Source: Eledone cirrhosa
Taxonomy: Eukaryota
Direction: 5' to 3'
Length of the DNA: 64,000 bases
Assembly: GCA_964016885.1 (NCBI GenBank)
Contig: OZ024750.1
Coordinates: 1,550,001 to 1,614,000 of the forward strand
How positions within the stretch are numbered: the stretch's first letter is position 1; every line of letters starts with the position of its first letter. A program made the position numbers and the translations under genes. This document shows, in pieces, positions 1 to 64,000 of the stretch. The notes beneath the pieces were generated by a model that saw only the letters and a program-made list of their open reading frames with translations, did no database searches and was not told the origin of the DNA.

Positions 1-900
1 TTCCTGTTAAACACCGGATATCTGTTGCCACGTGACACAGGATGTAGTAGGTTTTTTCTTCGGAATACTTTCTACACTCATGTTTATAATTAAGATTTTC
101 ACTTCATGTCGAAGTGTCGATTTCCATTCTAATCAACTCATCGAAGCTGATGTCGCAAACTGGCTCCGAACTCCGGCTTTTATTTTGTTGTGTAGAATCC
201 GCATGAATTACGATTAATTTCTGAAGGCATTTAATTATATTCAGCTCGCTTCGCAAAGCTTTACAATTTGCGCAATAAAATGTCTTAATGAGATCAAAGA
301 CAACCATATACAAGGGTTTATATTGCTTATGGTATCTCTGTCTCTTCTGCGGCTTCTGCGCCTTGTGTGTCTAAAACCAGATAAGAACTTAGGTAGGTCA
401 TTAGGAAAGTATGGCTTAGTGGGATGCATCAACCGAGCCGGATAGCTCATTAATTCATTAATTTGGGTGCTACACTTTTACACTAGTTTTCCCGGTGATA
501 TAAAAAACTAACTGCTTCATTCGATTATCCAAATATGTCCACTTATATAAAAAAAATAAAAAAATCTGCTTTATATTGCGAGGCTAAATCTTTAGTCAGC
601 GAAATATATGTATCACACAGTAACATGTTAAAAATATATAAGTGGATTAGATGGGGCTTCAGTATATGTGTATTATACATTTACATTTATGTGCGTGTAT
701 ACATACATACTTATACATACATGCACACACATACACACATAAACACACACATACATACATACAATAGAATAATATATATGCACGATAGACGATTGTTTTT
801 TATTCATACAATGCAACTAACAAGTTTCTTCAGCTACAAATATAAGAAAGAACATCATTATGTGACGCTGCAAAGAGAAAAACGATTATCTTATATTATA

Positions 901-1492
901 GGCTATAGCAACTGAGAAGCGACGCCAGTGTAGTAGTCTATAGCAACAGAGAAGCGACGCTAGTGTAGTAGTCTATAGCAACAGAGAAGCGACGCCAGTG
1001 TAGTAGTCTATAGCAACAGAGAAGCGATGCCAGTGTAGTAGTCTATAGCAACAGAGAAGCTATGCCAGTGTAGTAGTCTATAGCAACAGAGAAGCGACGC
1101 CAGTGTAGTAGTCTATAGCAACAGAGAAGCGACGCCAGTGTAGTAGTCTATAGCAACAGAGAAGCGACGCCAGTGTAGTAGTCTATAGCAACAGAGAAGC
1201 GATGCCAGTGTAGTAGTCTATAGCAACAGAGAAGCTATGCCAGTGTAGTAGTCTATAGCAACAGAGAAGCAACGCCAGTGTAGTAGTCTATAGCAACAGA
1301 GAAGCGACGCCAGTGTAGTAGTCTATAGCAACAGAGAAGCGACGCCAGTGTAGTAGTCTATAGCAACAGAGAAGCGACGCCAGTGTAGTAGTCTATAGCA
1401 ACAGAGAAGCGACGCCAGTGTAGTAGTCTATAGCAACAGAGAAGCGACGCCAGTGTAGTAGTCTATAGCAACAGAGAAGCGACGCCAGTGTA
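901..1492 (+). repeat. 35-bp minisatellite, ~17 copies
   Basis: Unit GTCTATAGCAACAGAGAAGCGACGCCAGTGTAGTA starts every 35 bp from 901 to 1461, with only point variants (GACGCC/GATGCC/TATGCC) and no spacers. Confidence 0.97.
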
Positions 1493-1579
1493 AGAATGTG
1501 TTTGCACCGATCGATTGCTACTGCTGATGTCCTGACACACAGCAGGAGTGAAGTGATACCTTAAACACTTTTATCTTAG

Positions 1580-2384
1580 TACCTATCGGATGTGTCAACC
1601 GTCAAATATGAATTCAATGAACTGCTGTCTACACAGGTATCAGAATTCGACATCTTAGCTTTAAATCTTATTTGTCATCGATGTTATTCCTGTTTTGTCA
1701 TATGTAAAAGTTCATGAACGTTAGATACCGATATTGTGAGGGACATACACCTCCTAGGTGTAAAATAAAAAAAAATGTTTATTAGCGGCAACTTCTAAAC
1801 CCTTTCAATTGTAATATACTTCATAATTACATAGTCCGTTAGTGACAATATATCATATTTTCAAATATTTCGTCTTTGATTTATGCTAGGACATCATCAG
1901 ATGATAAAAAAATAATTTCTAAAATAACCATAATATATATAGCTAGTTCATATATATGGTGTTTTGTCTTACATTTGTAGTTTCGACGACCGTAACTCGT
2001 TCCATATAAATATTACGGTGGTATGTTATTTCCCTTGGGTAATTAGAAATAGTCAGTATGCAGAATCTAAAGTCAAAGTTGAAGAACTTTAGCAATATGA
2101 ATAAGAACAGGGCGTAACTGTGGCATGCTTGTGAAGAATATGTGTTGAACGTGAGTGATATTTTCTTTTAAAGCGGTGAGTTCTTTTAGTGTCAACTAAC
2201 GCATTAAGATTGAAGTAGGAATCTGAGCCAGTGTAAAACACTGATCTATTCTTTTGTACAGAAATGGAGGTGGAATGATAATGGCTTCAATATTGAAAGA
2301 GTTCTAAACTCTTTTGATATCATGAGTATATTTTTAAGAGTCAAGAAAAAATAGGAAAATACGAAGAATTTGTGATACATTCTG
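1580..2384 (+). pseudogene. Multi-exon decayed protein-coding gene of unknown family
   Basis: AG/GT-bounded, phase-compatible exons 1580-1636, 1711-1757, 1981-2020, 2064-2150, 2262-2384 splice to YLSDVSTVKYEFNELLSTQFMNVRYRYCEGHTPPSFDDRNSFHINITVNLKSKLKNFSNMNKNRA*LWHACEEYVLNKWRWNDNGFNIERVLNSFDIMSIFLRVKK. There is one in-frame stop, a likely frameshift in the last exon, and one intron is only 43 nt. Confidence 0.45.
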
Positions 2385-2500
2385 GTAAATAGCGAAGTAT
2401 CTGTCTAATAAAAATATTCAAGTATATCGCAATTATTTACAATAAATCAATTTAATCTAATATAGTTTTCCTCAAGATACAGCAACAGAACTGTACATAA

Positions 2501-2626
2501 TTGTTTCTACTTTTGGCACAAGGCCAGCATTACTGGTTCTTTATTTTATCGACCCCGTATGGATGAAAGGCAAAGTTAACCTCGGCGGGATTTGAAATTA
2601 GATCAGAAAGGGACATAACTATGCAT
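2501..2626 (-). mobile_element. 5'-truncated tRNA-derived SINE with 17-bp target-site duplication
   Basis: Reverse complement of the family core (AAATCCCGCCGAGGTTAACTTTGCCTTTCATCC...GGGGTCGATAAAATAAAG), flanked by AACAGAACTGTACATAA at 2484-2500 and 2627-2643. Confidence 0.9.
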
Positions 2627-2806
2627 AACAGAACTGTACATAAAAACAGTCCATAATGTTTAGGCTTGTTTCAGAAACGAGTTCAATTCTTCGTCAGATA
2701 ATTACTTGTTATCACTAACAGACTATAGTATGTTGCATACCATACATATAACTCCAGCACCAATTTTAGTGATTATTTTGTTTGTGTAATTATTTGTGGC
2801 TTATTT

Positions 2807-3000
<194 letters not shown>

Positions 3001-3056
3001 TATCCAGGTGTACCGACAAATAAATAAAGAATAAAACATAGACGTGTTTAATCTAA

Positions 3057-4267
<1,211 letters not shown>

Positions 4268-4385
4268 AAAAATAATTCAGTGGATGGAAAAAAGCGAGCG
4301 GGGACTAAATTCCAGGACATTGAAATAATCACTGCCTACATGGTCGGTGGCAAATTCAAAAGAATCAATCACGTGACACTGATAT

Positions 4386-4437
<52 letters not shown>

Positions 4438-4751
4438 CGTAGATATATATACATATATACTATTTATTTATACAGAAAAAAATCGCTATCTAATGTTTCA
4501 AGCCATAACTCCAGAATGTATGAGGGATCTTCAGGCGCTTAAACTCCTATAAGTGCCAGAATATTAGGTCACACAGTTGATCCCTCTTACAATCTGGAGC
4601 TATGTTCAATAGTGAGCCATGAAACCTTAGGTAGTGCTTTTGTTCCGTGTATGAACATAAATATAATACATCAGCTCTCTCCTCGATTGAGCACTATTTT
4701 ACTTTTTCCTTTATCAAGCCTGTGGATATTTCTACACACACACACAAACAT

Positions 4752-4790
<39 letters not shown>

Positions 4791-4899
4791 CACACGCACA
4801 CACACACACAGACACACACACACGCACAGACACACACAAACACACACATACACAGACACACACATGCACACACACAAACACATACACACACACGCACAC

Positions 4900-5035
<136 letters not shown>

Positions 5036-5049
5036 CCACATATATGTAG

Positions 5050-5366
<317 letters not shown>

Positions 5367-5429
5367 TTAAAGACAATCATTTTCGATTATAATTATAATT
5401 TCTCTTGTCATGTTTTGTAAGATATAGAA

Positions 5430-5507
<78 letters not shown>

Positions 5508-5779
5508 TTACATGAGTGTAGTCACCTCAGTAAGCAGCGGAACTGAATTATATGAAAATTGTACCGATGTTAACTTTCACTTACCGCATTAGAAATACTG
5601 AGACGGGAATGACTGCCAGAAAATAGCAAAATAGCAATGTAGATGATAATTGCAATAACACAGAACATCTAGCATTTGTCTTATAATAACCTTGTCTTTA
5701 ATTATGTTCCATTGCAAGACAAATGATCGCTGTTTGTGCTGTATGATTTGCGAGACTTATCAATCAATAGTCTTCTTAT

Positions 5780-8040
5780 ACGCCATTGTATTGGATATTT
5801 TTGTTGTGTTTGCGTTTATCTTTCTTGTTAATATTTCTCTTATAAGCCTTATCATTATCATCTTGGAATAGAAGATGACCTGCATATAACGAACTTCAAC
5901 AATGACAAAAATGAAATATAAAAACAAAACACACGCTAAATTAGAAGCCAGGAGAATGTCATTAAAGGATAGAAGTGATTTCTCATTAAACAGCCTAACG
6001 CAGATTTTCAATTTACGTCAAGTTACTGTTGTCAAAAATTTGTTGTTATTTTTTTGTATTCTGATAACGACGCCATTTCGTTTGGTAACAAGCGGATATC
6101 ATATCATAATAATTTAGCGCTTGGTTTGTCGCTGCTAATCTTTCCACCGTTGGTTGTTCTTGTTGGAATAACTATTAGGTAGTTATAAAGGCCTAGATTT
6201 ACAATGAAACTGCAATAGTGTTGTGTGAAGATCATGCCTACCACCTCACTGACAATTAACGATATAGTTGTAAAGAAAATGCTACAACCTGAAATCGAAC
6301 ACAGGTCGCGTATTCGTTTTGCTTCAAATAACTAACATATATACAAATACGAATGAAAAAGGGAATATGATTTAAATGTAAACCAGCTGTTTTAAGTAGC
6401 GCCTACTTTCAGAACCTCTGATTTAGCACATACCACATGCAGCAATCCATATTGTCTATATTAGCCCAGTTCCCCAAATGACGCAGATGAATTCGTTTTC
6501 CATAATCCCATGTTAATTCACTGAGTATCTTATCAAGCAGATGTGCGTGATACATTTAAACCTCGTGTTACTGTCATGTTGTAATGTATAATTGAAAGAC
6601 CATTAGTTTATTCAAGTATTTATGAGGTTGTGAGGTTTACAATCTCATTTTGATCTGAAGCTGTCAACATAGGAAACCTAAAAATTACGGATGTAATCGC
6701 GGTTAAATTACGTTTAATAGCCGTCTTTAACTATTCATTGACTCCATTATTCTATCAACATCACTTCATTCCTTCTTTTTTTATTTCGAAGACTTAATTG
6801 TACACTACACATCACGTGGTTTTCAATAGCAGATATGTTGACAATTATAGGGCCACACGTCTTGAAACATGGGAGTTAAAAGCTAATTCAATCATTTTAA
6901 ACAAATTAATCTTCCTCAAACAAGCAGCCCCAACTTGTTAAAATCTAGAAAAATATATTTCAGTTATAAGGATTACATTTCCTCACCGAAATATTTATTA
7001 AGGACCTTAATATCATCATGGTCCTTCAAATACCCAATAAACAAGGTAAACTTAAACAGCGTTAATTGTGCTTTTCTTTTTGTCGTTTTCGAGTGTGTTT
7101 TCAGAGAAACCTGTAGAAAAGAGATGAAATATAGATAATAGCAACATCATCATCGACTGCTGGTTTGTTTTGAAGTGCTGGAAAGAACATTTTAAAATAG
7201 ACACAAGTGAGAATTATACGGTTGGGAAAATCTCTCTTCAAAATGTATTGCAACTACCGCCATATCCTTGGAAGATAGTACCACCAATATGTACAAGGGT
7301 GGACTGAAACGTTCATAAACTAACAATGGAGGAATGATGCTAGAGCAGTAAAATCTTGAATCCGTTAATTTCAATTATTCTTATTGATAACTGCATTGTT
7401 TTTTTCTAGGGAGTATGTTGAATAATAAATCTAATATGGTCATTTCATGAGAGTATCTTGGTCAGCCTATGACCATTATTTCAACCTAAGAACCTTTCAA
7501 CCCACTCTCGTAGTTTCCATTTATTTTCGGCCATGTTTATTGTACAATTTAAAATGAGGGTGAAAGAACGACTCACTCTAGTAGATATTTCTCGTTAAAA
7601 GGAAAATATATATACTTGATATATACATAAAATATATACTTGATGACGTGCGATATATTGAGTTAGTCCTTATTTCTTTGAAACAAGAAAGATTTAGACG
7701 ATCACACGACCAGACAAAAGTTTTCCTGTCATTTGTCTTTACCAGTCACCCACTCAATTTCAATAGCCATCCATATATTCAGTAATACAGGAAATCCCTA
7801 GATGAAACCATATTCCAATAAGATTCTATAATATGTTTTAATTTTGCTAAAGCTATTCAAATAGAAACAATGGTTGTATTGATATCAGGATGTAAACAAC
7901 GTGAGGTATTGTTACATCAGTGCTTACATCTGAGTCAAATAGATAACATAATTTAGCATGTTAATATCGTCCAATATCCAGCTGATTCTCTCCTTACTAT
8001 AACGTATTATCCATTGGACATAAATTAATCTACAATCTTT
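5780..8040 (-). pseudogene. Possible decayed Cys-loop ligand-gated ion channel (nAChR-like) gene
   Basis: Colinear motif-like pieces on the minus strand: ERISWILDDINMLNY (~7990-7950), QYLTLFTS, FP-x12-W (~7794-7750), ERFSPPLYILVV, ILKRDFPNRIIL, PAVDDDVAII, then after a TTTCAG acceptor GCSIFFTTISLIVSEVV (from 6288) and NDILLASNLACVLFLYFIFVIV. Many stops and frameshifts. Confidence 0.35.
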
Positions 8041-9530
8041 CTAGTTCCTAAGATGAATCAAGTATTATGTTTTTCAGTTGAGGTCATTACTTTTTGCTTT
8101 TCAGCTCTCCATCTGACACCACCTTCTTCTCCCTTCCGTGATATTTTTCTTAACATATCTCTTCCTGCATTATTTTTCATCTATTTCTGTTTCACCTCAT
8201 TCTAGTTAAAATCAGCATTAAATCCAATCCATCAATATTTACTAATCTGCTGTCAGGCTTAAGTCGATAGAGTTTCCAGTGTGCCTAGCATCATTCATCT
8301 GAAGACAGTCGTGGCTTTCTAATCAATAACTCCACGCATATATGATCACTTTCTAGAATATCTACCAAACAACTATGGTTTTATTATCCAGAACACCATA
8401 ACTTATATAAACAAACCGAAAATAATTTTTGTTTCTCTAATATAAGTTGCGTGAATACTTATATTATTTTAGCTCAGTGACTAAGACATATGATTTTCTT
8501 CGTCTTCTGTGTTTAGACACCATAGTCAAAATATAATTACTACTACTGATACACCAGCATCACGTATATTATGACTAACTCCATGATGTATGTATAATAT
8601 TATATACGGTGTTAAAAACAAAAACATTTACTTGTCACTGAATTTATAATGACAACAAATACAAGACGCATAAACACACACACACATACGTACACAAACA
8701 TACATACATACGTGCACACATACATAAATACATAATAATTGCATATATATATATATAACTAAATGTTGGTGGAATAGACTGTGGTGTGTGGATATGTGTG
8801 ATAATTCAAATAAAATAAAACGGGTGGAGAACAGGTGAAAACATGAACAAGCAGGACGTTGAAGCATTATACATATACATATGTATGCGTGTGTATGTAT
8901 GTATATATATATATATATATGTGTGCGTGCGGATGTGTGTGTATGTGTGTGTGAGAGAGAGAGAAACGGAGAGTATCTGTCGTGCCGAGATCCTTTTTGT
9001 CATATTCAGGTATGTGAAACTGACGCTATATAAATGTGTTTACAACATTAATATTGTGGAATGTCGTATTATAGTGGAATGTCGTATTATCTCCTTTTTT
9101 TACATTATAAACTTATCGAGGGAGTAAATAGTTACCAGAGTTGTTACTCATATACAATAGCAGAAATACTTAATTAAAATTTAAATATTTAAGATAAAGA
9201 TGCGACACTATATAGGAATATTGTGCGTCGATACCATCACCAATAACGTTTTGGGTAGAACAAAAACGAAAAAAAACAAAAAGCAGGAAAATACAAAAAT
9301 ATTATTGTAAATGAAACGCATAAACAAACGTGTTTTCAGAAGCTAGCAGATAATAGTTTCATAATTCAATGACATTATCTCTTTAATATCCGTTCTGAAG
9401 CAGCTTCAATGTAAATTTCTTTGTCTTAGAGATACTTGAATATTTAGTAGCGTGCATAAGTTGGATTCCATATTTGAATTCGCACAAGAATTTCTATTGT
9501 TTGTTATACGGTATTTTTCACTTTCCCCAG

Positions 9531-13754
<4,224 letters not shown>

Positions 13755-13866
13755 TTCCGACATCTGTGAATATATTCAAACATCGGATATAATCACTTAT
13801 ATATTCTCCGACATTAACACGTCTATGATTGCTGTGAGATATAGGCACGGTCCAACATATGGCAAT

Positions 13867-13924
<58 letters not shown>

Positions 13925-13994
13925 CTGTATAATCAGCTCCTGATTATTACTGGAATTCTATAAGAATCCAGCTTCTATAACTTTCGGCGGAAGC

Positions 13995-14058
13995 AGGGGA
14001 GTGTGTGGTTCTGATGAACGCCAACCAGCGTGAAACAGACTGTCAGCTTCTCTCCCTT
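13995..14058 (+). ncRNA. Minimal type I hammerhead ribozyme (Penelope-type)
   Basis: GGUU-CUGAUGA(14011-14017)-ACGC caacca GCGU-GAAA(14032-14035)-CAG a CUG-UC-AGCU. GUC triplet, predicted cleavage after 14044. Distal helix I could extend through GGGGAG/CUCUCC. Confidence 0.8.
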
Positions 14059-14172
14059 CTTTCACCGAAAATAAGTAAGTGACATAGTCACTACTTTAAA
14101 ACTGATAGCGTATGGTCTTCTAAATGTTTTTAATTAAACATACGGTATATTGCCAAATATACTATACATACA

Positions 14173-14221
<49 letters not shown>

Positions 14222-14498
14222 CTAAGCGTATCAAAAGTGTCAGAGAAATTTCCGCAGGGAGCTTGCTTCACAGAGTGTCAGAGTCTAGATACTATAATAT
14301 ATTAAAATAAAATTATATGTACATGCGTGTATGTGTTGGTCTGTGCATTTATGTATTATGTATGTCTGTATGTATAAGTGTATTTGTCTAAAATGGAATA
14401 TATTTTTGTTACATATATAATTGTTTCTACTTACATATATAATGTTTTGTATTTTAGCTTTGGACACTCGTGCCATTGCGATGAATAAAGTGAGGATT

Positions 14499-14890
14499 GG
14501 TGGATTGGCAGTATCGGTAGAGCGTCAGAAACATGTTTTGCAGCATAGAGTTACGGCCATTTACGTTCTGAGTTCGAATCCCGCCGAGTTAGCTTTGCCT
14601 TTTATCCTTACGGGGTCACTGGCGTCGATTTAATCGACTTTCCCTCCCCTCAAATTGTTGGCCTTCTGCCTAAATCAGAAATCATTATTATTACTACTAA
14701 GTGCGGTAAATTGGCAGTATCGGTAGAGGGTCCATGCTTTGACGCATAGAGTTACGGCCCTTGCCATTCTGAGTTCAAATCCCGCCGAGGTTGACATTGC
14801 CTTTCATCCTTACGAGGTCGATAAAATAAAGTACCAGTAATACACTGGGTAATTGCTGGCCTTGTGCCTAAAGTAGAAACAATTATTATT
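14499..14890 (+). mobile_element. Two tandem tRNA-derived SINE copies
   Basis: A-box-like TGGCAGTATCGG, B-box GAGTTCGAATCC/GAGTTCAAATCC, conserved core and tail GGCCTTGTGCCTAAAGTAGAAACAATTATT. Confidence 0.88.
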
Positions 14891-17345
14891 ACTACTAATA
14901 TTATTATCACTATGAGGTTGTTCTTGTTATTGTCTTCATTTGTCACTCGTTTAACGAATAAATGATATGAGACAGTCCCAGTGCAAATGCTGTGTGAGTA
15001 TTAAGTGATAACAAGTTTAATAAAAAGAAAATATGAAAAATAATATGTGTATATAAAAATTTGTCCCGAAACTTAGATAACCACTTAGTTAAATATTCAT
15101 ATCACTGATCACTTTGACTATCAAGACAAGTACATTCTGCGATTGCCTCGGGCCTAGACTTGCATTGTGTGTATACCCATTTGCATATGCGGAATTCTTA
15201 ATCCACTCACATTTTTCAGCAAAAGTGGTCGGTAATTCTCTCTCCTTTTCTCTCCCACTTAATCTCGTTCTTCAAGTGGTACGTGAAATATTGATTCGTT
15301 CATAGCCGAGGAGGAAAAGTCTTGTCCTTCAAGCGTCTCCGCCCTGATAACTGACAGTGAATCATGAGGAAAGACAGCTCTTTCCGGCGCTCTGCCGATT
15401 CAAATTTAAGAGAAATATTCAAAAATATCTGATGAAGAGAAATGAAGCTATAAACATCCATTGAGCAAAATATAGTAAAATATAAATCTGTAAAAAGATA
15501 TAAATTGGTATAATAATTGACTTCATTAGACGAAGCCTATAAAAATTAAAAAAAAACTTAGAAAAGACTGAACAAAGAAGGGTGTCATATTAATAATGTG
15601 TGATACTATTATAAGATATTAGAAATCTCTGTAGTGAAGTTCCTTAATTCTTTATAATTATCTTTCTTTATTCTTCAAAATATTCAACTTATTGCTTTTT
15701 CTAAAGATGTGAAAAGACTAAATGAATCTTGTTATCATATTTCTTTGTGTCGGTTTATTTAACACTAAACTCAAACTAGCAGCACTAGTAGTATAAAGGT
15801 TAATTAATAAATACATGAATAAATAAAGATATTTGGTACTGAAATATAAACTTCTAAAGGTAATCAAGGATATTCGATGAGACACCATAAGATCAAAACA
15901 AATTAAAGTTTTAAATAACAGCTTTGTACACGAAAGAAAGAAGAAAGAATAACTTTATAAATACCATTCAAAGACTTCTCTAGCGGATTTAATCCAACAC
16001 TTAAAGCTCTAGACAACAGATATTTTGTGAACGAAACGTCCTTGTATAAATAGTTCGAAAATTATCTTGAAATTTGTAGCTGCTTTTAATAGTTTACAAA
16101 GCCAGTCCATTGTGGGTTGTACGAAGCTCTTAAGTTTACTCTTACAATCTTCATACCTATCAAGATTTAACGGAACCAAAATATTCTTTTGAAGGTACAA
16201 ATTAGTGTACTAGGCATCAAATATGAAACATTTGTGGTAGTAACAACAAAGTCAGGACCGACATAATTTCCGTTCATACACCAGGCTATAAAATCCAAAC
16301 AAATGCATCAAATTCTCCGAAACTCCTACTTCATCTGGTTACTATAGGAGTGGCTACCCTAGATGAAAAGTACCTTGGCGGACATGCTGCTCACGAATAC
16401 ACAGTTACATTGAAGGAGGGTATCATAGAAAATAAATTATAAATGTCAACCGGGATAATATTAAATTAAATAAGTTTGAAATTCTATGTGATTTATCGCC
16501 ACTCCATGAGGTCACGAATTTTTTTCCCCGGCATAAACGGATTAAATTCAATGAAAACACTGAATTGCAACCTCTATCAGATAAAACCCCCATTATATCA
16601 GGTTCAGATGTGAAGTAAATTAAAATGGCGATTCTTCAATCACTTTAAATATAAGATAAATGAAATTCCAATTCCCATCAATTACATTACTCTTGTCTTT
16701 AGGAAAAACATGCACATCGCATAATATCATTTTTCTGTTTTATTAATTCATAGCGAAATAGTAGAATGAGGGGAAATTATGAATGTTCTACCTCGGCAAA
16801 TAGTAATTAGAAAACTATTCCCAATAGAGAATGTTTTTACCATCTGAGGTGAAGAGACATAAAGTTTCGGGCAATGTCCTTCATCGAAGTTTTATTTCCA
16901 AATAACAAACCAATTATATAGAGAAGTAGGGAGAATAGATTTCCTTTGAAACAATAATTCTGAAGCAATAATTCTGAATGCATACTCAAGAAGCAAATCC
17001 TGTGTGTTTCACAGAGAAATAAAAATGTAGAGAAAACTGAAAATGATTTTAGTTATAATCTCAGTCATCGTAACCAACCGAAAATATTACAGCTTATATT
17101 TGTATGTAACAAAGGTCACAGCTTTCATTTTGGTAAATATCCGTAAATAATATTACACAATTCAGAAGAAATCCGAAGATTTGCGTTTATTAATATAAAG
17201 TGGATATATTTTCTGAAAGGTCTTCAGTTCTTATGTAACATACAACCCCATCCTCAAATACTCTATATTCCTGTAAAGATTTCAGATTATAGAAATCGAT
17301 AAATTTATCTGTGCCTTCTTCCTCTCCTCTTGTTCATCCTTTTCA

Positions 17346-17393
17346 CCATCATCATTATCCTCCATCATCATCACCATCATCATCACCATTATC

Positions 17394-17473
<80 letters not shown>

Positions 17474-17530
17474 TATCAACATCATCGACATCATCATCAT
17501 CATCATCATCACCGTCGGCATCATCATCCT
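17346..17530. repeat. (CAT)n trinucleotide repeat
   Basis: Directly visible; it produces the poly-H/S/D/M ORFs. A second tract lies at 31921-32003. Confidence 0.97.
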
Positions 17531-20500
17531 CAGAATTATCATAAATATTCTGGTGTCTTTCAGATGAAGAGGATGTGTTCATTGTATATATGAACAAAAT
17601 AAAACATCTACTGTATAAGTCATATAGGAGGTGAGGCTGAAGTTTGTGATGAATATTGATTTTACTTTCATCCAATCTCATCAATTACGTACAAAATCTT
17701 TAGGTAGCTTTCAGATTGGCATTATTTATCTAAAAAGCAATATATGTCTTCTTTTAAGTAGCTCATATAGGATGAATAAATAATTCATTGTTTTAAAAAT
17801 ACATCCATTGAATGCGCCGTTTAACAAGTTGTTAGATACAAAACTAGGTTTATTTTCATGGTAGAAATATTTCATGTTCCCTCTTTCATATATATGACAA
17901 ACTCTGTTGAAAACGTTTGCGCCCTTTTGCTGGGAAAAATATTCATGTACTTGCTGGGGTTCAATTGCTAATCCCCTTCGAAATAGGCCCCTTCTGCGTC
18001 TATACCCAGCGATATTTCCACCTTTCGATGCACACCTGTAATGAGTCTTGAATAATCGCTCTGTGACAGATACTGAAACATCCAGAGATCTCACCAAACC
18101 CCATCATGAATCTAGAGTACCTACTCTGCACATGCTTGACTCATTAACGTCTTTAATTCTCAAGGACAAAATATAGTCGGATACATTTTCGACAGATCTT
18201 GTGGCTAGCTGCAGTTGGCAACATTTATAATATTCTGTTTTTCATGGTAGAATGTATTAAAACAATAAAACCTTTCTTAATTATTACGCGTCTAATTAAC
18301 CCATAGTGCTGAGCACAAATCCTGCATTAGATTTTCAGAACGTATCGCAATATCACACCAATATATTGTGCTGGTAAGTAATTCCATATCCTCGTGAGAC
18401 ATTTTAACATCGAAAATAGCATCAAAATCATCAATAAATAGTTCGGAAAGAAGCAGTTAAGAACCCTACAAAGGATTAAATGTAGCAAATCTTTCTATTG
18501 TAATTTCCAATGCTTACTATGCGTTACAAAATAATCAGGTACCATATGGACCAGTCAATTACCTTTTGGTTCCCTAAGTAACATTGTTGCTCCCTCTTAA
18601 GCCTGGTACCTTATAATACAGGTTAGTAACTTTAGATTCATAAATCTATCTCAAAATATTTAAGAACACAATTATGATTTTAGAGGATGAAACATAAACC
18701 ACAATTTGTTATCCCTTTGTCATATATAACAAAATAAGCCTAACTCTCTTTGTAGCATTATGGAATATATAATCAAATACATCAACAAGAGAAGATACAT
18801 TTAACAAATTAAGGTTTACAATTTCTATTGAAACCATTTGTCAAATCAATTCTAACGAAGTGTGAAACTGATAGTTTAGACTGTCATGTAATTCAAATAT
18901 ATTTCAATTTACAGAATTGTACTTATATTGTGTTCTTCAATTTTAATTTATTTCAGTTAGTATTCTAAGGATCATATTTACTATACGTTATCTGAGAAAG
19001 TTTTAAAAGGTTCAGAAAGTACATAGAAGGATTCTACTTTTCTTAGCTTATACGTTAGAGTTAACAATTATGCATAACATTTATCGAAATCAGTAACGTA
19101 GATGTCATTAATATAGTTTGACTATTACTATTCTCACATACCTATAATAAACTTGATATTCTACTCTTAAACAAAATACATTATATATATTATGATCTAT
19201 TTAATTGTCTGTATTAAAGCACTGGAATAAAACAACTACTGTTTATGTTAATATCCAGCGGAGGAAGAAAAGGGACTCTAATTGAAATATTCTTTCATAT
19301 TCCCACTCAAATGATTCATAATTTTTATTGCAGTTTATTGAAACGAATATTGATGGAAAGAAAAAAAAAATGATTTTCGTATTATTTTATATGGTACGAT
19401 AAAAACAAGATGTAAGTAATTATTGCATGTCTGTAATGATATAAAGATAAACATTATATATAATTTTTGAAGAAAATATCTAATAAAACGCCATACTTAC
19501 AACGTTAAACACAATCATTTATAACTAAAATTTGAATGGAATGATAATAGAAAATTAGGTTATTTACCTGACTGCTTACAATGACGATATTCTGCTTCGA
19601 TTATAACACCAAAGAAAAAAATATAATGAAAGTAAACCCATTTGTGTGAAAATGACAGAATCAATTGAACATTGAAGAAAATGCCAGTCAGTATTTAGAA
19701 ATGGAATTCTATGTTTCTAAGATCAAATCTCATTGAGGTCAACTTTTGACTTACTTTCTTCTGGAATCAATACATTTGATACGTGTCAAATACTAGGATC
19801 AATATAATTGACAGATTTCCCCTTCACCTCACATTTCTGGCCTTTGCTTATGCATAAATAATTTCTGTCAGATATTAATATTAATTGAAATCTTAATGTC
19901 GGATAGCTTTTCTGCCCAATTCAATGAAGTCTTGGTTGTTATATTTTCCAGAAACATGTGGTTTGTTTTGTACATAATGCTTCTTGAGTGACAACATGCT
20001 TATATTTCCAAATGTTCAATGGATTTTCTCTGGGGAAAGTAATCATGTCAGTGACAAAAGCTAGAGACTAGCTTGGGGATACTATAAAATATATAATATA
20101 AACCAATAATGTTATGAATGATACACTTGTACGAACTTAAGGAGGTGCAAAATAAATGATATGCATATGGCACAGATATAGCTAGATAGTTGAAATGTTC
20201 GACTTACACTCGGTTAATCTAAATTTCGATTAACAAGCAACTGTTGGTGTTAATATAATTGACTAAAACCCGTGATTATGGTACATAAGGAAAGCAACAG
20301 TCAAACGACGGAAACCAGTGAAATGGTAAATAAACATGATGTTATGAATACCCGTTACCACGTTCTGTTGATTCTACCACTACGCCGCCACGTATTATAT
20401 TCAAATTTACAACATTCACGATGTAATTCGAAGCAACTAAATATATTCAAGACGTATTTTCAGTAGATAAATATTGATTTCCAACATTTGGCATGAAGTT

Positions 20501-22908
20501 ATGTATTTCTAGATGATTGCTATATTCGACTGAATCGACTTTAGTAGATGACTTACATCCTGCAGAGTTGACATTCTTATTCGTCTTCCTCAATATTTTA
20601 AACTAAGATCAAACTATTAATAATGATAACGTTTTCACAAGGCTACACATTACTGAAAGATGAGCGTATTCGTTTAACTATATTATATTAACGACTCTAA
20701 TAATAATAATAAGAATATTAAGAAATAATCTAAATAACTAAGGTACAGCACTGACTTAGTGGCTGACATAAATAGATTATGACATGTAAGAAATGTGTCC
20801 ATCAGCCAATTGGTAAACTGGAATTATAGATAATCGCCTCTGTCAAGACATTGACTGGCTATCTATAAGTATATGCTTAGGCACGTTCCAGGAATACTAC
20901 GATTTATAAATGTCAAAGCATTCGTACAAATCATCCACTAATCTTGAATATTTTTATGCCTCTTCTCTTCCTCCAAGGTGTACCAAATATGCTGTGTTAC
21001 AAGAACGGAAAATCTCAAAGTATCTCATAAATTATAAATAATAGAAAGTATATCTAAAATCGGTATATCGATTTCATTGGCCTCAGTATTTCACTGGTGT
21101 ATATTTTCTCGAAAGTACCAAGAATAGTGAACAGTATTGTCAAACCCGATTAGGATGGATTGTAAAATGTAAAGAATCGTTTTTATAAATGAATATTTTT
21201 GGAAATAATGCCTTACATTTCATCACATGGCTTTACGTTCTGAGCTCAAACTTGGGAGGGCTTTACTTTCCATTCCATTCCAGTCATCTACTAGAAGCGA
21301 TCAGTGTTGCATTAAATTCATCCAAAAAGAAAACTTTCCTCACACCAATACTTTATACAGGAGTTCATGTTTCAATAGAATGTTGTATTGGTTTTGATAA
21401 GATATTGTGACTAGAAATTCTGATAAATCTGAAGGTATTTTATTGCCGTATATTTGACATGGGATATTAGGATTTTGGTAGGTGACATTACAAAAGAATA
21501 TATAGCCTTTCGCGTCGACATTTTCCTCGTGTTTCATTTGGCTATCAGAATTCAACATTCAGAACTATATATAATTTATAATATTTCTACTTATTTCCAT
21601 AACAATCTCATCTACTTGGTTTTAATATATTGATATCTCTAAATCATAATATCTATAACATTTGCTGTAATTCCACTTCTTAAAGTTTCATAAAATATAT
21701 ACGTATATAATTTAATTTTTATTTCTTTAATTTTTCCTTCTTTAAAAATTACTTATCTCTTATAAATAATTTTTTTTTTAAATAAAAAAAAATGTTCTCA
21801 AATTTTTCAATATTTTTTCAACACTTTTTCAATATTTTTTCATTACTTTATCAATATTTTTTCAATATTTTTTCAATAGATTTATAACCACTAACTGATT
21901 CTGGCTAAATGCATCTTTCAACATCTATACTTATTTTGACTAAATAGTCTCACACTAACGAATAAAGAAATTAAACCGGAGTTTTTTCCGTATCTTCCCA
22001 TTTTAAATCATATAAATATAAATATTCTTCTTAACTCAGTTAATTTAATTTAATTTAACTTAATATTTATTTACATTAAATACAAAACAAATATCCCTCA
22101 TAACTCATTAGAATAATTATCTATAACATGATATACCCATCTATTTATTTATTTATTTATTTATGTATTTATTTATTTATCTACTTATAACAAGAAAAAT
22201 ATTATATTATAAGCAAATTTTAAACAACTAATAATCGTGAATGCACGTACTATTAAGATATATACTTAGACTATATTTCTCTCAAATTAACGTTATATGA
22301 GATTTTATTCATCTTCTCTTTTTTTCTTTCTTCTCTCTCTCTCGCACTATTTTATCCTTCTCCTCTTATCTCTTCTCTCTCTCTCCATAGTCGTTTAAAT
22401 AAACGGTTGTTTTTCAATTATTTACATATTCATTTGCATATTCACCCATAAGTTTGAAAAATCCCTAATATATTTCCACTATCCAGAGAATATCCAACCG
22501 ATAAGGTATGATTTTCATGGGCATGTCTCTATTTATAAAACAAACTTTGTATTTTATCCGAGGAAAGCGTACCAATGTGTCTTGGTACCCTTGAAATATA
22601 TATAATAAAATAAATATGGTTTTATAAATATAGTTTCCATTTATTTAATATCATTGTATATATTCCCTGTGATATATATATATATACATTATTCCCTGTG
22701 ATTGTTCCATATGATTATTTTATATATATATATATATATGTCAATCTATTTCTAGTTGATATGAAATGCTCGGATCTATTCATTGGAATCTTTGAGCTTA
22801 TTCTACAGTGGATATGGCGCATGTCTCTCAGACATGACAACCTTTAATATAATTTTGGATATATATATATATACATTCATTTATTATGGTTATTGGTGAC
22901 GACATAAC

Positions 22909-23040
22909 AAAACAGTGGCAATCAGGAGCGATAATCTCTATTCTCAGAAATGGAGACAAGGGAGACAAGATTGCTCTAAATACTGAGGAATCCACTATTT
23001 GAGCCCCTCTGGTTGTCTATGTTAAGTGCCAGGCAAAGAT
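22909..23040 (+). mobile_element. Decayed LINE reverse-transcriptase fragment
   Basis: KQWQSGAIISILRNGDK..DCSKY*GIHYLSPSG matches the LINE RT N-terminal motif WxxxxIxPIxKKGDxxxCxNYRGISLL. Confidence 0.7.
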
Positions 23041-23743
23041 ATGTGTCAAATATTCTTTATTAAATTTCGAAAGGAGACTGCAATCCTTGCTAATTTAGAG
23101 ATCAAGAATGGCGCCAAACCGATTGGAATGAAGATGCATGAGTTAGTATAGGTGCATGGATACAAGAGAAGTAGACAGCCATTTTAGCTGTTAAACGTTT
23201 TTGTTCGATATTATAAATGGAAAATTCAATGTAGAAAAGTAAACCCAGACTTAACTGCTGCTATTTAATACATTATTCGTCTCCATAAATAACATAGATG
23301 GAAGTCTGTAGATGAAGTTGTATTGATTACTGAATCGGGTTTGCTCTCACGCACCACACAACGCACTCTATTATGTGCCATCTCTATATCAGTACCTTCA
23401 AGTGGAAATTATTGGGCGTATAACTTATTATGAAAATTGTCGACGGTAAATTTTTAGGGAGATCTTTAGTATAGACGAGTAGCTCTATATCTTGCCACTA
23501 TTAGTTACCTTTCCAAATCAATTTTGTTTCGGCCGCACACATACCTAGTAGTATTTATTGTCTCAGGAAAGGATACATTTTTGAATTGAAACGTAAAACC
23601 ACAGGGAACAAACAAATAAATATAATATAAAAAAATAAATAAATAATAAATATAGATAGATATATAGAATCTCGAATAAGATTAGAAAGAAATCAGGACA
23701 ATGAAAGTAAACATGCATGATTTTTAGTGGCATTACCTTACCA

Positions 23744-23867
23744 CCCTTTATGGTCTGAATTCAAATCCCGCCGAGGTTAACTTTGCCTTTCATCCTTACG
23801 GGGTCGATAAAATAAAGTACCAGTAATGCACTGGGGTAATGCCTTGTGCCAAAAATAGAAACAATTA
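23744..23867 (+). mobile_element. 5'-truncated tRNA-derived SINE
   Basis: TCAAATCCCGCCGAGGTTAACTTTGCCTTTCATCCTTACGGGGTCGATAAAATAAAGTACCAG core plus tail. Confidence 0.88.
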
Positions 23868-23904
23868 CTTTTGGAAAGCCCCTATCGTGTCCTTAAGAAA
23901 TGTT

Positions 23905-24030
23905 TTAATACCTAATATATATATAATATTTAATACCTAATATATATATATAATATTTAATACCTAATATATATAGTATTTAATACCTAATATATATAAT
24001 ATTTAATACCTAATATATATAATATTTAAT
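23905..24030. repeat. AT-rich ~21-25 bp tandem repeat
   Basis: TTAATACCTAATATATATAATAT unit, about 5 copies. Confidence 0.85.
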
Positions 24031-24554
24031 ATATCTTTTATTACAATTCTGGCAACGAAAAAGCAATATTACACTTTTGACATAATATAATATCAATTCT
24101 GTCAAGTTGTCGAGTGGATATTACTCTAATCTATGTTATTCATCTACGGGAGACGAAAGACGAAATTCCTTCCAAAATAAACACGAACATGAATAATTAC
24201 TAACAAATGTATTGCTTTCAATATCTAATAATGATTTACTCCGTAGAGACAAAGCCTTCAGTTTGTGTAGGGAGTGAAGGGTCAATTAGATCAAATTTAA
24301 TCTTATATTTATCGGTCATATGAAGAATAGCAAATAAAAGCAAAGTTACCACCAACGGGATATAAACTCAGTTCGTAAAGGGACATAACTAAATATCACA
24401 AGGCAATCTGTCAGTCACTCTATCGATGTTGTCATCAGTTTGAAACTAGTAATAATTCTTTCTATCCCCTGGCACGATATTAACTATTTTAGCGTAGTAT
24501 AACCACTTCAATCAATTCAGATCATCACCGATTTAGTAATATCAAAAACGGGTG

Positions 24555-24633
<79 letters not shown>

Positions 24634-24766
24634 AAACGTATGTTTAGTAATCGGCGAGCGAAGTTAGAAAAGTGAAATAAAAATAGAAGGCTTCGCTGCC
24701 TAATAATGGGGCGTACAAACCCAGTGAACGGAAACAGATAATGTCATCTTTTCCCGTTCAGTGGGG

Positions 24767-24835
<69 letters not shown>

Positions 24836-25122
24836 CTCGCTGAACTCACCGGCCAAAACCGTTTGGCGCCGCGGTCGAGATTTTACTAATCCATCAATAT
24901 ATGGATGTGTGTGTGTATAAGAATATATATAGAAGAAAGAATAGTGGAAAAGATACTCAATACCAGCAGGTAGAAGACTTTTATTTAGTATTTAGTATTA
25001 GGTAAGGATACATTACAATATTGATAACCTCGATGCCCTGTATAAAGAAAAAGACTGTCAGTATTTGACAGTCAGCTTAATGTCTGATAGTCAACCACGG
25101 AAACGTAGTCTCACCAATCAAT

Positions 25123-25208
<86 letters not shown>

Positions 25209-25212
25209 CATT

Positions 25213-25400
25213 GTGGATTGGTAGTATCAGTAGAGGGTCGGACGCCATACTTTGACACATAGAGTTACGGCCCTTGCCATTCTGAGTTCAAATCCCGCCG
25301 TGGTTAACTTTGCCTTTCATCCTTACGGGGTCGATAAAATAAAGTACCAGTAATACACTGGTGTATTTGCTGGCCTTGTGCCAAAAGTAGAAACAATTAT
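25213..25400 (+). mobile_element. Near full-length tRNA-derived SINE
   Basis: Head GTGGATTGGTAGTATCAGTAGAGGGTCGGACGCC, B box, core and tail. Confidence 0.9.
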
Positions 25401-25723
25401 TTCCTCATTGCATAGAGTAGGCTAGTCGTGACAGACAGGGCAATGTATCTAATGTCACTTATAATTAAGAAACAGAAGAGAGACAAGAAGATGACGGTGC
25501 CTTTATATGTTTAGTTTAATGGTCTATGGCCTATGTAAAGCCCGCATAGTCTTTGTTTATTGCCCTTATTCAATGTCTGACACAATTTAAACATTGACAG
25601 ATCTGGTCGAGATAATGGAGGAGTGAAATATAATAGCTTATCTCTAAATTCCTTACAAAATATCATCCATCCTTGTCTAAATATGTCTTTACTATGCGCG
25701 TGTATACACACATACACACACAC

Positions 25724-26131
<408 letters not shown>

Positions 26132-26966
26132 TAATCCAACAAAACGAATCATTTTATAATTGTTACATTACATTGATTCAGGGTTTGTCAAATATTACCG
26201 GTTTCGGTTGGTATCTCAATCCTATAAAATATTTTTTTAAGTTTGTTTTCATATTCTGTGGGTTGGTGAAGGTGGGGTTGTCAGGATTAAATTGCTTCAC
26301 TAGAAAATACTTTTTTTTAAAAATGGAAATTTCCTTTTGTATTCAGAATGAAGATCCAGATGGCATTTTGTTGTACTGCAGTGTGTATTTGTGTATGTGT
26401 GAGCGGGGAGGGTTGTGATTTAGGTGGGTTAGGTGGGGTTCCATTGTGTCAAGATTTCGAGTTGTTTTCACGGTTTGTAAAAATAGCTAGAAATCGCTAA
26501 AAGTGGTCCTAAAGATGATAGAAATGTCTGTTGGAAATACAAATAAAAGGAGAAATGTTTTTCAATCATGAAGAATTGATTTTGACGTTGTGATATTTTA
26601 GGAATGTTGTGAGTTTTTATTTTTGTTGTGATCTGGAAGGTATGTGTGTATTGGAAGGGGGGGGGGGTTCCATTGTGACAAGAGAGAGACTTGACTGCTA
26701 TTTCCACCAGGTCGAGGGAAAGTGCTGAGGCGACCTCGTTAGGTCGACTTAAAGCATGTTTCTGTGTAGAGAACTTAATGCCTTCCACCCGAGAGTTAGA
26801 TATTATTTTACTGGTTGCAATCATTAGACTGTGGCCATGATGGAACTACGTATTGATGGGATTTCGTCGATGATATTAACCTCAGTTGTTCAAGTGTGAT
26901 ACTTATTTTATCGATCTCATTTTCATAGAAGATATATGCCAAGATGTCGATATATATATATATATT

Positions 26967-27090
26967 TCGAAACGGCTTGAGCTCTGCCGTCGGGGTCATA
27001 CTTTCTCCTATTACCCACTCTACTAGCCTAAGTATTGAGTACTCTGGTGTGTTATGATCCATCTGGTTCCTTACCACAACTCCTTCGTTA
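26967..27090 (+). mobile_element. Penelope-like fragment carrying the 3' half of a hammerhead
   Basis: GAAA-CGGC-ttgagctct-GCCG-TC-GGGG at 26969-26995, followed by the shared family sequence; flanked by (TA)n. Confidence 0.6.
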
Positions 27091-27557
27091 TATATATATA
27101 TATATATATATATGGGGGTGGGATACGTGTGTATGTATGTGTATTTGCGTGTTTGTGTATTATATATATATATAGGGTATCTCAAAAATATGCATTAAAA
27201 TAAATTCTGTTTTATATGCATTATTTAAATTATGTAAAGTACCAGTAATACACTGAAATAATTGCTGGCCTTGTGCCAAAAGTAGAAACAATTATTTAAA
27301 TTATGTAAATATTTGGATGTTTACATACAATTGAGATATGTCTGTAGATCATTTTATTTTTGGGAAAGGCTATGCATTCTAATATTACCTGTACAGGTAA
27401 TCAAAATGTGTATACATTTTTGGGGGGAACAATCTATCATTAGTAGTTTTTTAATCGCCCTCGAAAGTGCAGAGAGGTAGAACGAATACAGCATTCTATC
27501 AGACGTTGGAACGCCTCAGCCAATATATATACGTACACACACGTACACCCCCCCCCC

Positions 27558-27616
<59 letters not shown>

Positions 27617-27760
27617 ATATATATGTGTGTGATGTGTATTCTAGTGATGATTACTTTTGGAAAAGCAATGCTTAGAGAAACAATATAAATGGTGCTACTT
27701 TAGCTTACGATCTACCGCAGTTTCCCTTAGTCCAACATGTGTAATGACCTCGTTTGACAA

Positions 27761-27866
27761 CGGGGTTAAGTTTACGGTTATGTTTACGGTAAGTTTTAGC
27801 GTTAGGTTTGTGTTAGTTTTAGGGTTAGGTTTTTGGATAGGTTTAGGGTTAGATTTAGGGTTACGG
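27761..27866. repeat. Degenerate TTAGGG-like hexamer array
   Basis: GGGTTA/GGTTTA/CGGTTA/AGGGTT variants with 6-bp periodicity. Confidence 0.7.
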
Positions 27867-28243
27867 TGTTTTTTTCCCCCTTTTTTTGGTTGAGGTGTAA
27901 TGGTATGGATAGGCCGCACGCCAAAGTAGCAGCAATTTAATTACTGATTGTCAGGAAGCAAAGCGTGTTATACGCAATTGTACTTCCATGCATACTTATA
28001 CAAAAGCATTTAAGTTTGCAGTGTGTAAGTGAATGTATAAGCCTGCAATTTTGTGGATGCTAGATCACGAAGTTTATACAAAACATCAATGTATCATCAC
28101 AAAAGAATAAATGAAAAAGAAGAGAAATATTGAAAGTTTTGAAAAAATGGGGTAAATTCACATTTGACAAGACGACAACGACTAATTGTAGAATCAGGTC
28201 AACAAGGTGGAAATTGGGTGGAAATATATTACATCCGGTTTAC

Positions 28244-28440
28244 CTGTCTTCTTCCGCTTCTTCGTCGATCGCTTCCTGTTGTCGGGGTAGCAGTCGCCTT
28301 GGACTGCGTCGTCCATCGGCCGTGATGTTTGCAACGGGCCAAGCTAGGTACATAGAATCCCGGACGAAATCATTTAAACTTCCCACTTCATGACAGGATT
28401 GAGTTTTTGGAAGTTGTAATTTCTCTCGTAGTTTATCCAT
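28244..28440 (-). CDS. First coding exon of an unidentified protein-coding gene (exon 28244-28500)
   Basis: MDKLREKLQLPKTQSCHEVGSLNDFVRDSMYLAWPVANITADGRRSPRRLLPRQQEAIDEEAEED. GC-rich relative to the flanks, Kozak ACAATGG, in-frame upstream stop, acceptor TTTTACAG at 28501, phase-2 donor AG|GTAAAC at 28243. Confidence 0.75.
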
Positions 28441-28576
28441 TGTCCCCCTCTCTCTTTCTTTCTATATCACTCTCCCCTCGTCTCTTTCAAATGTAATCAA
28501 CTGTAAAACTTTACTCCGTCTAAATCGTTGGCTAAAGTATTTGGAATGTGGTATATTAAACAGAGCAAAAAATATA

Positions 28577-28653
<77 letters not shown>

Positions 28654-29267
28654 GAAGCTTTTCTTCTTCGTATGTATACTTTTTCTATAATTATTTTCGT
28701 CTAAATTCCAAATTATTGATATCTACATTAGAGTTTCCGATTATTATTCATATTAAAATGAGTTGTTTTAAAATATAGAAATATATTGGATGAATTAGTG
28801 CATTATTTGATTTTAAAGAGAAAAGTTTTAAATGTCACGAGTATTGTGTTCTTTATAAATATATACTTTTAAGATAAAAACACGTATTACAATACCATAT
28901 GAAGGGAATTTTTAATTGTTTTAGATGGTCAATATAAAGAGTTAAAAATTTATGTCATAATTAATCGTTAGAAATAATTAATGAGAAAACATTATTTAGA
29001 AATGAGAAGAAAAAAGACTCCAAAAATTCCGAATCTATACATATTCCTGTATGTATTTTATAGATCAATATTTATGTATTGTTAGCTTGTATTAATGAAA
29101 TAGTCGTTAACATCACAGGGTAGGCGTTTACATGTATAGGTCTTTTCTTGTGTCCGTCAGTCCACGTTTATGTGTGTGCGTATGGTATGTGCATATACAC
29201 ACATATATACACACATATATATATGTATATAAATATAAATATAAATATAAATATATATGTATTTATA

Positions 29268-29304
<37 letters not shown>

Positions 29305-29311
29305 GTATATG

Positions 29312-29426
<115 letters not shown>

Positions 29427-30567
29427 TTAGTGTATATGGAAAAGCAACAAGTAGTATGTGTGACTGAAAGTAGTGCTTCTTAGATCTGCCGACAAATATT
29501 TACATACGCCTAATAATACTTCCCGCATTTCTTCACTTTATTACAGACATTTCGAATTTTAAATCTACGATCAGGAAATTTAAAAATAAAATAAGAAAAT
29601 ATCACTAAGCCGATCATGAATGTTAAATAAATAGAAAAAGCAGGAGGTTGTACGCTATTTCTTCCGATTAGTGTCTAGAACTAGTTTGATTCATTGATTT
29701 AAGGAAACAACAAATCAGAGGAGATTACTAAGAGGCTAATAAACAAGAAAATTAGTTTAATTTCCTTCTTATATGTATGCGTGCGTGTGTTTACGCGTAG
29801 CTATGTATGTGTGTGTGTTGCTGTGTTTTGTACATATAAAACGTGTGAATGTGCGCATTTTCCCTGAAAATTTATAAAGGGAAATTCGTGAAATAAATCA
29901 ATTTTCACTTATTTTTTTACTGACGAAAAGAACGGGGGAAATTCTAGGGAATTAATTTTTACAAATTAATTCACTTAAATTTCTTATATTACTACTCCTG
30001 TCTTTTGAGGCTGTTAGCTTTAAAAGTTATATTTGCAAAAATAGAATTAATTGAATACGTATATATAAACACACACAGACATATAAATATATATAGTATA
30101 ATAATAATAAATTTGATATAATATAATATAATATTATATATATGTATATGCGTATATATGGTAAATTTAAGGTTGAAAATCAGAATAATAATTAGAAGAG
30201 AAAGAAAAAAAACTTTACGTTACATTTAGAGTGTGAATTAATGTTATTTCATCCGAAATATATATTAAAATAATAGCTGCTATGCATATCAACAGCTAGT
30301 TGTCATTGCAGTAAAAACTTTACATTATCCAGTGCACCTAATGAAATATAAAAATATTCTTTGTATGCAATGCGCGAGGTTTCATCACGCGAATAAATTA
30401 AAATTGATAGCTTCGTTTCTTAATTTCTTTTATTTCTTTTTGTAATTTTCTATCCAGGCAAAACGTTATTTAAAAGAATTCGTTTTTCTTTTCTTTTGTT
30501 TTATTTTATTTCCTTTGTTTTCCGATTGTATTATTGCTGTCGTTGATGTTCTTGTCCGTGGCTGTAC

Positions 30568-30814
30568 CTGATAGAAAATTCCTTTTACACTCCGCGCTTT
30601 TCACAATAAATTTTGTTTCGCTGTCGATAACGAATCCTTTAGACTGAACTATGTACAGTGTTTATTTGTATATATTTACATATATGGGCGTGTGTTTGTG
30701 TGTGCGTTTGTCGCTTTCTGTTGCACCGCTGCATAACTAATACACTGCCTAGTAGAGAAGCGTAGTCACACCACGACTTAGTGGAACTCACACGGCACGA
30801 GTTTAAAACAAACT
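30568..30814 (-). other. Putative 5' noncoding exon of the minus-strand gene
   Basis: Donor CAG|GTACAG at 30567; CpG-richer unique sequence beginning at an Inr-like motif. Confidence 0.4.
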
Positions 30815-30960
30815 GAATCATGGAAAGACAGAAAAACTGAAAGCATGAGAGAAGTTTAAGCTAAGCGAACTACACGCTGTTCGCTGAATTGTCATATAAC
30901 TACCACGTGTTGAGCAGAAACCGGTGTTCTATATCCAATCAGCATCGAGACGGGACTAAA
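30805..30960 (-). promoter_or_regulatory. Putative core promoter
   Basis: Inr-like TCAGTT on the minus strand at 30816-30811 and 30840-30835; E-box CACGTG at ~30904-30909; locally raised CpG. Confidence 0.4.
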
Positions 30961-33095
30961 GCTGATTTCAAACAAGCTCACACTTTGTTTTGACAGTGGC
31001 TAAATAGTTGCATCAGACTATGCATATAGATGTTAAGTCGGTAGCATTAGAAGAATATGTCATAAATTACAAACAACCTGTTAATATATACTTTAATATG
31101 AAAAGCCTAGATCACTTTCAAAAATGAAACTTTGTAAAATTTATTAATTGAATCAATTGAAAAATAAGTAGAATTTGCAGTTAATTTATTAATTTATCAA
31201 ATAGGTTCTTAATTTGAACGATCCAAAGTAACAGTGCGCATAGTTTTTAAAGGTAATTTTTTTTTCTAACCGAAATATATTTGATTTCACAGCGAAACAG
31301 CTGCAACACGTATTGGTGTAACGTATGCTGTAGTGAACAGGTTACCAGATGCAACTGCAAGCTATGTGATTTAGCTGTAGTGCAACTAATACTCACACGC
31401 CTAGCACCGGGCGGAGACTATTGGCATTTTCAATTTTTGCTTTTTTTTTTCAATTTTCTTTGTGATTAATTTTTAACTTTTCATGCGACCAAAATCTCTT
31501 TATTTTTATAAACATTACTTATAATTTACATATCTACAATTATATTCTGGGGTGTCAATATCTTTTTAAAGGTTTCCTTAATTAAAAGCATTTTAGATTA
31601 TATCAGTTGTTGTTTATGTAGTTGTCAGTGATATAGTAGTATCGGTAATCGTTTATGATGACAGACAGATTTGTAAACTCCTGTTAATAAACTAAGAATT
31701 TAAATTGTCATAAAAACACTAAAATTTTACATAGTTTATACGGGCCAGCGTAATGTCTGTGTGTTTCAGTTAGTCTAATCTAAATATTTTACTACATACG
31801 GTATTTCGGTCGCTTTCATGTACAAATATCATAATGTAATGAATATGTATTTAGTATATCTGAAATTCGCAATAAATGCTATCGATTTCTCAACACATGA
31901 TCTTATTTTTAATTTCAGTACATATCATCATCATCATATTATCATCATCATCACATCATCATCATCATCGTCATCGTCAACAACATCATCATCATCATCA
32001 TCATTTAACGTCCGCATACTACATATTTTATTTACTCTTAAAACTAGTAGATGAACTGTATCTGTTCTGTAGTGTTTTTGTTTACCATAGAAGCACAGTT
32101 ATCAATAACAATATACCGTTCCATATTGCAAATGTTTCAATTCAGATGTATTTGTCCTCCTCAGAGACTTCTAGAAGATCTATCGTTATTCGATTTGACT
32201 ACTAAAGGTAAAAATAAGCAAATATTAACTCTACTTGAACCTATTCAATATAATATAGAGATGAATTCACCAAGTGATATTTAATATTGATTTGTTATAT
32301 GGGGGAGGGGGTTATCATTTTTAGTGGAGGTGAAACAAGGGAATATGCTACTCGTTTTCTACAATATTGAGTCCTACTCATAGATTCTGCTCATAGGATA
32401 TTAATCTCCTGACTCTACTTCTTACTTTAAGATTTTATTTTTAGCATGTACGACATGCACCCACCACACCACACAATAAATTATGTGTTTGCCTTCTTTT
32501 AATCTATTACACATGAAAGCATGATAAAATACATCGGTTAGCAGGACCCGGTTACATTAAATAATGTCACATGTTTATTGGTTCCATGTCTCAGAAAATA
32601 AGAAGCTTTGATTCTTAAAAGTATTTAAGAATATTTTCCTTATTCTTTATCCTTCGCTATATATTCAGTCAGTCGCCGTTCAGGACTTGATTCAATTCTA
32701 GTTGTTATAGAATAAAGCTCTCACAATTCTTGTTATCTAACCTTTAACCTTTAAATAAAACATTGTTTTTAAATTATAAGACTAATCCACTTAACACATA
32801 ATTTTCCGTGATGATGGCTTACTTTCCAGGATTTATGAATCAACATCAGCTTATAAAAGTTTACCCAGTCCAAAGATCGGATGTAGCTCTCTGATTGGTT
32901 TGATATCACCTCAGTCTTCAGATCCAGAAGTAGACTTCATTTTGTTGCGAGTATTCCAGCTAGACGTTATCCCCCCCCCCCCTATTTTCTGTATGCCTAC
33001 GTTTAGCCAATAGATACTGATATACAGAGCTTCTGACTGGAAATCAGCCAAAGAAGCTAGGTGGTTTCATTTTAACAGGCCTAAGATATTCACAG

Positions 33096-33136
33096 ACCCT
33101 TCCTCCATTTTCCGGGCTCTGGGCCAACGTACAGGC
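33096..33136 (-). ncRNA. Degenerate twister-like remnant (RTE 5' UTR-like)
   Basis: Minus strand GTTGGCCCAGAGCCCGGAAAATGGAGGAAGGG resembles the twister 3' half GCCGGUCCCAAGCCCGGAUAAAGGAGGAGGG; the 5' UAA half is not recognisable. Confidence 0.35.
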
Positions 33137-34716
33137 TAAACCCATACCTCTCTGTAAAAGCCCCACTCCTTTATATGTCTAGAATGCATCGAACAGGTAA
33201 TCGTTTACAAATATTGTGAAGCTCCTAACTATTGCTCAATGTTTCTTTGATAGAAATTTCTGACAGATGTCGATGTTATTATAAATACATTGTGGTATTT
33301 AGTTGCCTTACTTCACGTCTGAGTTATAATCCCTCCAAAGTTAATTTTGCTCTTTATCCCACACAGACTAAGAAGCACCAAAAGCAGCAGCCACAAAAGT
33401 GCATAAAACTCAAGATTTTATCCCTCGGTTGTAACTGCATCGTGGAACATCACCCATATCTTGAGTAGAGCAAGTATATGAACGCCAATAGTCCAGTCTT
33501 ATTGTCTAATACACGGCGTGACAATATTATATAAGGAATCACATTCCTTAGCCAATATCGATTCTAAGTTCAAGACTAATACGGTAATCTCTGAATAATT
33601 TTAGAAAGAGAATAGTACCAACATTTTCATTTTCTGTTGAAATAAAGACCAACGAAATGATTAACCTCACTTAACCCAGATAGATTTTGCTTTTAATTCT
33701 ACCTGCCAGCCATGTGAGAGATTCACACAGAGAACCTATCTGAGAGTTACGGAAATGGTATACGTGCCTGTGGAACACTCAGCCACGTGCACATGAAAGC
33801 GATAAGAACATTAATCGTTGAAACCATTGTGGATCCAATCATCTTTTTCAGTATTGACACACTTATACTGAATTCAGTGGAAAATATGTTGTGTAACTCC
33901 AAGACTATACAAAGCACTTGACTTAAAAAAGCATTAAGAAAACTTGTTCACATAATTCCGTCACCATGCGTATTTTACCCGAATTTCTCAACTATAATCA
34001 TGATAATTTACTTTGAGACAAATGTCTCGACTTTCACATGTTCTCAATGATTCCTAAGTCAACCGTTTTGTTTACTCTTCTTGCAGAACGCTTATAATTT
34101 TCTAAAAAGAGAAGGTAGGCTTTTAGCTGCTCTATATCCCAGTGGTTAATGGACTCGCCCGGCAACTAATGGATGCAGGGTTGGTTTTCTCGCAGGTATC
34201 TTTATATACTTTTTTCCTTCTCTAGGAGTCCGTTAACTAACTTTCTAAACCCTTATTTATAATGGTCAACAATCATTGAGGTAGTTTAGGTTGAGACATA
34301 TATAATACAAGTTTCGACATTGTTTTTAACAGTTAGAACTCTATTGCTTATCGTCAATGTTATACCTTCTAATGACATTAGTTTACAGTTACTGAGACTG
34401 AGATAAAAGAGTTGAAGTGACCAAGCTGTAGATACAGAACTGTACGAGATTCGACTGAAAGATTCATAGGCTGAAAGGTTCATAAACTGATCAAGATACT
34501 CTCATGGAATCGCCAAATGAGGTTTATTTTTCAGCATAATCCCTGGAAAGAAATAATAGTTATTAATAAGAAACATTGAAATTAATGCCTGCAAAATTTC
34601 ACAGCTCTAACATCACTCCTTCATAGTCTACCAATGAACTTTTCTGTCGACTCTCGAAATTTGTTTATATATTTGGATAAAACCACACCACGTTACAGTG
34701 AATTGTCTATACGGTG

Positions 34717-34930
34717 GCTTGATCTTCTAGAATTAGCAGCCAAATTGCTTCAAATGTCATACTGTTGAAAAAAGAAGGAAGTGTATATTCGACAATGATA
34801 CAATAAAGTCCCTGATATACAAAAATAAATACATAAATCAATAAACAAGATGGTCATGAATGGAACGCTTTTTCTCACGGTTCTTCTTACTCAAAGAAGA
34901 TCTGAAGCTAAACACCAACAAGAACAACAA
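34717..34930 (+). mobile_element. Old interspersed repeat (CTAGAAATAGCAGCCAAAT family)
   Basis: Related copies at ~37615-37720 (+), ~39590-39790 (+) and ~26680-26760 (-). Confidence 0.6.
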
Positions 34931-37829
34931 CGTACATTTTTAATATTGCTAAGAAAGTAAAAAATCCACAGGACTCTATTGTTTCCTAGAAATTTCCGCT
35001 CTTTTATATAAATTAAAAAATCGATAGATTTCTTACATAAACTGCTTTAGAAATTACTATTGAACTATATTGTATAGGTATTTTTAATAAAAAGAAACCA
35101 AACAATAAATTTTACCTGTACTTATATATTTTTAGTGGAACGTTGAGTTCTGATAGTGATGGAGCTCTCCAAGAATCTGTTGTGTACACATATAAAACAT
35201 GTTTACAGAGACTGTATCGAATTACTATAATCTCTTATATATTGAAGTGACACTTGTTGCAGCAATCCAAAAGGGTTACAGTACAAATCGGTATTGGTGT
35301 GATTTAACTAATGTTAGTAAGTTATCGTTGAATTACAAGGCTTAGAAAGAAGGACCTGTAAAGCTTATCCATTTACCAGTAAAACTTCGAAATGGAAATG
35401 TAACTAGCCTGCCGATTCAATTCACTGGGAGGTCTATAAAATCAATATGAAATTGCTATTAATTAAGCATAAAGCCTCGGGCAAGTAGAATTAAAAATCT
35501 TCACAACGACTGAACGCAACCTATGTAATGTAATGGGATAGGAATCTATGTCCAGGGGGAAATAATTGTAATAGCTCGACTTGTGTTATTTGTAATAATT
35601 ATTTCTTTTAACTAGACAATACTACAGGTAAATTACTTTCTCGATCAGAAGAACAATAATCGATTAACCCAGCTCGTTTATTGATACCTTTTTTATTTAT
35701 CTCCGTAGGAACGAAAATAAAAAAAATATCGGTGTACTTTTGAAAAAGTAATATTGATAAGAGATCAATATGTGTGAGAGAAAGGGTAAATAGTTACTTT
35801 ATTTATGAGGATGGGAAATCTTCCGTTAAAGGAGTGGGGTAGTATATACTCTTAAGGTCCCTTATTTTACAGATATCACCGTCAGAAGTAGCGTACAAGT
35901 CATGTCATCTTTGTTACCATAGAAAACCAAATTCAGCTCACCCTCTCTCTCTCCACCTTATGCTATCCGCACTCATCTTATTTAACAGCAATGCTTTACC
36001 TCTGAAAATGTTATCTATACAAACATATTACCTTTATTTATTTCATTTACCCAAGCTGTTTAAATTTAACGTTAATTCCGAAGTGAACTGTAAACTCACT
36101 GGAATAAAACAAGATTCCGTCACCTATTTATTTTGGTTAAATATCAATTTGCACTAATCATATTCTCGTCTGTGTAAATAAATAAAAATTGCAATAGTTA
36201 ACGTATAATTTCTCAAACAAAATCTTATCAAGTAGCAAAATATTCATATGATTGAATATGAATGTGATGGTGATGATGTCATATGATAATGTTTACATGA
36301 ATTATAACAATGACACATGACAAAACCTGTATAATTTACGCGGCAAAATTCTGCGCTATAATGTGCGTGCTAGTATATATATTTCTTGTTTTTTATTTCA
36401 AGTGCACAAAAAATCTCAAAAGAAAAGAAAAGAAAACAATTACTTTTGAAATGAAAATAAATTAAATTCATTGATTTATATTCACCTTATGTAGTTGAAT
36501 ACATGTATAAAGTATTGCGATTAAGTAAATCTTAGCAGACTATTTTTTTAAAATCTGTACAGAGATGTTGTTATTAGAAAGGAGAGACGGTTATATAAAT
36601 AAACGGTTTGTAAATACTGCTAATGTCAGAAAAATACGATAATATCAAAACAAAATAAATACAAAAAACAATTGCAACGTGTTAAAAAACGAAAACAACA
36701 CAGAAAATATCTGCCTTGTATAGAAACAGTTGCATGAACTGCTAGAGGAGCTATGACTGTTCTTGTGCATCTGTAAATGTGCGGATGTGTGTGTGTACGG
36801 ATGTTGATGTTTGTGTGCGTGCACACCCATATGTGCATGTGTGCATGCATTCAAATGAATATGCATGAATGAAAGCAGATTCTTTTACATGCGTATGCAT
36901 ATGTATAATCTAGTGAGGTGTGTGAGGTGTGAGGCGTGTTCCTCTAACATAATGGATGAATACTCTGTAGGTTCGGTTTATTTTTCTTACGTATGGCTGG
37001 TTAACAGGTAGCGAGTTATCGACAAGTAATTTGGCGAACCTATTGGAAACGTTGCGCTGCTGTAAAGACATACCATATGTTTAGTAAATTAGACGAAAAC
37101 AACAACAACAATTACGCCACCACTAAAAAAAAGAAAACAACACCAACAAATAACATATTCAAACCAACAAGTGTAAACCGCAATGAAAGAACACAGCATT
37201 GCAGAATTACAGACATTTTTCTAGAAGGAAATAATAAATAAATAAATAAATAAACAAATAAATAAATAAGATGATATCTTTTAACATACATTAACTCCGT
37301 CACTAAGGCTTAATTAGTTTAGCTGTAATTCATTTTCTTTCTTTTTTTCTTTTCACTCATTAACTAAGATATATGTATATATATTTCTTCATTTACAATC
37401 TCCGGAAAAAGGATTGCGTTTTTCCTTATTTTTTCTGTTTTAAATATCAGAAAACAAAATATAAAATACAGTAGAGTAAGTGTAATTTATATTAGATTAA
37501 GGACAGATGAACGAAAATAAACCTGTTGATCTTTCGAATGCTTCTATAGAAATGTTAAAATTTAACTAAAGTCGATGTCACGAAACACGCACCCGAGCCT
37601 TTGAAGGAGCTTGTATGTGGCCCATTCACCTGCTAGACATAGCAGCATAATGTACTTCAAATTATACACTGTCCGTATAAAAATAGAAGGGCTAATTGGA
37701 CAATAACATTTCTAGTGAGTATGTGTCTGTGAAACATATACATATACAGCAGGTCTGAACACAAAGGAACCAAACTCCCATTGTCATTGCCTCCGTCTCT
37801 CCCGCTCTACCTATCTCCAACTATTATGA

Positions 37830-38010
37830 GAAATGGTGGACCACTCACTAGCTGCACCTCGACCCCGGCGGAGAGAATAGAGAAAGCATTTCCCTGAGGG
37901 ATAGAGAGGGAGACGCGTTGGAAGAGACATTCCAGCTCGTGAGGCACACACCAGCGGGTGGCCAACTCCATGCAGATGGTGGTGAGTAAGATGCGTTGTT
38001 GAGGACCAGG
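37830..38010 (-). mobile_element. Decayed LINE (Jockey/CR1-like) 3' ORF fragment
   Basis: GC-rich island; the minus strand gives LSLFS...RCS*, resembling LSLFYRYxxGxCSxEL; shares GAATAGAGAAAGC with 47590-47900. Confidence 0.35.
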
Positions 38011-39149
38011 AATACTTTCTATTGTTTAAAGCTTTCATAAAACACGACATAACTTGATTATTTCTGCGTCATAACTAAATCTTACACTAAAATAATCTTG
38101 CGGTTATAATCTGTAGGGAAACTACAAATTCGTGAGCCGGCGGATGGAGACATCTAGTTGGGTTTCGGTTGGATTCGATACAGTCAGAACCAATCGTACT
38201 CTCATAATCTGTAGAGATACATCCATAACAAATCACCTGTTGGGCAAGATTTGAGAATTAATGTACAAAGAAAATTAGGTAACACTATTAGAATACATAA
38301 TTTAATTATTTATATAAAACAGACACTAGAAATGTCATTTGCATAAAACTTATCTTTCATTCCATCTTGCAGGCATTAAAAAAGTGAAAACTTAATTTTA
38401 TAAAGAATGTGTTATTGCTTTCTATTTCTATTTTTTCCCCAGATAGAAATAATCAATTTAGTCCGAGAAAAGACTGAAAAATTGTCAATATATAATAACG
38501 AAGTTTATATATACTGGAGCAATATAATACAAAAGCCTCGCAGCGTACTGTGTTAAAATCTTTGAATTGTCATGGAGGGAATGAATATACCACATCTATC
38601 ATTATTACTGTATGTAAAATAAGTTGTTTGTTGATTTCTAGTTGTTAAAGCTTGTAAACATTTAGTTTATTCTACTCTAATCTAAGCTGATTACATTAAT
38701 CTCATGCTTCTTTCAGTTTAAATATTACCAATGTTACTCTAATGAATTACAAGTTTCTGCGTCTTAAATATTGCATCTGTGCTTCATCTGTTCTAGGGAG
38801 TATATTCTGTGTCATCCTGTCCGCCTTCATTTTATCGTGTTGCACGGTATATATAGAAACCAATTCTTTAACGAACTACTATGTCACGCATCAATATAAC
38901 TACGTCTATTGAAACCCAACTGATCTCATTTTGAAATATTCAACATTATGTCGTGTTACCTGATTTCTGTAGAATAATTCTTGAAATTATAAAATTCTTT
39001 CAAGAAAAAGCAAGGTTGCAGTTTTATGAAAACCAATAAAACATTAACATTTATACAATATTTAACTATTAGCCAGTAAAGGAGCCTAGGTAGCTAGGTA
39101 GGCTGGTGTAAGGTTGTAGCAGTATGTTCCATTGACGATGTAACGATAT

Positions 39150-39300
39150 ATATTCAATCATATTATCTCAATTATTTCCAACCTTGACGGAGGTACTAGA
39201 ACTGATGGGAAAATGTGATCAAGGGATCTTTGAAATGTTTTAAAATGTCATACAAATTTTGAAGGAGTTTCTTCCTACAAAGTTTTAGGATAATCTCAGT
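39150..39300 (+). mobile_element. Decayed pogo/Tigger transposase fragment
   Basis: CDQGIFEMF at 39214-39240 resembles the QPMDQGIIxxFK motif. Confidence 0.35.
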
Positions 39301-40505
39301 TAGTCGAGGTTTTTCAACTCAATATATTGCGACCGGTAGATAGTATCAGCAATGGAAAGACTAATGGAAACATTGTTTCCATGGACCAATTGGATGAGTT
39401 CCACCCCACTCGGTAAGGAATGAGGTCTGGGTTCTTGTCAATCGTTTCCTATCCTATATTATATGTGAGTCACTACACACATAATTAAAAAAACTGAAAC
39501 GAAAGCAACACCTCGGGTTAACTGAAAGCTCAACATATTTACAGTACCCTACTATTTGTATTTAACCAGCCCATGGTTGAGCTAACAAGGGAGTCTCGAC
39601 ATAGTCGTTCAATCTGTTAGAAATAACTGCCAAAATTCTCTTAAAATCAAACCTTACGGTCTTAAAAACGGGATGACACACAGGTTTGATAGTGAATTCC
39701 TAGATATTTCCAAAATTCAGATTGGTCGTGGATGGATTTTCTTTAAAGATTGACCAGCTCGATCAGCGTTTGCTTGGAGCGAAAGCATTATAACAAGAAA
39801 CATACTGTTAACTCTTTAATGTTATGTGGATTGAATAATTGAGATATAGAATAGGATTATTCACTGCATTATCTGGTTGATTTTTGACATGTTCATGTCA
39901 ACAACTTTAAAAATAAGTTTGAAAACATCTTATATTTCTCAAAGGTTTGTAGTTTTACGAACTATACTCTATAAATTCTGTGTGAGACATATTTAGGAAA
40001 TTACGCTCGTAGAATTAAATTGCTCAGGCGAAACTATTGTTTAGATTAAATAAAGAAAATAAATGGTGATGTTGTCCAGAGAATATTCTTTTAAGCACGT
40101 ATACAAATATTCCTGGTTAAATGTTTGTCTGTCAATTAAAGAATTCAGTAATTGAAATGATAGGTAAATTGAAATGAGTTTAGATATTTCGCAGCTGAAA
40201 GTTAATTCTTTAGGTGGAAATGAATCGTATGTAAACAGTAACCAAAACAAATACTGTTTCTTTTTAATTCAATTTCATTAAAGGAACGAATATTGAAAGC
40301 AAACCATTATTATTCCAATAATTTGACCTCAAGAGAATAATATAATTCCTTACTATGCGGAGGACTTTGTTTATTTTCAATAGGACAATTTTAATTAAAA
40401 CTAAAGTAATAGTTATATTAAATTTCCATATTGTATTTTAAAATAACGGATATAGAGCATAAATATTATGGACTCTCTCTCGCTTTCCCTTTCTCTCTCC
40501 CACTC

Positions 40506-40727
<222 letters not shown>

Positions 40728-40734
40728 TTTTATT

Positions 40735-41080
40735 AAGTCTAGCTTTGCTTTTCGTTCTTACAGAGTCAGTAAAACAAAGTGGGGTCGATTTAAACATTCA
40801 CTACCGCTTCAAATTGCTGGCCTTGTGCCAAAAGTATAAACAATTATTAGAGCGGTGGATTGGCAGAATCTTTAGGATGTCGGACGGAATGGTTTGCGGC
40901 ATTTAGTCACACCTCTTTATGTTCTGAGTTAAAATCACAGAGAGGTGTTCTTTGCCTTTCATCAATTCAGGGTCGATAAAGTATCAGCAATGTAATAATG
41001 AATTGGGATTGATTTAATCGACTTTCCCCTTCATTTTAAATTGCTGGCCTTGTGCTAAAAGTAGAAACAATTATTATTAT
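40735..41080 (+). mobile_element. Two older tRNA-derived SINE copies
   Basis: Degenerate core and AAATTGCTGGCCTTGTGC..AAAGTA tails; the second copy has a GGTGGATTGGCAGAATC head at ~40853. Confidence 0.8.
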
Positions 41081-41098
41081 GGTTGTTCATTTCAGAGT

Positions 41099-41131
41099 TT
41101 AGGGTTAGGGTTAGGGTTAGGGTTAGGGTTA
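41099..41131 (+). repeat. Interstitial telomeric repeat (TTAGGG)5
   Basis: Five perfect TTAGGG units. Confidence 0.95.
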
Positions 41132-43439
41132 ATGATCTTTCATACTTCTGTTATTTGTATTTTGTGTTCTATGTTGGTTCGATATCACTGTTACGATTGA
41201 CTAAGTTTCTTTGTTATTTTCCGTCAGTATCGATATATCTTTGAGGGGATTAAAGGCTTCACATCGCCTCTGTAATAAATTGTACCAGTTTCATGTCCAA
41301 GTCAACTTTCAATTCAAGTTATCTTGTTTGGCGGGAGTAGTATGTTTGTGATGATGATGTAAAGTATGTTGTCTCATCGTTTAGTTCTGTTTGTTGTGCA
41401 GACATTTGGGACCGCAGGCAAGATTAATAGAATCCATGAGGAATCTAATGTAATGTTTGTACACTAATGCTGTTGCTGCTTCTTTCTATACATTCTGATC
41501 AGCAATACTTTGGAAGCAAATCAATGTACAAATATGATCAATAAATAGTCATCGATAAAGGGAGGTGGAAATTGCACGGGAAGAAAACTCAAGACTGGAA
41601 TTCCAATTTAAGTTTCAATGAAATTTGAATTATATACCAATATGGTCGAAACTACCAGTAATACATCAATCTTAATTTTATCGTCTAAGTATCATTTATT
41701 TGTGTATAATCTTAAGAGTTAAATATTTGTTCATGTGTCCAGAGTCATAGGAAGTCGTGATATTTATACTGTCTTCTAGACGGTTTAATCTCGCTTGTCA
41801 ACAATTAGTAATCGGGAATGTGATGAGGTCAGCCATGTTTAACATACTAAATAGATTCGGAACATGAATCTATAATCCAAACTAGGTTGGGGAAACAGTG
41901 GAAACTTTCCATGAATTGTCTTTCCTAAAATCTCAGATGAGACACTGTTGTTCTAAATACAGGTCTCTGTAAAGCTAATAATAGACCAAGGTCAAGGTCA
42001 AATGGGAAATATATGCTATATTTGAAACTGTTAATTATATGTTGTATAGTAATCAGTGATATATATATATATATATACATAGATACATACATACATGCAT
42101 ATATACATACATACATGCATATATATATATATATATATGATTTATACATGGATAATGTACATATATAGGCATGAGCAAATAATCTACGAAACGAAATAGA
42201 TCTTGTGGTAAGTAGGCTAATTCAAATTGTTATGCACATTTCAACTACATCTCCCCTGGTTTCTTCGTGCATAGCAATTCTGTAGCATAAATATTTATTC
42301 AAATGAACCGTTATTTGTTTGTCAATGATATTACTTGTAACATTGATATTTGTGCTGGTGGTATTGGTGGTGATAGTAGTGGTGTTGGTCGTAATGGTGT
42401 GGGTTTGTGATGGTTTTGGTGGTGGTTGCCACGAAGGTGAATTTTATAATGATGATAATGATGATGATGACGATCACAATGTAAATGTTTATTTGTTTAA
42501 ACAAGTATTGATCATATCACTATGAAGGCATTTATACAGCGTTAAGAAGGCTAAAACATATTTATGGATGCCAAAACATCCATCTGTAAATTTAACTGCT
42601 TCAACAAAGGAATTTATCTCTTCTTGTGATAATAAAATGAAAATCTAAAATTAAAAAAAGTGCACGAGACTTTTAATAGGATTCCCATGGAGATGATGAG
42701 TCTTAAGGTCATGCTAAGTAAAGCAATATGAAGATACTTTAGCTTCAATGGAGCTTAGTGTAGTTGTCTTTGATTATTATAGGTCAGTTATATATATAAA
42801 TAAATGCATCCATTACTTCTTCGACAGAAAGGTCATTTAGAAATGTTTCGAAAATATATGGTTGAAATATGTCGGTTATGGGTCGATAACGATAACTGTA
42901 TCAAACTGTGAAACTCTGCGTGCGTTGCGTGACGGTGAGGAGTGTTGAACTGCGTGTGAGCTGTAAATATATGGTGATGATTCAAATAAATCTGGGAAGA
43001 AGAGTTTAGAAGATTTGTTTTCTACATAGAGTAGTTGGAAAAATAAATTAGGCAATACTTCATCTGGATACAATAACGCTACTTATAGAGCCGTTTAATA
43101 TGACGATTGTAAATGGGCTAGAATGTTTAACGCCGATTTAAAAGAAATAATTTTGCTGCAGTGGTAGACGTTTTCTTGGTAGTATCGGTTGAGCATCTGA
43201 CACCATGCTTGGTGGTATATAGTTACGTACTTTTACACTCTGAGTTCAAATCCGACCAAGGTTAGCTTTGCCTTTCTTTTTTACTTGTTCGATAAAATAC
43301 GGTACCAGGAACGCACTATGGTCAATTTAATCTACTTTCACCTCTACAAAAAGTGTACACATATACACGCACTCCCATATATATATATATATATATATAT
43401 ACTGAGTGGATGTGAGAGACCAAAGGTCATTATTGAAAG

Positions 43440-43855
43440 TCTCTGGATTTTGGTACTAGAGACGGTGGAGATCCTGGCTTTGGGTTCCATCCTGGTCAAG
43501 AGGTACATGAAGCTTTTCCAGTTTTTATTTTTCATTCCATAGAAAAAAACTGAAAAGGTTTACCGGAAACCCTACTCCCGTGCAGAATCGAACTTCAGAC
43601 CAGTATCACCACCGTCTATGATTCCCCCAACTAGGCCACCGAGATAGAACCAAGAATATATTGAAAATTGATAATTATAAACCTACTTTCAAAATTTGAA
43701 TTAATTTAATTTTATTATTTTAACAAATAATATATATATATTTTCAGTTTTTATTTTACATTCCATAGAAAAAAACTGAAAAGGTTTACCGGGAACTCTA
43801 CTCTCGACCATGATCAAATTTCATACCAGGATCACCACCGTCGCCGCCGAGACAG
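43440..43855. mobile_element. Three related tRNA-like heads (one +, two -) with a ~227-bp tandem duplication
   Basis: Minus 43570-43645 has A-box-like GGTGGCCTAGTTGG and B-box-like GTTCGATTC. GACGGTGG(A/T)GAT(A/C)CTGG is shared by all three. TTCCATAGAAAAAAACTGAAAAGGTTTACCGG occurs at 43535 and 43761. Confidence 0.55.
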
Positions 43856-44039
43856 CTACAAAAGTATAGCATTCTATATGTAGGTGGGCCCCCTTCATCT
43901 CTTGGAAACCAATATTTTTAGACCCAGTCCGCCACTGGCTATTGTTGTCATGTATTTATCGTTGACTTCGAGTGTGTGGTTGCATGTTTGCGTGCGTGTG
44001 TTTGTGTTTGCATGTGTGCATATGCGTCTGTGCGTGCGC

Positions 44040-44072
<33 letters not shown>

Positions 44073-44598
44073 CGCACGTACATATGTATGTGTGTGTGCG
44101 TGTGTGCGCGCGTGTGTGCGCGCGTATATGTGTATGTGTGTGCGCGAGTGTGCGCGCGTGTGTGAACTATTTTATTGATTAAAAAAAATGAGATGAGAAT
44201 TATTAGTGAAATGAGAAACAGACGTAGAAAATGTCTATCACCAGTTGCCTCCCTTGAATCATCTTCAGCCGTAACTTAATGTAGCAAATTCTTTTGACAT
44301 AAAAATCGTACAGATGTAAGTAAAGTATTTCCAGCTTAAACATAACAGCACAATCAAATAATCTTATTTACCCTGTTGAATAATTATTAAAAAAAACATT
44401 GCTTATTAAAACATTGAGATTTAAATTTGGTTGCTTATTAATGATTTGAAAATAAGAAGAATTATCCCCCTTCAGTTAGTTTTCTTCTTTAATGGCATAA
44501 TGATGTATGTATGTATGTATGTATGTATGTATGTATGTATGTATGTATGTATGTATGTATGTATGTATGTATGTATGTATGTATGTATGTATGTATGT

Positions 44599-46899
<2,301 letters not shown>

Positions 46900-46950
46900 C
46901 TATGTATATATGTATGTATATATGTATGTATGTAATTTATATATATTATT

Positions 46951-47140
46951 AGGTGGATTGGCAGTATAGGGAGAGGGTCGGACGCCCTGCTTTGCTTCAT
47001 AGAGTTACGGCCCTTTGCGGTCTGAGTTCAAATCCCGCCAAGGTTAACTTTGCCTTTCATCCTTACGGAGTCGATAAAATAAAGTACCAGTAATACACTG
47101 GTTATTTGCTGGCCTTGTGCCAAAAGTATAAACAATTATT
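46951..47140 (+). mobile_element. Full-length tRNA-derived SINE
   Basis: Head, B box, core and tail; ATTATTAGG repeated at both ends. Confidence 0.92.
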
Positions 47141-47589
47141 AGGATTACCTTTTGTCAATATAGTGTACTAAGGTCAACAATGATCTTAGCTGTCTTAACC
47201 AGTAATATTCCACAATGAAAATAAACAACGATGAGATATGCTGTCGTGTTATTCTCCTCACTTTCTACAAGATCAAACAAAAGAAAACAGTAAGAAACAT
47301 GGCACTTCTTTTCACGTCCTGGTGATCACAGTGTTCTGCTTCCAAATATTAGTAGCAATCTTGTCTCTAAATTCAGCTACAGCAGGTGTATTAAAATAAA
47401 ACAGGGCATTAGTTTTTAAGGTGTATTAATTGAATGTCATTTGTTTAACTAATAAATGCCATATAGCAAACTATCCACAGCGATAATAGTAATAAATGTA
47501 TTACATCTCTTTGTTATCAATAAAGTATGTCACTATTATCTTAAACCTCTAAAGTTGGGCTAACATCGCTAACCCAATGATGTGGGGAG

Positions 47590-47900
47590 CACTCTATTTC
47601 AGGCGCAGTATTTCAGGTGTTGACCGCCGTATGCTACAGAGAGAAGAATAGAGAAAGCGTTGCTCTTAGAAGAGTGAAAAAGACGCAGGGCTGACTGCTG
47701 CGAGTGGTGATTTCCTTCCCGATAGTTGTAAGTGGAGAAATGTCCCGGGGATCAAGAAAGTCGAAAGTCTTCCCCGCTACAGGTTTTCAGAAACCCTATC
47801 GGAGAGCGACCGAAACTTCGACAGCTTGCGATCTTCGACGTATCGGGGGAATGAAACCTTAGTTTGTCTCAGAATGCATCAGATTGCCGTCAAAAAAGGT
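47590..47900 (-). mobile_element. Decayed LINE-like fragment
   Basis: GC-rich island with local similarity to 37830-38010. Confidence 0.3.
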
Positions 47901-48699
47901 ACCACTGCTTAGTGACACCTTTGTAAACATTGTCTGACACACCTGGTGTCTATTTTTAGGGAAAGAGAAAACACATGTAGCGTCACACAACACGTGACAC
48001 ACCACCATCTGTTTTACTTTCTCGGCTCCAGAACTCGAAAAGTAGCCTCGTAGCAGTGAGTGCTTATAGTTTCACCTCATACCTCACCGCAAATTACCAA
48101 ATTATCCTAGACAATAGTTAAATGGAGTAAGAAAATCCCTCTGATATGATGCAAATTTTGCCATTTAACATACTAAACAATATTCGATTTTATCAATTAT
48201 TGTAGTATATATCTGATTGTAACTCCAACGTTTCTGTCACTTCTATACTATCTCCGCTGTGTGTAAAACTAGATTTAAAAGAATAAGTGCGTAAATGAAA
48301 GACAATATTAGAGATAGAATTAAGCTTAAAAAATGAGAAAAATTATTGATGGGAATTGAGGAAAAATACGTGAACAGATTAAATGGTGTGATAAAAGGTA
48401 AATTGAGATATAGCAGAGACGTGGGCTGGAACTTACATTGAATTAATGCAGAGGATACGAAACGATATGTCGCGTCACTCTAGTGTCTCGTCGCTAATCT
48501 GTAGTTGTTTCAAGAAATATGATCAATTTTAAAGGAATATTTGTCTGTGAAATATATTTGAGATCTGACAACACAGCTTTCTTTTAGAAACGAGATTTTT
48601 ACACGTGATACAGTATCATTCATATTTGTATTTTGTTAATTTCGTTTTTTTTTTATTTTGTAAAATGGATATGGTTTTAATGAACAAAACAAAATCTCT

Positions 48700-49140
48700 T
48701 AAAAATAATTGATGTCTTTGGTATCCATGGGAACGAAATGGTATCCAACGTTTGGTTATCATCCAGACAGTCTGTATCTAATTTTCTGATATGTCATTGC
48801 ACCCCAGACACCACAATTTTGTTGAGTAAGTGTGTCTTCATAGTGGATTCAGAGATATTTTGAAGTAATATATTCATATAGACTGTATAAAAATTTATAC
48901 ATTCGATTCTGGCAGACAATTGCCTGATAATTCATTACTCTGTGAGTAGCATTATTTTTTCTTATAAGACATGTTTATCTCAGTATTATCTAGCTTGGGA
49001 TATTTACAAAAACATCATTTTGTGGAAGAGGTTGATACGATATCACCGACGATAGGCCAATATTTGTAGCAGTAGCAAACAGTATTTTACTAGCACTTTA
49101 CTACTTTTCCTAGAATGGTTCCAATGATTTCACCATAGAT
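48700..49140 (-). mobile_element. Decayed Tc1-like transposase fragment
   Basis: VWGAMTY at 48809-48789 resembles the Tc1 VMVWGAxS motif. Confidence 0.4.
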
Positions 49141-49170
49141 ATTGTATTTGTTTATGTAATGTAAGGACGG

Positions 49171-49310
49171 TGCTTATCCCGGCTTTTGGCCTGAAGCGAC
49201 TGAGAGTACAAGACTTCCTCCTGGACAGGGCACCAGTCCATCGCAGGGTTAAGCTCCCAGATATTGCTGGTACTTATTTTGATCTGAGTATACTGGGGCA
49301 ACATGAAATA
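49171..49310 (-). mobile_element. Fragment of a second, conserved-domain SINE family
   Basis: Minus strand AACCCTGCGATGGACTGGTGCCCTGTCCAGGAGG resembles a central motif shared by widespread metazoan SINEs. Confidence 0.55.
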
Positions 49311-49350
49311 GATAGATAGACATAGAGAGAGAAAGGTGGGTATATATATA

Positions 49351-49534
49351 TAATTGTTTCTACTTTAGGCACAAGGCCAGCAATTACCCAGTGCATTACT
49401 GGTACTTTATTTTATCGACCCCGTAAGGATGAAAGGCAAAGTCAACCTCGGCGGGATTTGAACTCAGATCGTAAAGGGACATAACTATGCTGGAAAGCAT
49501 GGCGTCCGACCCTCTACCGATACTGCCAATCCAC
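49351..49534 (-). mobile_element. Full-length tRNA-derived SINE with TSD
   Basis: Complete reverse copy; TGGGTATATATATA occurs at 49337 and 49541. Confidence 0.92.
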
Positions 49535-49542
49535 TGCCCTTG

Positions 49543-49624
<82 letters not shown>

Positions 49625-49631
49625 GAGAGCG

Positions 49632-49699
<68 letters not shown>

Positions 49700-50185
49700 G
49701 TAGATAGACAGACAGATAGATTGGTAAATAGTTAATAATATAGATATTCGGTGAAAAGGAGAAAGGAATAGCTAGAGAATTGTTCAAGCTGTAGGTAAAC
49801 ATTTCTATGTTTTGCTGGCTATAGGGAGTGTGTATATTAATGATGTATACGAAAACTGTCAACGTCTGTCCATTATCAGCTTTGTTTGGTGGTAGAAATA
49901 TTCAAAATGAAATGTCAAAATTTCTGTTTCATCTTTCCTACTAAGAAGGAATCTCATGCAAACATTAATCTGAAGATAATTGACTCAGATGGATGAACGC
50001 AATACGCCGCTAAACAGCATTAAAAACATAGCTAAATACATACACATAAATACATGCAAGTATCATACACACACACATACATACACATATATATATATAA
50101 ACAAATTCAGAAACGATATATATATATATATATATACGTATATGTACGTACGTATATGTATACTTACATTACATATATACAGGCA

Positions 50186-50236
<51 letters not shown>

Positions 50237-50491
50237 GTGCAAGTCTATACACATATTTACGTATATCAAATCGATAAAAATCTAGACGATAATATGATGG
50301 ATATAGAAGATATATATGATCAAAAGTGATTGATGGTTGAGGGTTGTGGTGAGTTACTGTAATATATACAGGTGAGTTTCAAAACAGAGCCTATTTCCAA
50401 ATAAACACTAAACTACAGATTCTCTTGCGTTTGAAGCTTTACTGAAATATATCTATTCAAATCTATATTGACCGTTATATTCATATTTCTA

Positions 50492-50527
<36 letters not shown>

Positions 50528-50572
50528 GTGTCTGCATATGTATATGTTTGTGTGTGTGTTCATATATATATG

Positions 50573-50608
<36 letters not shown>

Positions 50609-50615
50609 TATATAA

Positions 50616-50654
<39 letters not shown>

Positions 50655-51482
50655 TATATATATATATATATATATATATTTCATCGATAAATTTATCATA
50701 GATCTTGGCTTAGATGATCTGCTTTTGAAGGATGTAATCGTCTTAAATCGATCATTTCTACGAGACAACCTTCTCCTTCTTGCTCTTTTTCTTTATTTTC
50801 TTGTTATTTTCTGTGAGTATACAAGTGTGTGTGTGTGTCTGCATACAAGTATACAAGTGTGTGTGTGTCTGTGTGTACGATTTAATATTAAATTTTAGCA
50901 TTTAGCTGAAAGTAAACAACATTGTAGATTCATTTGCTTTTTTATGGTTGAAGTTTCCCTGTGTTCGTTTTTTCAAAGAATAACGAAATGCTTAAAGGTT
51001 TTCATTACACACACTACTATCAAGGAATAAATAATCAGGTGACAGACCCCCTGTGGTTGCCATAGTGCGATATTTCATTATAAAAAAGAGAGTTCGCAAT
51101 GTATGTATTGAAGTAAATGTGGAGTAGCAGTTCGCCATTAAAACACTTTTTAGAAGTAGGGTTTAATAGGACAAAAATCTGATAAATAGTTATAGAGGTT
51201 ATGTTGAGCAAACCAGGAATATGGCATGAGAGCTTTGCATTTATCGATCGAAATAATATTATTCGCTTATACATGGGAACAATAACATTCGAAATTCAGT
51301 TTTTGAATTTCATCTCTGCATTCACCATGGCTAAACAATCCTTCATTGAGACAGCTAATGGCATATTGTCAAATAGGAAGTGAACTATTGTTCATCTAAG
51401 CGTGATATAAATATATGTCCCATGTTCCAGATGGAGGTTACTAGGTATTAACCAGTTGTCTATCAATATCATATCAATTAAA

Positions 51483-51631
51483 CAGTACATTACTGGTACT
51501 TTATTTTATCGACGCTGTAAGGATGAAAGGCAAAGTTAACCTTGGCGGGATTTGAACTCAGATCATAAAGGGAAGTAACTCTATGCTTCAAAGCATGGCG
51601 TCCGACCCTCTACCGATACTGCCAATCCACC
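51483..51631 (-). mobile_element. tRNA-derived SINE lacking its tail
   Basis: Head and core match the other copies. Confidence 0.9.
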
Positions 51632-52139
51632 GGAGTATGCTGGGGTAAGAAATTCGACTATTAACCCAGCCTGATGAAAACTACGCTTCTTACAAACAGC
51701 TCACAATGTTGACGAAAGAAAAATACATATATTTTCATTAGCTCAGCGACATTGAGACTATTAATATTTAAATTTGTGAAAAACTCGATAAGTGCTGCAT
51801 AGTATGAATAAATTAGGTAATGCTGAGATAATTCCTTTAATCTAATATCAGAAGTAGAGAATATATTTTGGATTTCTAACGTGTGAATATTGTTGTACCC
51901 TACACTTGAATAAAATCCACAGGAATACAATATATCTAATGTAAAATATAGAGGAAAACTAACCTAGATATCAACATGGTTATTCTCTTCCAGAATAATG
52001 TGACACTATATAATTGCTTAAACGTTACTAAAATAGCTTAATATAATATTGTGGACTCCTCAGATATTGCTGTCAAATGTTTTCCTTTATACATAATTCA
52101 TGCATTAATGCTAACGTAAAAACATAGTTCGAAGCGTAT

Positions 52140-52620
52140 ATGCTTGTATATATGTGTGTTTGTGTGATTGTATGTATGTAAATACGCATGTATGTGTATA
52201 TGTATGTATGTTTGTATGTTTAGATGCTTACATGTATGTATGTTTGTATGCTTGTATGTATGTATGTAAATACGCATGTATGTATGTATGTATGTATGTA
52301 TGTATGTTTCTATGTATGCACGCATGTATGTACGTATGTATGTATATATATGTGTATGTAAGCATGTATATATGTATGTATACATGTATGTACGTATGAA
52401 TCTATGTATGTTTCTATGCTTGTATGTATGTATATATGTGTTCTATGTATAGACGTATGTATGTATGTTTGTATGTATGTATGTGTATATGTATGTATGC
52501 ACGTATGTACGTATGTATCTATGTATGTTTGTATGCTTGTATGTATGTATATATGTTTCTATGTATACATGTATGTATGTATGTTTGTATGTATGTATGT
52601 ATGCACGTATGTATGAATAC
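52140..52620. repeat. Degenerate (TATG)n tract
   Basis: Directly visible. Confidence 0.95.
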
Positions 52621-53390
52621 ACACACGCCGCGCATGTGTATGTGTGTGTGCATGTGTTTAATCGTTTAAGCGCGTGTCTAGATGTGTATAGAGTTAAGCG
52701 CGTCGTTTGAAAATATCTTTACTAATAAAGGATGAAAATTGTTGAATGAACTACTTTCAATCATTTTTATTGTTGATACACATTAAAAGAACCAAGTGCC
52801 ATTGAGATGAAAGCACATCTCATACAAATAACCTGCTATTAACTGAAATGGAATTTAGAGACGTAAAAGAACAAGAGAATCGAGTCTTTTGTTAAGCGTC
52901 GATACCATGTGACCTCATGTTTTATGGAGAATTATTTATTTATTTTATGTTTATATGTATTTATTTTATTTACCTCTGTGCTAGTACGCTTCTTTTATTT
53001 CGTATTTAGTATCAAATAATTTATGTCCGCCACAATTAACGTTTATCATCAATAGCTATTTCTAATGTGAAATAGATTGATTATGCTTTATGATTGTGTG
53101 CATATCATGCTTGGTTTTTGCCTCATAAAATATATTCTATTGCCTGACAGAAATGGCTGCATTTTGTAATTAATTTTATATTATTTGTGCTTGTTATACT
53201 TCAGTTTAACACTTTCACAATAAACGTATTTATATCTGCAGAGAAATTCATTTCCCCATAATTTCATATATTCTCACACAATACAAACTTTTAACGAAAC
53301 TGCGAGAATTGCTTATGTAAACAGAAAATTATGCAAATTAATACCTCCAGTTCTCTTGTTTTGTCATATCTAATGGATATATAATGGTTA

Positions 53391-53609
53391 CGTGTTTCTC
53401 CGGGCAAACATGCTTCAAAGGACAGAGACCAGCGGCTCGTGAAAATACTTCTCCTTGTGCTCCTCCGCTTTCAATCTTTCCTATACTTCATCTGTCCGTC
53501 ACCCACCTTGTGGATTGTCTCTCTGTTGACCACGGATCGCTGGTCTCTGGCCTCTCAGGCATGTTTGCCCATCGCTGTCTTTGACAGCATTTAGCTCCAG
53601 AGAAACACG
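53391..53609. repeat. GC-rich imperfect palindrome / long hairpin
   Basis: CGTGTTTCTC/GAGAAACACG, GGGCAAACATGC/GCATGTTTGCCC and CAGAGACCAGCG/CGCTGGTCTCTG are nested perfect complements. Confidence 0.85.
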
Positions 53610-53634
53610 ATTCATCACTTAGCCGTAATAAAGA

Positions 53635-53750
53635 GAGTTCAAATCCCGCCAAGGTTAACTTTGCCTTTCATCCTTACGGGGTCGATAAAATAAAGTACCA
53701 GTAATGTACTGGGATAATTACTGGTCTTGTGCCAAAAGTAGAAACAATTA
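53635..53750 (+). mobile_element. 5'-truncated tRNA-derived SINE
   Basis: B box, core and tail. Confidence 0.9.
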
Positions 53751-54915
53751 TATATATATATATATATATAACATATGTGACGCTATAAAAGAAATTATTT
53801 TTAAAAATGAAAATACAAACGGACACAGAACCCCAGGTTCATGGACCGTTGCGGTGGACTTTAGCTGATTCGACCCCTACTAACTGTAATGCTAGTTCGC
53901 CCGGGGCCACAGCATCTGACACACGCCAAACGCTGTAGAGTGGAGTAAGAGACGAAGGACAAATCATTAATTTAAGACAATTAGGCTACAAGTACACACA
54001 CACACACTTAAATATATATATATATATGAATACATATATATTTGGGTGTATATATATGAATACATATATATATTTGGGTGTATATATATATGAATACATA
54101 TATATATTTGGGTGTATATATATGCGTGTGTGTGTATGTCCATGTCTATGTCTGTTGTTTTGTTTGTTTATACAAAACACACATACCCTCCCTCTATTTA
54201 CCTTTTAAGTTTGTTTTTTCTTCTAATATTTCCCCTTTTGTCTTCACCATTCGATTAACTATTGTTGTTACATAATAGAGATGAAAAAAATCTACCCCAG
54301 TAGTGGAAAACTGCTTTTTTATCGATCTGAAAAGCATGAAACATAAAGTTGACTTCGGCAGGAATTGAACTCAGAATGCAGGGAGCCGAAACGATTATTT
54401 TAAAGCTGAGGAAATGCTTGAACACCCTAACCTCTCACTTAAGCTTTTATATATTTCAGCGACTACATGCTTAATTGAGGTGTCGGTAGAAATGCAATAT
54501 AACTACTGTCTGAGACACTGCTTAACTTTTCCCCAAAATAAATCTGGAAAATGTATCTGGCGTCTGAGATGTATTAATCATTATTTTAAATTTATTTATT
54601 TATTTATTTTTGCCAAATTTGCAAACACAAAATCGATATGTACACACAGCGTCAACGCGCGTAATGCTTACTTGGAAATAAATACACTACTCAGGGGAGA
54701 GAATCAGCCTATTTTTTCACTGTAGTAGCGTCCCTCAAGTAGTAAGCTGATTTGCTTTTATAAGTTGCTTTTAATAAATTAAAAAAATCATCTGTAAATT
54801 TCTATAAGCTACTGTACTAAAGCAGAAAACAACAACACTGAACAATTATCAATTTGTTTCTAATTCTGTATTTAGATTTTTAGAGGTTAAAATTATGAAG
54901 TTCTAGAAAAATATA

Positions 54916-55050
54916 CAGCAATTACCCAGTGCATTACTGGTACTTTATTTTATCGACCCCGTAAGGATGAAAGGCAAAGTCAACCTCGGCGGGATTTGAA
55001 CTCAGATCGTAAAGGGACGTAACTATGCTGGAAAGCATGGCGTCCGACTC
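54916..55050 (-). mobile_element. Truncated tRNA-derived SINE with TSD
   Basis: GAAGTTCTAGAAAAATATA occurs at 54897 and 55051. Confidence 0.9.
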
Positions 55051-55971
55051 GAAGTTCTAGAAAAATATAATGAAGTTAAAATTATCAAGTTCTAGAAAAA
55101 TATGTACAATGTTCTGATTCAATTGAAAATGTTCTTAGACATTACCGTTCCGTTCCGAAGAACCAGTGTATACACCCCAGGTTTTATGGTAATTATTTCT
55201 CCTTCGTGTTCAATTCCTGATAAGTTCTAAGTATTTCCAAGATAGATGTAAATCTTATTGTATCATCCATTCTAAATATTTATATTAATGCAAAGGTGTG
55301 AACCTACAGCCCCAGTGACGTATAAGGTGCTTTAAACAATGTAAAGTGGCTGTAATGCGCTCTGAAATTATTTTTCCTTTATTTTATTAAATCTACAATC
55401 TTGTAGTAAAATCTTGACAAGAGGAGATTCAAAGTCAAAATCGCTTTATGTAGGATAAAAGGTAAGCTACATTCATGTGTGTCTATCTCTATAAAACATA
55501 TTATGTGGCTCGTTATAATTTATTACAGAAACGTTCTTCAGCTTGAAAGGTTTGCCCACCTTTGTCTAAAATATGACAGAGATTTCACCCCACTCGGTTG
55601 CGCCTTTACTTCTCATTTTGTTTTGTACTTATAAAATATTTAATAAGGTACAAAATAAAATTGTGTACTGTTGATAATAGTTAAACTGCTCAAATCTTTC
55701 TTATCTTTCAGCAAGTTAATTCTTCATTTATATTTATTTTCTCCTAAGCTATGAGTGCATATCCCTCGGTAGAAAGATTCCAATAGTAAGGAAAAGATGA
55801 TAATTAATTTTAAAATTTAATATCAAAATATTAATTATACTTGCTCCAAAAGAAAAAGAATGAAAAGCTGTTTATTTCTATTTACTTTTCAATTCTTATT
55901 TCTTATATACAAAAGTGATTGCAGGATTATTGTATTATCAATGTTTATTTCTTATTTTATACATTCATATG

Positions 55972-56130
55972 AAGGCGGTGAATTGGCGGAGTCGTTAGAA
56001 TGTCGGATAGAATGCTTTGTGGTATTTGATTCTACTCTCTTTGTTCAAATCCCACCGAGGTCTACTTTACCTTTCATTCATCCGAGGTCGATAAAAAGTA
56101 CTACTGAAGTACCAGGGTCGATTCTTCCTC
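55972..56130 (+). mobile_element. Older SINE subfamily copy
   Basis: AAGGCGGTGAATTGGCGGAGTCGTTAG head and GTTCAAATCCCACCGAGGTC core. Confidence 0.75.
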
Positions 56131-56959
56131 TATATATCTCTTTCTCACTTCCATTCCCTCAATCATTATTATTCCCTGAACGAAATCTACTGTGTTCAGT
56201 CCTGGAGAGTATTGGGCTAGAAATTGCCCTAGAAACGCCGTATGTCAATACATCGCCCCTACGACTCCCTTAAGAGTTAAGGGACTATGCTTGCATGCAT
56301 TCATATTGCCTGCCTGGACCGGAAGAAAGGACTGGGTTCTTCACAACCTCCTAGAGATTAATGCAGTTCAGATTCCTGCTGATCAGTTACAAGTCGAAGT
56401 TTGCAAGACAAACGCACTCAAGGAGGGAACCCCAGAGATCCGACGATATGAATAGGAAGAAATTAAGGGTGTAGTTAGTGTGTGGTTGTACGGTGTGGAT
56501 GAGGGATCGAGAAATAACGAATGAGTTGTGAGACCCTGATAGGAGGTGAATTGAGATTAGTGAGTTCCGAGGAACAAAGGTCATTGTAGTAGCAATAGGA
56601 AAGACAGAGACGGGGAAGATAACACATAGTGTGTTTGTGGGGGACTTCATATAAATTAATCAATGGCCGTTCTCAGTGTAATGTATAGGATTTCTGTACA
56701 GGGAACAGCAGCATCTTAAATGTGGGAATAGTACTTCATTGTGAGTTTCCCCTGGGGAGTGCCAATATTTGGAAATTTGCCTTCGATAATAAACTGCTAG
56801 CTGTGTTTGTGGCATGAAGTTGCAGGTTTTAAAATTCATACATTCGTCCATTCTGCTGTGAAATTGTAAACGAAGACGAGAAAAGAAAATGAAAGGGAGA
56901 AAACACAAAGAAGGATCAAGCGACGAAAGATAGGGAGAGTGGTGGTGGTGGTGGTAGGG

Positions 56960-57097
56960 CACTCACTGTGGTATTTGTGAGTGAGAGTGGGGCGGGGCAG
57001 TCACCGTGATATTTGTGAGTGGGAGTGGGCTGTCACTGTGTTATTTGTGAGTGAGAGTAGGGGGAGGGGCAGTCACTGTAGTATTTGTGAGTGAGTG
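56960..57097. repeat. ~35-40 bp minisatellite, 4 copies
   Basis: TCACTGTGGTATTTGTGAGTGAGAGTGGGG.. units. Confidence 0.85.
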
Positions 57098-57690
57098 TTA
57101 CCGGAGTGTTTGACCTAAGCGATTTATTTATTTCTTGTTGCTATTACAATTTGTGTAATTTCCCTTCATGGGAGTGTGTTAATGGCAGAACCAGTAATTA
57201 TTTATATATTTATGGGTGACATAAAATAATAACTCTTCAAGTAACTTCCAAAACATGCAGCATGATAGTTTCAACAGTAAAAGTACGACGAAATTTCTTT
57301 ACCTTTTATAATATAAAATATTGTCAGTATTTTAATTTTTTATTTTTAATGGTTTTTATGATTTCCAAAGAGCTAGTATGATTCTTCAGTGATATAAATA
57401 TTTCAGTCACAACATACAACATACTAAATCATATCACAAGCCACTTGATACAAGAGCATATATATATAATTGGTAACAGAATCAGGTGGTAATGAGAGAG
57501 ATGTAAGAGGAAAGATAGAATAAGATGTATAGGGTGTAGAGGAACGCGAGAAAGAGTGTAAAAATAATAACCCAAGATAGAGTTACATTGGAAGTGATTT
57601 AATTGTCCCTATATTTCGGATTTCGCATCCATCAGCTGGCGGTTTTCGGAGAGGGAAAGTTTTTAGTCGTAGCCTCTGTTGTCTATCGTG

Positions 57691-57753
<63 letters not shown>

Positions 57754-59160
57754 GAAGCATTTTACATATGAGAGTATCCAAGGGGACATAACGTAATTGC
57801 GTTGCAATGGCTAGCACTTTAAAGTTATCTTAATTGGGTATATATCCTAACTATTAAACATTCCTAACTTTTTAAGGAACAGTATTTGTTGTACGTATGT
57901 TGTGGTGTGGTAAGAATGTTAATATGTTGGAGTTCTTTTTCTTTCAACAAGTTTTGCAATGTGTTTGGAACAATAAATTTCTAAATCCATCATAAACGTT
58001 GCTTGACCTTTGCAATCCTTCCAAGATAACATAATTTTGGCATGTATGCTGTTATTTATAGTAGGTTGGGCCAATGAAATCGGTGAGGATATTATCGCCA
58101 GAGTTTGAATTTTGAACGTTAGATTTTGAGGTTAACAGCAAGGTACCTATAAATGTTTATAACTCTTTCTTAGTGTTCCTATTCTTCTTTTGGATTTTGT
58201 TATACTGTGAGCATTCGTTCAATCATTGTCTACATTTTGTTTAGAATTCTGGGAAGTATAGGTGTGTTGTCCACTGTTTATCTATCCAGATTTGTTTTCT
58301 TATTGCATTGTAATTGCTCCAAGCCATGTTTCCATGGCCACTCACCGGGACAGTGGCACTAATCTTATTAACAATATAACAGTCATATAGATTACAGTTT
58401 CAATCTGCAATGGAAATGTTGATTCGAATGTTGCTCTCGAGTTTAACAAATTTTTAGTGTTTTTCTATTTTTATTAAAACACACGCAAACATACACATAG
58501 GCCCAGACACACACACACATGCATGATAAAGATTAAGACTATATATATCACATATCAATTTACTTTTGTGTTATGCAGTTTGACGGAGGGTAAAGTCCTG
58601 CCTCACAACACATCAGCCAGGTTTCTGTACTGTAACAATTCTAAATCAATGGGGTTTACTTTTCTTTGGGCACAGACAAAAAAATGAATTTACTTAACAG
58701 GTTCAAATCTCCCTTAGTTCTTGTCAGTGATAGAATACTATTTGATCTACACATGGAAAAAATATATAGCTAATAGCTATATCATGAAATGTAGTGAGGT
58801 TGCTAACCAATTAGGAAATTTTCAGAAATTGCTATGAAGAATGTGTATTGAAATTCATTAATTAATTTATTATGTGCTAAACACTTTTCATTCAGCGTTG
58901 TCTGTGTTGCGTGGAAGAGAACTCCACACCACCACCACCACGACACCACACTTTTTAATACAACGCCCCCCCCCTCCCTCGCTGTATTGTGATAATTGGA
59001 AGCAAACGCCTGCTGTGTCTTCGTGGATGGAAAAAAAATATTTCTCCCCGTGGAAAGATCAAGTAGAATTGTATCTCTAATTAGATTCAAATAGGCTTGA
59101 AACATGTCCGGAAGATCTCTTTTTGTCTATCCACTTGTACGTCTTCTCTTAAATTCTATG

Positions 59161-59450
<290 letters not shown>

Positions 59451-59577
59451 TATATATATATATAGAGAGAGAGAGAGACAGATAGATATATACCTGGGAG
59501 TGTATCTATCTATATATATGTCCATGTTCGTACATACACATATAGGGAGATTGGAAGAGAGAGAGAGAGAGAGATAG

Positions 59578-59675
<98 letters not shown>

Positions 59676-61604
59676 TGAGACATAAATATACAAACATAAA
59701 AAAAACAAGAAGATTTACTGAGACCTCTTGATCTTTCCGAACATCAGCTTTACTATTATTCAATTGTTTTAATTAATCAATTGACATTTCAACAATAATT
59801 ATTTTCTTTGTTAATTAATAAAACAAAACTTACCTCATTCCTTGATGTTTTGTATCTATTTGCATCTGTATATCTATATATTTTCCAATAACTAAACACA
59901 TGCATACAATTTGGTTTCAAACTGAACATACATTAAATATATAATTATTATAATAATTCTTCATAAAATAAATACAGGAGAAAATAGCGCAAATTTATAA
60001 AAATTATTTATTGATAAATAAAAGTAAATTCCTCAATTCCTTGCTTTAGAAGAGTTTATCAAAAGTTGTGGAGTAAATCACAAAAGGAAGCAAGTTGAAA
60101 TAACCTCTGTTCAAAGATATGAACAACAATCATTGTGGTAATAGAATTGAAAATTTGTCACATTAAATCATTTTGTTTTGTTTTTAGAACAATTGGGTTA
60201 TCTGCAGGGAGCATATAGTTGCCAAGGTATCGGGACAATTTGTAAAGAACCCAATCGTGTAGCCACTACACTGCCTGACACTACAGCATGAGATAACAGT
60301 GTAGTAGTATATTGTATATGTAATTGTCTCGATTGTGGTGGTGTGAAGTGCATGTACTGTGCATCTGTATTTTGTATATTTGTAATGCTGTTGTTGTACA
60401 ACGTAAATTTACTATAGTACAAGTGTTTATAGTGTTTGTTATATCATTAACCGAATGAATGGCTGATCGTATTATATGTTATAGTATGTGAATAATATAT
60501 TGCATAGATTGTGACCAGCTTATTGTAAAATACATGTGCAAGTATTCTTATAGTAAATGGATACCTGGGCATTTAGTGTTTAGGAACTTATCGATGATGT
60601 ATGGCAGTAGCTGGCAGGATATTATGAATAGAATCGATAGAATTAGATACGAGCTGCTAGCATTGAGTTTTGTGTACTGCCAGCAATGTGCTACTAGGGA
60701 AGGTAATGATAAAACATTGCAATGTGTTACTTGAGTAGTCAGAGACGTGGTACTTGCGCAGATGGCTGTGTAATATAGGGACAGCTTGCTGTGTGGCATA
60801 TTTGTAGCTGGTTGATTGCTATGTGAGCATATTTCAGTATGTGATATGATCAGCTGGCTCTGTTGGATGTGGAAAAATCTAGCTGTTGTATGACAACCGT
60901 GTAGCCTGGCTATATTTTAGAAGTATGTGTATAACAACACCAAGGATAGCATGCATAAAAAGTCGATAAAAAAGGGGGAAAATAACAACTTATTGTGTGC
61001 TTACGTCATAAACTGTATGGATTTTATAAAAGCAAGCAAATGTAGGCTCAGTCTTTTGCTGGTTGATTATAGGCAGCAGTGGTTTTGGAAAACGGTAAAG
61101 CAGGCTTTTGTACAGTCTGAATATAAATGTTACCAGATAAATTTAAATTACACAAATTAATACTTGAATTAGTGAGACGAAAGGTGAATATATTTTTAAT
61201 AACATATTTAAATAAAATATATTACCACCAATATCAACAAAGCAAATTCAAGGTTTAATCCGCAAACCATGTTTTCAATGTACATATTGTAAATGGCTGG
61301 AATTGTTACAAATATTCAACTAATTAGATGATGCTTTTATCCTCTTATTAATTTGGTTTTCAGTTTCATTAACAAAGAACAAAAAATATTAAAATACTGC
61401 CTAAATTATATTTAACATATATTACAATTACTGTTTGAATAGTTGTGAAAAATGAGGAAAAACATTATTACGAATGACAATAATTACAATGAGTACTTAA
61501 CATAATAATGATAATAATAATAGTAATAATAAATATACATCACACATATATATATACATATGTATTAGAATATATATACATATATATATTTATATATGAA
61601 TATA

Positions 61605-61723
<119 letters not shown>

Positions 61724-62149
61724 ATGTGTTTGTATGTATGTATATACGTTGAAGGTATTAATGTGTGTGTGTAGGTGTTAGAAATTGCAGTACACGCAAC
61801 AATACAAATATTGTTAAACCAGAGAAACAACATAACAGAATTATAATAATTTAATAGTAAAACATTAAACAATTAATGACTGAGCGAGTGAACAATAAAC
61901 ATCTCTTTATCTCGTTGGTGAAGAATAGCCGTGTATCTATCATAATGATCATCATCACGATAATCAATACGGTGTTATACTGAAATGTTATAATATTCTT
62001 ATGTTTGATCAGGCTAATTATTTGCGATTATTATTTTATCTGGTCCGTTAATCAACCTTTTGCAACTCGAAAAAACTGAAAAGGGGATTTCAATCGTAAG
62101 AACATAGTAACTCCTATTTTCAGTTCAATTTATTGGAACATCTTTCATA

Positions 62150-62590
62150 TCTAACACAATCATCCCATTGTTACCACTACCGCTAGGTATAATGTTCAAT
62201 CTTATTCCAAACCTTAGCTAATTAATTGACGAGCTTCCTCTGTGGTGTAAGTCTGAACATCAGCAACAATAACAGAAATACATCGGTAATTAGAACATAA
62301 ACTGCAATACAAATGAATGCCTTCTCTACAAATGTCATGTTCACATCATGGCTTCGTTAATAATAGGAATAAGTAGATTGCGTTAGAGATATGATACCTT
62401 ATTGCAACTATTCTCTGAGATTTGTGACTATATTAAATAATTAACTCGCTAAAATGTATTCAAGAAATTACCACTAATTTTAAAGAATTGGAAAATTCTT
62501 TAAACGAAGTTATAAAATTTAGATCGAAATTGTTTCATAGAAACTGTGATGTCTTCGCGGATATTTTCGTTTGTATTTATTCTCTAAGGT
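62150..62590 (-). pseudogene. Possible decayed von Willebrand factor A domain
   Basis: Restoring one G at ~62281 gives AVYVLITDGISVIVADVQTYTTEEARQLIS*GLE, followed by NIIPSGSGNN, similar to the vWA TDG...EA..L...G..I..IGVG segment. Confidence 0.3.
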
Positions 62591-63929
62591 TTATACAAAA
62601 CACAAAACATGGTATGAAAGAAATTTAGCTTATAATACAAATATGAATGAATAATTAGACTCTAGATTAATGAGATATTTTGGACTAAGATTCCGTGGAA
62701 AATGCGTCAGATTGTGGTAATTATCTTATATAAAAACATTGGCATATTAGCTGTTTCTGTCGTATAAATATAAAAAAGAAAAGAATTATAAGGTAAAAGA
62801 AAAAGAAGGAAGAAAACAATTAAGGAATGTTAGAAAATGTTAATGAATTATAGTGTAAATGGTGAGTTAGGTTTGGAAATATAACAATGAGTATTTTTCT
62901 GATACAACGTACTTATCTCTAACATCATTACACTCAGCGGTAAGCTCTGTTTCATCAAAGCATTCTGCCGCATTTAGCAACTTCATTGACACCATTTAAG
63001 AAAACTAACTTCTTATCAATTAGTTCAGCATTTTCCAAAATGCATATCAATAAAAGAACAATAATTTTAATTTGTTCAAAGTTGAAATTTCAGTTTCTCT
63101 GTCTAGTTTTGCGTGGTTGACTTGAATAGTTTTGCATATTTCACGAGTTGCATCATACAGTATTTAGTAGAGGATTATTGAGCTCATGTTTTATCTTTCA
63201 AGAAATTTTATAAATATTGGAAGTACATGGAAATAAAAAAAGGACTGTGGAAGATATTACCATGAAAGAGAATAGAAAAAAAAGAAATGTGTGGTAAAAA
63301 TAAGAGGAAGACAAAGTGTGAATTCTGTTAATACAATTTGGCAGTTTAAAACAATATATTACTGTTTTGAAATTGTATAATTAAAACTTCATAATTTGGT
63401 ATTTACTAGTGTTAACTGTTCATACTAATTTTATATATGTACTCGTAACTTCCAGCGGAGTGGTAGGGTCAACGCAGTGACATACGGCGTTTCTTGGGCA
63501 CTTTTTATACCTGGAGGAGCTCATCTCTTCAAAACTGAGCACAGCCGAATTCTTCCAGAAATTGAGAGAGGATTGGTCGAGAAAGAAACATCAACCCCAG
63601 TATTCTACTGGCACTTTTTTTATCGACCTAATAAGTCTGAAGGCAAAGTTTACCTTGGCTGGAGCCGAACTTAGAGCTCAGAATCGGAACAAATACAACA
63701 AAGTAATATATCCAACTTTGAAACGACTCTATCATACTAATTAGTAAGTCGTATTTCCATTCTAATATTCTGAGTAATGAACATAACATAATGTTTTCTG
63801 GCAGAACATTTTCGACACAATCTCATTTCAAATGCTAAATAATTAATTCATAGTTGCGAACATGTAAATCCTAAAATATGCAATATGGCAATTTCTCAAC
63901 TATTTTGGGACGTTATTTAAATAAAACTT

Positions 63930-64000
63930 GGTGGATTGGCAGTATCGGTAGAGGGTCGGACGCCATGTTTTCCAGCATAGTTACGTCCCTTTACGATCTG
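63930..64000 (+). mobile_element. tRNA-derived SINE running off the window end
   Basis: GGTGGATTGGCAGTATCGGTAGAGGGTCGGACGCCATG head. Confidence 0.9.

Follow-up and report, generated by a model that had tools for sequence, protein, structure and literature searches.

A hammerhead-bearing cassette in the Eledone cirrhosa genome as a probable truncated copy of a non-LTR retrozyme with a likely Penelope-like partner

A short cassette with the parts of a hammerhead ribozyme lies behind a possible stop codon in the 64,000-nucleotide stretch of Eledone cirrhosa DNA analyzed here (the window). This raises the question of whether the ribozyme is a remnant of a Penelope-like element (PLE), part of a mobile element of another kind or a component of a host 3' UTR. 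The parts listed in the initial annotation (CUGAUGA, a 4-bp helix II, GAAA and a GUC site) were all found in place, and by sequence reading they form a complete type I hammerhead on the + strand at 14011-14044, in which C3-A9, G12-A15.1 and U16.1-H17 are all present. The catalytic core C3-A9, CUGAUGA, occupies 14011-14017, as indicated by the sequence, the covariation set and the core count described below. Helix II with its 6-nt loop follows at 14018-14031 (ACGC at 14018-14021 with GCGU at 14028-14031), based on covariation and a pair probability of about 1 in the fold. The segment 14032-14044 comprises GAAA (14032-14035), a 9-nt near-palindromic helix III stretch (14035-14043) and the GUC, and the predicted cut would fall after 14044. 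Folding and covariation additionally indicate a long helix I, which was absent from the earlier list; its 5' strand at about 13981-14010, with the proximal 4 bp at 14007-14010, is paired with a 3' strand at 14045-14071. A C>T exchange at 14009 converts a proximal C-G pair of this helix to U-G in the window copy.

Scanning both strands of the window with a descriptor of all three helices yielded this hammerhead as the single site, and the same descriptor gave 0 matches in 300 block-wise dinucleotide-shuffled windows. The fold of the 101-nt domain had a z of -3.29, and 0 of 200 shuffles were equally good. An Rfam search of the window returned nothing at the gathering score; the best sub-threshold match was Hammerhead_HH9 with 19.6 bits (cut-off 52, E = 0.082). 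Sub-cut-off Rfam matches to microRNAs were rejected as microsatellite artefacts. The minimum-energy fold differs from the hammerhead fold both in the window copy and in the majority sequence of its family (family A, see below), and forcing the hammerhead fold costs 7.5 and 7.9 kcal/mol, respectively, in energies that leave the tertiary core out of account. The pair probabilities of proximal helix I are at most 0.02, and the window copy is predicted to cleave weakly alone. Dimer cleavage had originally been proposed on the ground that helix III would be closed by a sterically implausible 1-nt loop. Such a loop is not forced, since including A15.1-U16.1 gives the pairs A-U, C-G and A-U with a GAC triloop. 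Helix III has an unfavorable energy as a monomer hairpin (+2.1 kcal/mol) and is stable when it forms a self-duplex (-6.9 kcal/mol), and the dimer idea therefore rests on energy and not on sterics. While the steric argument falls away, cleavage as a dimer is indirectly favored by a palindromic or near-palindromic helix III across subfamilies.

The cassette belongs to a family of non-coding cyclic 316-nt units with one type I hammerhead, which we designated family A. With a 235-nt query, 2774 candidates were obtained in the 3.0-Gb genome, and the best 40 places were 95-100% identical. A 30-mer from the 3' part of the unit occurs at at least 997 exact places (control 0), and the exact 34-nt core of the window copy at 156 (control 0). 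With unit positions counted from the predicted cut site, the window copy is a 5'-truncated, 254-nt piece on the + strand (13924-14177) that comprises positions 196-316 followed by 1-133. It is without positions 134-195, which are 62 nt of the conserved domain; in longer copies, the sequence upstream of the originally noted cassette consists of these 62 further nt and then the unit's own 3' end. The part of the conserved 3' domain that is present (14072-14177, + strand) ends at the 'short' end of the family, which has no tail. Compared with the family A majority, the copy shows five substitutions and one polymorphic site; two of the substitutions are at CpG and one weakens proximal helix I. The cassette had been described as about 250 bp long and bounded by (TG)n and (TA)n. 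Its boundaries were right to within 2 nt, but it is a truncated piece of the unit and not a whole element, and, while a (TA)n run does stand at the 3' junction (14178-14220), on the left the 5' junction adjoins a compound (AC)n(AT)n(GT)n microsatellite (13867-13923). Compound microsatellite runs are common in the window (95 TRF rows). We infer that 14177 is the point where reverse transcription started and that the (TA)n run was the insertion target. The window copy has this (TA)n end and no inverted arm; judged from its sequence, it is a single short arm, 5'-truncated and neutrally mutating, with an intact core. The unit also contains a possible intron, with a GTAAGT donor (window 14073-14078) and, ~120 nt apart, a TTTCAG acceptor at about unit 145-152, a region absent from the window copy; some PLEs have introns.

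Further repeats were observed in the window. A second short repeat stands beside (TA)n at 11205-11290, 25841-25924, 27012-27095 and 59301-59381 (88-94% alike) and also occurs in 35 of the collected genome loci. Just downstream of the element, two copies of a SINE-like repeat of ~190 nt are located at 14500-14890; it was found in at least 15 other places, and ARAGORN detected no tRNA gene in it. The window additionally contains a 35-bp minisatellite (899-1492, 17 copies, 97% matches), four copies of a 420-440-bp repeat (44760-46900) with a weak, sub-cut-off C2H2 zinc-finger match, and short interstitial TTAGGG-like repeats (41099-41131 and 27763-27863).

For the analysis of family A insertions we used the first 100 matches listed for the 30-mer, all on contig C1, which were merged per insertion into 81 loci; 7 places already seen in score-ranked searches were excluded, which limits ranking bias. 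Among the 121 probe-bearing segments in these loci, 83 cross the cut site, 6 cross it twice and 37 are longer than one unit. The tandem copies for which a BLASTN check had been suggested are thus present, and family B (see below) contains long arrays; no family A array above about 2.3 units was found among the loci examined. The 3' ends fall into two groups ~35 nt apart, with 63 of the 121 segments ending at unit 121-150 (near 133) and 43 at 161-180 (near 168). A (TA)4 was present at 85 of 105 classed ends, compared with 6.9% of random 38-nt windows. In 40 of the 81 loci we observed head-to-head pairs (41 in total), and where both ends could be classed the 35-nt tail was on one arm only in 19 of 23 pairs (binomial p = 0.0007). 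Opposite-strand joints inside the element also occur in contigs of sequencing run X1, and therefore the inversions are not solely a product of assembly, with the qualification that the X1 sample may be the same as that of the assembly. Successive rounds of an arm share non-majority variants at 12% of variant sites (78 pairs) and the two arms at 16% (33 pairs), versus 3.9% between loci, the pairs in both sets not being independent. In 31 of the 121 segments the 5' end lies at unit 11-40, on the 3' strand of helix I or directly beyond it; stalling of the reverse transcriptase (RT) at the hairpin is a guess as to the reason. That copies might end at the upstream cut site was considered early on and rejected as a query artefact. 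In sequencing run X4, which carries another label, three low-depth pieces of 151 nt map to the element and none to the flank; the presence of the family in another species is not supported by these pieces.

A sister family, family B, was found through locus L156. Its unit of 310 nt is identical to family A in 217 of 320 aligned columns (68%). Counted by the exact core pattern, family B has 4090 cores in the genome, of which the first 100 listed lie about ten to a locus. In a sample of 11 arrays (the first 10 on C1 and that of L156), 9 are head-to-head, with arms of 0.6-14.4 units each at 99.2-100% identity. All nine have one short and one tailed end, these ends meet TA-rich repeats, and the junctions overlap by 1-5 nt in seven. 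Four further arrays, picked by variant pattern, are all head-to-head, and the three that could be classified each have a short and a tailed end, so that the tail is one-sided in 12 of 12 classifiable pairs. Relative to the dominant unit, 5 of the 15 arrays carry variants that are present in every unit of both arms; in L218 four variants were found at 4/4 or 5/5 units. The remaining 10 arrays match one dominant sequence. From the array-wide variants in family B and the variant sharing in family A we conclude that one template sequence supplies both arms and all rounds, and a monomer circle explains this most simply. The near-perfect tandem palindromes have the form that rolling-circle copying would give. 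Perfect identity among family B units could partly be due to assembly polishing; judged by sequence, the family looks very recently active. Examples are located at G000:C1:5388500-5392900 (L205), C1:43040300-43045800 (L211) and C1:294899800-294903600 (L215), and further dispersed palindromes in TA-rich repeats number several hundred by estimate.

For comparison across subfamilies, 20 representatives chosen with the core pattern were aligned to the structure of the window copy. In this set 90.4% of the cells are paired, both partners have changed in 17 of 25 pairs, and sliding the partners by 1-3 columns as a control left 36-46% paired. Pair 3-8 is C-G in 6 of the 20 rows and U-A in 14. As the representatives were selected by the core pattern, conservation of the core in this set is by construction, and it is the slid controls and the both-side changes that carry weight. 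Helix III varies in length and sequence between types; of the 10 compared, one of them from PLE repeats, 7 have a perfectly palindromic helix III and the rest a near-palindrome, in keeping with the dimer cleavage described for metazoan hammerheads (PMC4209133). Among 165 family A segments, CpG sites change most, and non-CpG change amounts to 5.0% in the core, a figure that includes the common C17>U subvariant, versus 2.6-3.5% outside the ribozyme. The core is thus no better kept among family A copies than the rest of the unit, and the helices covary across subfamilies. Since the helices and pair 3-8 covary, ribozyme function has been retained at the level of the source; selection acts on source copies, and family A copies decay neutrally. 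The older subfamilies L111, L153, L107, L220, L228, L236 and L245 have U3-A8 cores and a longer palindromic helix III. More distant hammerhead units were seen in L249, L250 (period about 460 nt), L213:1240-1418, L109:1000-1500 and L247, and some of these distant units carry the octamer ATGCAAAT, which may resemble snRNA-type promoters.

To ask what could mobilize such a unit we turned to the PLEs of the genome, in which 10596 GIY-YIG candidates were found. The sampled loci encode an RT and a GIY-YIG nuclease with a cysteine motif before the nuclease, and would be of the Neptune type as described by Craig et al. The terminal repeat carries a U3-A8 hammerhead in 7 of 24 sampled PLE loci, and helix III of these hammerheads has 6 nt and is palindromic in all but one of them; two of nine matches had been dropped, L062 being an inserted family A copy and L170 doubtful. 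Another PLE family carries a C3-G8 hammerhead. The spacing from cut to end is 144-203 nt in 5 of the 7 PLE repeats versus 133 nt in the unit. The PLE repeats of L167 (G000:C1:145869500-145876500), L168, L063, L064, L072 and L075 combine a U3-A8 hammerhead with an ACCGGU helix III, and long open frames in L167 and L169 (938 and 1096 aa) are candidate drivers. Apart from the one inserted family A copy, the unit showed no homology to the 24 PLE loci. The search for a driver covered 20 GIY-YIG loci, 4 long-ORF loci, a shared-motif pattern (167 matches, 30 loci read) and 6 extended loci; it yielded more retrozyme subfamilies and unrelated PLE repeats, and no ORF-linked unit in the sampled loci. A tblastn search with three PLE ORFs over the loci collected likewise found no ORF contiguous with a unit, and the ORF matches near units were separate neighbors, on the opposite strand or beyond their own terminal repeat or (TA)n run.

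These results separate the two origins that had been suggested for the cassette. A remnant of a Penelope pseudo-LTR (pLTR) is not what the longer copies indicate: upstream of them lies the unit's own 3' part and never an ORF end, the pLTRs of the 24 sampled PLE loci carry other, non-homologous hammerheads, and the anticipated linked PLE ORF was not joined to any unit in the loci examined. The other suggestion, a retrozyme-like non-autonomous retroelement, agrees with a high-copy non-coding 316-nt unit that has tandem copies and no linked ORF in the loci sampled. The link to Penelope holds in the form of a likely driver in trans, supported by the one-sided tail, the inverted arms and the (TA)n ends. 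Because this PLE-specific tail is on exactly one arm, it ties the elements to the two internal RT start sites of PLEs, and the element likely works as PLE cargo whose partner is supplied in trans.

By its sequence, family A would be classed with the non-LTR retrozymes, its unit lying in the 150-450 bp non-coding range and having one hammerhead. Metazoan non-LTR retrozymes of coral, mussel and axolotl are expressed as circles, and the accessible text of that study leaves the driver open between LINEs and PLEs (Cervera and de la Pena 2020, PMC7229834). In so far as this text describes them, they share with our families the 150-450 bp non-coding unit, one type I hammerhead, tandem copies and a weak helix III suited to dimer cleavage, and a U-U mismatch at the helix II base is common to family B and the axolotl HHR_Amex2; unlike those retrozymes, most copies here are partial arms at dispersed places. 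The accessible text describes neither (TA)n targeting nor head-to-head palindromes in which one side alone has the tail (PMC7229834). Vertebrate non-LTR retrozymes have been interpreted as PLE derivatives (Li, Clavereau, Pollet 2026, bioRxiv 10.64898/2026.07.22.740005). Like the elements described here they are non-autonomous, PLE-linked and present as monomer, dimer and multimer copies, and their exonic copies tend toward 3' UTRs. Their link to PLEs was drawn from co-occurrence and pLTR homology, whereas here it comes from insertion footprints, and no homologous pLTR was found in 24 loci. Two consecutive intact ribozymes are required in that study, and on this measure the window copy, whose locus has one ribozyme, is inactive. 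Lacking a second ribozyme and 62 nt of the unit, it cannot release a monomer and is a dead end. Insertions of PLEs themselves are 5'-truncated, have an inverted arm and carry a tail of 30-40 bp at one of their ends (Arkhipova et al. 2013, PMC3846280; Craig et al. 2021). Work with a purified PLE showed that RT starts at two internal sites downstream of the hammerhead and that the distance between them makes up the tail (Frangieh et al. 2024, PMC11167929). The order of a hammerhead upstream of two RT start sites, shown for that PLE, would apply here as well, and the 5' truncation, the inverted arm, the 30-40 nt tail on one end and the microsatellite bias also agree with what the accessible sources give for EN+ PLEs (Neptune type, Poseidon PAc). 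In contrast to EN+ PLEs, there is no ORF, and the unit is cyclic with up to 14 repeats per arm in family B. As far as the accessible text of PMC4209133 and PMC3088659 shows, the short helix III, palindromic loop and proposed dimers correspond to canonical metazoan type I hammerheads, from which many subfamilies here differ by U3-A8 instead of C3-G8 and by a helix I extended to about 25 bp. Among the papers listed on hammerhead ribozymes and cephalopods, none describes such an element in its title or abstract, and at this level head-to-head retrozyme arrays are likewise absent from the papers listed, the supplements of which may hold such data.

The surroundings of the window copy were inspected for a host gene. 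A stop codon upstream in sense orientation, as the initial annotation had it, is present as TAG at 13752-13754. The core begins 257 nt after it (earlier given as about 260), the cut lies 290 nt and the start of the element 170 nt from it. A single-copy candidate terminal coding exon with a splice site and an open frame ends with this TAG (13706-13754), and two candidate exons precede it on the + strand, one at 12655-12732 (AG ... GTATGA) in phase with 13706 and one at 9531-9626 (AG ... GTAAGT) in phase with 12655 in one of two open frames. All three have good splice sites and compatible phase, and 13754 is plausible as the end of a host terminal exon. Tested singly, the candidate exons gave no convincing Pfam match, and neither a paralogue nor an Atlas lead above 0.8 was obtained; a likeness to a death domain is possible. 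Contigs of runs X1-X3 (one sample, possibly the source of the window) span 11900-13860 in unspliced form and lend the exons no support. Between stop and cut there is no canonical poly(A) signal, so the candidate transcript, if real, may include the ribozyme; the first such signal is the ATTAAA at 14133, inside the element, and is followed by another ATTAAA at 14301 and an AATAAA at 14484. Downstream of the element, an exon-like stretch with an open frame (TTTCAG ... GTGAGG) is located at 17564-17630; should it belong to this gene as well, some transcripts could have the element within an intron.

We consider it probable that the window feature is a truncated copy of a non-LTR retrozyme whose likely circular RNA was copied by a PLE protein. 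Transcripts of tandem source copies would be processed into single units by their hammerheads, which likely act as dimers by way of the palindromic helix III, and, as the literature suggests, the monomer would be ligated into a circle. A PLE protein with RT and GIY-YIG domains would then cut a (TA)n run and prime both DNA ends, at two internal RNA sites ~35 nt apart; the footprint of this step is seen, and the enzyme is deduced from it. Each cDNA would run round the unit for a variable length and through the ribozyme junction, and the two arms would be joined head to head, both of which have left footprints. With the same family and driver, the template could instead be a linear, uncleaved multimeric transcript, with ribozyme and circles not used in insertion. 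This is unlikely in our view, although ribozyme mutants left insertion unchanged and unprocessed RNA was the main substrate in PMC11167929, the predicted monomer fold is weak, and one of nine Xenopus dimers was cleaved (Li et al. 2026, bioRxiv 10.64898/2026.07.22.740005). An uncleaved homogeneous multimer would leave similar arrays, and with 10 of 15 family B arrays matching one dominant sequence, a few master arrays could supply it. Nevertheless, the array-wide variants, three of which occur only in L218 and one only in L210 among the 15 arrays, fit repeated copying of one monomer better, and the helices and pair 3-8 covary across subfamilies.

That 37 of 121 segments exceed one unit by running into its own 3' part, that PLE ORFs match by tblastn only as separate neighbors of units, and that the sampled PLE repeats are unrelated to the unit in sequence makes it very improbable that an autonomous PLE, truncated at its 5' end and with full-length copies unsampled, left the piece as its 3' pseudo-LTR, even if PLEs likewise have a tail, an inverted arm, a (TA)n target and a hammerhead, the 133 nt from cut to end resemble the PLE repeats of this genome (144-203 nt in 5/7), and 24 of 57 Xenopus retrozyme families are homologous to annotated elements, nearly all of them PLE termini (bioRxiv 10.64898/2026.07.22.740005). 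Host-co-opted 3' UTR ribozymes exist in the form of the Clec2 type. We give the least credence to the idea that the host keeps the window copy in this way, as a ribozyme that separates the mRNA from its poly(A) signal and thereby reduces expression. Its sense orientation, the phase-consistent chain of three candidate exons ending at 13754 and the absence of AATAAA or ATTAAA between stop and cut would suit such a role; the intact core would as well, but 156 identical cores make it a common feature, and the family A core changes more (5.0%) than the sequence outside the ribozyme (2.6-3.5%). The window copy moreover shows CpG decay and a weakened helix I pair, is a solo copy with no dimer partner in cis, and follows exons that singly lack a convincing Pfam match. 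As the ribozyme is one, weak and decaying, an effect on host mRNA is possible as a side effect rather than a function.

Taken together, the truncated retrozyme copy in the window is by itself ordinary, one of many decaying arms, and notable only for its sense position after a possible stop. Animal retrozymes and the idea of their movement by PLEs were known already; the insertions described here bear the PLE-specific tail on exactly one arm, and the added value of the locus lies in the insertion footprints, chiefly those of family B outside the window. It is possible, and we put it forward tentatively, that a retrozyme lineage is still active in which a PLE RT dimer copies one circular RNA for up to 14 rounds into a palindrome, the window copy being a relic that maybe nicks an mRNA. 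The one-sided tails and the multi-round arms with array-wide variants make the model of the circle as template directly testable. If it is true, family B and the near-intact PLEs beside it would be a system to show that ribozyme circles serve as templates of transposition, and would provide the means to name the driver of animal ribozyme circles.
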